A stretch of 64,000 nucleotides of DNA. Source: Chiloscyllium plagiosum. Its lineage: Eukaryota. Positions 1-64,000 of this stretch are shown in pieces. The DNA lies in the NCBI RefSeq assembly GCF_004010195.1, contig NC_057756.1:1094265-1158264 (forward strand). The letters are read 5' to 3'. A program made the position numbers and the translations under genes. How positions within the stretch are numbered: position 1 is the first letter of the stretch; each line of letters begins with the position of its first letter. The notes under the pieces were generated by a model that had not been told where the DNA came from, did no database searches, and worked only from the letters and a program-made list of their open reading frames with translations.

Positions 1-1690
1 TACTTCTCAATAACGTTTGTTTTCACATTCAGTGGGGCCATCTGTCCATGTCCGCTAACACGGCCCAGGAACGTGACATGGGATTTGGCGAAGTCACTCT
101 TAGCCACGTTTATCACCAAGTCTGCTTCCTGAAGTCAATTGAATAATTCCGGTAAATTTTGCAAATGTTCCTTTCAGGTGGGACTAAAAATCACCAGGTA
201 GTCGATGTATACCACATAATTGGGTAATCCAGAAATGACTTTATTGGTTAGTTTTTGAAATGTGTCTGGCAACTTTTTATAATAATAAATGGCATGCCAT
301 TATTTTGATACATTCCATTCATTGTTATGCAATCTGATATTGTCTTGCATCGTTCTCTGAATAAATCCATCTTAAAAATATATGTTGCTTGATCCACCTT
401 CTCAATACAGTCTTTCAAACGTATAATCAAATATGAATCAGACATTGTAACTACATTTACTTTACAACAGTCTACACATAACCATATGTTTTGGCGTTTG
501 TACTTTGGCGTTCCAGTCACTGCAACTCATTTCAATTATTTTGTCTTTGAGCATGCTTTCAATCTCTTTTTGAACCAGTGTCAATGTTAGTGGTTTAAGT
601 CTATAACAATGTTGCTTAATGGGAACAGCATTTCCCATATCTACATCAAGTGCAATCAGATTAATACTTCCCAGCTTATTTCCACATATCTCCTCATGCC
701 ATAGCAATAACACTTTCAGGAGATTTCGATTTTCCCCGTAAGGTAACTCAATAGTTTATCCCAATTTTAACAACTTCCTCATTGTCCAATTTCGGTTGAA
801 GAATGTCCAATGAAGAATCTCTGATCCTGGTTTTTCACTCTATGTTGTAACCATTAACACATCCTCCATTTGCTTTCTTTCCCCATCAAAATACCTTTTG
901 AATATGCTCACATGACACACTTTGTGAGATCAATTTCTGTCTGGAGTGCTTATCAAATAGCTCCCCTTGATCAATTTCCTTTCAACTTGTTAAGGTCCAC
1001 CAATCCTTTTTTTTAAGTGTTCACCTATCACCAGAAGTAACACTAACACTTTATCTTCAATAGCAGAATTGCCAGTTTTTGATTTCTTCTCTCCTATTTG
1101 TTTCATCATGTACTGTGATATTTTAAAATGCTGTCTACCCAACTTCCCCACTCTATTTAAGCGCTCCCTAGAACTTGGCATGTGGTCCAAATATGCGGAC
1201 TCTGAATTCTGACTTACCTATTTCTCCTTAACTAATTTCAATGTTCCTCTCATTTCATGCCCAAAAACAATTCAAATGGTCTGAATGTGGTAGATTCATT
1301 TGGTATCTCTATTGCCAAAAAGTACATATGGAATTCCTTTATCCCAATCATCTGGGTGGTCTTGACTATGCGCACTTTTAACACCTGATGCCACTTTTCA
1401 AGTGCACCTTGAGATTCTGGATGGTAAGCCCTCAATTTTGAATTGTTTTATTCCTAAGCCGTCCATAACATCTGTGAATAATTTTGATGTGAAATTTGAC
1501 CCTTTGTATTATTGTCTCTCTGTCGGTAGTCCGTATCTAGTGAAAAGTTTCAGCAACTCTTCTGCAATCCTTTTGAGCTGTGATTCTGCGTAATGGAATG
1601 GCATCTGGAAAGCTCGTGGACACATCAATCATTGTCAACAAATACTGATTCCCATTTTTTGTTCTATGCAAGAATCCTACGCAATCAATT

Positions 1691-1916
1691 TGTTGTTGTT
1701 GGGTCGCCATAATCTTACCAGACCATAGGGGCTGCTCTCTCATTAAAGAGAAGTGACTCGTAGCAATTTAACCTGAGGGCCACAAGACCTCTGGCGAAGT
1801 TGAGAAGGAGATTCCTTCATGACAGCCTCAAACCAGTGATGGGAACTGAACCATTGCTACTGGCATCACATGGCTGTGTAAACAAACGACCCATCGAACT
1901 GAGCTAAAACGATTTG
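1691..1916 (-). mobile_element. tRNA-derived SINE inserted in the Gmr1 integrase
   Basis: Minus strand begins TTAGCTCAGTT (A-box-like) with GGTTCAGTTCC (B-box-like) and ends in a (CAA)n tail. Flanked by imperfect GCAATCAATT/GCAAACAATT. Related copies at ~6822-7028 and ~23715-24190. Confidence 0.65.
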
Positions 1917-4386
1917 TGCAAACAATTAAGGCCCTCTTAAAAGGTTCCTCAGATGCAGGAATGAGTATTAAAGTTGCTGGTTTTATTACTGCCTGTGGCT
2001 TTCCAATTACCTGACATGTATGATATCTCTTGCAAAATTCAACTATGTTCTTATGAAGTCCAGGCCAGTAAAAAAAAAGTTTTATTTTAACTTGATATTT
2101 TCTTAAACTTAAATAACCTCCTACGCGTATTTCATGTGCTAACCACAAAACCTCATTCTATATATGACCGGCAATTCAACTTGATGAACTTCTGCCGATT
2201 TCTCATCTACCTGAGTATATGCTGGTCTCCATTTCCTCACTAAGGCAACATTTTTAGTACAGTAGCTTTCAGGGATACACACAGATTCCTTTCTCGTACG
2301 CTTTTGGATACAATTACTTCAGTTTTTCATCTTTCTCTTGTAACTCAGTTAATCTCTCTGAGCTAAAATATCCACTTTGTCCGTCAGCTGTTCTGTCTTG
2401 TCTCAACCATTCGATCAAACACGGTTTCTGATAATTCTACTTCAACTTCCTTATCTGTATTCTTTGAATTCTCTTCCTGTTTCAGCTGGTGACTTTGTGA
2501 TCTTGTCACCACACAGTCAGGAAAAATACCAGGATATATTTCCTGTAGTACCTCAGTTGACTGATTTTCCACTAGATTTTAAAACGCAGTAGACAGCACG
2601 ACTACCTGTGACCCAGCTATGTTGTTACTAAGGACAAATTAAATTCCTGGAACCTGGAGTTCTTCTAGTACACCTGCCATGATTTCTCCACTCTTCACCA
2701 GAAGCTCTACTCACTTTACATAATGGAGCACTTCTCGACTCACCATGAAGTCCACATACCAGGACGTTTTCCTGTCAATAAACCTTCTGAGTTGCATATC
2801 TCCACATCTCTCAACATCATATATTAACATGGCCTGGTATATCTTAATACTGTAATGTCATTAACTCCTGCTCCTGGCCTATGCAAGTAAGCATTACCTC
2901 CTCGTCCTCCCATAGGATTCTGGTGCAACTATTTTTAGATTCCACTGAGCTTTTGTTCAACACTTCCACAAAATTCACTTTCTTATCCTGTTTTCCTACA
3001 TCCATCTTCCCAGTATTATTTTGAACGCAGCAACACTGTGACTTCGTGTGGCCCAATATGTTCCATGAAAATGTTGGAGCTTTTTCACTTCTTCTCCCTT
3101 CATGGATTTTCTTTTTACCCTGTGGTAAGCTATCTTTATGCTATTCACCATGACCTACTTGTCCTTTACCTCCTGACGATTTCTCTTTTCCCGAATTTCT
3201 ATTCCTCATGGATTCAAATTGACGTTGGAAGGCAGACTTTGATTTTTGAACCAAGTCATAATCATCAGCCATTTCAGCTGCTAATCTTGCCATTTCAATT
3301 CTGTGCTCTTCAACGTGTATTCTCACTATATCAGGAAGTGAATTTTTGAATTCCAACAAAATAATCTCTCTAAGACCGTCATATGAGACCATATGCTTGG
3401 TCTGTTTTAATGCCCCTATCCACCTATCAAAATCACTTTGTTTGATTGTTTCAAACTCAATATCTATTTGATCGGGATCCCTCCTTAAATTCCTGAAACA
3501 GTCTGTAGGTTTCTGGTACACTGTCATATGCACTTAATATGGCTTTCTTCACCTCCTCATCACCATCCCAGACACCTCCTCTGATAGTAATTCAAATATC
3601 TCATTCGCTCTACCTACCAAGTTTCTTTGGATCATCAGAACCCACATAGTCACTGGCCACTGCATTTTTTACCCACTTTCTCCAATGAGGTGGAAAAATC
3701 TTGTACATTCTTCTCATCAAATTTAGGCAATGGTTGGATATATTTAAAACAGGCATTTAGCTACAATGGGTTTGCTCATCCTCTCAATCCGCCTCACTAA
3801 CCTACCTTCTACCTTCATCCCTACCCTTTTAAGCCAACTTTCCTGTCTGAATGCCAATTTATGAAGTTCAAACTCTTTCCTCCTAATTTTTTTCATTTGA
3901 TTCTTCCAAAGGGATTATTTCCTTTTCTTTTTGTTCTTCTGGAGCATTTCGTCCTTTTTCTCTTTCTTCTGCTTTTAACCTCAACTAAAGTGCTTCATGT
4001 CGTTTTCATGTTCAAGCTGTCGCATCCACAATTGAATTCCAGCCATTTCTAAAGATTCGAATGGCATTTACAGCAATCTTAAATGCCGAACTATTGCTGT
4101 AATTACCACCCTTTTACTCACAGAAAGCAACTCCAACTCCAGCTGGTCTGTCAATTCCACCAGATTTACCTTGCTCAACTTCTGTAAAACGCCCAAAGCC
4201 ACTTCTTTCACCCCCAGAAAATCTTCAGTGATTGAAAGAGACACTGCTAGACTAAGCACTATTTGAAGCAAACGAATTCAACACACTAAACAAAAGACAC
4301 TAACATCTATCACTCACCACCTTTGAGTCCAACAATCCTGAACCCAAATTGTAATGCTCGAATCAATCCCAACATGAACCCCAATC

Positions 4387-4917
4387 TGTAATGCACTAGG
4401 CAGACTTCCTGAAAATATTTGAAACAAGCAGCCTAAGCCATAACTTTCTCTTATTTTAAAGGATGTGAAGTGCATAGTCCGGTTGTGACGCCGCTGGTCA
4501 AATCGCTCGGCTATAAGCAAAAACAGAATTTATTTAAGCACTACATGTGAAATGAGAACAAAAGAAAATGGAATTTAGAATAAACTCAACAATTGGAAAA
4601 CTTAAGCGACCTAATATGGCAACTTAACTTAGGAGGTGTTCCAATCCAGAATATTCCTGAAACACACCCCTTGGAAAAAAGGGAAATTGAAACACTGATT
4701 CTTACAGGGAGGAGGGACGAACATCAAAAGAGATTTCAAAGACAGAGTCTGTCAGGTTGCGTTTGCTGAAACTTGGAACCAACAAACCAGAAAAAAAACG
4801 TGAACTTGAACTGACCAGTCATTTTTAAACGAAGCTCTTTTTAGCAACTCTGCTTTTACAACCTCTCTTAAGAAAAAGAGGACAAAATAACCTTGCTAAA
4901 GTGACAGCATTGTTACA
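4387..4917 (-). repeat. 5' LTR of the Gmr1-like element
   Basis: TGTAA...TTACA termini. A degenerate tRNA-Pro-like PBS (TGGGGTTCATGTTGGGATT, minus strand) is adjacent on the gag side. Similar to solo LTRs at 5635, 18751, 20176, 33866 and ~45370-45781. Confidence 0.75.
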
Positions 4918-5886
4918 CAGCACATACCGATTTAATGAGGGCAATTTGACAAATAAAGTTTAACAGACGTTTAAAACTGTGACTGGATAAATGCCGCGAA
5001 TGATTTCAAGAATATTCAATTAAAAAAAACTCAATGCCAGTAATCGTAGTGCACCCTTCTTTGTCGCTGGTATGAGAACCTCCCCCAAACTTTTGCTCTT
5101 TCATTGCCAACTTCTAAAGTTCAAAACCTTTCGCTTTCTCCTTGTCTTCTGCTAGGGCCTTCCTTTCATTGTTTTTTCTTCACCGTTTGTAATCGAAATT
5201 TAAACTGTTTCATTGCCCTATCTTCTTCCCTCACCGCTGCCTCCAATTCTAGCTGCTTCATTTGCAAATGAATTTTAGCAATTTCCAGTGAATCTGAATG
5301 CATTCTTGGCAACGGGAAATGCAAAGTCATTGCCATAACTGTTGCCCCATTTCTTTGCAGAAATAGGCAACTTCAACTTCAGCTTCCTTGTCAATGCCGA
5401 AAGGTTTGCGTTGCTCACTTTCGTAAAACATCAAAAGTGACTCTATCAAAACCAGGAAAGTTTTAGAGACAGAAAGGCTCATGTTTACATAAGACATACT
5501 CTATAACCTACCAGAACGAAACACCTCCGCTCCTCCCGAAAGAAATCCAAAATATATCACTGATTGGTTTTACATCCAAAAATGCAACACCCAGGCTGGA
5601 GTTAGAAATTTTGATCCTGACAAGAGGCCGAATTTTTGATGGACCAGACTAAACTCTCTTTAAGAATATCGGTGAGACAGCCTAAATCCTAACTTGAATA
5701 TTTTTAAAAGGCAAGTTGTTAGGTGCTGTGTCCCAGGTGTAATTTGATTTGTTACACTACTTGGCTTTCAAGCAAACATACTTAATTCTTAAACTGCAGT
5801 AAAAATCCAAGCAAAAGAAAGAAGAATTAGGATAAAGCTAACTCTATTGGAAAACTTAACAGAGAAACAGATTACTTAACTATGAA

Positions 5887-6036
5887 GCTGGAAATGTGTT
5901 GCTGGAAAAGCCTGAAGAAGGGCTTATGCCCGAAACGTCGATTCTCCTGTTCCCTGGATGCTGTCTGACCTGCTGCGCTTTTCCAGCAACACATTTCCAG
6001 CTCTGATCTCCAGCATCTGCAGACCTCACTTTCTCC
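5887..6036 (+). mobile_element. 150-bp Penelope-like terminal-repeat insertion with hammerhead motif
   Basis: Exact 14-bp TSD TACTTAACTATGAA (5873-5886, 6037-6050). Perfect 24-bp internal inverted repeat (5887-5910 / 5978-6001). Confidence 0.85.
5908..5943 (+). ncRNA. Minimal type I hammerhead ribozyme motif
   Basis: CTGAAGA-A-GGGC-TTAT-GCCC-GAAACGTC: intact core, 4-bp stem II, palindromic ACGT in place of stem III, GUC cleavage triplet. Stem I is weak. Confidence 0.7.
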
Positions 6037-7255
6037 TACTTAACTATGAACCAATATAATAGCATCCGTTAGTCACAACATTGGCAAAGCCAAATTCAGT
6101 AAAACAGATTGTCTCACGTGATTCTCGGAGCGGACAGAACTCCAGTTTGTTGCTGTTGTGGAGTGAGGTGTGATAGCTTCCATCGCCACCTTCAAGCTCA
6201 ACAATTACTGAAAGCTAAACAGAAATCCTGATACTGTGGGAGTCTGTCATGCTGCTTCGAATTTTGCAACTTTTACAAGAAAAAGAAATCCCAAACTGTT
6301 TAATTTATTGGCTTGGAACAGACTTCTCTGCCGCTCTGTTTCAAACTCTGCAGGAACAGGACAAAGTACACACCGACAACATACACGCCTGCGTATAGTG
6401 AAAATAAATATACATTTCTTACACAAGTTCGCATTTTTGTTTAATAGGGCATTTGTGTCTTAGTACATCTGATTCCATAAAGTTGCGGCATGGATGCAGC
6501 AATTCCTTGTGAAGGCAGCAAAAAGCGAATGAAACATAAAAGAGGGAAAGTTTTACTTCAGATGTAATGAGCATTGAGGAGGTCACAACTGTATTAGTGC
6601 ACACAGTTACGTTTTCCTTAATTTGACATAATTATTTTATTAAGATATGTTCACTGAAGCTTTATTCGTGAAATTGATGAGTGAAATGGCTTTATCTTCT
6701 TCAGATTTTATGTGGTTTACGTATGGGGGGTGGGGGGAGGTCAGAAGAATGAGAAGTGATCGTATTGATACATGTTTTTGGGGAATATGATCGTGTATGT
6801 CAAGCAAGATAAGGCCGCCGTAGCCGCATGCGAAGCTCTGGCTGTTTTCCAAATACAGGGAGATGATTCGTTGTGGTTTAACTAAGGGGCACCACGTTAC
6901 TTGTGGGAAGAGAGATTGAGAAAATCAGCCGTTAGTGTCAGGGTGAGCTGTTTCAGCAAGTGAATGTATGCTGTTAGCATCAAGCTGTATCAAGAACCAG
7001 CCATCCAGCTAACCGAGCTAACTGACCACACTCATGTGGACAATGTGCCAATGCTTACTCTTGAATCGAAGGATAGAGATTAGATTTGTGAACTCCTTCT
7101 TTTAACGCTGTGCTTTAAAGCATTGTGAGAGTAAAATTCTCTCTCCCACAATAGAGCGATTGCTGTTGCATTGATATTATTCAAGACTCAAGATATTTTT
7201 TATTGTCATCGGAGTCAAAGAACCTGCCATACAAACAGCTGCTCGACCACAGGCA

Positions 7256-7957
7256 GGTCAAAGTTAAAAATCACAAAACATCAGTCCAGTAGGTTTATTT
7301 GGCAGCACTCGCTTTTGGAGCGCTGATCTTTCATCAGGTGGTTGTGGAGTATAAGATCGTAAGACATAGAATTTATACCAAAAGTTTAGTGTGATGTAAC
7401 TGAAATTATATATTGAAAAAGACCTGTATTGTTTGTTAATTCTCTCATCTTTTAGAATGAACATGTTGGTTTCAGTTCTTTCATATGTAAATCGCAGAAC
7501 ATTTAAAAGTTACATTCTCAAGGGAACTTTTACTATTGGTGTCATTTCGGCCCAGATAATGCATTTAACGTGTGAGCTGCCCTATGTAAGACTGTCTGTG
7601 CCACAATGGTCAGACTGATTCCAATATAAAAATGGATTTACAGAATCTTACATGGAGTCATGTAGTGTTTGAACAAAGTAAAATGTAGTTCTGCAAGTAC
7701 AAATTGACCCCACAAACTTACATGTATATGTGTGTATGTGTGCATGTGGGTGTACGTGTGTGTGTGTGGGGGGGAGGCGGGGAGCGCGGTGCAGGGCTTG
7801 TGAGTGTCTGTGAGAGAGTGTATGTGAGTGTAAATGATACAGTCTGTGAGAGGGTGCATGTGTGAGTGTGGGAGTGTGGGAGTGTATGCTCCCACACTCA
7901 CACATGCACCCTCTCACAGACTTATACCCCAGTCCAATACAGGCATCTCCAAATCAT
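7256..7957 (-). mobile_element. Penelope-like element 3' fragment with (CA)n tract, degenerate hammerhead and fold-back junction
   Basis: Minus strand CACCTGATGAAAGATCAGCGCTCCAAAAGCGAGTG (7306-7340). Similar to 61260-61865. 34-bp perfect inverted repeat at 7841-7922. Confidence 0.7.
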
Positions 7958-8442
7958 GACCGTCAGATCAACAATGGTCTAAATGAATGGTTGACGACTC
8001 TCAGTCAATCAAAATGTCTATTCCCATGTAATCATGGTCATAAGTTGTCAGGGAGCTAGTCCGCTAGCATCAGTCCACCGATAATTTCCAGATTATAATA
8101 CCAACTATGTTCTTCTGATTTGTAATGCTATCATCGAGCCGCAGCTCAAACGTTAACTGAGACACTGCAAGTTGAAAGTGAAACACTTACTTTCTGTTAT
8201 AAACATCAATCTGCATTGCAGAGAAATCAACAGAATCTACGATCAGCTCAACAGTAAATTGCCTAACTAGCGCTACTACAGAGAACTGGAATGGAACAAT
8301 TAGAGATCGCTACGAGTGTTTGGCCAATTTTCAAAATGCATGTGCTTTGAACTTTGATATGGCTGTGAATTATTTGCCACCTTTTTAGCATCGGAGCTAA
8401 GACTCGAAGCTTATTCAATTTTTCCATCTGTCTGTGATTAGC

Positions 8443-8552
8443 AGCAGCAATTAAGAGGTGAAGTCATTTCCTTGGAAACTTGTCATCTGTATAAAATAGC
8501 AGCAAATGAGAGGTGAAGTCATGACATTGGAGACTTATCATCTATAGAAAAC
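8443..8552 (+). promoter_or_regulatory. Putative GPCR proximal promoter: 2 x 55-bp tandem repeat containing TATAAAA (8490-8496)
   Basis: AGCAGCAAxTxAGAGGTGAAGTCAT...TTGGAxACTTxTCATCTxTAxAAAA occurs twice. The TATA-like box lies ~130 nt upstream of the ATG. Confidence 0.4.
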
Positions 8553-8620
8553 AAACTTAACTGGAAAGGCTTTGCTCAGCACATCTCGGAGACAAGCTCA
8601 GATAATAACACTTTTCTGCA

Positions 8621-8690
8621 ATGGGTGATCCAGTCATATTTCAAATAGAAAAAATTTTCTATCCAGTCATTGCTGGCATTGGAGTTGTTG
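8621..8690 (+). CDS. GPR139-like class A GPCR, coding exon 1
   Basis: GCAATGG start context. Encodes MGDPVIFQIEKIFYPVIAGIGVV plus one nt, then a G|GTAAGT donor. Phase 1 joins in frame to 13922. Confidence 0.88.
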
Positions 8691-9362
8691 GTAAGTCGTT
8701 ATCACAATTGTTAATAGTCTCTTTTCCTGTTAAAACTATTGTTACATGCAAGTAGTTTCTCGACGTTAAATTTCCATATTTCGTGTTTTTATTTCCTGGG
8801 ATGAACAAACAATCCTTTAAATATTTTCATGTTTTATTGTAGCTGAGCTACGATAATTTATTTTAAAATGATATCTATCCAACCATTGTTATCATGTCGT
8901 TGTCCATATCGAATGCAGAGGAAATTGCTGTTCGAGGTAAGAACTAATATCAGATCCGTCAAGTCTTCTTTCAAAACTGACCAGTCGTTGAATATTGTTT
9001 CAGAAATGTATGCTCACTTGTTGACATTGTGACAGCACACACACTAACATAGAGGATACTTATCATACTTACACCTCAAAAACAATGTTTCACTTGCACT
9101 GTATAATCAATACCTTCATTATGCATAACCCTTTTACACCTATTCCTATATCAGAGATCCGGCTCCTGCACAGACTATGCAGCCGTTTGTTCTTTCTTCC
9201 ATTCTTTTCTTAATTCACCAATAATGAAATCATTGGTGTGAAGTCTACAAATTGTAATGGTTTTTGTGTTTATTGTATTAGTTGCTCCATTTTCAACCAT
9301 GGCCTTTTTTTTTTGGTTTTGCATACATTATGGGAGAGGTAATTGAATAAGCAATGCACATT

Positions 9363-9980
9363 AGTATGTAAGTTAGCTCATTGAGCTTGAAGATTTGCTT
9401 TCAGACGTTTTCTCACAATACTGGATAACATCATCAGTGAGAGTCTCTGGTGAAGCCTGGTGGTATGTCCTGCCTCTGTATTTATAGGTCTTGGTTTCTT
9501 AAGGTGGGTAATGTCATTTCCACTTTTTTTTTTGCAAGGTAAGTTGGATAGGATCTAAATCCATGTGCTTATTGATGGAGCTCTGGTTAGAATGCCATGC
9601 TTCTAAGAATTATCTTGCATGTCTTTGTTTCACCTATGTTAGGATGTGTGTGTTGTCCCAGTCAAAGTGGTGTCCTTTCTTCTCTGTTTGTACAGAAACT
9701 CCTGATAGTGGGTCATGTCTTTTGGTGGCCAGTTGATATTCATGTATCCTGGTGGCAAGTTTCCTGCTAGTTTATCCGATGTAGTGCTTTTTACAGTTCT
9801 TGCATGGTATTTATAAATGGCGTTAGTTTTGCTGGTAGTATCTAAAGGATCCCTTAGATTCATTAGTCGCTGTTTAAGTGTGTTGGTAGGTTTGTGAGCT
9901 ATCATGATGCTAAGGGGTCTGAGTAATCTGGAAGTCATTTCTGATATGTCTTTGATATAAGGTAATGTGGCTATGGTGTA
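9363..9980 (-). mobile_element. Penelope-like element 3' fragment (GIY-YIG region plus terminal repeat)
   Basis: ORF 9639-9938 (RLLRPLSIMIAHKPTNTLKQRL...KTNAIYK) is homologous to 38696-39142. Degenerate hammerhead at 9401-9440. Confidence 0.8.
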
Positions 9981-11129
9981 TTATAGCCTACAATAATATA
10001 AAATAATATTGGATCTTCAAGGCTTCAGAAATTCTTCACTTTCTCACACACAGCTCACACCTATGCCTGACATCTTCTCTTCAAACAGGACAAAGTTACT
10101 TCTTGAAAGTCACATGATCGTCACATACGCATACATTTGTGTAAGTGTGTACATAAATATGAGAAAAATGAGGAACAGAGTCAATAGAGAGATAGTGTGC
10201 AGTAAAAAAATGGAAAACAAGAAGTGAGAGAGGATAATAACAATGCACAAAGGGGAACGGATCAGAAGACATAGCAGCAAAGAGATAATGACACCTATTT
10301 TCAAACGTAATCAATTATACAATAACACATGAAATTGCAGAGACAGAATATATGTCTTGTAGTTTGGCAAGGCAATGGTCATCTTTAAAGCATTAGTAAA
10401 ATATATACGTTCCTCGATGTATTTCCTGATATGTTCCTTAAAATCTGAACTGGAAACAATAATTTTCTAATGTCCTACAACGTATCTGTTGCTTTGCCAC
10501 CTATCTATTTGCTAATACTGTCTCGCTCTTCAGCTGGCTCTGCCAATCCATTCTGAAGTCATAAATTCACTGCACTGTCTCTATCTACCCTTCCATTCAC
10601 TTCCAACACTATTGACAACAGCAGTTCCTGAGATGCTCCAACAGGCATGATACTCAGAATGCAGTAACAATTGTTTTGCCATACTCCTTCCACCTAATCT
10701 TCCCGAGTATGGTGTCAATTTCTCCTTCCCATTCTTCAGATAAACTGTTTAAATCTCTCAACAGCTTTTTCTAGACTTTGGATACGCTTAGCCACAACTC
10801 ATTCAATACTCCGATAAGAAATGTGAAAACATCATACAGGTTCAGGTTAACATGAAAGAAAAGGTGTGAAGTGATACGTTTTGGAACACAACATGAAGAA
10901 AATTACTATGAAATAAATGGTACCATTACAAAGGCGTATATAATATTTTAACAACTGAAAAATTCGAATTGTTAAATAACAAGTTGGAAAAGTTTTCATC
11001 TCAGAGAAAACCAGAGAAATGACACCATTTAAGCAAAAGTGAGCTTAGGTGAGCTAATTGTTTATAAAACAAGAGTTATCCATAAATCAACTCTTGAATA
11101 TTCACCAGGTACGTTATCTCAATCTCTCA

Positions 11130-11350
11130 GGAAATCCGTCTTTGAAGCCAGTGTGACTTCCAAACAAACCATGTATTGTTGAAATGATTTGCAGTACTCT
11201 GCATCTCCAAGAGAAACATCAGGATCAAAATAAGCCCTCGACAAAGCCTTCATTAATCTGAGCAAGGCTTTTGTCTCAGTTAATTCCGAAGTCCTATGGA
11301 TGACTGTCAATTTACAAAGAAATTCATACACATCGTCTATCTTCTCCACA
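11130..11350 (+). mobile_element. Ancient RTE-like LINE RT remnant
   Basis: Plus strand reads ...AFINLSKAFVSVN..., resembling the non-LTR RT motif AFIDLTKAFDSV. Heavily decayed. Confidence 0.45.
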
Positions 11351-11389
11351 GTGAGGTGTCAGTAGCATTTTTCACACTTGGTAGTATGT

Positions 11390-12648
11390 CGTAGAAGACA
11401 GGAGCAGGAGTGAGCACATCCATCCATCGAGACTGCTCCCCCATTCAATATGATCATTATTTATCATCAAGTGTAATACACTAATCCTGCCCTCCCTCCG
11501 TATCCATTGAGCTGCAAGAGCTATATCTGCCTTCTTCTTGAAAACACGTAATGATTATTTTTGAATGATTTTCTGGAGTAATGAATTCCATAGGCTCATG
11601 ACTCACTTGGTGAATACATTTAGAGTCATAGAGCCATAGGGCCAAAGAATCCTACAGCACAGACACAGGCCCTGTCGACCAAAATGCCCATCAATGCTAA
11701 CTCTATTTCCTTGCACTTGGCCCATATCCTTTGAAACCTTTTCAATCCATATATTTGTCTAAATGCCTTTTCAATGTTGTTAATGGACACGCCTCAAACA
11801 CTTTCGCTGGCAGCTCATTCCATATGTGTACTACTCTCTGTGTTAAAAGTAACACTTGACACTCAGTTTAGCTTCCTGGTCACTTTGTTGCAAATATCTT
11901 CTGCACTCATTCCAGTTTAATAACATGCTACATATCACAAGGTGACCAAAACTGAAGACAATACTCGAAGTGTCGCCTCAATAACATCCTGTGCAACTGC
12001 AATATAACTTCCCAACTTTTATATTCATTGCCCTGACTGACCAAGGCCAGTGTGCTTAAAGCCTTCTTCACTACCCTATCTAGCTGTGACTCCACTTTCA
12101 GAGAACCGTGCACATGAACTCCAAGGTCCAATTGTTCCACTACACTCCTTAAGGCTCCAACATTCACCATGAAATTCTTACCTTGATTTGAGGTTCCAAA
12201 ATGCAAGACTTCAAATCAATCTATATTAAACTCCATTTGCCACTTCTCTGCCCATTTCTCCAGCTGATCAAAGTCTTGCTGTATTTTCTGATAACCTTTA
12301 TCACTTTCCACAATACCTCCTATTTTAGTGTCATCAGCAAAGCTACTAGTCATGCGTTGTGTATTCTCATCCAAATTATTGACATAGGTAAAAAACAGCA
12401 ATGGACCCTTCAGGCACTCCACGTGTCATAGGCCTCCAGTCCAACAAACATCCTTTCACTATTACCCTCTGCTTCCTTCCGTCAGGCAATTGTGTATCCA
12501 ACTTGCCAACTTCCCCTGGATTCCATGGGATCTAACCTTCCAGAGCAGTCTACCATGTGAAACCGTATCAAAGGCCTGACTGAAATCCATATAGACTACG
12601 CTTAGCACCCTGCTAGCTACAACCTTCATCACTTCATCGAAGAACTCA
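11390..12648 (-). mobile_element. CR1 LINE fragments (RT C-terminus and 3' ends)
   Basis: GPLLFFTYVNNLD...SSFADDTKIGG...KWQMEFN and HFEYCLQFWSP. Confidence 0.85.
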
Positions 12649-13200
12649 ATGTGGTCTCCTCTACATCGTGGAGACAGGAAACCTACTCAGAGAGCATTTC
12701 AGGGGGACACACAACAAACAACCTCACTGCCCAATGGCCAACCACTGCAATTCTCCCTCCTACTCAAGGAAGGACATGCAAGTCCTGGGTCACCTCCACG
12801 CCAACGGAAGAATGCCTCATTTTCCACCTTGGGAATCTTTAATGACACAACATCAACACCGACTTCACTAGGTTCCAAAGCTCCCCTATCTGCACCTTGT
12901 CCAAGATCTAACCTTCCAACTCGGCAATGTCCTCTTGACCTGTTCTACCTGTCCATCTTCCTTCCCACCTATATGGTCCACCCTCCCCACTGACCTAGCA
13001 CAATCATCTCCCCCACCAACTGCATCTATCTATTGTCTTCTCAGCTACCTTCCCCAGCCTCACCCCTACCCTTGGATTTATCTCTCAACACCTTTTATCC
13101 TCCTTATTCCGAATGAAGGGTGTATGCCCAAAATGTCAACTCTCCTGCTCCTTGGATACTGCCTGACCTGCTGGGCTTTTGCAGTACTGCACGTTTCCAC
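12647..13200 (+). mobile_element. Penelope-like element 3' fragment
   Basis: QCGLLYI/GETGNLLREHF GIY-YIG-like remnant, C-rich 3' region and a decayed hammerhead (~13109-13140). Confidence 0.7.
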
Positions 13201-13921
13201 TCAGAATTATGCCTGTGGGAGCTTGCAGGCATTGCCTCTGAGTTTAATGTAAATATTGTTGACTGGTCTTAGCTACATCATGGTTAACTGGTTTCTTTTT
13301 TTATCAAATGACTGAAGAAACATCTGCAGCATTTATTGTGTTGCTGGTTAAATTCATTTCTTAATTTCTCACTGATTTCCACATTTTAACTGGATTTCTT
13401 CAAATTATTGTTATTTGACATTTATACTAAATGTAACCTCAATGTTTTGGATGGGTACAGTAGGACTTTTAAATTGTTTAACAATTTCCAGTTTAACATA
13501 TTAAACCACTGGTGAAGTAATCCGTTGGAATGCAAATGCTAGAAGCATAAACTTTTCCACAAGATCTGGTGAACATGTAAGTTTTTTGCTGCTTCATTCT
13601 GCAAACGAACACAATCTAGACTCTGGATACAATAGATAACATCAAAAGAAATTCAATCAAACAACTGCAATGAAAAAATAAATAAGAGTGGGCAGTCAGA
13701 GCAAAAAATACTGGATAGCTTTCCAAAACCTGACAGAAGCACACGTATGTTTATAATTTCCTGCTATGCTGAATTATTTTCTGAAAGCATGGTTAAGTTC
13801 AATGATTAATACTTCACAACTTTAAGCAAGAACAAAATGGAACACATCAACTCTAATAGAGTAAACTGCTGCAATGTTTCAAAGTGCTTTGACTAATCGT
13901 AGTTTTGTTTTACCCTTGCAG

Positions 13922-14823
13922 TCACTGCTGTGCCGATTGTGATCCTGTCTCGAGGAAACTGTGGGCTTTCAAAAGGTATCACTTCATATTTGATAGCCAT
14001 GGCAGTGGGCGATTTACTGTTCGTTTTCTGGGATGTAATATTGTCACGGATCGCGTTTATGTATTTCCCGAAGTCATTCCTGGAAATAACTCCTATATGT
14101 AGGCTTATAACAGTCCTGTCATTAGCTGCCAATGATATTTCCGTGTGGTTCACAGTAGCCTTTACTTTTGATCGATGCATGGCTATATGCAGTCAGAAAC
14201 TGAAGAGGAAATACTGTACTAGCAGAATAGCAGTAATTATTTTAGTAATGATTAGCATTTTGAGCTGTTTAAGATGTTTACCATGGTGGTTTGCTCTCAA
14301 AGCTTATTTTATAATCGACAATATTCCCTGGCACTGCATGCCTAAGTCTAGCTTCTATTCCTCAGCAGCATGGCGAGCATTTGATTACATTCAGCTCATT
14401 TTAACACCTTGCATACCCTGCTTTGTAGTTTCGCTGTTGAATGCTTTTACGGTCAAACACATTTTGCAATCGAGTAGAACACGCAAGGGACTTCTGGGGC
14501 TCAAGCAACGAAACGAACAACAGGATGCCGAGATGGAGAATCGAAAAAAATCCATTACTTTGCTGTTTGGCATCTCGGGCATTTTTTTGCTGTTATGGTT
14601 GCCTGGTGTTATCTTTTTTATTTATCGTCAAATAACAAATGTTTTTATCATTACACAGATTAACAATACTTTAATTACTATTTCCACAACGCGAATGTTT
14701 CAGACTCTGAACTGCTGCACTAATACATGTTTTTACGTTGTTTCACAAAGTAGGTTCAGACAGGAGTTGAAGAAAGCAGCAAAATATCCATTTGCTGTGA
14801 TATTTAATTTCATTAAATCATAG
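13922..14823 (+). CDS. GPR139-like class A GPCR, coding exon 2 (protein 323 aa after splicing)
   Basis: Pyrimidine-rich TTGCAG acceptor at 13921. Intact ORF with rhodopsin-type motifs: IVILSRGNCGLSKGITSYLIAMAVGDLL, SVWFTVAFTFDRCMAIC, DAEMENRKKSITLL, LLWLP, NCCTNTCFY. A paralogue of an expanded family rather than a provable GPR139 orthologue. Confidence 0.92.
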
Positions 14824-15537
14824 AAGAACCCAATGTATTTACAATTACCCAAACTAATTCGATGAATTATAACCTTCAGAACAATTCTCAAGTTGCATTA
14901 TGCCTTTTTTGTATTCAATTATTTCCTTGATTTTGTTTCCAGAATATTTGCTTCCAAACCCCTAGCTTTTTGTCATTTCATCGTTTCATGTATCCTCATC
15001 TCTCCACCTTATCACTTTATCCATTCGTTTGGGTCAACATAAATCACCAACCACACTTCTGAACTAAGAAGTAACTACTTTTTTTTACAACAGCTAATTA
15101 TATTTGCATAGTAGATAAATAACTATAACTGATTGGCTTGACACTATTGGTCAAAACTTGCAGAATCGAACTGTGCACACATATACACACAGTTTAAAAA
15201 GCATTTTGGTCATAGGGCAAAGAGAAAAAGATGAGAAAAATGGTTCAATAGCACCACTTCTCACAATTCGATAGAGTGTCCTTTTGTTTTGAAAGTCCTT
15301 CAGATCAATTGTCTGACCTCCTCTATTGGATTCTCTGGCTTCTTCATTTGAGCAGCACAGTGACTGAATCAAATAATGCAAAGTTTCTCACTTACCAAAT
15401 GAAGACAACAGCATACAACAACTGTTGGGAGAAAACAAATTGGTTTTCTTCATGTTTTAGATAACATAGTGAGGAGAGGCAAGTACACTGCCTTACGTTT
15501 TTTTAAATATTGTAAAGGCTTCTAACAGCATCATTAA

Positions 15538-15712
15538 CCCTCCTCTAGCTTATCTCTCCACGCTTCAGGCTCTCTGCCTTTATTCCTGATGAAGGGCTTT
15601 TGCCCGAAACGTCGATTTTGCCTGTCCTCGGATGCTGCCTGAATTGCTGTGCTCTTCCAGCACCACTGATCCAGAATCTGGTTTCCAGCATCTGCAGTCA
15701 TTGTTTTTACCT
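15538..15712 (+). mobile_element. 175-bp Penelope-like terminal fragment with hammerhead
   Basis: Same family as 5887-6036 and 27717-28012. Ends in CCAGCATCTGCAGTC...TTTTACCT. Confidence 0.85.
15582..15617 (+). ncRNA. Minimal type I hammerhead ribozyme motif, intact core
   Basis: ATTC-CTGATGA-A-GGGC-TTTT-GCCC-GAAACGTC-GATT. Confidence 0.75.
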
Positions 15713-17049
15713 CATAAATCACCAACCACACTTCTGAACTAAGAAGTAACTACTTTTTTTACAACAGCTAATTATATTTGCATAGTCGATAAATAACTAT
15801 AACTGATTGGCTTGACACTATTGGTCAAAACTTGCAGAATCGAACTGTGCACACATATACACACAGTTTAAAAGGCATTTTGGTCATAGGGCAAAGAGAA
15901 AAAGATGAGAAAAATGGTGCAATAGCACCACTTCTCACAATTCGATAGAGTGTCCTTTTGTTTTGAAAGTCCTTCACATCAATTGTCTGACCTCCTCTAT
16001 TGGATTCTCTGGCTTGTTCATTTGAGCAGCACAGTGACTGAATCAAATAATGCAAAGTTTCTCACTTACCAAATGAAGACAACAGCATACAACAACTGTT
16101 GGGAGAAAACAAATTGGTTTTCTTCATGTTTTACATAACATAGTGAGGAGAGGCAAGTACACTGCCTTACGTTTTTTTAAATATTGTAAAGGCTTCTAAC
16201 AGCATCATTAAACAGGTATTCTGCTACTCAGGAGACAATCAGAAATCTATTACAAGGGGTGTTATTGACCTTCGGTATACACAAGTGGTCACAAGATCAT
16301 CAATCAATCACGAACATGTTAGCAACTGAATTTCACTTTTTAACTATAGCCTCAGTCTGCTCCATTCACTGATCGTGTTTCCCCACGCAGTTGAAGTGTA
16401 CAATAAAGTGAAGCAAATCACAAGAACAGCCTGGCATCCTAAGGGAAATTAAGTGTGTACGATGTAAAATAGAAAAGCTCATAAAGTGGAAAAGCGCTAG
16501 GAAAACGTGATGCTCGCGATCAGGAAATGGAAATCTGCTAGGTTTGCGCACAGCTGGAAAAACATTTTTTTTAAATCGAAGAAATCTGTGGAAAATTGCA
16601 ATTCTTTATCTCTGAGGTAAGGGATAGCTGAAAGGCAGCTTCAATAAGACATGTGACACTCGGAAAGGTAACATGATTTCTGCGCATAGTTTTCAACTCA
16701 TAAGTTAAAACACCTGCCATGCCAGTAGATTGACCTTTAGTCGAACAGCAGGACACGGGCTCGGGTGAATCCCAGGACAAATTTCTAAGTTCAGGTTTAG
16801 GGCATGCAACTTCTGAACAAAGAGGACTTTGCCTGCAATTTAGTGATAACGGGTCAGGAAGTCAGGCATTTGGTAATATAATATAATAATGTTTGGTAAA
16901 TATGTTAACATTTTGTAGTTTTCTGAAAGCACAGTTTTGAATAGGTATATCCCGTTTAACCATAGAAAAGATGCATTTTGGTTAAGCTTTTGAAATCTGA
17001 ACAACCAATTTTCAATGCAAAGTTAGTGCTTAAAACACGTTTGAGCATT

Positions 17050-17370
17050 TGGGGAGATATGACGCCCGAGTGACATTATCGATGGTCTGCTAATCCAGAA
17101 ACCCAAGTATTTTCCGAGTACCTGGGTTCAAATCCCACTATCATAGATCATGGGATTAGATTTCAATAAGTATTTGTAATTGAGAGACAGATGGTAACCA
17201 TAAATCCATTTTTGGAAAACCCTTTGTGGTTCACTAATGTCCTAAGGGAACCTTATCTGGTCTCACCTATGTATGTCTCTTGACGCACAGCAACGTAGTT
17301 GATTCTTGGCAATTAGGGATGGGCAATTAATGCTCGTGCAGTCAGCGATGCCCTCATCCCATGAGTCAAT
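17050..17370 (+). mobile_element. Old tRNA-derived SINE (SacSINE1/Deu-like)
   Basis: B-box GGGTTCAAATCCC and 3' GGCAATTAGGGATGGGCAATTAATGCT. A related minus-strand copy lies at ~24345-24675. Confidence 0.5.
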
Positions 17371-17533
17371 TTTTAAAAAGTTTCATTATAGTTAGATTTT
17401 CTGTACAGTATATGGCATGTAACTGTATTTCACATTATAAAATCCAAGATTATTTGTACGTCGTTGGAGACCTTCTGAGCTGCTCCCCTCACGAATGCAA
17501 TGTGAACGCGGACTGCCATGTGTCAACTTTATT

Positions 17534-20374
17534 ATTCAACACTAGTTACTTAGCCTTATCAGCATTACAACTATTAATTACAGCGAATTCGTCTATAAAC
17601 CTTGTTGTTTCATAAAGTGTTTATTTTAATTAGCATTTAGAATCAAAATCAAAAATACAGAAGCATAAATAAACATGTTGTGGTGACATGGCTCCAACCA
17701 TGTAAGAAGAAACGCCATTTCAAAAGTACATTTCTTCTAAGGATATTTGATACACGTAGCACAAATCTCAAAACTTGCATCATTTTTATGCTTCCTCGTT
17801 CCTTAAACAACATTGTACAATTTTAGCATCTGTCAAGTCTTTTACAGGTTCCATCATTTTTCAATCAGGTCAATGCAACTGTACTTAAGTTATAATTTCT
17901 AACAATCCGAATAAGCATAGAAGCTTCGGAAGTGGAAGTGGGATAAGGCCATTGACCCTTCCCACCTGCTCTAACATTCATTATGACCACATTGATGATT
18001 CCAGCCCCTCCCATTCCCTTCCACTCCTCCCAGCCATCTACCAGATTCATTCCTCCCATTGACCAACCAGGTCGCACCCTCTACCTGTCTTCACCTATCC
18101 CCACTTCACTACCCTGACCCTGCAACCCCCTTTATCTGCAAATCTCCTTACACTCATCCCCAGTGTGATATCCAACTCCTTAAAATCCTAACATATTTCA
18201 GCATCGGTTACCATCTGTGTGCGTGAATCTTGCAGTCTCAGCAATCACCGAATGAAGAAGTCTTTTTATTTCTGTCTTAATCGATTTGCTCTGTAGTTTT
18301 AAACTGTGATCGCTCGTTCTGCATTCCCTGGCCATTGGAAACGTACTTCTTGCATCTACTCTCTCTAGTTCTGCTGGAATTCTCTATGTTGAGATCAGAT
18401 AATCCCTCATTCTTCTAATATTTCATGAATATAGATATAAAGTATTTGACGTATCCTCGTACAGTCCCTCCACCCCAGAAAGGAGTCTGTTAAAATTCCA
18501 CTGCATTCCCTCCACACCAAGAATATGTCTCCTCAGATGAAGTGACTACAATAGCACATAACATCCATGTGTAGTCTCATCACAGCAGGCATTTGAATCC
18601 TCTCCCTGTGAACGTCCACAGACGTCCTTACCTACAACCTGCTGCATTCACATCCATCAGCGATTGGTAAACAAAGTCAACCACAGCTTTGCAATAAATT
18701 ATTGAAACAGAACACCCTATTTGAATAGTGTCACGTTGTGAATTTCATATTGTTATGGACCTGGCCAGACCCCGTCAAAACATTTGTACAACACCCAAGC
18801 TTTTCAAGTTGTTTTAAGCAGATGTAAAGTGGATATTCTAGGACCCATTCAGCTGGTCGCAACACTCATTTATTTACAAATTTACAAATGTAACAAACAG
18901 TTATGAATATAACACAAGCAAAGGAAAATATAATTTAGAATAACAACTGTTTGAAAAAATTCAACACTAGTTACTTAGCCTTATCAGCATTACAACTATT
19001 AATTACAGCGAATTCGTCTATAAACCTTGTTGTTTCATAAAGTGTTTATTTTAATTAGCATTTAGAATCAAAATCAAAAATACAGAAGCATAAATAAACA
19101 TGTTGTGGTGACATGGCTCCAACCATGTAAGAAGAAACGCCATTTCAAAAGTACATTTCTTCTAAGGATATTTGATACACGTAGCACAAATCTCAAAACT
19201 TGCATCATTTTTATGCTTCCTCGTTCCTTAAACAACATTGTACAATTTTAGCATCTGTCAAGTCTTTTGCAGGTTCCATCATTTTTCAATCAGGTCAATG
19301 CAACTGTACTTAAGTTATAATTTCTAACAATCCGAATAAGCATAGAAGCTTCGGAAGTGGAAGTGGGATAAGGCCATTGACCCTTCCCACCTGCTCTAAC
19401 ATTCATTATGACCACATTGATGATTCCAGCCCCTCCCATTCCCTTCCACTCCTCCCAGCCATCTACCAGATTCATTCCTCCCATTGACCAACCAGGTCGC
19501 ACCCTCTACCTGTCTTCACCTATCCCCGCTTCACTACCCTGACCCTGCAACCCCCTTTATCTGCAAATCTCCTTACACTCATCCCCAGTGTGATATCCAA
19601 CTCCTTAAAATCCTAACATATTTCAGCATCGGTTACCATCTGTGTGCGTGAATCTTGCAGTCTCAGCAATCACCGAATGAAGAAGTCTTTTTATTTCTGT
19701 CTTAATCGATTTGCTCTGTAGTTTTAAACTGTGATCGCTCGTTCTGCATTCCCTGGCCATTGGAAACGTACTTCTTGCATCTACTCTCTCTAGTTCTGCT
19801 GGAATTCTCTATGTTTAGATCAGATAATCCCTCATTCTTCTAATATTTCATGAATATAGATATAAAGTATTTGACGTATCCTCGTACAGTCCCTCCACCC
19901 CAGAAAGGAGTCTGTTAAAATTCCACTGCATTCCCTCCACACCAAGAATATGTCTCCTCAGATGAAGTGACTACAATAGCACATAACATCCATGTGTAGT
20001 CTCATCACAGCAGGCATTTGAATCCTCTCCCTGTGAACGTCCACAGACGTCCTTACCTAGAACCTGCTGCATTCACATCCATCAGCGATTGGTAAACAAA
20101 GTCAACCACAGCTTTGCAATAAATTATTGAAACAGAACACCCTATTTGAATAGTGTCACGTTGTGAACTTCATATTGTTATGGACCTGGGCAGACCCCGT
20201 CAAAACATTTGTACAACACCCAAGCTTTTCAAGTTGTTTTAAGCAGATGTAAGGTGGATATTCTAGGACCCATTCAGCTGGTCGCAACACTCATTTATTT
20301 ACAAATGTAACAAACAGTTATGAATATAACACAAGCAAAGGAAAATATAATTTAGAATAACAACTGTTTGAAAA
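17534..20374 (+). repeat. Head-to-tail 1.42-kb tandem duplication (17534-18958 / 18959-20374)
   Basis: Offset of 1425 nt (identical ORFs at 17865 and 19290). About 7 substitutions and small indels by eye. The unit contains PLE, CR1 and LTR fragments. Confidence 0.95.
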
Positions 20375-20397
20375 CCCGACCAACACGATCTGGTGGT

Positions 20398-22010
20398 CAT
20401 ATCTTGGGGACAGTCCATAATACAGTTGAGGATTTGTTGGACGTATTAGATTGTATGAAAGTGGATAAATATCCTGGTCCTGGCCAGACATACCCAAGAA
20501 CACTGGAAGAGACCACAAAATAAATTGTGGGGACCCTGGTGATATTTTTGTACCATCGTTAACCATGAGGTACCAGAAGATTAAAGGATAGAGAATGTTG
20601 TGTCGTAATTCATAATGGGCTGCCGAGAAAGACCCGAGAACCTTCGAACAGTAAGCTGAATATCTGTGGTGGGTAGGTTTCTTGAGAAGATTCTGAGAGG
20701 TAAGATATTTTGACAGACAGGGTTTGTTTAGAAGAAGTCTGCATGGCTTTATGAGTGGGAGATCATGTCTCACAAATTTGTTAGAGTTCTTTGATGAAGT
20801 GACCAGGATAGTTGACGAGGGCAGGGTGGCAGATGTAGTCTGTATGGATTTCAGTAAGGCCTTTGATAAGGTTCCACATTGTAGGATGCTCTGGAATGTT
20901 AGATTGTATGGAATCCAGGAGGAACTAGCAAATTGGTTGCACAATTACCTTGATGGTAGGAAGCAGAGAGTAATAGTGGAAGGATCCTTGCTAGACTGAA
21001 GGCCTGTGATGAGTGGAGTGCCTCAGGGGTCAGTGCTGGGCCCATTTTTGCTTGTTATCTATATCAATGATTTGGATGAGAATGTACAAAGCATGATTAG
21101 TAAGTTTGTTGATGGCACTAAAATAGGCAGTGTTGTGGACAGTGAGGAAGATTGTCAGATATTGCAGCAGGACTTTGATCGTCTGGGGAAGTGAGCCAAG
21201 AAATACAAATGGGGTTTGATGTAGATAATTGTGAGGTCTTTTATTTTGGAGAGTCAAATCAAGGTAGGAGTTTCATTGAGAATGGGAGAGCTTTAAGCAG
21301 TGTAGTGGAACAGAAAGGCATTAGAGTTAAGGTGCACGGTTCTCTGAAAGTAGTCATAGATTGATAGGCAGTGAAGGAGGCTTTTGGCACACTTTTCTTC
21401 ATTAATCAGGGCATTGAATATTGACATTTGGAAGTTATATTGTAGTTATACAGGACGTTAGTGAGGCCATACTTGGAGCATTGAGTTCAGTTTTGGTCAT
21501 CTTGCTACCGGATGTCATTAAAATAGAAAGGGTGCAGAAGAAATTTACAAGGATGTTGCCAGGACTCAATGGTCTCAGTTATATGGAGATGTTGGACATT
21601 TTAGGACTGCTTACTTTAGACCGTACTAGACGGTAGGGGGATCTTAAATTTGTATGTAAGATCATGAAATGCAGGGACAGGGTGAATGTACTCAGTCTTT
21701 TTCACAGGGTTGAGAAATCAAGGATGGGGGGCATTAGCTTGATGTTAGAGGTGAAAGAATAAAAGGGAATCTAAAGTGCAGCTTTTTTAACACAGAGGAT
21801 AGTACACATATTGAAAGAGCCATTTGTAGAAGTTATTGAGGCAGGTACATTTTATAAAAAAAACATTTGAAAGGAATTTGGACAATACATGGATCGGAAA
21901 GATTTAGAAAGATATGGGCCAAATGCAGAGAAATTGGGTTAGCATAGATGGACATTTTGGTCAGCATAGACCAGTTTGAGCCTTTGTACTCCAGGACTCT
22001 ATAACTCGAT
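20398..22010 (+). mobile_element. CR1 LINE, 5'-truncated ORF2 RT plus 3' end
   Basis: HGFMSGRSCLTNLLEFF...MDFSKAFDKVPH; SGVPQGSVLGP; KFVDGTK; IERVQKKFTRMLPGL. Confidence 0.9.
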
Positions 22011-22019
22011 GACATGGGG

Positions 22020-22680
22020 AGGTTTGTGGCAATCAACTGGGAACTATTAATCTTATTAAGCATGATGTAGAGATAGGAAATGCTGTTCCAATTAAGCAGC
22101 ATTCTTGTAGACTTAGTCCTCTAAAGTTAGCACAGATTCGAAGAGATTGGAAGTATTCTCAAAGACCAAGCAATCGGAGTGAGTTGGAGTGACTGGAGCT
22201 TACCCACAGTAATGGTGGCAAAACCAGATGGTATCCAATGATAATGTTTGAAGTATCCCAACACCAATACAGTTACAAAGTCAGATTCATATCCTATTCC
22301 GTATTTGGAAGATTGCATTGAGAATGTTGGACAGACAACTTATATTTGTAAATTGGATTTACTCAGAAGATACTGGCAGGAACCTTTAGCCAAAAGATAA
22401 ATGACAATTTGGCCTTTCGTGACACTGAATGGACTATACGAATTTAAAGTCAAATCATTTGGTATGAAAAATGTACGAGCCACATTTCAAAGATTAGCCA
22501 ATAATGTCCTTTCAGGATAGCCCAGCTGTGTTCTGTACATTGACAACCTCGTGACTCTGCTCACTCATGGAAGGAACATTGACAGTTTTGATGAAAATTA
22601 TTTGATGAACATTCGCAGGCTTTGTGAGCAATCTAAGAATGAGTTTGAAAAAAGGAAGTCGTTCTTCTGAGCCATGCCAT
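22020..22680 (+). mobile_element. Gmr1/Gypsy RT fragment
   Basis: KHDVEIGNAVPIKQH, SDSYPIPYLEDCIENVG, FGMKNVRATFQRL and YIDN, homologous to the RT at 180-700. Confidence 0.75.
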
Positions 22681-23849
22681 TGGACAGTTATAGATATCTC
22701 CACAAGATGTGAGAACAAAGATTGGAATTTAGTAATGTTAGATAATGTGGGAACCAGGGAGAGCTAGCCGGTGGATACAAAATTGGCTTGACAGTAGGAG
22801 ACAGAGTGTGGTGGTATAATGTTGATGTTCAGACTGCAAGTCTGTCACCAGCAGTGTGCTGTAAGGATTGGTCCTGGGACCACTGTTTTTCATCATTCAT
22901 ATAAACAAATTGAATGAGAATATAGGATGCATGGTTAGTAAGTTTGCCTTGAATGCCATTATATCTTTTGTTTTTGAACCAAAACAGTATTTTGGGCACT
23001 CTCACCAACATCCAGTATTGGTATGATCAGAATGCTTTCCTTTTTAACTCCCTGATAAAAAAAGGCTGAAATTTTATATGTCTTCTTAATTCTTTGGCAC
23101 AATTTAATCACTCGTTCAGTAAAATGCATTGCCAGATGCACCTGAAATGATATTCACCAGTGAGGAATGATTATATCTCGCATTACTCAAACATAATTTG
23201 CTGCTGAACAATCTCGTGTGGAGTAGGCTTCCGCATATCATGTAAATTAGTCAATAACTACTAAACAATAAGTTTCGTTTTTGTATGTTCCCACACCGTG
23301 GAAGGGGTTCTGTGAATTTGATTCGTAGCTGCTTCTGTGGGATTTTGGTTAGAGTTGGTGCAACATGGGAGCATTTACTGATCTTCTCAAAGTTAGTCCT
23401 GGCCTCTAACAGGCATTGCTGAACTTCTCCAACGCAATACTCTCCCTCCCAATATCATGGTTCAAGTCAACTACAACCACAAAACATCAATTAGCTATTA
23501 CCTTATTTTACCTTTTGCAACAGAAATTTTGTTTTCAACTTTGTTTTTGCTGCTGGCATCTTTGCATATGTTTATCCAATTCATGATGACCAAACTAACT
23601 GATTTCTATTGGATGTTTACAATTGTTTTTAAAATTGTTTTCAATCATTTTGCCCTTTCCATGCTGCTATCATCAAACCTCAATTAATCTGTTGACTGTG
23701 GGTTGCATTGACAGTGGTTTAATTCAGTTGGATGGGCCATAATTTTGAGAAGCACTGTGAAGCTAACAGCATGGGTTTATTTCTTACCCTCCAGCTCATG
23801 AAGGACTTTCCTTAATTTTTCTCCTCTCCTGAGGTATTCATATTCTTCG

Positions 23850-24146
23850 AATTCCTACAGGTCCTTCAGATCAACAAGACCACAGCGACCCTCTAAACAG
23901 TAACCAACCAAGGCCCATTTACTTACCCCATTTACTCTACATTTACCCCCTAACTAATGCACTGAACCTACACACCCCTGAACACGAAGGAAAATTTAGC
24001 TTGGTCAATTCATCTAATCTGCACAGTCGGAGGAAACCGGGGAGAATATGAAAACTCCAAACAGACAGTCACCCGAGGCTGGAATCGAAGCCAGGTCCCT
24101 GGTGCTGTGAGGCAGCAGTGCAAACCATTGAGCCACCGTGCAGCCC
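23850..24146 (-). mobile_element. HE1-type tRNA SINE
   Basis: Minus strand GGGCTGCACGGTGGCTCAATGGTTTGCACTGCTGCCTCACAGCACCAGGGACCTGGCTTCGATTCC. Confidence 0.8.
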
Positions 24147-25689
24147 AAATCATGTACGGTGGCCCTCAGGTTAAATCACCACCAATCAGGACATGTTGGT
24201 CATTGACAATCCCAATGCATTTTTAAAGAATTAGATTAGTGATTTGAAAATGTCAACAAAAAAACAAAAGGCAGCTTAAAAATACTGATACTTGAATATG
24301 AAAACACTGGAGCACTGTTCTGAAGTAAATAAAACAGGCTTTTTAATATTTATTCACAGGAAGCAACTGGCTCTGGCTAGGCCAGCATTTATTGTCCATC
24401 CCTAATTGCATAGTCAGTTAAGAATTATCCACATTGCTTTGGGTCATGTAGGCCAGACCAGGTAAGGACAGCATTTTCTTTCTCTCAAGAACATTAGTGA
24501 ATCAGCTGGGCTATTGACAGTTGGCAACAGATTCATGATTACATTTATACATTTTTTTTTAAACAGAATTTAAATTCCACCATCATCCGCTGCAGGATTT
24601 GAATGCAGGTTTCCCGAATATCATTGGGGCCAATCGATTAATTGTCTAGCAATAATTCTAAAGCCATCACCTCCCTTTTTGTGAGCCCAGCTGTATTATT
24701 TACAAGTTTTCCTGAGATTCCCTAATTTGTGTTTAATTTAAGCTCGACAGAACTTTTAGTTCTATTCATTCCGAGCAATACTGCAGAAGGGACTTCAATG
24801 TTCAGTACACTGAAGCTGAGAAGGAGATCACTATGTTTACAATGATTTAGTCATGAGTTTTGTGCCTCATTGTTTGGGCCTCCATTTATTGTCTATTGCT
24901 AGTTGGCTATGGTGAGCTGCCTTGTTAAACTACTGAAGGCAGTTCATTTTGGGCAGATCCACAAGGTCATTGATGAGGGAGATCCAGCAACACTGAAGGA
25001 AAGATGAGGTATTGCCAAGTCAGGATGGTGAGTGGCCCAGATAGCAAGGTGGTAGCATGCATCTGGCTACCACACTCCCCACCAACCCCTTCTCACCCCA
25101 ACCCCCATCCCAATCTCCTCTCACCCTGACCCTCACCCCATCTCTCCTTCCATATTGCAATGGTTGTGATTGTGATTGCTGTAAACAATACATGCATAGG
25201 CTGTTGACTTGGCTATATAAACTGATGTCAAGTAAGAGTGAACAGGTCAAAATCATACATGAAAAGCAGCCTTGATATCAGAAGGGGAAACCTAGAGAAA
25301 AGCATGTCTGAATGAAAGATGCATATGAAATGACTAAAAGCTTATTAAAAAAAATGACATTATTCAGCATTGATAAATAATTACTCCTCCATATTTCAAT
25401 AGGATAGCTTTCAGCAGCTTTGTTTAAAATGCAATTGGTTGATTACTGGTAGCAGTGAATTATTAGAGTAGTAAATATTAGATATTCCTATTTTTGGTGA
25501 ATTCAACAAGCTGGTTTAGTAAGCACATTGAAAATAATGTAACACATTGTGATTGATCATCTCGTTGAATTCATGCGTTGGCTAACAGAAAGAGTTGTAT
25601 AAAGTAATGTTTAAAGAAGTCAATTATATCATGCCACTCAATTTTACTTCTCCAATTGTAGCCAGGTACTGTAAACATTCCTTTCCCCG

Positions 25690-27060
25690 TACAAAACAGA
25701 TATTGTTGGAAATTCTCAGCAGGCCTGGTAGCATCTGTGGAGAGAAATCAGAGCTAACGTTGAGGTTAGTAACACTTCTTCAAAACTGATAGTAGCTCGG
25801 AAAAACATCGACTTTCTATAGAAGATGTGGTGGAGGAGGTGGGGAGACTAAACAATAGGTGGATATAGAGCCCAAAGAGCCTAGTTAGACAGTCAAGTAA
25901 GTGGTTACAGGTCAGTCTGGGGAGGAATGAATTACTGCTAATGGGGACTACCCAGTTGACAATGGATACTGTGTGGTAGCAGCACATGGGATGACAAGGC
26001 CTGGTGTATGTGGAAAGCATGGGGAAAGGTGCTCAAGTACTAAAATTGTTAACTCGATCTTAAGCCCTGAAGGCTGCAGGACTCCCAAGCAGAAAATAAC
26101 ATGTTGTTCTTCCAGCTTGTGCTGAGCATCACTGCAGTATTTCTTCAAGCCTAAGACAGAAATATAGGCCAGAGAACACGGTGGTATGTCGAAGCTCAGG
26201 GTCTTTTTCCGATAGGTGTTCTGTGAAGCAGCCAATTAGTCTGTGCTTTGTAACTCCACCCCCCCACATGTAGAGGAGGCCACATTGTGAGCAGTGAAGA
26301 CAGTAGATTGGATTGAGTTAAGTGCAGGTAACATGCTGCTATACCTAAAAGTCCATTTGGTGTCTTGCGTAGTGAGAAGGAAGGAGGAAAATGATGTTAC
26401 ATCTTCTGCAATCTCAGGGGAAGGTGCCATGAGGCTGTGGGATGTGTTAGAATTGAAAGATGAGTGGACCAGAATTTCCTGCAGGGAAGAGTCCTTGCTG
26501 AAAGATGACAGGGGAGGGGAATATGTGTCTGGTGGTGGCATGGTGTTGAAGGTGGCAAAAATGGTGGCTAATAATCTTCTGGATGTGGATATTGTTGGAA
26601 TTATAGGTGAGTACAAGGGGGACCTATCTCTGTTGGGGAAGGGAAGAGACAGGTGAGGGCTGAATTGCATGATATGGTTTGGCTGAGGACCCGATCAACT
26701 ATGGTGCTGGGGAAATCCTTGGTTGAGGAAGAAGGAGGCTCCTTTATCGAAGTTGATATCATTAGACCTGAGATAGAGGAACTGGGAGAATGGAATAGTG
26801 TCTTTACTGAAAGCACTGTGTGAGCATGTATAGTCAAGGTAAGTGTGGCACTCAATGGGTTTGTAGTGCATACTAGTGGCCAAGCTATCCCCAGAAATGG
26901 AAAGATAGATAGCAACAAAGGGAGGAGTCAGAGATGGACCAGATTAAAATGACAGTATGCTGGAAACTGGAAGCAAAATTTTCACTTCTCAATGAGAGAC
27001 GGTTGCAGCACCGATGATGTAATTGACATACTGGAGAAAGAGTTGTAGGTGGGTGCCAGA
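25690..27060 (-). mobile_element. Penelope-like element (RT C-terminus, GIY-YIG, terminal repeat), decayed
   Basis: HYKPIECHTYLDYTCSHSAFSKDTIPFSQFL; CSQCGLLY; KLEEQHVIFCLGVLQPSGL. Decayed hammerhead at ~25750-25788. Confidence 0.8.
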
Positions 27061-27716
27061 GTAAGATCCACAGTTCTTTCAGTTTCATTCTTCTGACTTT
27101 ATTTCTGTTGACAACTCACCAATTGTTCCACCATTAAACTACATAAGCTGTCATTTCATTCATTCCTGATCTGTGATTATTGCATTTACTTTCTTCATTA
27201 CACTTTTTTCAACTCTATATTCTGATTGTGCTTTGGCGAAGGCATCCCGGAAAGTGTATTGTCGAGATGAATGAATACTTTCCATCATTGAAAAAAAAAC
27301 TTTCAGCAAGATTCTGTAAACTGCTATAATAAAGCAAAGAAGTATAGATGCTGGAGATCTGAAAAGCACAAAAAGAAAAAATTGCTGGAGAAACTCAGCA
27401 GATCTAGCAGTATCTGTGGAGAGAAAAACAGTTAATGTTTCTAGTTTAGTGATCTCTCTTCATAACCTGTTGTAAACTGATACCTTGTCTCCAGATTTAA
27501 TTGCTCGATGGGAGCCATTCTTTCTGTCACAGTGAATGTGGTAACACTTGTGATTCTGTCCTGAGGAAGATGTGGGGTCTTCAGATGTAACACTGATTAT
27601 CCATTGGAAATAGTACCGACTGATCTTCTTATCTTGGTTGCTGAGGTGATTTTAGAATGGAGTTGAAGTGATCTGTCACAGGATGGTGGGAATGTTTGGT
27701 GCGTGTCCCCCATTGG

Positions 27717-28012
27717 TGTTCCCTTCCTTTCCCACCTCATCCCAGCTCCAACCCTCCAACTTGGTACCGCCCTCTTGACCTGTCCAAATTCCTTCCCACC
27801 TCTAAACTCCACCCTCCCCTCCGACCTATCGCCATCACCCCCCAACCCCCGGCGCATCGATCTATCACCTTCCTAGCTATCTTCTCCCATTTATCTCTCA
27901 GCCCCCTCCCCCTCCACAATTCCTGATGAAGGGCTTATGCCCAAAACATCGATTCTCCTAGTCCTTGGATGCTGCCTGACCTGCTGTGCTTTTCCAGCAC
28001 CACACTTTTCAG
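27717..28012 (+). mobile_element. Penelope-like terminal fragment with CpG-decayed hammerhead
   Basis: CTGATGAAGGGCTTATGCCCAAAACATC at 27923-27950 (CGAAACG decayed to CAAAACA). Confidence 0.8.
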
Positions 28013-29159
28013 TTCTTAGTCTGGTCCAATCAGGGAGCCCTCACTGACAGGTATAAACATGAGTCTCAGGAGTTCTGTTCACTCCCTGAGCCATCTGAGT
28101 GTCATGTACTATGCAGGTATAAATAAAGGGTTACTTGGTGATAGAATGCCCACTTTTGTGGAGTTACTTCACACTCTGAATAGGAAAAAGCGAGGAAATG
28201 AGAATGCAATCAAGTACAGCATTTTAATAAAGGTTGAACCGATTACATTGGAGGGAGGGAAGGAAAGGATGGGAGAGGGAAGGAAAGGATTGGAGAAGGA
28301 AGGAAAGGATGGGAGAAGGAAGGAAAGCTTTGCTACTGTATCTGTTTTAACCAGCTCGACAGACAGCACATTCCTAGCACCTACTGCTCTATGTAAAGAA
28401 CTATCTGCACATACCTCCTTTAAACTTACCCGTCCACCCTTAAACCTATGCCCCCAGTATTTGACATGTTTACCCTTGGGAAAATGGCTTCAAAAAATCC
28501 ACCCTCGTCATACCTCTCATAATTTTACATACCTTTATCAAATTATTGCTCAGCCTCCTATACTCTATTGAAAACAATCCAAGCTTGCCCAGCCTCTCCT
28601 TATAGTTAATAAACTGTGCTACTGTAGACTTCAGAACTTTAATAACTGTTCATTGATTGAATGAATCAATGAAGATAAACGGTTATACTCGAAAGTAGCA
28701 GCAATAACTCTTTCTGGAATAAACTATCAAAGAATTTAGACAAACTTTCAGGAATTGAAAGCAATGAGCTAAGTCTGGCAAATGCATGAACAAAGCTGCT
28801 TTGATACCTGCTTGATAAGCTGGATGCTTGGTTGCCACAAAGGACAAGGATTGCCATGCAACAGAATTCAAGGATTTATCTGCAAGAATGTTGTGACTTC
28901 AAATAGACAGGCTGAATTTAACAATGAAAAAAAAAGCTACTGTTGATGAGGAAGCATGCTGCAGATTCAGGTATTCCAGAAGACTAATCAACATTTTCGA
29001 TGAAAGAATCTAAACAATCATCAATAATGACCTGATGGACAAAAAAATCCTACATGAGAATCAAGCTGCCAACATGACTTGACAACTTTTATACTCAATA
29101 AAATGACTGATGAAGGCGAGCATGATTTATCTCTTCTTTATCACCATATCCACTTGCGT

Positions 29160-32100
29160 TACCACTTGCAGGGAGCTGAGTCTAGCTCTGTGGCTCAGAA
29201 GGGAAGGACGGAAGCAATAGGAGAGTGATAATGATAGGAGATTTAATGGTTAGAGGAACAGACAGGAGATTCTGTGGTCATGAATGAGACACCAGAATGA
29301 TATGTTGCTTCCTGGGTGCAAGGGTCAGGGGCGTCTAAGATTGAGTCTACAGAATTCTTAAGGGAAAGGGAGACAGCCAGAAGACGTGGTACACATTGGC
29401 ACCAATTACATAGCTAGGAAAAGGAATGAGGACTTGAAAAGAGAATATCGGGAGTTAGGTTGGAAGCTAGCAAGCATGATGAAAAGAGTAGGAATCTCAG
29501 GATGGGCTAATGAGGTTAGGAACAGAGAGCAAGTGCAGATGAACATGTGACTGCAGTGTTGGTATAGGAGAGACAGGGCTTCAGATTTGTGGATTGTTGG
29601 GATACCTTCTGGGGAAAGTGGCACATGTACAAGGAGGGCGGGTGGCACTTGAGCTGGAGAGGCACTAATATCCTGTACGGGAGGTTTGCTAGAGCTCTGA
29701 GTGAGGGTTTAAACTAGATTGGCGGGGGGGGGAGGGAACAGGAGCTATGGATCAGATGATAGAGTAGGTAATGAACAGACAAATACGGCGTGCAGAGTGG
29801 CTGCAAGGAGCGGTAGATAGCAAAGGTGCAGTCACGGGTTGACATGTGTCTATTTTAACGCAAGAATTATCAGGAATAAAGGTGATGAACTTACAGCATG
29901 GATCAGTACTTGGAACTATGATGTTGTGGCCATTATGGAGACTTGGATATCACACGGGCATGAATGGTTATTGGATTTTCCGGGGTTTGGAGGTTTCAAA
30001 AGGAAGAGGGAGGGAGGAAAAATAGGTGGGAGAGTAGCATTGCTAATCGGGGTAGTACTACAGCTACAGAAAGGGAGGTCGGTGAGGAGGGTATGTTTAC
30101 AGAGAAAATATTGCTGGAAGTCAGAAACAGGAAAGGAAAATTAACTTTATTGGGATGTTTCTACAGATTCCTAATAGTAACAGAGATATGGAGGAGCAGA
30201 TTGAGAAGCAGATTTTGGGAAGTTGCAGAAGTAACAGGATTGTTGTCATGGCTGACTTTGACTTCTTTAATATTGATTAGAATATTCTCAGTTCAAAAAG
30301 TTTGGATGGAGCAGTTTATGTCAGGTGTGACCAGAAAGGGTTCATGACTCAATATGTAGATAGGCCGACTGGAGGGGAGGCCATATTTGATTTGGTGCTT
30401 GGCAGCGAACCATGCCTGCTGTCCGATCTCTCAGTGATCACAACTCCCTAACCTTTACTACAGTCATGGAGAGGGATTGGGAGCAGACGATATGGGAAAG
30501 TACTTAAGTGGGGGAGGGGGAATTACAATGCTATTAGGCAGGAACTGGGGTGCCTAAATTGGGGAACAGGTGTTCACATTTCTATCGTGCATTTCCCTGA
30601 GGAGGTTGTTTAGTGAGCCCTTGCTGATAGTTGGTTTGTTCCACTGAGGCAAGGAAGGGATAGTCAGGTGAAAGAACCTTGGGTGGCAAGGGACGTGGAA
30701 CATCTAGTCAAGAGGAAGAAGAAAGCCTCAAAGTTGAGGAGGCAAGGATCAGACAGGGTTCTAGAGGATTACAAGGTAGGCAGGAAGGAACTGAAGAATG
30801 GTCTTAGGAGAGCTAGAAGGGGTCATGAAGAAGCTTTAGCAGGTAAGATTAAGGAGAAACCTAAGGCATTCTAGACATATGTGAGGAACAAGAGGATGGG
30901 GAGAGTGAGGGTATTGCCAATCAGGTATAGCTGAAGGAACTTGTGCCTGGAGTCAGAGAAGGTAGACAAGTCCTTAATGAATACTTTGCTTCAGTATTCA
31001 CTACTGAGATGGACCTTGACCTTTGTGAGGACAGTGTGAAACAGGTTGATATTAAGGAGAAGGAACAGCTGAAAAACATAAGGATAGATAAGTCCACTGG
31101 GACAGATGCGATACACCCAAGGCTACTACAGGATGTTGCCGCGCCTTTGGCGATGATCTTTGCCTTCTCACTGTCCACTGGAATAGTATCTGATGATTGG
31201 AAGGTGTCAATTGTTATTCCCTTGTTCAAAAAGGGGTATAGAGATAATCCTGGGAACTACAGGCCAATCTGTCTTATGTCTGTGGTGTGCAAATTATTGG
31301 AGAGGACTTTGAGAGACAGGATTTATGATCACTTGGAAATTACAGTTTGATTATCGATAATCAGCATGGCTCTGCAAGGAGAAGGTCATGCCTTACAAAC
31401 CTTTTGAATTCTTTAAGGATGTGACAAAACACATTGATGAAGGTAGAGCAGTAGATGTAGTGTATGTGACTTTTAGCAAGACATTTGATAAGATTCCCCA
31501 CAGTACTCTCATTCAGAAGGTAAGGAGGCATGGGATAGAGGGAAACCTGGCTGTCTGGATACAAAATTGGCTGGCCCATAAAGACAGAGGTTGGCAGTAG
31601 ATGGAAAATATTCATCCTGAAGCTTGGTCACCAGTGGTGTTCCTCAGGGATTGGTTCTGAGACCTCTGCTCTTTGTGACTTTTTATAAATGACTTGGATG
31701 AGGAAGTGGAAGGTTGGATTATTAAGTTTGCAAATGACACAAAGGTTGGTGGAGTGGCGGGTAGTGTGGAAAGCTGCTGTAGGTTGCAACGGGACATTGA
31801 CAGGATGTAGAACTGGGCTGATAAGTGGCAAATGGAGGTCAACCTGGAAAAATGTGAAGTGATTCATTTTGGAAGGTTGAATTTGAATGCAGAATACAGG
31901 GTTCTTGGCAGTATGGGGGAATAGAGTTGGAGTCCATGTGCATAGATCCCTCAAAGTTGCCACCCAGATTGATAGAATTGTTAAGAAGGTGTGTTGGCTT
32001 TCATTAGCAGGGGGAGTGAGTTAAAAGAGCCATAAGGTAATGCTTAGCCCTACAGAGCCCTGGGTATTCAACACTTGGTATATTGTGATCAGTTTTGGTC

Positions 32101-32600
32101 ACCTCATTGTAGGAAAGATGTGGAAGCTTTTGAAAGTCTGGAGAGGAGATTTACAAGGATGCTGCCTGGACTGGACAGCATGTGTTATGAAGTAAGGTTG
32201 AGGGAGATAGGGCTTTTCACATTAGAGTGAAGAAGGATGAGAAGTGACTTGATAGAGGAGTACAAGATGATGAGAGGCATAGATAAAGTGGACAGCCAAA
32301 GACTTTTCCCCAGCGCAGAAATGGTTATCATGAGGGTGCATAATTTAAAGGTGATTGGGGGAAGGTTTAGGGGAGATGTCAGAGGTAGGTTCTTTACGTA
32401 GAGAGTGATGGGTGTGTGGAATGCACTGCCAAAGGTGGCAGTAGAGTCAGAGACATTAAGAATGTTTCAGCAACTCTTGGATAGGCACATAGATATTAGC
32501 ACATATGAATGGTATGTAGGTTAGCTTGATCTTAGAGAAGGATAAAAGTAGGCACAACTTTGAGGGCTGAAGGGCCTTTATTCTGCTGTACTGTTATATA
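29160..32600 (+). mobile_element. Near full-length decayed CR1 LINE (ORF1 esterase-like, ORF2 APE + RT, 3' tail)
   Basis: IGDLMVRGTDRRFCG (ORF1); CVYFNARIIRNK...DVVAIMETW (APE); PGNYRPICL, FSKTFDKIPH, GVPQG, KFANDTK (RT). Confidence 0.9.
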
Positions 32601-33380
32601 GACTTGGACTCCAAGATCCCTATGTATATCAGTGCTACTGAGGGCCCTACCATTTGCTATATACTTTCCTCCTGCATTTGACCTTCCAAAATATATCATC
32701 TCATACTCTTCCAGGTTACAATCATTGCCATTCCTCTATTCAACTTTCCAACTGATCTGTATCCTGCTGTATATTTTGATAACTTTCCTGACCATCCAGA
32801 ACTCCATGAACTTTTGCGTCATCTATAAACCTACTAATCATTTCATCCAAGTCATTTATCTTTATTCCAACCACAGAGCCCCAGCGTTGAATATTGTGAA
32901 ACACCAGTGATAAACACCCCTCTATACCTAACCTCTGTGACCAAGCCTATTTTGTATTCAATTTAGCAATTCGTAATGGATTCCATTCAATCTTCTGGGC
33001 AAGCCTGTCATGACGGACCTTGTCAAACGCTTTCGTAAAATCCATGTAGTCAACATCAACTGCCTTACTTACATCAATCATCTTCGTCATATCTTTCAAA
33101 GCACAATCCCATTTGTGAGACAAGATCTTGCCACAAAAAGCCATGATCATGATTACTAATAAGTCCATTCTTCTTCTAATGTGAGTAAACCTTGAGCCTA
33201 TGAATCTTTTCAAATATAGTCCCTACCACTGGTGTATGGTTCACCACCCTATAATTTCCTGGATTGTCCGTTACTTTTCTTGAACAAGGGAATGGCATTG
33301 GATATCCTCGAGTCTTCAACATGGGTGTGGCTAATAAGGATACAAAGATCTCTCACAAGATCTCACCAATCCCTTCCCTC
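32600..33380 (-). mobile_element. CR1 RT fragments
   Basis: AVDVDYMDFTKAFDKVRH. Confidence 0.75.
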
Positions 33381-33865
33381 ATTCAGTACCCAGCTCCTCT
33401 CTTGACACACCCCACATTATCAATGTACTCCTTTCTAAGCTTACTATCATCTAATGTACTTCTTGGTGAATACCACACAAACATAGATAGATACATAAAT
33501 AGAAAGACAGACAGAAAGACAGGTAGATGTATTGAGGAAATATTATCTGGATAGGTAGAGAGGAGAATAATGATAGCACACAAAGGGGTATCAGAAATGA
33601 CTGAGCCAAGTTCAAAATCATATTAACTGTCCTCAGGAATAACTTCTGTTTGTTATCTCTTTCATTGTAGCCTCAATAACTCAAGTTGAGTTATTTCTTT
33701 TAAATACATGCCTGAAATTAAAATACAACAAACTTTTGTGAAACCAAGTAAACTCTCAAGCCTTCCTTAGTTTCAGAACTAAGGCTAACGGGAGTAAGTC
33801 AGGAACAGATAGAAAGCAGCCCTGTCAAACAGAATGCCAGATGTACAAATGGTCTGACTGAAATG

Positions 33866-34325
33866 TGTTATGGACCAGGCCAGACTCAAACATTTCAAGA
33901 AGGTAGCCAAGACCCTAACTTTGCTAGTTGTTTTAAGCAGGTGTAAAGTATATATCCTAGGAGAGAATCAGCTGATCAAACCACTTAGTTTAAAACAAAA
34001 CAGAATTTATTTACAGGATTACTGAATGAAACACAAACAACAGAAAAAAAACCCATAAACTTAACCTATCCGAAAACACAATTCATCCCAACTTAATGAT
34101 GTTGTTCCAAATATTCACAACAATCCACATAAACACCCCTTGGCACAAAAGATAAAGTCAAACATAGGTTCTTACAGGATAGAAGTTAGTGAGAGATGAC
34201 CAGCCTGGAGCTGCCTCTTTGGGTCCAGCAGCTTTTTCCACATTACTGTTAAAAACCAAACCAAACTAAACCAAGCCAGCGTAAAGCCAAGCTGGCAGAA
34301 CTGGCCACTCCCCTTTCATCTGTAT
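33866..34325 (-). repeat. Solo LTR of the Gmr1-like family
   Basis: Begins TGTTATGGACCAGGCCAGAC, like the LTRs at 4387, 5635 and 18751. Confidence 0.65.
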
Positions 34326-35575
34326 GCTGTAAATCTCTGACTGTAAGGTAAAAAGGAAATAAAAGGGAAAGTAGGTAATTTTATAGAAATAATCAGATTA
34401 AATAATGAACCCCAAAATGAAATGGAAACAAATGCATGAAAATTTCAAAAGCAATACAAGAGCTGATACAGTGAAAGAGACCAATCTAAATAGACACTGT
34501 GAAAGAAGAACCAAGGTGGGCAATATAAAACAAATGAAATATATGGTAAGAAACAATATAAAATAATGATGGAATTCATAAGATAGATAGAAGATAGATA
34601 AAAGAAAAGAGAATGGAAGGAATATCTTGAAGAAATACATAGGAACAGAGAAACATAGCATTTGGAACATTGATTGCTCCTAAAATACTTCTGCCCATCC
34701 ACCTCTAACTTCCTCCAGACCATATAATCTTCCCTATCTCTTTAACCACCTCCAGCCACAAAACAATCACCCCACCCACTATCTCTGTAACCTCTCCCAA
34801 CTTCTATAATCATCTCTACCTTTGTAACTTGTTCCAGAAATGACAACCTCCATATATATGTAGCCACTTTCTGTCTCTGCAAAGCTCTCTACTGCTTTTA
34901 GATCGTCTGGCCATTACAACTTTTTCTAGGAATTTTATCACCTGCAACCTCCTCCAGCCTCTACAGACTTCCATATCTCTACAAACTCATCCAGCCCCTA
35001 AAACATTCACTATTTCAGTTACTTTCTTCAACCCTTGCAAATTCTGTCATTGAGTAACTGTCTGCCACTGTCATACCATACCTATTTCAGAGGCATACAA
35101 CCGTCCTTAGTATTGCACTATTCACCAGTCATTATCTACATCTTTAACTAATCATACTGCTAGAAAGATAGGAGTAAGCAGCAGCAGCCCTGTCCACTCT
35201 GTCATTGGAGAATATCAGGCTGATATGATAATAATCATAGCTCTATAGACTCAACTGCTTGCCAAATTGCTTACTTGATGAATATCTCTCTCTCTCTCTC
35301 ACACACACACTCAGCCTTGAGTAATTCCATTGACCAAACATCAATTGTTTCCTGAGAAAGAAAACTCCACAGTCTAACAATTATTTTCACCTACATCTTA
35401 AAGCATACAAAGCCCGAGTGACGGTACACTAAAAGAGAGATGAGAGGCAAAGAGGGGAGTAATCAAAGAACAGCAAAGAGTAATTGTCATGGAGAGGCAT
35501 GCTGGTCATTAGAATTGACAAATTTAATAGAAACAAATAGAAGAAAAGGTTTGTAGATTTTGATGACGTCATTGT

Positions 35576-36278
35576 GTTGTTACAACACAGGGTTAATTCC
35601 TTCTGCTAATTTAAACCAGACACAGAAAAGCTCACCTCACTTCGTAATCTGTTAAACTATTAGTAACAATGGACCACCCAAGTTTGACTATTTAAAGAAA
35701 ATAATAACGTTATTCTTTAACTCCAAAAGAGACCATTAAACAACAACTATCTCCATCTTAAGTCCCCTTTGTCTGAATGATTTATTTTCCTCCTACACTA
35801 CAATAATATATTGATCCAATACAAACCCCAATTATGTTTACAAAACAAAAAGTTTCAAAACCAGCCATCTATCGATCTTCCTCTCTAGATTTTCTGGTGT
35901 CACTTCTTTGGTCTTCTGCTGCATGGGTCTTTCATAGATAAAGGTACCTTTCAGAGAGCGGGTCTGTGGGCAGTCTGTACTGGTGCTCTTTGTCTCTCCC
36001 TCGCTAACTATTCAAATGTCTGATTTTTATTCCCCAAACATCAGATTGTTTCATTGGTTTGATATCATCAAAACAGTAAAATTCAAACTAGATTGGGCTT
36101 TAGTATCTTGGGACATAATTTAAACTGATTGGCTAAATTCAAATTGTTGTGGGACATAGCAACTTAGCTCAGCTATTTGTTTCACAGCCAACTGTAACAT
36201 TTTTAATTTTTTCAGCACACTCTGTGCTTGCTAGGTCCTTGCCAACTTTCACTTTCTCTTAAGTGTACAGCATTCATA
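35576..36278. repeat. Probable solo LTR of a second Gypsy-like family
   Basis: TGTT start and LTR-like length and composition. No coding remnants. Boundaries uncertain. Confidence 0.35.
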
Positions 36279-36921
36279 ATTGTGTTTTGCAAATTTCATA
36301 AACTGCACTGTTTTAATCAGAACGCTTAGCAGAATTAGAAATGCAAGATTAATGCAGGGTGTTAATACAGAGGTCTAGTTTATAAGTGTGCCACATGCAT
36401 TCCTCATTTTTTTTTTCCAGGGAGAGAAACAGAAAAAAAAGACAGAGGCAGCATTTGAAAGATGTTGAATCAAAGATATTTGAGAAAACCAAGAGAAAAT
36501 GAAACAAAGGTTATCAGAAAATGCAATGGGTGTTTAATCAGGTTTCAAGCTATTTTTCACTTTTAACAATGGCAGAGTTGAAAGCTAATTGAGTTATAGT
36601 ATTGAAACAGACTCTTCGGTTCAACACCTCCTATACTGACCGAGATTCCCAAACTAAACTAGTCACACTTGCCTGCATTTGTCCCATATCCCTCACCTTT
36701 CCTGTTCATTTAACTGTCCAAATGCCTTTAAAATATTGCAACTATAACTGCATCTACCACTTCCTCTGACAGTTCATTCTATATACGAACTTTGCGACAA
36801 TGTTGTCCCTCAGATCAGCGCTTCGAAAGCTAGTAATTCTAAACAGACCTGATAAACTCTCACCTGGTGTTGTGTGATTTTTAACCAGCAACTCTGCTTC
36901 CATTTCCCTGATTCCATTCTT

Positions 36922-36978
36922 GCCCCGCCCTCTCAGCGAGCTGACGCCATCACGCCTCCGTCCCGTTTCCCTAGTAAC
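36922..36978 (+). promoter_or_regulatory. CpG-rich tectonic promoter: GC box (36922-36930) and RFX X-box (36965-36978)
   Basis: GCCCCGCCC and GTTTCCCTAGTAAC lie within ~80 nt upstream of an ACCATGG start, in a CpG-rich island. Confidence 0.75.
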
Positions 36979-37002
36979 TGCGCGAGGCCCCAGGAGCTGA
37001 CC

Positions 37003-37609
37003 ATGGAGGCGCGACTGGGGACCTTAGGCCCTCGGGCGCTGTGCTGGGCCCTGGTCGTGGGGATGCTAATGTGGACGAGTTCGCCGTTGACGGGGGAAGG
37101 TCTGGGCCCTGGTTCTGCAGCCGGAGTCGGACTGGTGGGGCCGGTTGACGTGACTTCTCCGCTCCCAGGTCCCCGGAGCGGGAGTAGCGGCAACCCTGAC
37201 CCTGTGAGGGTCGGAGGGGAGAGTGTGACCCCTGACCTTGTGAGGGTCGGAGGGGAGAGTGTGACCCCTGACCTTGTGAGGGTCGGACGGGACAGTGTGA
37301 TCCCTGACCCTGCGAGGGTCGGAGGGGACAATGTGACCCCTGACCCTGTGATTATCCCAGGGGAGAGTGTGACCCCTGATCCTGAGAGTGTGACCCCTGA
37401 CCCTATAAGTGCTGGAGGGGACAGTGTGACCCCTGACCCTGCAGTGGCTGGAGGAGGCAGTGTGACCCCTGACCCCACAGTGACCAGAGGAGGTAGTGTG
37501 ACCCCTGACCGCCCAGGCTCACAAGGGGCGAGTGTGACCCCTGAACCCAACCTGTGGTCCAGTCATTCCGTGAACCCGGGTGACGAATCATCTAAATGTC
37601 TGACAACAG
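37003..37609 (+). CDS. TCTN3: Tectonic-3, coding exon 1 (signal peptide plus Pro/Thr/Gly repeat region)
   Basis: ACCATGG Kozak; hydrophobic ALCWALVVGMLMWTSS; CAG|GTAAGG donor, phase 1, in frame with exon 2. Confidence 0.85.
37189..37584 (+). repeat. Coding 36-bp minisatellite (~11 units, VTPDPxxxGGxS)
   Basis: GTGACCCCTGACC recurs at a 36-nt period, with one 21-nt unit. Frame is preserved. Confidence 0.95.
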
Positions 37610-37840
37610 GTAAGGCAGCAGCAAGCCATCCAGCCTTTTGCTCCTGTTACTCTCTCTGCTCCGGTACCTTTTTATCATCGTTTGATTCCCTTTTGACTAT
37701 ACACCTGACTCATTCAGACTGAGTATTCCAGATATTTGTAACTTGCTGTTTGAAATCATTTGACTTACCTATATTGTCGCATCTCCAGTAGTTATCTGAT
37801 CTTCTTTCAATTTACAGATTGATTTTGGTATGTGAAGAAG

Positions 37841-38027
37841 GTAGGAGTTCAGATATTCTGATCTGAGGATTATCATTGTTAGAAACGTAAATCGCTTCTC
37901 AATAATCGCTCTAGACAAATTCAGGAAAACAAAGTTTTATTAACAAGTCAAGTCTACAGAGTCGGGCACCCTTAAAGAAAAGGCGCGCTGTAGGAATTCA
38001 GATATTCTGATCTGAGGATTATCATTG
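37841..38027. repeat. 38-bp direct repeats (37841-37878 / 37990-38027) around a 111-bp LTR-end-like insert
   Basis: GTAGGA(G/A)TTCAGATATTCTGATCTGAGGATTATCATTG occurs twice. The insert on the minus strand has AATAAA and ends ...TTTCTAACA. Confidence 0.8.
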
Positions 38028-38329
38028 GGCAGAAACTGAAGTGGACTATTAACATCAGAGGCTAAGAACCCCATAGAGAGTATCTCACCTCATGTGTCCC
38101 CAAGCCAGTAGACAAAACAAGCACAAGCAAGTGGGGAATGTGATGCAGTACACCCCACTTGCCAGGATTAGTGCTATTTTAACAATCCTCAAGAAGCTTG
38201 ACACCATTCAGAATACTGCAACCTGCTTGATTAGCACCACATCCACAGACATTAATTATCTCAACCAAATGCTCAGTCGCATTAGTCTGTATCATATGTG
38301 AGTTGCATTGCAGAACTTTGTCAAAACTC

Positions 38330-38409
38330 GTGATTTGGAGATGCCAGAGTTGGATTGGGGTGTACAAATTTAAAGATCACCCAACACTATAACCAGTTGT
38401 GTGATCTCT
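38330..38409. mobile_element. 80-bp PLE terminal mini-insertion
   Basis: Exact 16-bp flanking repeat AACTTTGTCAAAACTC (38314-38329, 38410-38425). The insert matches the PLE end seen at 61001 and 7930. Confidence 0.7.
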
Positions 38410-38510
38410 AACTTTGTCAAAACTCCTTAGACAGCACCTTCCAAAGCAACAACCATTTCCACCTAGGCGGACGGAGGCACTGCTTACAAGTTTCTTCCAA
38501 TTCACTCATT

Positions 38511-40549
38511 GTTGTGGTTCTGTTTGCCGAGCTGGGAATTTGTGTTGCAGACGTTTCGTCCCTGTCCAGGTGACATCCGCAGTGCTTGGGAGGCTCCTGT
38601 GAAGCGCCTTTGTGTTGTTTCCTCCGGCATTTATAGTGGTTTGTCTCTGCCGCTTCCAGTTGTCAGTTCCAGCTGTCTGCTGCAGTGGCCGGTATTTATG
38701 GGTCCAGATCGATGTGTTTGTTGATAGAATCTGTGGCTGAGTGACATGCCTCTAGCAATTCCCTGGCTGTTCTCTGTTTGGCTTGTCCTATAATAGCAGT
38801 GTTGTCCCAGTGAAACTCATGTTGCCTGTCATCTGCGTGTGTGGCTACTAAGGATAGCTGGTCGTGTTGTTTCGTGGCTAGTTGGTGTTCATGGATATGG
38901 ATCGTTAGCTGTCTTCCTGTTTGTCCTATATAGTGTTTTGTGCAGTCCTTGCATGGGAATTTGTACACTATGCTGGTTTTGCTCATCCTGGGTATCGGGT
39001 CCTTTGTCCTGGTGAGTTGTTTTCTGAGAGCGGCTGTTGGTTTGTGTGCTGTTATGAGTCCTAGTGGTCGTAGTAGTCTGGCTGTCAGTTCAGAAATGCT
39101 CTTGATGTATGGTAACATGGCTAGCCCTTTGGGTTGTGGCATGTCCTCATTCTGTTGTCTTTCCCTTAGGCATCTGTTGATGAAAATGCGGGGGTATCCG
39201 TTTTTGGCGAGTACCTTGTAGAGGTGTTCGTCTTCCTCTTTTTGCAGTTCTGGTGTGCTGAAGTGTGTTGAACAGTGTCTTGATGCAACTTCTTTTGTGT
39301 GTGTTGGCGTGGTTGCTTTCGTAGTTCAGGACTTGGTCTGTGTGTCTGGCTCTCCAGTATACCTTTGTGGTGAATTCTCCATTCGGTGTTCTCTGTACTA
39401 TCACGTCTAGGAATGGGAATTGGTTGTCCTTTTCTTCCTTTCTAGTGAATCTGAATCCTGTGAGTGTGTCGTTGATGATCTGGTGTGTGTTTTCTATTTC
39501 TGTGTTTTTAATGATTACAAAAGGTGTCATCCACGTATCTGACCCAGAGTTTGGGTTGAATTTGCGGTAAGACTGTTTGTTCTAATCTTTGCATTACAGC
39601 TTGTGCTATGAGTCCAGAGATGGGTGAGCCCATGGGTGTGCCGTTGATTTGTTCATATATTTGGTTGTTGAATGTGAAGTGTGTTGTGAGGCACAGGTCC
39701 AGTCGTTTGAGTATGCAGTCTTTGTTGATAGGTTCCCCGTCTTGTTGTCTGTCCTGTATGTCCAGCAGGTTGGCTATTGTTTCTCTGGCTAGGGTTTCGT
39801 CGATAGAGGTGAACAGTGCCGTTAAATCAAATGAGACCATAATTTCTTCCTTGTCTATGTGTATATTTCTGATGATGTCCAAGAATTCCTGTGTTGACTG
39901 TATAGAGTGTCTGGATCTGCTGATCAGGTGTTTCAGTTTCTGTTGTAGTTCTTTGGCCAGTTTGTATTGTAGTTGTAATTCTTTAGCCAGTCACTCTCGG
40001 ACAACAACTCACCAGGATAAAGGACCTGATACCCAGCATGAGCAAAACCAACGTAGTGTACAACATCCCATGCAAGGACTGCACAAAACACTACATAGGA
40101 CACACAGGAAGACAACTAACGATCCGTATCCATGAACACCAACTAGCCACGAAACGACACGACCAGCTATCCTTAGTAGCCACACATGCAGATGACAGGC
40201 AGCATGAGTTCGACTGGGACAACACTACTATTATAGGACAAGCCAAACAGATAACAGCCAGGGAATTCCTAGAGGCATGGCACTCATTCACCGATTCTAT
40301 CAACAAACACATCGACCTGGACCCAATATACTGGCCACTGCAGCGGACAGCTGGAACTGACAACCGGAAGCGGCAGACAAACCAGTATAAATGCTCAAGG
40401 AAACAACACAGAAGCGCTTCACAGGAGGCTCCCAAGCACTGAGGATGTCACCTAGACAGGGGACGAAACGTCTGCAACACAAATGCCCAGCTCGGCAAAC
40501 AGAACCATAACAACGAGCACCCGAGCTACAAATCCTCGCACAAACTTTG
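38511..40549. mobile_element. Penelope-like element with inverted arms: RT + GIY-YIG on minus (38511-~39970), GIY-YIG + terminal repeat on plus (~39990-40549)
   Basis: VSFDLTALFTSI, GTPMGSPISG, WVRYVDDTF (RT). VVYNIPCKDCTKHYIGHTGR...REFLEAW (GIY-YIG). 12-bp TSD AATTCACTCATT (38499-38510, 40550-40561). Confidence 0.95.
40436..40475 (+). ncRNA. Minimal type I hammerhead ribozyme motif, intact
   Basis: GCA-CTGAGGA-T-GTCACCT-AGAC-AGGGGAC-GAAACGTC-TGC: 3-bp stem I, stem II, ACGT palindrome, GUC site. Confidence 0.8.
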
Positions 40550-40828
40550 AATTCACTCATTATCCTGACTTGGAACTTTTCACTGTTCCTTCACAGTCAC
40601 TGGGTCTTCCCTCATGGCATTGTGGGTCTATCAACACAAAATAGACTGCAGTGATTCAGGAAGGCAGCTCATCACCACCTTTGTAAGGGCAATCAATGAC
40701 AGCGTATAAATGCAGGCCCAGTCAGTAAAAAAACACTTCCTGCGAATTAACCAAAAAAGGGCAACAATGAGAGATTCTTTAGGTTTATCCAAACTCTTTA
40801 AAAATCCTTCTTTGTGATATCCTTTCAG

Positions 40829-40949
40829 CTGTTCCCATTTGTATCTGTGACTTGATTGAAGGACTCTGTGAAATCGGCTGTTGCTGTGACCTTGACTGTT
40901 CCAATGAGGACGTTGGTGCCTTCTCTTCATGCCTGCCTGGTAGTGAACC
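40829..40949 (+). CDS. TCTN3: Tectonic-3, exon 2 (cysteine-rich tectonic signature)
   Basis: CCTTTCAG acceptor and GTAAGT donor. Encodes (A)VPICICDLIEGLCEIGCCCDLDCSNEDVGAFSSCLPGSE(P), matching the tectonic CxCDLxxxxCxxxCCCDxDC motif. Phase 1 to 2. Confidence 0.95.
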
Positions 40950-41479
40950 GTAAGTCCTAGTTATGTGACTACATTTGTCCTGGTCCAACTCTGCCTTAAA
41001 TTTAGATTTCTCGTCTTCTTACTCAGGTCCTTCCCTGTTCCTTTACTTGTAGCTGTATTATCTGTGACTTCAGATGTATCGGTGCTGGAAAGTCTACTGT
41101 GTGTTACTTAGCACCCACTTCCCATAGTCTCTCCAGCACTCAAAAAGCACAAGTCAGGACTGTGATGGAATGTTGTCCATTTGCTTGGATGAACGTAGTG
41201 CCAGTAGCACTTGCACTTGACACCATCCAGGGGACAAAGCAGCCCACTCGATGGACACTGCATCTACCAACATTCACTTCAAAATTCACTTCCTCCAACC
41301 TGCTGCATAGTGACAAATGCATTGCAGCAACTCAGCCAGGCACCTTTGATCTCCTCTTCCAAATTTACGACTTCTATCACCGAGAAGCATTGAGGCAGTT
41401 GATGGATGGCAACACCACAACTGCATGTTGTCCTCTAAGTCACACACACCATCCTCACTTAGAATTATAGAATGCCGAC

Positions 41480-41790
41480 TGTGTGAAATCAAACCATTTG
41501 GCCCATTGAGTTCACACCAACTCGCTGAAGAAAGTTCCATTCAGACCTAACTGCATACCCTATCCCTGTAACCCTGCATTTGTCATGGCTAATCCACTTA
41601 GCGTGCACATCCCTGGACACTATGGACAATTTTGCATGGCCAATCCACTTAACCTGCACATCTTTGGACTTTGGGAGGATACTGAAGCACTTGGAGGAAA
41701 CCCACGCAGACATGGGGAGACTGTCGAAACTCCACACACTCGCCTGAGCTGGGAGGGGTGGAGCAGCAGTGTTAACCATTGAGCCATTTT
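41480..41790 (-). mobile_element. HE1-type tRNA SINE
   Basis: Minus strand ATGGCTCAATGGTTAACACTGCTGC...AAAGATGTGCAGGTTAAGTGGATTGGCCATGC. Confidence 0.75.
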
Positions 41791-43493
41791 TTTGAAATGT
41801 CATTGCTGTGGGTAGAAACTTCTGATGTTCCCTTCATAACAGAACTTTGTGTATACTGACATCCCAATGACTGGAGAAGTTCAAGAAGGTGACTCAACAC
41901 CACTGCAAGTGCAATAACTTTTGACCTAGCCAGCAATGCCCACATCCAGAGAAAGAATTTTTAGAAATTTCTATGAATTCCAACCATGGCTTGGCCTTAC
42001 AACTCCACTTATTGCAGTTATTTTCACCAGTCCCACAATTCTCAGTTTCACATTCATATCCCGCCATGGACCATCTTTATTCCTATCACCCCCTGCAGCT
42101 CTACAACTTTCTGTGCGATCTTACGGTATTGACCTCGCTCACATGCTCAGTTCCCTTTACTTCACAACTGGCTGCTGCCCTGTCAGCTGCTTGGATCCAC
42201 AGCATTCCCTCCCCTGTCCTTTCCTGCTGCAGCCTTAGCTTATCACTCTATATGTGACTTGGCGTTACAATCTTGCTTCAATCCTGCTATGAATAGCTTT
42301 GGGACATTGCATTATGTTAAAAGTATGGGAGAAATCCAGTGATTTTACAAAACTGTTGATGGTGGGAGGGGGCTTTCTTTCAAAACTTTCTGCCCTCCAT
42401 TCCCTTAGTATCATCAGAACAGAACAAGGTCATTCAGACCCTTGAAGCTGATGTACTATAATATGTATTTGTGTTTAATTTTAACTCAGTTCCGTTCTCT
42501 ACCTTTGTAACATTTGTCTGTATCTGCCAAAAATCTTGTTCATCTTGGTGTCAAAACTCCAAATGTCATCCAACCTCCATGACAATTAGGGAACAAGGTT
42601 AAGGATTTTAACTCTCCTTTTTCCTTACTGAATTTATTCCTTAATCTGAGCTTTAAATTTCCTCAATTTCTGTGTACACACCAACAAAATCTTTGACCAG
42701 CAGTGCTCTGATACAAAAGCCATTACAGGAGCTTGGAGCAGTGAAAAAGAGTGGAGCATTGAGCCTCTCGCCCTGCACTGCCATTCAAATCAATTCAGTC
42801 TTGTTGGAAATGATAATTGCTCTATAGCCCTTGTCCTGGTGCTGGATATTTTACAAAAGTCTTTGATGTAATAGCTCGGTGCTGGATGTGATACAAATGT
42901 CAGTGTCTTTAGAGCTGAGTATTGGACATGACTCATTGTCTGTCTAGACAAAGTAGAAGCAGACATGGACCATTTGGCTCCAAGCACCTATCTGCCATTT
43001 AATAAGATCATGACTGATATGTTTATCCTTTAAATGTTGCATTTTTGTTTACATTGATAACCTTTGATTTTCCTTACCTAACAAGAATCTATCCAACTTC
43101 ACCTGAGAAATATTGAAGTACCCAACCTTCACTGCTTCCTGAGATCGATAGTTCCAAAGTTGCACAACTCACTACGAGAATGTATATTCCCTCATGTGAA
43201 TGGACGAGTTCTAATATTAAATCAGTCAAGGAATTCAGGCTAACCGGGAGAAGGCAGGACCATGGGGTTGAAGAGCCTACAGCCAGGAACATATCAGCAA
43301 AGCAGCCTCGATGAGCTTAATGGGCTAATTCTGCTCCTTTTTTTTACGGCCTTCTAGTTCTGGGATCTGGAAACAGGAGGCTATTCTTCCCCTTGATTCT
43401 GCAACACTGGAACAGGAGGAAGTCATTTAACTCCTTATACCAGATGCACGGCAACAGGAGAATGATCGTGAACCAGGAAAGATTGTACAATGG

Positions 43494-43740
43494 CACAGTA
43501 CCTACACTGACTCCAGCACAGTACTTAGCATTGAACTCCAAGGACAGTGAGTACTGTACAATACCCAGTACCCACTGTAAGATCACAGATTCCTGAACAA
43601 GACCTAGCACCAGACTGTAAGGATACTGACTCATGTACAGTACCTACCACCACATATAAAGGCATTGACTCTTGAAAAATACTCAGCACTGGATTGTAGG
43701 GAAAGTGACACCTGCACAGTACCTAGTACTAAACAGTGTA
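43494..43740 (+). repeat. Degenerate ~39-bp minisatellite
   Basis: ACAGTACCTAGCAC...CTGTAAGG...CTGACTC variants recur about 6 times. Confidence 0.5.
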
Positions 43741-43929
43741 GATTTAAAAATGGAGTGTAACGTTGGAAAACGTCGAGTTATTTACTTTGGCAGGAGAATA
43801 AAAGAAGCAGAATAGTATGCCAATGGAAAACAACTATAGGTTTTTTTATGTGCAGACATATTTACGTGTTCTAGTGCAGGAATCACAAAACATTAGCACA
43901 TATCAAGAAGATTAATGGATCTTGAAAAT

Positions 43930-44765
43930 TGGAGGTGTAGTGGACAGTGAAGAAGGTCAAATTACAACAGGATCTTGATCAGATGGGCCAATGGGTTAAG
44001 GAGTGGCAGATGGAGTTTAATTTAGATAAATGTGAGGAAAAGCAAGTCTGGATTGTAGGGAAAGCAAGTCAGAGCAGGGCTTATACACTTAATGATAAGG
44101 TTCTAGGGAGTATTGCTGAACAAAGAGACCTTGGAGTGCAGATTCATAGCTCCTTGAAAGTAGAGTCACAGGATAGTGAAGAAGGTTTTGGTATGCTTTC
44201 CTTTATTGGTCAGTGCATTGGGTATAGGCGTTGGGAAGTCATGATGCGCCCTACAGGACATTTGTACTGGTTTCGTTCCTATTGGAATGATATTGTGAAA
44301 CTCGCAAGGGTTCAGAAAAGATTCATAAGGATATTGCCAGGGTTTGAGCTAGAGGGAGAAGCTGAATAGCTGGGGCTGTTTTCCCTGGAGCATCGGAGGC
44401 TGAGGGTTGACTTTATAGCGGTTTATAAAATCATGAGGGGCATGGATAGGATAAACAGATAAGGTCTTTGCCCTGAGGTGGGGGAATACAGAACAAAAGG
44501 GAATAGGTTTAGGGTGAGAGGGGAAAGATATAAAAAAGGACCTAAGGGGCAACTTTTTCACACACAGGATGTTGCGTGTATGGAATGAGCTGCCAGAGGA
44601 TGTGGCGGAGGCTGGTACAATAACAGCATTTAAAAGACATCGAGATGGGTATAAGAATAGGAAGGGTTTCGAGGGTTATGGACCAAGTACTGGCAAATGG
44701 CACTAGATAAAGTTAGAATATCTGATCGGCATGGACGGGTTTCCATGCTGTACATCTCTATGACT
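43930..44765 (+). mobile_element. CR1 3' fragment
   Basis: LQQDLDQMGQWVKEWQMEFNLDKCE...RVQKRFIRILPG, with a CTCTATGACTC-type tail. Confidence 0.85.
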
Positions 44766-45369
44766 CGAGGGCTAATGACATGTTTTCCTTTACTGTTGCA
44801 GAGACTGAAGGTATAAGTAAGGATGTTATGCTTTAATTATACAGGACCTGGACATGACCACATCCGTAATAGTATGCACACATTTGGTCTCCTTACCAAA
44901 GGAAGAATATAAATGCATTAGATGCAGTTCACAGGTTTACTAAACTGATACATTGAATGACTGAGTTATGATGATAGGTTGGAGGAGCCTGGCTTGTTTC
45001 ACTGGCCACAGAATAACCACCTTTTGACTGAAGAAATCCCTCCTCATCTCGTAGCTACAGGGTCATCCCTTCACCCAGAGGCTGTGTCCGTGGGTCCTAC
45101 TAAGGAGAATATCTTCTCCAAGTCCACTATATTCAGGCCTCTCAGTATCCTGTAAGATTCAGTCAGGACTTCCTCATCCTTCTAAACTCCATTGGGTACA
45201 GACCAAGGGTTCTCAACCACTCCTTCATCCCCTGGATTATTCTTGTCAGACCTTCTCCAATGCCAGCACTTCTTTCCTTTGACACAGGGCCCAAAACTGC
45301 TCTCAATATTCCAAATGACACTGCCTCAGTTAATAATCAGAGGTGGCCTTTAGGTTTTTGTTTTGACAC

Positions 45370-45781
45370 CGTTGTACAATGAACGGGGAGTGGTCAATTT
45401 TCCCAGTTCAGGTTTATTCTCTAGTTTGGTCTTTTTCGCAAGGTGTCAAAACCTGCTGCGAACCTAGAAAAACAGCTACAGAGAAAAGAGGTTCGATGCT
45501 TTAACAGAGGTCTCACTTGAACTTTCTCGATGAAATCTCTCCTGTCTGGAGGGACAGCTTTGTTAACTTGCGGTTTTGAGTCGGTTGGGTTATCGCTTAA
45601 GTGAAGTTATTCTGAATTGTGTTTTCTTTTGTTCGTTTTTCATCTGTAGTTTAAACAAATTCTGTTTTGTTTAAAGCCTATTGATTTGACAGGCTGCATC
45701 CGTCCTGAAATATCCTAAAAAAAACAGCTTGGGCCTGGGCAACTTTCTTAAAATGTTTTGAAGGTGGCCTGGTACATAACA
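45370..45781 (+). repeat. Solo LTR of the Gmr1-like family, opposite orientation to 33866
   Basis: Ends GGCCTGGTACATAACA, the reverse complement of the TGTTATGxACCAGGCC LTR terminus. Confidence 0.6.
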
Positions 45782-45945
45782 TGCTAGTGGCTAATATTTC
45801 ACCCTTGACATTTGGGTTCGGAATTGGATCTTAGTTCTTTGTGACTCTGAGCTGCCTGATCACTGCTTCTCATACCAACTAATCCTAGTTCTTTATCTTG
45901 CACAAAGGAAGTCAACCGTCACACTTTTTTTTCTGTCACCTATAG

Positions 45946-46061
45946 GGTTATCAACAAGGTGTGCGTTGAAAGTTCGGTGATGTTCACCAGTAACAGCCCA
46001 TTTCCTGCAGGTTTCATTGAAGATGGTCCAGACGCACTCTTCTGTGTATTTGTTAATAATC
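45946..46061 (+). CDS. TCTN3: Tectonic-3, exon 3
   Basis: T-rich tract plus TATAG acceptor and GTAAGT donor. VINKVCVESSVMFTSNSPFPAGFIEDGPDALFCVFVNN resembles recalled human TCTN3 WVCVDNSVIFRSNSPFP...FCVHVNN. Phase 2 to 1. Confidence 0.92.
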
Positions 46062-48582
46062 GTAAGTAACACAAAATACATTGTCTGAGAGCAACAAAAT
46101 TTGCATATGTAGCATGGTAACCAGTAAAATGATAAAAAAGTTCGAATGTGTTTTACAGAGCAACATTTTATGACTTAAGTCACAGAAGGATTTAATAGAC
46201 AGTGACCCTCCCAAACTAAAAAAAGGATCTAACCATTGCTTTGGACATTCAGTCACATTACTATCGCTGAATTCCCCCACAAAATGCTTACCATTTAGCA
46301 GAAACTGAAATAGAATAGCTGTATGAATACTGTGACTACAGTAAAAAATCAGAGTCTGGGAATCCCACAGCAAATAATTCTCCTGACGCCACAATGTTGA
46401 CCATCATCGATAAGACATGAGTTAGAATTGTGATAGTAAACTCTCCATTTGTCTAAATAGGTTTGGTTCCAACAAAACTCCAAGTTGGCACACTCCAGAA
46501 CACAGCTGCCAGCTTGGTCAGTACCCCATCTACCAGCTTCAACATTCACTGCCGTCAGTATCAATGCACTGTGGCAACAGTGAGTTCGGTCTAAGGTACA
46601 GTGCACCAACTCAGAAGGCTGCTTTGGCAGTACCTTTCAAACTTACAACCTCTACCTCTTGGAAGGACAAGTTCAGCTGATGCCGAGGAACACTGTGACC
46701 ATTTATAGCTTCACCTGCAGACCACAGGCTGTTCTGACTTGGAACTTTATCAGCTGTTTTTGTCTGAGCTCTGAGAAAGGCCACTGGACTCAAAACGTTA
46801 ACTCAATTTTCTCTTCCCAGATGCTACCAACTGTGCTGAACTTCTCAATAATTGCAGCAGGTCTTCTGTGCCCCTGTGATCCAATCCTCCTGCTAGAAAA
46901 ATCAAAAATCATTAGGCTTCCTACTTGCATGCTGCAATACCCTGCCTTGCTGTTTTTCCTAAATAAGAATGGGAGAAAATGGAACTAGTTGAAAGTGATC
47001 CTGAACAGCTTGACAACAGTGGAAAGATGATACAGGAGGAGGATGTGCTCAACTGTATGAAATGCTACGGACAGGTCGAGAGAAATGAAGTGGAGACTGA
47101 TTGCCTTTGGCGCAGTACCATAGGATGTAATTTGTCACTCTAATAACAGCTGTTTTACTACTGGGTCAGGAACTGAGACAATGCCCATAAAGACTTTGGA
47201 GAAGATGGAGGCTGGAGGGGAATTCGATGGTCGCAAGGATAAAAGTTTGATGATGGTCGATTTAAAGTGGAGGATGACACCTGAATGGAGGGAATTATCA
47301 CAGTATCGACTAATGGGATCCCTGATGGGCAAGCAGAATGGCCAGGGGTGCAGCTCAAATAGGGTCATTAGAAGCACAGGCTGAGTCCTGTGAATATGGT
47401 ATTCACACGTAAAACTAGAAAAGCATTTGGAGACAAATGCATGCAATGCAGAGGAGAATAGTGGGGAGAACAAACATATGTTATTGCAAACTTGGCCAGT
47501 GGTCTTTCGGAGTGAGGGAGAGGAGGGGAAGAGATTAAAGCAGGAAAGGCATTGAGCCGATAGGGCACACTTGTCTTTGTAATAGTAAGCTCCATGACCT
47601 CTCCACATTGCTGAAGTGTGGGTGGGGAGACAAAGGAGAGGGATTTCAAAAAGGTGAATGGGACAAAAAGCCAGTGGTTTATTACATTTCAGGAAGATCG
47701 TGCCAGAGTGAACAGAGCAGGTCAGTGAACAGCGAGTGAGGGTGAGTGTAGTTTGCTGCCAATTTGGTTACAGCAGCCAAGATTTACATAAGGTCAGGTT
47801 GACTGAGGAAGTAAAAATCACAGACCACGTCCAGGAGAGTTTGTACTCACCAAGTTGCATCAGCTAATAAAATGTACAGCGCTAATCACAAGGAGAGAAA
47901 AATGGATGCACCTTGGTGCCTGTTAGTTACAGAGACTTCTCTTCTGTGGCATATCAAGTAGCAGTTCTGCCTCTGGATGTCATAAACAGTATATGTACAG
48001 GCTCCCACGACTACGACTTGATCTGGTAAACCCAGTTTGACTCTCAGATGCAGTGTTAATAGGGTGCTATCTTGTTGGCAATGCCATTTCTTTGGATGAG
48101 ATTTTAATCCCATGTCCTCTGATAGACAGAAAAAGAAAATCTCACAGATTGTTTCCAATAAACCAGAAGAGGTTTCCTTTGTGCGATGGTCAGTGAAATT
48201 GGATAGTGCCACTGAAATTGCTTCTGACACTCTATACTATTGCAGGATCTTGCTGTGCATGTATTGGCTGCTGTATTCCTAAAATTGCAATAAAAACGAG
48301 CATTCAATATGTTCTTGATTGGAAGTGATTTGAGGCGTCCTGTGGTTCTGAAAGAGGCTTTGTGAACGCAAGTCTTATTGTTTCAATGTGGGCTTCTTAA
48401 TGACACATGGATACAGGCTTTGGTCTCATGTGCGTTGCAGACACCTCGATCAAAGAGCTGTCGGGCTGGTTCATTTTTGTGCATCTTCATCTTATGAGTA
48501 GGGGAATGGTGGGTGTAAATGTTAAAAATGGAGAGAAACCCGGTGCAGAGATCAAAACTTAACATGCTGTTTGTTGTTTCAG

Positions 48583-48701
48583 CAAAGACAAATTTCTATG
48601 TGACACCACAGCACATTGACAGAGAGAGTTTTCCATTGCTGGTTTCACAGTTTGGCAGAGGTTCTTTTATTCGCCCTTTGGAGCGGCAAAGCAGCAAATG
48701 G
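48583..48701 (+). CDS. TCTN3: Tectonic-3, exon 4
   Basis: TTTCAG acceptor and GTAAGA donor. (P)KTNFYVTPQHIDRESFPLLVSQFGRGSFIRPLERQSSKW resembles recalled TCTN3 NLNYF...NFQALAAEFGGESF. Phase 1 to 0. Confidence 0.88.
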
Positions 48702-48896
48702 GTAAGATTGGATGCATTCATTGCCAAACGTTGACGCTGCACCTCACAGATCACTGGTCTGCCTATGGGATTCCCCTCCTGTCAGCATGCGCTAGATCTT
48801 CATTCTGTTCCCTCTTGTGCCCGCAGAATCCAACCTAAGCTGAGGGAACCCTCCCCTCCCCAGCTTGCTGGATTCGCAGTCCCCCTAGACTATTGA

Positions 48897-49253
48897 GGGC
48901 TACACAGTGGTTCAGTGGTTAGCACTGCTGCTTCACAGCACCAGGGACCCGGGTACAATTCCAGCCTCAGGCGACTGTCTGTCTGGGGTTTTCACATTCT
49001 CCCTGTGTCTGTGTGGGTGTCTTCCGGGTGCTCCGGTTTCCTCCCACAATCTAAAGATGTGCAGGTTAGGTGAATTGGCCATGCTAAATTGCCCAGAGTG
49101 TTCAGGGATGTATGGGTTAGGTGCATTAGTAGGGAGTTAACTGTAGAGTATTAGGATAGGGTAGGGAATGGGTCTGAGTGGGTTACTCTTCAGAGGGTCG
49201 GTGTGGACTTGATGGGCCAAATGGCCTGTTTCCCACTGTAGGGATTCTGTGAT
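48897..49253 (+). mobile_element. HE1-type tRNA SINE, full length
   Basis: GGGCTACACAGTGGTTCAGTGGTTAGCACTGCTGCTTCACAGCACCAGGGACCCGGGTACAATTCC..., with a CR1-derived tail GGGCCAAATGGCCTGTTTCC...GATTCT. Confidence 0.85.
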
Positions 49254-50210
49254 TGAGATGCCTCAACTCACCAGTGTTTCTTCTGCCCCATCCGCTGAGT
49301 GGAGGGGTATCAGAACTGAATGGAAGGATGATAATGCTGAGTGATGGGGACTTGCACATGATTGTGGGAATTTGGGAGCAAGCATAGGATACTTTGGTGG
49401 TGGCTGGAAGTTCCTGCGATCTTGAACATACTAGGCAAGTGCCGTGCAAACTTAAGAGTAGCATATCCCCAATTTTGATTGGAAACGCCAGATCTGAGAA
49501 ATGGATCTCCTTGAGACTTCCATGTTGCAGAGAGCGGGAACGCTGCAGTCAAACAGATTAAGTGTTAACTTTGCTTCTACTTTATTGTGTATAGCTTTCC
49601 CATTGTTTTCTGTACTGAAGAAGTGACCAAACTTCAAAATGTTTTCAGATTTCCTGATTTGCTGAAAGGTGCTTTTATCAAGAGAAGTTCTTCTGATTTA
49701 ATTTACAGTTAGAGACTAAGCTACAGGTGGAAATTTTCACTGGGTCAACTAACAGCTTAGTTAAAATGGTAGGATTCAGATGCTGTCTTAATAAAGGTAA
49801 ATACAGGAAGGTTTTGTGGTGAAATTCCAAGGGTTTGGTCTCTGCACTGAAAACCTTTGGGCAAGCAATTAAATTTGCCACCCTGCAAGAAGCTAGCTTT
49901 GAAAGAATGCAAAGATCCTGTGGGGTTCATAGTTGAGGTGACAAATTCCTAGGAGAAGGAGATCATGCAAGGATTTTGTTGCAAAATAATACTTGAAGGT
50001 AATTGCAGAGATAGAGTGGAAAGGCATTGGAAGGATTTGAGTCTTAATCATTGCAAACTGGAGTGGAGTGATGAGCTTGGGTTATAAAGGTTACAAACTT
50101 CTCCGTACAAAAAAGAAAGAATTCTTGTTCCCCAAAAACTGATCTTTTCAACAGTTGTAGGCATGAACGGGACTCTAATCCTCACAGTTTTCTCTGTCCT
50201 TTCCTTACAG

Positions 50211-50240
50211 CCTGAAACATTATCCAAAGCTTCCTATCAG
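50211..50240 (+). CDS. TCTN3: Tectonic-3, putative 30-nt microexon (PETLSKASYQ)
   Basis: CTCTAAT branch-like site, long pyrimidine tract, TACAG acceptor and CAG|GTAAGG donor. Phase 0-0, no stop. Confidence 0.7.
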
Positions 50241-50699
50241 GTAAGGTTCAAAATGATCAATCAGCTCACTTTTGCCAGACAGTAATTTTTTCCTTATATA
50301 GAACCTTTTTAGTAATGATATGGAGTTATTATGATGCAGTTTGTAGCATTCTTGTCTCTGAGACAGAAAGTCCAAGATAAAGTTCCACTCCAGGCCTAAT
50401 GGCAAGGGAGGTTTGTTCATAATGTGGCCAAACTAAATTGCCATCACCTCTAAATCATTTCAGCACGCATCGCTGGTAGACAGTAAGAAGTAGGAAAGAT
50501 TCCCGGTGAGCCGTATGAGAGTAAGAAGGTTGGAGACTCTACCATCACTATCTATAGTTCTAGACAATAACATGCATGTAAAAGTGTTTGTTGCAAAAAT
50601 TTAGATTCCTTGGTTTGGGAGGAGTTGCAATTGGTTGAATAACATAGATGGCTGATGGGGAATCAGATTCAGTTTTATCCCTGTTCTGCCTGTGTAAAA

Positions 50700-53600
50700 A
50701 CATTGCAGGCTCCCCTTTATTCTTTACCCCTCTAACCTTAAACTCATGCCCTCTAGTCTTCAATTCTCCAAACCTGGGAAAAAGATTGAGTGCATTCACT
50801 GTATCCATGCCTCTCATGATCTTGTACACTTCTAGAATATCTCCCCTCAGTCTCACACACTCCAAAACAAAAAGTCCTAGCTTTTCAAACTTTGTCCTAT
50901 AACTCAGTCCCTTGAGTACTGGCAATGTTCTTGTAAATTCTTTCTGCACTCTTTCCAGTTTAATGACATCCTTCCTATACCAAGGTGACCAAAACTGAAC
51001 AAAGTACTCCAAATACCACCTCACCAATGTCCTGTAAAAACTGCAAAATAACGTCCCAAGTTCTTTACTCAATGCCCTGACTAATGAAGGCCAGTGTGCC
51101 AAATACCTTCTTCACTGCCCTGTCTACCTGTGACTCCACTTTCACAGAATCGTGCACCTGCACCCAAGCACCTCTGTTCCACTACACACCTTAAGGCCTT
51201 ACCATTCACCATGAAACTCCTGCCTTGATTTGGCTTTTCAGAATGCAAGACCTCACACTTATCTATATTAAACACCGTTTGCCATTTCTCAGTCCACTTC
51301 AGCTGATCAAGTTCCTGCTGCAATTTCTGATAACCATCCTCACTGTGCATAGTACTGCCGATGTTAGTGTCATCTGCAAACTTATTAATCTTGCCTTGTA
51401 CATTCTCATTCAAATCATTGACATAGATAATAAACAGCAGTGGGCCCAGCACCGATCTCCGAGGTACATCCCTAGTTACAGTCCTTCAATCCAACAAGCA
51501 CCCTTCCAATAATACTGTCTGCTTCCTACCGTCAAGCCGATTGTGTATCAAATTTACCAGATAACCTCCCCCCCCCCCCCCCGCCAAACCCGGATTGCAT
51601 GCAACCTAACCTTCCAGAGTAGCCTCCCATGTGGAACTTTAACAAACACCTTACTGAAATCCATATAGACTATGTCTACCACCCTGCCCTCATCAATCTT
51701 CCGGGTCACTTAGAGTCGTAGAGATGTACAGCATGGAAACAGATCCTTTGGTCTAACTAATCCATGCCGACCAGATATCCCAACCTAATCTAGTCACCTT
51801 TGCCAGCACTTGGCCCATATCCCTCTAAACCCTTCCTATTCATACACCCATCCAGATGCCTTTTAAATGTTTCAATTGTAACAGCCTCCACCACCTCTTC
51901 TGGCAGCTCATTCCATACATGTACCACTCTTTGCATCAAAACGTTGCCCCTTCGGTCCCTTTTATGAGGCCAATTCCCGGAATGGTGGGACTATCTTACG
52001 CTGAAAGATTGGAGCGACTGGGCTTGTATAAGCTTGAGTTTAGAAGGCTGAGAGGGGATCTGATTGAGACGTATAAGATTATTAAAAGATTAGACACTCT
52101 GGAGGCAGGAAGCATGTTTCCGCTGATGGGTGAGTCCCGAACAAGAGGACACAGTTTAAAAATAAGGGGTAGGCCACTTAGAACAGAGTTGAGGAGAAAC
52201 TACTTCACCCAGAGAGTGGGGGTGGGTGAATGGAATGCTCTGCCCCAGAAGGTTGTGAAGGCCAAGTCTCTGGATACTTTCAAGAAAGAGTTGGATAGAG
52301 CTCTTAAGGATAGTGGAATCAAGGGTTATGAGGATAAGGTAGGAACAGGATACTGATTGAGGATGATCAGCCATGATCATAATGAATGGTGGTTCTGGCT
52401 CGAAGGGCAGAATGGCCTACTCCTGCACCTATCGTCTATTGTCTATTTATATCTTTCCCCTCTCACCCCAAACCTCTGCCCTCTAGTTCTGGATTCCCTG
52501 ACCCCAGGGACAATACTTTGTCTGTTGCCCCTCATGATTTTATAACCTCTAAAAAGTCACCCCTCAGCCTTTGACGCTCCAGGGAAAACTGCCCCAGAAT
52601 ATTCAGCCTCTCCCTACAGCTCAATCCTGTAACCCTGGCAACAGCCTTGTAAATCTTGTCTGAACACTTTCATGTTTAACAACATCCTTCTGATAGGAAG
52701 GAGACCAGAATTGCACACAATATTCCAAAAGTGGCCTAACCACCATCTCTTACAGCCGCCACATGACCTCCCAACTCTTATACTCAATGCTCTGACCAAT
52801 AAAGGAAAGCCTTCTTCACTATTCTATGTACCTGCAACTCTACTTTCAAGGAGCTATGAACCTACACTCCAAGGTCTCTTTGTTCAGCAATATTCCCTAG
52901 GACCTTACCTGTAAGTGTATAAATCCTGCTCTGATTTGTTGTCCCAAAATGCAGCACTTCGCATTTATCTAAATTAAACTTCATCTGCCACTCCTCAGCC
53001 CATTGGCCCACCTGATCAAGATCCCATTGTAATCTGAGGTAACCTTCTTCGCTGTCCACTACACCTCCAATTTTGGTGTCATCTGCAAACTTAACTATAC
53101 CTCCTATGTTCATATCCAAATCATTTATATAAATGACGAAAAGTAGTGGACCCAGCAACACTTCTTGTGGCACACTGCTGGTAACAGGCCTCCAGTCTGA
53201 AAAACAATACTCTATCAACACCCTCTGTCTTCTATCTTCGAGCCAGTTCTTTATCCATAACCTTGCTAACCAGTGTCCCATGGGGAACCGTGCTGAATAG
53301 AGCCCATATAGATCACGTCCACCACTCTGCCCTCATCAATCCTCTTTGTTATTTTTTCAAAAATCTCAATCAAGATTGTGAGACATGATTTCCCACACAC
53401 AAAGCCATGTTGACTATCCCTAATCAGTCCTTGCATTTCCAAATACGTGTAAACTTTGTCCCTCAGGATTCCCTGCAACGACTTGCCCACCACCGATGTC
53501 TGGCTCACCGGCCTATAGTTCTCTGGCTTGTCCTTACAACCTTTCTTAAATAATGGTACCACTTTAGCCAACCTCCAGTTTTCTGGCACTTCACCTGTGA

Positions 53601-55500
53601 CTATCAATGATACAAATATCTCAGCAAGGGGCCCAGCAATCACTTCCCTAGCTTCCCATAGAGTTCGAGGTACACCTGATCAGGTCCTGGGGATTTATCC
53701 AGCTTTATGCATTTCAAGACATCCAGCACTTCCTCCTTTGTAATATGGGCATTTTTCAAGATGTCACCATCTATTTCCCCACATTCTGTATCTTCCAGGT
53801 CCTCCTCCACAGTAAGCACTGATGCAAAATACTCACATAGTATCTCCTGCCGTTCCACACAAAGGCCGCCTTGCTGATTCTTGAGGGACCCTATTGTCTC
53901 CCTAGTTATCCTTTTGTCCTTAATGTATTTGTAAAAACCCTTTGGATTCTCCTTAATTCTGTTTGCCAAAGCTATCTCATGACCCCTTTTTGCCCTCCTG
54001 ATTTCCCTCTTAAGTATACTCCTACTGCCTTTATACTCTTCTAAGGATTCACTTGATCTCTCCTGTCTATGTCTGACATATGCTTCCTTCGTTTTCTTAA
54101 CCAAACCCTCAATTTCTGTTGTCATCCAACAGTCCCTACCAGCCTTTCCTTTCATCCGAGCAGGAATGTACTGTCTCTGGACTCTTGTTATGTCATTTCA
54201 GAAGGCTTCCCATTTTCCAGCCATACCTTTTACCTGTGAACATTCTGCCCCCAGTCAGCTTTTGAAAGTTCTTGCCTAACACTGTCAAAATTAGCCTTCT
54301 CCAATTTAAAACTTCAACTGTTAGCTCTGGTCTATCCTTTTATCAAAGAACTCTTATCAAATTTGTCAGGCATAATCTCCCATCTACAAAGTCTTGCTGA
54401 CTCTTCCTAATCAAACCCTCTCCTTCCAAATGCATGTGTTATCCTTCAGAATCTTCTCAAGTAAAATACCTGCCACAGATGTTAAGCTTACTGGCTTATA
54501 GTTCCAAGGCATTTCTTTGCAGCCCTTCTTGAATAAGGGCACAACAATCGCTACCCTCCAGTCTTCTGGGACCTCACCCATGGCTAATGATGATGCAGAA
54601 ATATCAACTAGAACCCCTACAATTTTTTTTCTAGCCTCTTGTAGGGTCCTTGGATATACCTGGTCAGGACCAGGAGATTTATCAGCCTTCATACATTCTA
54701 ATATGTCCAAAATCACCTCTACCATGATATGGACTGTCCCCAATATATCGCCACAGACTTCTCCAAGTTCCCAGGTCTTTATGTCTTTCTCCACGGTAAG
54801 CACAGAGGCAAAGTATTCACTGAGGACTTCGCCCATCTCCTGTGGTTCCATGCATACATGTCTGCTTTGGTCCTTGAGAGGTCTTATTTTCTCATTATTC
54901 TTTTTCCTTTAATATTCTTAAAGAATATTTTTGGATTCGCCCTGATCTTCTCACCTAAGGCTATCTTGTACCCCTTTTCACCCTCCTGACTTCCTTCTTC
55001 AGTAAACCCTTGTAACAGGACAAGCCAAACAAAGACATGCATGAGAATTCCTAGAAGCATGACACTCCAACCGGAACGCTATCAACAAACACATCGAGTT
55101 AGACCCCATCTACCACCCCCTGAGAAAAGGAACCAGAAGTGACTTTACCACAGGAAATAATATCACCAACCCAAAGAAACCCAAAAATGTAAATAGAAAG
55201 CCGGAATTCTCAGTATGAGGCCCACTGAAGATGTTACCTAGTTGAGTAACAAAACATCTGGAAATAAACATTGCAGCAAACCTCCATCCAAAACCTCAAC
55301 CTGAGCTACAAATCTTCTCAAAACTCCTGTAACACCTATATACCTCCCTGGGATTCCTGAGATCCAAATAGCCTGTTCCTGAGTCATTGCTCCTTTGTCA
55401 TCCAGAGTTTCTTATTCCTGCCAACCTTGCAATTCAGCCTCACAGGAACATTTAGGCCTTGAAATCTAGCCATCTCACTTTAAAATGCCTCCCGCTTGTC
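50700..55500 (-). mobile_element. Stack of CR1 ORF2 fragments, mostly minus strand (plus-strand 3' piece at ~51965-52445)
   Basis: Multiple RT ORFs (KFADDTKIGG, PENYRPVSQTSVVGK, DKSPGPD). Confidence 0.9.
55018..55327 (+). mobile_element. Penelope-like 3' fragment inserted in CR1
   Basis: EFLEA...AINKHIELDPIY remnant, decayed hammerhead at 55222-55261, imperfect flanking repeat ending TGTAACA. Confidence 0.8.
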
Positions 55501-58040
55501 TGCTGAGGTTAGAAACAGGAAAGAAGAGGTCATTCTGGTGGGAGTTTTCTACAGACCTCCAAATAGTTCGAGATATAGAGGAAAGGAGATCAAAGATAAT
55601 TCTGGATAGGAGCGAGAATAACTGGGTAGTTAGTTATGGCGGGCTTTAACTTTTGAAATATTGACTGGAAATACTACAGTTCAAGTACTTTAGATGGCTC
55701 AGTTTTTGTCCAATGTGTGCAAGATGGTTTCCTGACACAGCATGCAGACAAACCAACAAGGGGCGAGGCCGTATTGGATTTGATATTGGGTAATGAACTC
55801 AGCCAGGTGTTAGATTTGGAAGTAGGTGAGCACTTTTGTGATAGTGACCACAATTTGGTTATGTTTACTTTAGCGTTGGAAAGGGATAGCTAAATACTGC
55901 AGGTAAGACTGAAGGAAAGCCAATTATGATGTGATTAGGCAAGATTTAGGATGCATAGGATGGGGAAGGAAACTGCAGAGGATGGGCACAATTGAAATGT
56001 GGAGATTATTCAAGGAACAGCTACTGCATGCCCTTGATAAGTATCTACCTGTCAGGCAGGAAGGAAGTGGTCAAGCGAGGGAGCTAAGCCTTATGAAAGA
56101 ACTTGAATGTCTTGTCAAGAGGAAAGAGAAGGCTTATGTTAGGATGAAACTTGAAGGCTCAGTTAGGGCACTTGAGAGTTACAGTTAGCCAGGAAAGACC
56201 TAAAGAGAGATCTAAGAAGAGCCAGGAGGGGTCATGAGAAGTCGTTGGCACATAGTATCAAGGAAAACCCTAAAGCTTTCTATAGATATATCAGGAATAA
56301 AAGAATGACTAGAGAATGTTTAGTGCCAATTGAGGATAGTAGTGGGAAGTTGTGCATGGAGTCTGAGGAGGTAGGGGAAGCGCTAAATGAATATTTTTCA
56401 TCAGTATTCTCACTGGAAAAAGACAATGTTGTCAAGGAGAATACTGTGATATGGGCTACTAGACCAGATGGAATTGAGGTGCACAAGAAGGAGATGTTAG
56501 TAATTCTGGAAAGTGTGAAATTACATAAATTCCTGGGCTGGATGAGATTTATCCTTGGCTTCCTGGGAAGCTAGGGAGGAGATTGCAGTGCCTTTGGCTT
56601 TTATCTTTATGTTATCATTGTCCACAGGAATAATACCAGAAGACTGAAGGATAGCAAATGTTGTCCTCTTATTCAAGAAGGGGAGTAGAGACAACCCTGG
56701 TAATTATAGACTAGTGAGCTTTACTTCAGTTGTGGGTAAAGTGTTAGAAAAGGTTATAAGAAATAGGATTTATAACCATCTAGAGAGAGGAATAAGTTGA
56801 TGAGGGATAGTCAGCACGGTGTTTTGAAGGGTAGGTCGTGCCCCACAAACCTTATTGATTTGTTTGAGATGGTGACCAAACAGGTGAACGAGGTTAAAGC
56901 GGTTGATGTGTATATGGATTTGAGAAAGGTGTTTGCTGAAGTTCCCTACGGTAGGCTGTTGCACAAAATATGGGCGCATGGCATTGAGGGTGATTTAGTG
57001 GTTTGGATCATATATTGGTGAGCTGAAAGAAGACAGAGGGTGATGGTTGATGGGAAATTTCGTTCTGGAGTTTAGTTGCTAGTAGCGTACCGCAAGGATC
57101 TGTTTTGGGATCACTGCTGTTTGTCATTTTTATAAGTGATTTAGATGAGGGCTTAGAAGGATGGTTGCAGATGACATTACGGTTGGTGGAATTGTGGGTA
57201 GTGCTGAAGGATGTTGCAGGTTGCAGGGGGACATAGATAAGCTGCAGAACTGAGCTGAGCGGTGGCAAATGGAGATTAATGTGCAAAAGTGTGAGGTGAT
57301 TCACTTTGGAAGGAGCAACAGAAATAGAAAATACTGGGCTAATGGTAAGATTCTTGGTAGAGTGGATGAGCAGAGAGATCTTGGTGTCCATGTGCATAGA
57401 TCCCTGAAAGTTGCCACCCAGGTCGATAGGGTAGTTAAGAAGGCAACCAGTGTGTTAGCTTTTCTTGGTAGAGGGATTAAGTTTCGGGGCCATAAAGTTA
57501 TGCTGCAGCTGTACAAAACTTTGGTGCGGCCACACTTGGAGTATTGTGTACAGTTCTGGTGACTGCATTATAGGAAGGATGTGGAAACATTGGAAAGGGT
57601 GCAGAGGAGATTTACTAGGATGTCGCCTGGTATGGAGGGAAGGACTTATGAGGAAAGGCTGAGGGACTTGAGGCTGTCTTCGTTCGAGAGTAGTATCATA
57701 TAAGATAATCAGAGGGTTAGGTAGGGTGGACAGTGGGAGCCTTTTTCTTAGATGGTGATGGATAGCATTCAGGGACATAGCTTTAAATTGACAGGTGATA
57801 GATATAGGACAGATGTCAGAGGTAGTTTCTTTACTCTGAGGGTAGTAGGAGCATGGAACACACTGCCTGCAACAGTAGTAGACTCACTAACTTTAAGGAC
57901 ATATAAATGGTCATTGCAGAAACATATGGATGAAAATGGAATAGTATTGGATAGATCGGCTTCAGATTGGTTCCATAGAACAGCGCAACATCGAGGGTTG
58001 AAGGGCCTGTACTGTGCTGTAATGTTCTATGTTCTATTTG
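55500..58040 (+). mobile_element. CR1 LINE ORF2 (APE C-terminus, RT, 3' tail)
   Basis: KENPKAFYRYIRNKR, QHGVLKGRSCPTNL, LYKTLVRPHLEYCVQFW; (TGTTCTA)2 tail. Confidence 0.9.
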
Positions 58041-59480
58041 CCAGAGGTCCCTTCGCCTGCAATCAAACTGCCCCAATCAACCCTTGCATGCTCTAATTCC
58101 ATCAAAATTCACTTTTCCCCAATTTGGAACTTGAACCTGTGGACCAGTTTTATCCCTCTCCATAACAGTTTTAAAATTAATAGAACTATGGTCACTGGTC
58201 ACAGAGTGCTCCCCCAGTGTCATCTCAGTTTCCTGAGAGTAGTGCCCTCACATTACTACTTGAGAAAACTTCCCTGAACGCACTTAACAAATTCAACCCC
58301 ATCTAACCCTTTAACACTTTTGCAGTCCCATTTATGTTTGGAGAGTTAGAATCCCCTGTTAAGACAACACAGTTGCTCCTGCATGTCTCCCCATTCTTCC
58401 TGCATATTTGTTCCTCTAATTTCCAATTGATTAATCTAGGGGCCTATAGTACAACACCAATAATGTCCCCATCCCCTTCTTGTTTCTGAGCTCTATCCAC
58501 AAAACCTCAGTGGGTGATCCGTCATGTATTTCCTCTCTGACTACCGCTGTGACACTCGCCTGAATCAAAATGCAGCTCCCACTCCCTGCTTTCTTCCATC
58601 TAAAACACCTATACCCTGACACATTAAGCTGGCAATCCTGTCCCTCGCTTTGCCACGTTTCTGTAATGGCTATAATATCCTAGTCCCACATACCTATCCA
58701 CAACCTGGGTTCATCGGCCTTATCTGCCAGTCCTCTTGCACTAAAATAAATATAATTCAATCCAACGGGGCATTCCATGCTCCATGTTATGTTCCAGCCT
58801 GACCTGTCTCTTCAACTTACTATTTTTGATTACTGTATCTCTTTCCAGCCTTGCGCTTGCCCCCCTGCTGTTGTCGATCCCACCCCCCGCCAATCAATTT
58901 TAAACTCTCTCTTGTAACATCAGCAAACCTGGCTACCAAGATATTAGTCTGCCTCCAGTTCAAGTGCAACCCGTCCCTCTTGAACAGGTCACCTCTGCCC
59001 CAGAAAAGATCTCGATGAACTAAAAACTAAATCTCTGCCACCTGCACCAATTCTTTAGCCATGCATTCATCTGCCATAACCTCCTGTTCTTTCCCTCACT
59101 AGCACGTGGCACTGAAAGTAACCCAGAAATTACCATCATTGAGTTTCTGGTTTTTAACTTGTTTCCTAGCTCTCTAATCAGTCCACACCTTGAGAACATT
59201 CTGCAGCTGCTCCGGGACATCCTGGATCCTGGCACTCGGGAGGCAACATACCATCCTGGATTCCCTGTTATGGTCGCAGAATCTTCCCCTAACTATTGAG
59301 TCTCCTGTCACTAAGGCCCTGTTTATATTTACTCTTTCCCGTTGTGCCTGAGAACAACTCGTAGTACCACCGCACCCTTCCCCCTCCCAAGGAGTATCCA
59401 AAACGGGCAGTGTATTAGAGGGGAATGGCCACAGTAGATTCCTGCTCTCTCTGCCTATTCCCTTTGTCTTTCCTGGTGGA
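58040..59480 (-). mobile_element. CR1 5' portion (ORF1 esterase-like plus APE)
   Basis: ALVTGDSIVRG...RMVCCLPSARIQDV and LWIELRNKKG...YYRP. Confidence 0.8.
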
Positions 59481-60099
59481 AGCCTGACTTCCATACTTTG
59501 TTCTGCAGCTCTGCAAACTTTGCGATAGACTTCCAACTTAGTTTTGATCTGAATGAGTTGTGTACTTAGTGTTCCCACATCCCTCTGCCTGTCCATATTT
59601 ACTGGTGTCTTGTCACATAGACCATGAGATGACGTCCTGTGGCCATGTGGAGAAAAAAGTTTTTGAAGTTCTCTCACACGAGGCTGTGGTAACCCTTTGA
59701 TAGAGGTGTGAACTTGATCCCACTTCCTACCCTTTTTAATTGTACTCCAGAATATTTTGCTTCAAGTATTATCTAGTTTTATAGTGAAAGTCACCCATGA
59801 ATCTGCTTTTAGGCTATATTCACAGCCACCACGTAGATCTTACCATCACATGTGGCTTCACAACGCACAATTACTGATTAGACCACCTCTGATATCTCTT
59901 CCGTGTTGCTTTGTGCCCCTGGGTCCATTCCCTTCACAATCTGATATATTCCGGCTGCCCAAAAAAAAAATCTGCTTCGATTTGCGTAATGAATGTTTAA
60001 TGATTTACTATACATTAAAAACAAGTGGATAACTAGAGAGAAGGTAAAACCACTGTTCTCAGGATAGTATCAGGTGACAAGTGGTGTTCTGCAAGGCTC

Positions 60100-62610
60100 A
60101 GTGTTGGGGCCACAACTTTCCACTTTATACATTAATGAAGAAACCGAGATGTTGGGAAGATGTTTTCATGGAGATTTGTATGAAGCGTGCTAATACACTA
60201 GGGCATCTTGAGATAATGGAAGAACTGGTGTTGGGTCACTTTAAGAGTATTAAGGTGGTATCTACCCCAGGTTATTGAGAGAAACAAGAGAGGAGATTGT
60301 TGGGGCCTTGACCAAGCTCTTTTTATCGTCACTTACCATTGGAGAGGTTTCAGAGCACTGGCGAGTAGCTAATGTTGTTCTACTATTCAAGCAGAGAAAT
60401 AGGGAAAATCCACAAAATGTTGGACTGCTGAGTCTCACATCAGTGGATAGGAAGCTATTGGAGAGAAAGGATTTACTCATATTTGGAAAAGTATTTGCAT
60501 AGTAGCTTTGTGCAGGGCTGATCATGTCTTAACTAACTTGATTGATCACCTTCGTCACCTCCTTGTAAAAATCAAATAGGCTAAAGCAGTGGATGTTGTC
60601 TGAATGGATTTTAGTAAGGCTCTTGACAAGGTTCTTCATGGAAGGCCCATCCAGAAGATTACGATGCATGGAATCCATGGTGACTTGGCTGCGTGGATTC
60701 AGAATTGGCTGGAGGTCCATGTTCTGCAGGGATCCGTACTAGAGCCTCTTCCGTTTGTGAAACATATAAATGACTTCGATGAATACGTAGATGGGTGGGC
60801 CAGTAAGTTTGCAGATGATACAAAGATCGGTCGAGTTGTGTACAGTATACAAGGTTGTCAAAGGATATAGTGGGATATAGATCGGTTGCAGCCATGGGTA
60901 GAGAAATGGCAGATAGAGTTTAATCCAGGTAAGTCTGAGGTGTTGCACTTTGGGAGATCAAATATTAAGGAAAAGTATACAGTATACAGGACACTGATGT
61001 GGAGGTGCCGGTGTTGGAATGGGGTGGATAAAGTTAAAAGTCACATAACACCAGGTTATGGTCCAACAGTTTATTTGGAAGTACAAGGATTTGGAATGCT
61101 GCTCCTTCAGGTAGCTAATGGGGCAGGATTCTGTTGACCGTCCTCCAAGGCTGACTCTGGGATATGTAACATTGCAGAGCTGCTGAGCAAAGGTTGATAG
61201 CCAAGTTCAGTACCCACGAAATTGGCCTTAATCAGGATCTTGGGTTCATGTCACACTACAGGTGACATGACCACGCACGCACACACACGACTTACACTCA
61301 CATGCACACCCTCTCACAGGCATATACTCTGTCACACTTGTGCAGACGCTCTATTAAGCATGCACACAAGCACACTCACACACTCTCTCCCTCTCCATAC
61401 ATACCCCAAAGGGATAAACTTGCATCTGTTCAAAAAGCACACACTCTGTAGGCAGTCAGTCCATGTGACATTTTATCAATTCGTATTTTGGAAATAGAAC
61501 CAGATTGACTCAAGTTTGAGATACAGACAGACTCTTAACTTCACACTTTTAATGCGTTGTCTGAGGTGAGACGTCACTTTTGTAATAAAACAATAAGTTA
61601 TGTCAGGAATGTAACTTGAAAGAAGTTCTGGGATTTATATGTTAATGAACTGAAACCTGCAATTCCATTCTCGGTGATTAAAGACTTATCAGCAATCTAG
61701 GTTTGTTCAATACATCCCATCAGTTGTGTGACACTTCGATCTTTTACTATAAATTCTGCATCCTATGATTCTGCCCCACTAAGAACCTAACTAAGGAGCA
61801 ATGCTCCAAAAGCTTGTACTTCCAAATAAACTGTTGGACTATAACCCGGTGTGTATGATTTTTAGCACTGATGTACAGAGGGGTCTTGGCGTTCAAGTCC
61901 ATAACTCTCTAAAAGTGGAGCAAGTAGATACGGTGGTAAAGAAGGCATAGAGCTTGCCTTTATTTGTCAGGGAATTGAGTACACAGGTCAGGTTCAAGAG
62001 TGTGGTGCTGGAAGAACGCAGCAGGCCAGGCAGCATGTGAGGATCAGGAAAATCGACATTTTGGACAAAAGGTTTGGTTAGGTGACACTTGTTTTCGCTT
62101 CTGGCTGCCACTTCACAGGAATGATGTGGAGGTTTTGAAGTAGATGCAAACGAGGTTTACCAGGATGCTGCCTGGATTAGAGGGTATGATCTATAAGGAG
62201 GGGCTGGAAAGCCTCAGGATGTTGTCTCTGGCACAGCGGAAACTGAGGGGAGACTTGATAGATGTCCATAAAATTATGAGATGCATAGATGGGGCTAACG
62301 GTCAAAGTTGAAATATCTAAAACTAGGGGTATGCTTTTAAATTGGTAAAGGGAAAGTTCAAAGGAGATATGCGGGGCAAGTTTTTTTACACAGAGAATAG
62401 TAGGAGTCTGGAATGCGATGCCAGAGATAATGGTGGAGGTAGATACAATAGGATATGTGTCAGGCACTTTTAGATAAGCAAGTGAATGTGCAAGAAATGG
62501 AGGGATATGCACTAAGAGCAGGCAGAAGAGGTTAGGTTAGTTTGGCGTCATGTTTGGCACAACATCGTGGACTGACGGGCCCGTTCCTGTGCTGTACAGT
62601 TCGATGTTCT
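60100..62610 (+). mobile_element. CR1 ORF2 fragment interrupted by PLE insertions
   Basis: MDFSKALDKVLH...SKFADDTKIG, with the 3' tail at ~62600. Confidence 0.85.
61001..61865 (+). mobile_element. Penelope-like 3' fragment with inverted terminal piece
   Basis: 9-bp TSD CACTGATGT (60992-61000, 61866-61874). ~61030-61115 is an inverted copy of ~61783-61865. Decayed hammerheads in both arms. Confidence 0.8.
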
Positions 62611-63229
62611 ATAGTATTTTTAATTTTGTAATTATCCACTTTTAAACATCCACCAGTTGTGTTTCTGTAGCTACCTATCAATGTAGCCACCCCCAACAAG
62701 GGCACCCTATCAAAATCAATATTTCCTTTTCCCCTGGTGAATCAGCCTAATAAGCCACTCCAATTCTCTTCCTCATGTCCACGAGATACAAGCTGAAATG
62801 GATCGGCTGGACATTGGGATCAGGTGTTACAGGATCAGACTGGACCACGTTAGGGCTGGTTTAGGAAAACTGCTCATGATTGCAGCATCATCCTGCAGCA
62901 CAAGGATACCCCCAGCCGCTTTCATTGCAGCAAACTATCTTCTTAAACTCTTTCCCTTCTTTTCTCTTTTCTCACCTCCAACAGTAAGTGCAAAGAGTGT
63001 TTGGACACTGGAAGTGAGGCTGATTATCTGTCTCTGCAGCTTTCCTCCCTTTGCTGATCCCAGTGAGTGAACATTTTTGAAGGTCATCGATTCCACATCT
63101 CCTCCTCCCACCCCCCCCCCCCCCCCCCAATACATACAATTGACAAGTTTTTCTGTTGTCTCACTTTGTGGTGCTGCAATGCTAATCTTGACCATGACCT
63201 CCACTTATTTCAGCTGTCACAATAAAAAA

Positions 63230-63830
63230 TTAGAGTCATGGCATCATACAGCATAGAAACAGACCCTTTCGTCCAACTGGTCCACACTGACCAAATTGAA
63301 TAGCCCCATCTGTCTGCATTTGGCTCATATCCCTCCAAACCTTTCATATTCCTGAACTTACCTCAATGTCTTTTAAATGTTGTAATTGTATCCACATCCA
63401 CCACTTTGGTAGTTCATTCCACACATGAACCACTGTCTGTGTCAAAAAGAATTTGTCTCTCATGTCCTCTATAAATCTTTCTCCTCCCACCTTAAACATA
63501 TACCCCGTAGTTTTGAACAACTCCACTTTAGGGGAAAAAAACCCATTGTCATTCACCTTATTTATGCCACTCGTGATTTTATAAACCTCAATAAGGTCAC
63601 CCCTCAACCTTTTACACTCCACTGAAAAGAGTCCCAGTCTTTCCAGTCTATTTTTATATCTCAAACCCTCCATTCCCAGTAATATCCTGGTAAATATTTT
63701 CTGAACCCTCTCCAGTTTAATAATATCCTTCCTAGAACAGAGCAACCCGAACTGCACACAGTATTCTAGAAGAGGCCTCACCACTGTCCTGTACAATCTC
63801 AATATGATGTTCCAACTCCTATATGTCTAC
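63230..63830 (-). mobile_element. CR1 3' fragment
   Basis: LYRTVVRPLLEYCVQF...LRGDLIEVYKI. Confidence 0.88.
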
Positions 63831-64000
63831 TGCTCAGCCCACATCAGTATCTTTTTGCTTACTTCATTAAAAATCTCAATCAAGTTTGTGAGACATGATT
63901 TTCCTCATAGGTTGGAAGCTAGAAGGTAGAATGAGCAGTGCAGCAATCTCAGGATTGCTACCAGTGCCATGTGCTAGTGATGCTCAATAGAGAGCGAGTG

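Follow-up and report, generated by a model that had tools for sequence, protein, structure and literature searches.

The window analysed here, a 64-kb stretch of the Chiloscyllium plagiosum assembly in which no N occurs, contains an open frame of a rhodopsin-family G-protein coupled receptor (GPCR) of the GPR139-like type. The frame is probably a last exon, and its nearest Atlas clusters are named 'probable G-protein coupled receptor 139' (0.97-0.98). Its stop codon lies at 14823, and 215 nt past it begins a host segment, A, which has no coding sequence and is present twice, as A1 and A2, on the two sides of an end fragment, P, of a Penelope-like element (PLE). Related PLE copies lie upstream of the frame, one of them with a target-site duplication (TSD), and a second direct duplication, B1/B2, lies downstream of A2. 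The features are as follows:

5873..6050, + strand: control, a PLE end fragment at 5887-6036 that has a 14-nt TSD and a short 5' piece in inverted orientation, from flank comparison
12617..13197, + strand: older related copy, a degenerate GIY-YIG-like frame (12617-12868) and then a hammerhead-bearing end, with a 76% DNA match to P over 85 nt
13903..14823, + strand: rhodopsin-family GPCR open frame (GPR139-like), no in-frame start codon, Pfam 7tm_1 at E 1.1e-17
15038..15537, no strand: A1, upstream copy of the non-coding host segment, 500 nt
15538..15712, + strand: P, 5'-truncated 3'-end fragment of a PLE, 175 nt, from DNA matches to window copies
15586..15613, + strand: minimal type I hammerhead motif, single copy, read from the sequence against the descriptor of PMC4209133
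15713..16211, no strand: A2, downstream copy of the non-coding host segment, 499 nt
17534..20374, no strand: B1/B2, tandem duplication of 1.42 kb whose junction has one extra base and no element, the copies differing by 7 substitutions and one 8-nt indel

The original prediction described two copies of 500 and 499 bp, about 98.6% identical, abutting a PLE fragment, and global alignment of the assembled sequence bore this layout out: A1 and A2 share 493 of 499 positions (98.6%), with six substitutions (five transversions and one transition) and a single one-base gap in a T run. P contacts both copies directly with zero spacer, and the likeness between A1 and A2 ends abruptly beyond either boundary. 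No further copy of A was found in the window at E<=0.01, and megablast gave two pairs of direct repeats of at least 95% identity in the window, A1/A2 and 17534-18957/18959-20374. The layout is that of the assembled sequence, from which the insert junctions are presumed to exist in the DNA as well.

Contigs from four of 24 sequencing runs were compared with positions 15690-18983 of the window, a stretch that takes in A2 and 23 nt of P, with A1 outside it. Runs X1 and X15, from two studies, had the best word shares and represent organism A, the same species as the window; X5 represents organism B and X10 organism C, both related species.

P has no open reading frame; four further stretches of the window resemble its DNA, with 76-87% identity over 71-114 nt. 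Of the 15 joints listed, seven belong to contigs that match the last 21-25 nt of P, exit at 15711-15714 and carry on into differing sequences, and all four runs contain such contigs; position 15712 is therefore the natural 3' end of this PLE family. The summed contig depth reached 1477-10396 in the bin with the last 23 nt of P, versus 4-16 in most bins of A. In its fixed 3' end, 5' truncation and high copy number, P matches a PLE end fragment. Its natural 3' end meets the first base of A, which fits target-primed reverse transcription begun at that point.

The 5' truncation point of P lies 48 nt ahead of the core of the hammerhead motif. In addition to this core, the motif at 15586-15613 has the unpaired A after position 9, a 4-bp helix II with its G-C closing pair, and a palindromic 15.2-16.2 as the rudiment of helix III. 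Helix II was seen in the MFE fold; folding of the whole insert was not better than that of shuffles (z -0.83), and an Rfam search returned no hammerhead at the gathering score, nor at E<=10. The claim that the insert bears a hammerhead thus stands at the level of the motif, a putative minimal hammerhead, and not at that of an Rfam match. As described in PMC4209133, a single min-HHR gave no cleavage, and cleavage by min-HHR is dimeric.

The copy at 5887 had been taken as a member of the same family that makes an ordinary 14-bp TSD. The TSD is real (5873-5886/6037-6050), but the copy has only 82% identity to P across 114 nt and belongs to a related subfamily, not to an identical element. Exact flanking repeats shorter than 40 nt were scanned at seven PLE-like stretches of the window: 5887 has its clean 14-nt TSD, the stretch at 38505 has a 12-nt flanking match that is uncertainly placed, and the remaining five have 5-8 nt, so that no second long TSD occurs among the seven. 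The older copy at 12617..13197 may link the family of P to PLEs, as a lead only: the nearest Atlas cluster of its frame is GIY-YIG-named (0.93) with GIY-YIG on 23% of the cluster members, while Pfam gave no match to the frame and a pairwise comparison was not significant (E 1.9). The PLE family had zero matches in viral contigs, metagenome contigs and prokaryote genomes, as expected for shark DNA. A distinct PLE with a reverse transcriptase (Pfam RVT_1) and a weak GIY-YIG match (E 0.018) occupies 38505-40517; its inverted arms, 530 nt long, are at 91%, and near 40439 it bears a hammerhead-like motif of its own.

A preset test of the long-TSD reading was that the orthologous locus of relatives should hold a single 500-bp copy without the insert, and this was seen in the contigs of both related species (2/2). 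In X5 and X10 the match begins exactly at 15713 and crosses A into the downstream DNA, with 55 differing letters over 1634 nt in organism B and 67 over 1311 nt in organism C. Upstream of 15713 these contigs continue for 1809 (X5) and 1026 (X10) letters unlike P. As the compared stretch begins at 15690, this upstream sequence is judged by length; that of X5 extends to the old repeat near 13200, and the letters in both contigs would be the DNA upstream of A1. The relatives therefore carry one A without P, by contigs that show presence only, and no A-A tandem was seen in X5 or X10. At 85% likeness, the depth over 15800-16019 equals or nears that of a single contig in each run; near 16100, a few additional contigs match over a short stretch. 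Over most of its length A is accordingly not a dispersed repeat, in agreement with the original prediction and with the lack of other matches in the window. The idea of A as a multi-copy unit carried by the PLE was ruled out by the same single-contig depth.

During contig building, short links into high-copy repeats are pruned. Neither an A|P nor a P|A junction is present among the listed contigs of the four runs, and such public contigs are simplified graph paths that have passed a length filter (PMC12424806). The missing junctions are therefore weak evidence either way, the figures being from listed contigs only. X1 has one contig of 4211 nt, unbroken over 15713-18035 and with 1888 upstream letters unlike P, and in X15 a contig crosses 16211 from A into the downstream DNA. 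An unbroken contig running from upstream DNA (X) through A into downstream DNA (Y) was not accepted as proof that P is absent in the same species, because contigs can lose such joints.

The absence of A|P and P|A from the listed contigs also speaks for an assembly artefact. In this explanation the animal would be heterozygous for P, inserted in the ordinary way at the start of A, and X-A of the empty haplotype was joined to P-A-Y of the filled one, so that A1 and A2 would be alleles and B1/B2 a possible switch back. It accounts for the exact layout, with P ending at its natural 3' terminus, and it agrees with the presence of two near-identical direct repeats within 1.3 kb. Heterotype false duplications are reported to be common, but mostly gap-separated (PMC9516828), whereas the copies here have no gap. 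The depth of X15 in A is 6.7 and 3.2 versus 7.2-13.8 in the unique flank, where a rough model, in which depth is not copy number, expects about 21-24 for a homozygous duplication and about 10-12 for two copies. The lack of doubling fits the artefact, yet this evidence is soft since X15 depths vary eightfold; in X1 a doubled A would shift the mean depth of the contig by only about 7%. Positions 15977-16061 and 18599-18659 are without cover in X15, and these gaps were unused as evidence. At 16203-16233 a low-depth A contig of X15 meets a fourfold deeper contig of downstream DNA, a depth step that hints at another allele entering.

The letters within A can be set beside these depths. At the six A1/A2 substitution sites the X1 contig has the letters of A2 at four and of A1 at two, and it also agrees with A2 in showing no gap at the T run; it has two differences from A2 and five from A1, with no third letter within A among the variants listed. 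X15 has A1 letters at all three A1/A2 sites covered, and one of its contigs, spanning 15788-15976, ends exactly at two A1/A2 variant sites. The mixed letters of X1 and the contig bounds of X15 favour the presence of both A1 and A2 in each animal. Furthermore, 7 of 500 positions are different between A1 and A2, versus 1 of 1340 nt between X15 and the window in adjacent unique DNA (Fisher p 0.0006, or p 0.02 assuming five heterozygous sites). The divergence of A1 and A2, about one third of that between the window and organism B, thus exceeds that of ordinary alleles, which stands against the artefact, and two paralogues fit better. The argument is weakened by patchy polymorphism, as X1 differs from B1 by six letters and one gap over 735 nt.

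B1 (17534-18957) starts 1.3 kb past A2 and is followed by B2 (18959-20374). The X5 and X10 contigs depart from B1 at 18957, and the contigs of the related species fit a single B. B1 and B2 share the states at 17663 and 18249 and a 2-nt gap at 18259, three states which the X1 contigs do not have; if X1 is the source animal, B1 and B2 are then not simply its alleles, contrary to a switch between haplotypes. The depth over B in X15 is 17.5-24.5, about double that of its unique flank, and this too speaks against the artefact, while in X1 it is not doubled (8.6 versus 9.0), as the artefact would have it. The tandem duplication of B is possibly polymorphic. X15 also has a PLE-free joint from 18598 back to 18094, with three shared letters and 505 nt, which is either a further duplication or a partial loss inside the B tandem. 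On balance the artefact is considered unlikely, though its chance is more than slight.

These PLE-free tandem duplications of 0.5-1.4 kb within 3 kb suggest another origin of A1-P-A2, namely a repair-driven tandem duplication in which P was captured as filler, or an older tandem duplication at whose seam P happened to insert. Against this, the natural 3' end of P is preserved, the seam shows no short TSD belonging to P, the contigs of the relatives show no A-A tandem, and a chance landing on one exact bond is very unlikely. This origin is held to be quite improbable.

The differences between A1 and A2 are lopsided. A1 shares the letter of both related species at five of the six substitution sites, and when the relatives serve as outgroup, the derived letter is that of A2 at all five polarisable sites, the sixth being three-state (sign test p 0.06). 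Such derived changes in A2 only are unlike the even ageing expected of TSD copies. C-G swaps make up three of the six substitutions versus 12% in the comparison with a relative (p about 0.03, post hoc), and the variant sites with derived A2 letters fall within 15787-16134. Chance, error-prone fill-in or differing haplotype origins can each suffice for the bias. The last of these belongs to a real inter-homologue join, in which P was inserted in the ordinary way on one haplotype and X-A of the empty haplotype was fused inside P, by a later out-of-register join or by a break in the homologue that captured the cDNA end; A1 and A2 would then never have been identical. It gives the best account of the asymmetry, it would explain the X1 contig if that is a real single-copy haplotype near A2, and it is in keeping with the other PLE-free duplications at the locus, B and the joint in X15. 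A collapse of A1 and A2 in the contig explains the X1 mosaic equally, however, and an allele with a longer P and a short TSD is absent among the contigs listed. As it requires two events or an inter-homologue join, and hence more steps, it is regarded as a minor possibility and fairly unlikely.

A1-P-A2 is thus probably real, a single and correctly observed PLE insertion of the long-TSD type, and the explanation held with somewhat better than even confidence is a single insertion in which the upstream end was joined at a point 500 nt downstream of the nick that primed synthesis. In the sequence of steps that we infer, a bottom-strand nick by the PLE endonuclease at 15037|15038 would come first, and reverse transcription would start at the natural 3' end of the element RNA and cover its last 175 nt. 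The resulting cDNA would then join a top-strand end 500 nt downstream (15537|15538) rather than about 10-15 nt away; this second end might be a nick farther along the same chromatid or a break in the sister chromatid. Fill-in synthesis would finally produce A1-P-A2, with the hammerhead as a passenger in the insertion. In a bolder form of this proposal, shark PLEs, which are present in very high copy, would regularly end an insertion at a distant second end, duplicating hundreds of host bases, and A2 would be made by error-prone synthesis. Error-prone fill-in would explain both the derived changes in A2 only and the three C-G swaps among six, and if the bolder form were true, PLEs would give rise in the germline to local duplications that carry clustered mutations from the outset; it is nevertheless put forward as a speculation with little chance of being right.

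Long TSDs are known from other retroelements. In human L1, TSDs over 100 bp were found in up to 10% of events in HeLa cells, for which a distal second nick was proposed (Servant et al., PMC5223499), and in NER-deficient lines the share of such events was 57-91%, 38% of those exceeding 1 kb (PMC5223499). As at P, a 5'-truncated retroelement stands between duplications of more than 100 bp, although the L1 cases arose de novo in cultured cells, whereas P is of a PLE, is known with its junctions from an animal assembly, and has had time to gather 1.2% substitutions. The zebrafish LINE ZfL2-2 gave a 1228-bp TSD in one of 25 wild-type insertions, likewise a rare long tail beside short TSDs, though in an L2-clade LINE in chicken cells and not a GIY-YIG PLE (PMC2666801). 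HERV-K(HML-2) has flanking duplications of 111-450 bp, the 250- and 111-bp cases being PCR-validated; these resemble A in being germline, in size range, in the empty sites found and in the authors' caveat of a 'pseudo-TSD', but the elements are integrase-based (PMC5488345). The same order of segment, element and segment also results from L1-bridged tandem duplication, in which the cDNA joins a downstream break in the sister chromatid; those events concern L1, are somatic or experimental, and reach 22.6 Mb (PCAWG PMC7058536; PMC11702581).

For PLEs themselves, the TSDs described are either lacking or 8-10 bp long (PMC3846280). In vitro, the protein of the anole PLE both cleaves and extends the two strands, acting at AT-rich sites, and the later steps are given as unresolved (PMC11167929). 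P resembles the endonuclease-bearing PLEs of these reports in its 5'-truncated end fragment, its min-HHR features and its AT-rich target (PMC3846280, PMC4209133, PMC11167929). Capture of host DNA by PLEs, as published in the parts of the literature consulted, puts the host DNA inside the element, whereas here it is duplicated around P. No long TSD of any PLE was found in the open-access literature, the domain of the search. Most likely, the P locus is an insertion scar that is rare and unusually large but of a type that other retrotransposons are known to leave. If its junctions are real, long TSDs extend from L1, L2 LINE and HERV-K to Penelope-like elements, and A1-P-A2 would bear on the second-strand step of PLEs. 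The tail of TSD lengths of this very abundant PLE family offers a cheap genome-wide test. By itself, a single non-coding event alters little.

The insertion had also been proposed as a route to local duplication in an expanded receptor family. As no coding DNA was duplicated and tandem duplications free of PLEs occur nearby, one of them at a distance of 1.3 kb, a link to receptor-family expansion is unsupported. A different effect may concern the GPCR 3' UTR. An ATTAAA hexamer at 16207-16212, which contains the end of A, is the first canonical poly(A) signal past the GPCR stop codon; it is interrupted at A1|P and whole at A2. As the first poly(A) hexamer is now at 16207, the event may have made the 3' UTR 675 nt longer, and on the sequence the insertion may have put a sense-strand hammerhead motif into it. 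Since A ends within ATTAAA, A was also considered as a reverse-transcribed host mRNA; this was rejected, the end of an mRNA being expected downstream of the hexamer and with a poly(A) tail. Farther downstream, the open frame at 36856-37722 combines a hydrophobic stretch at the N-terminus with a coding tandem repeat of 36 nt (37147-37546), and resembles a mucin-like exon.
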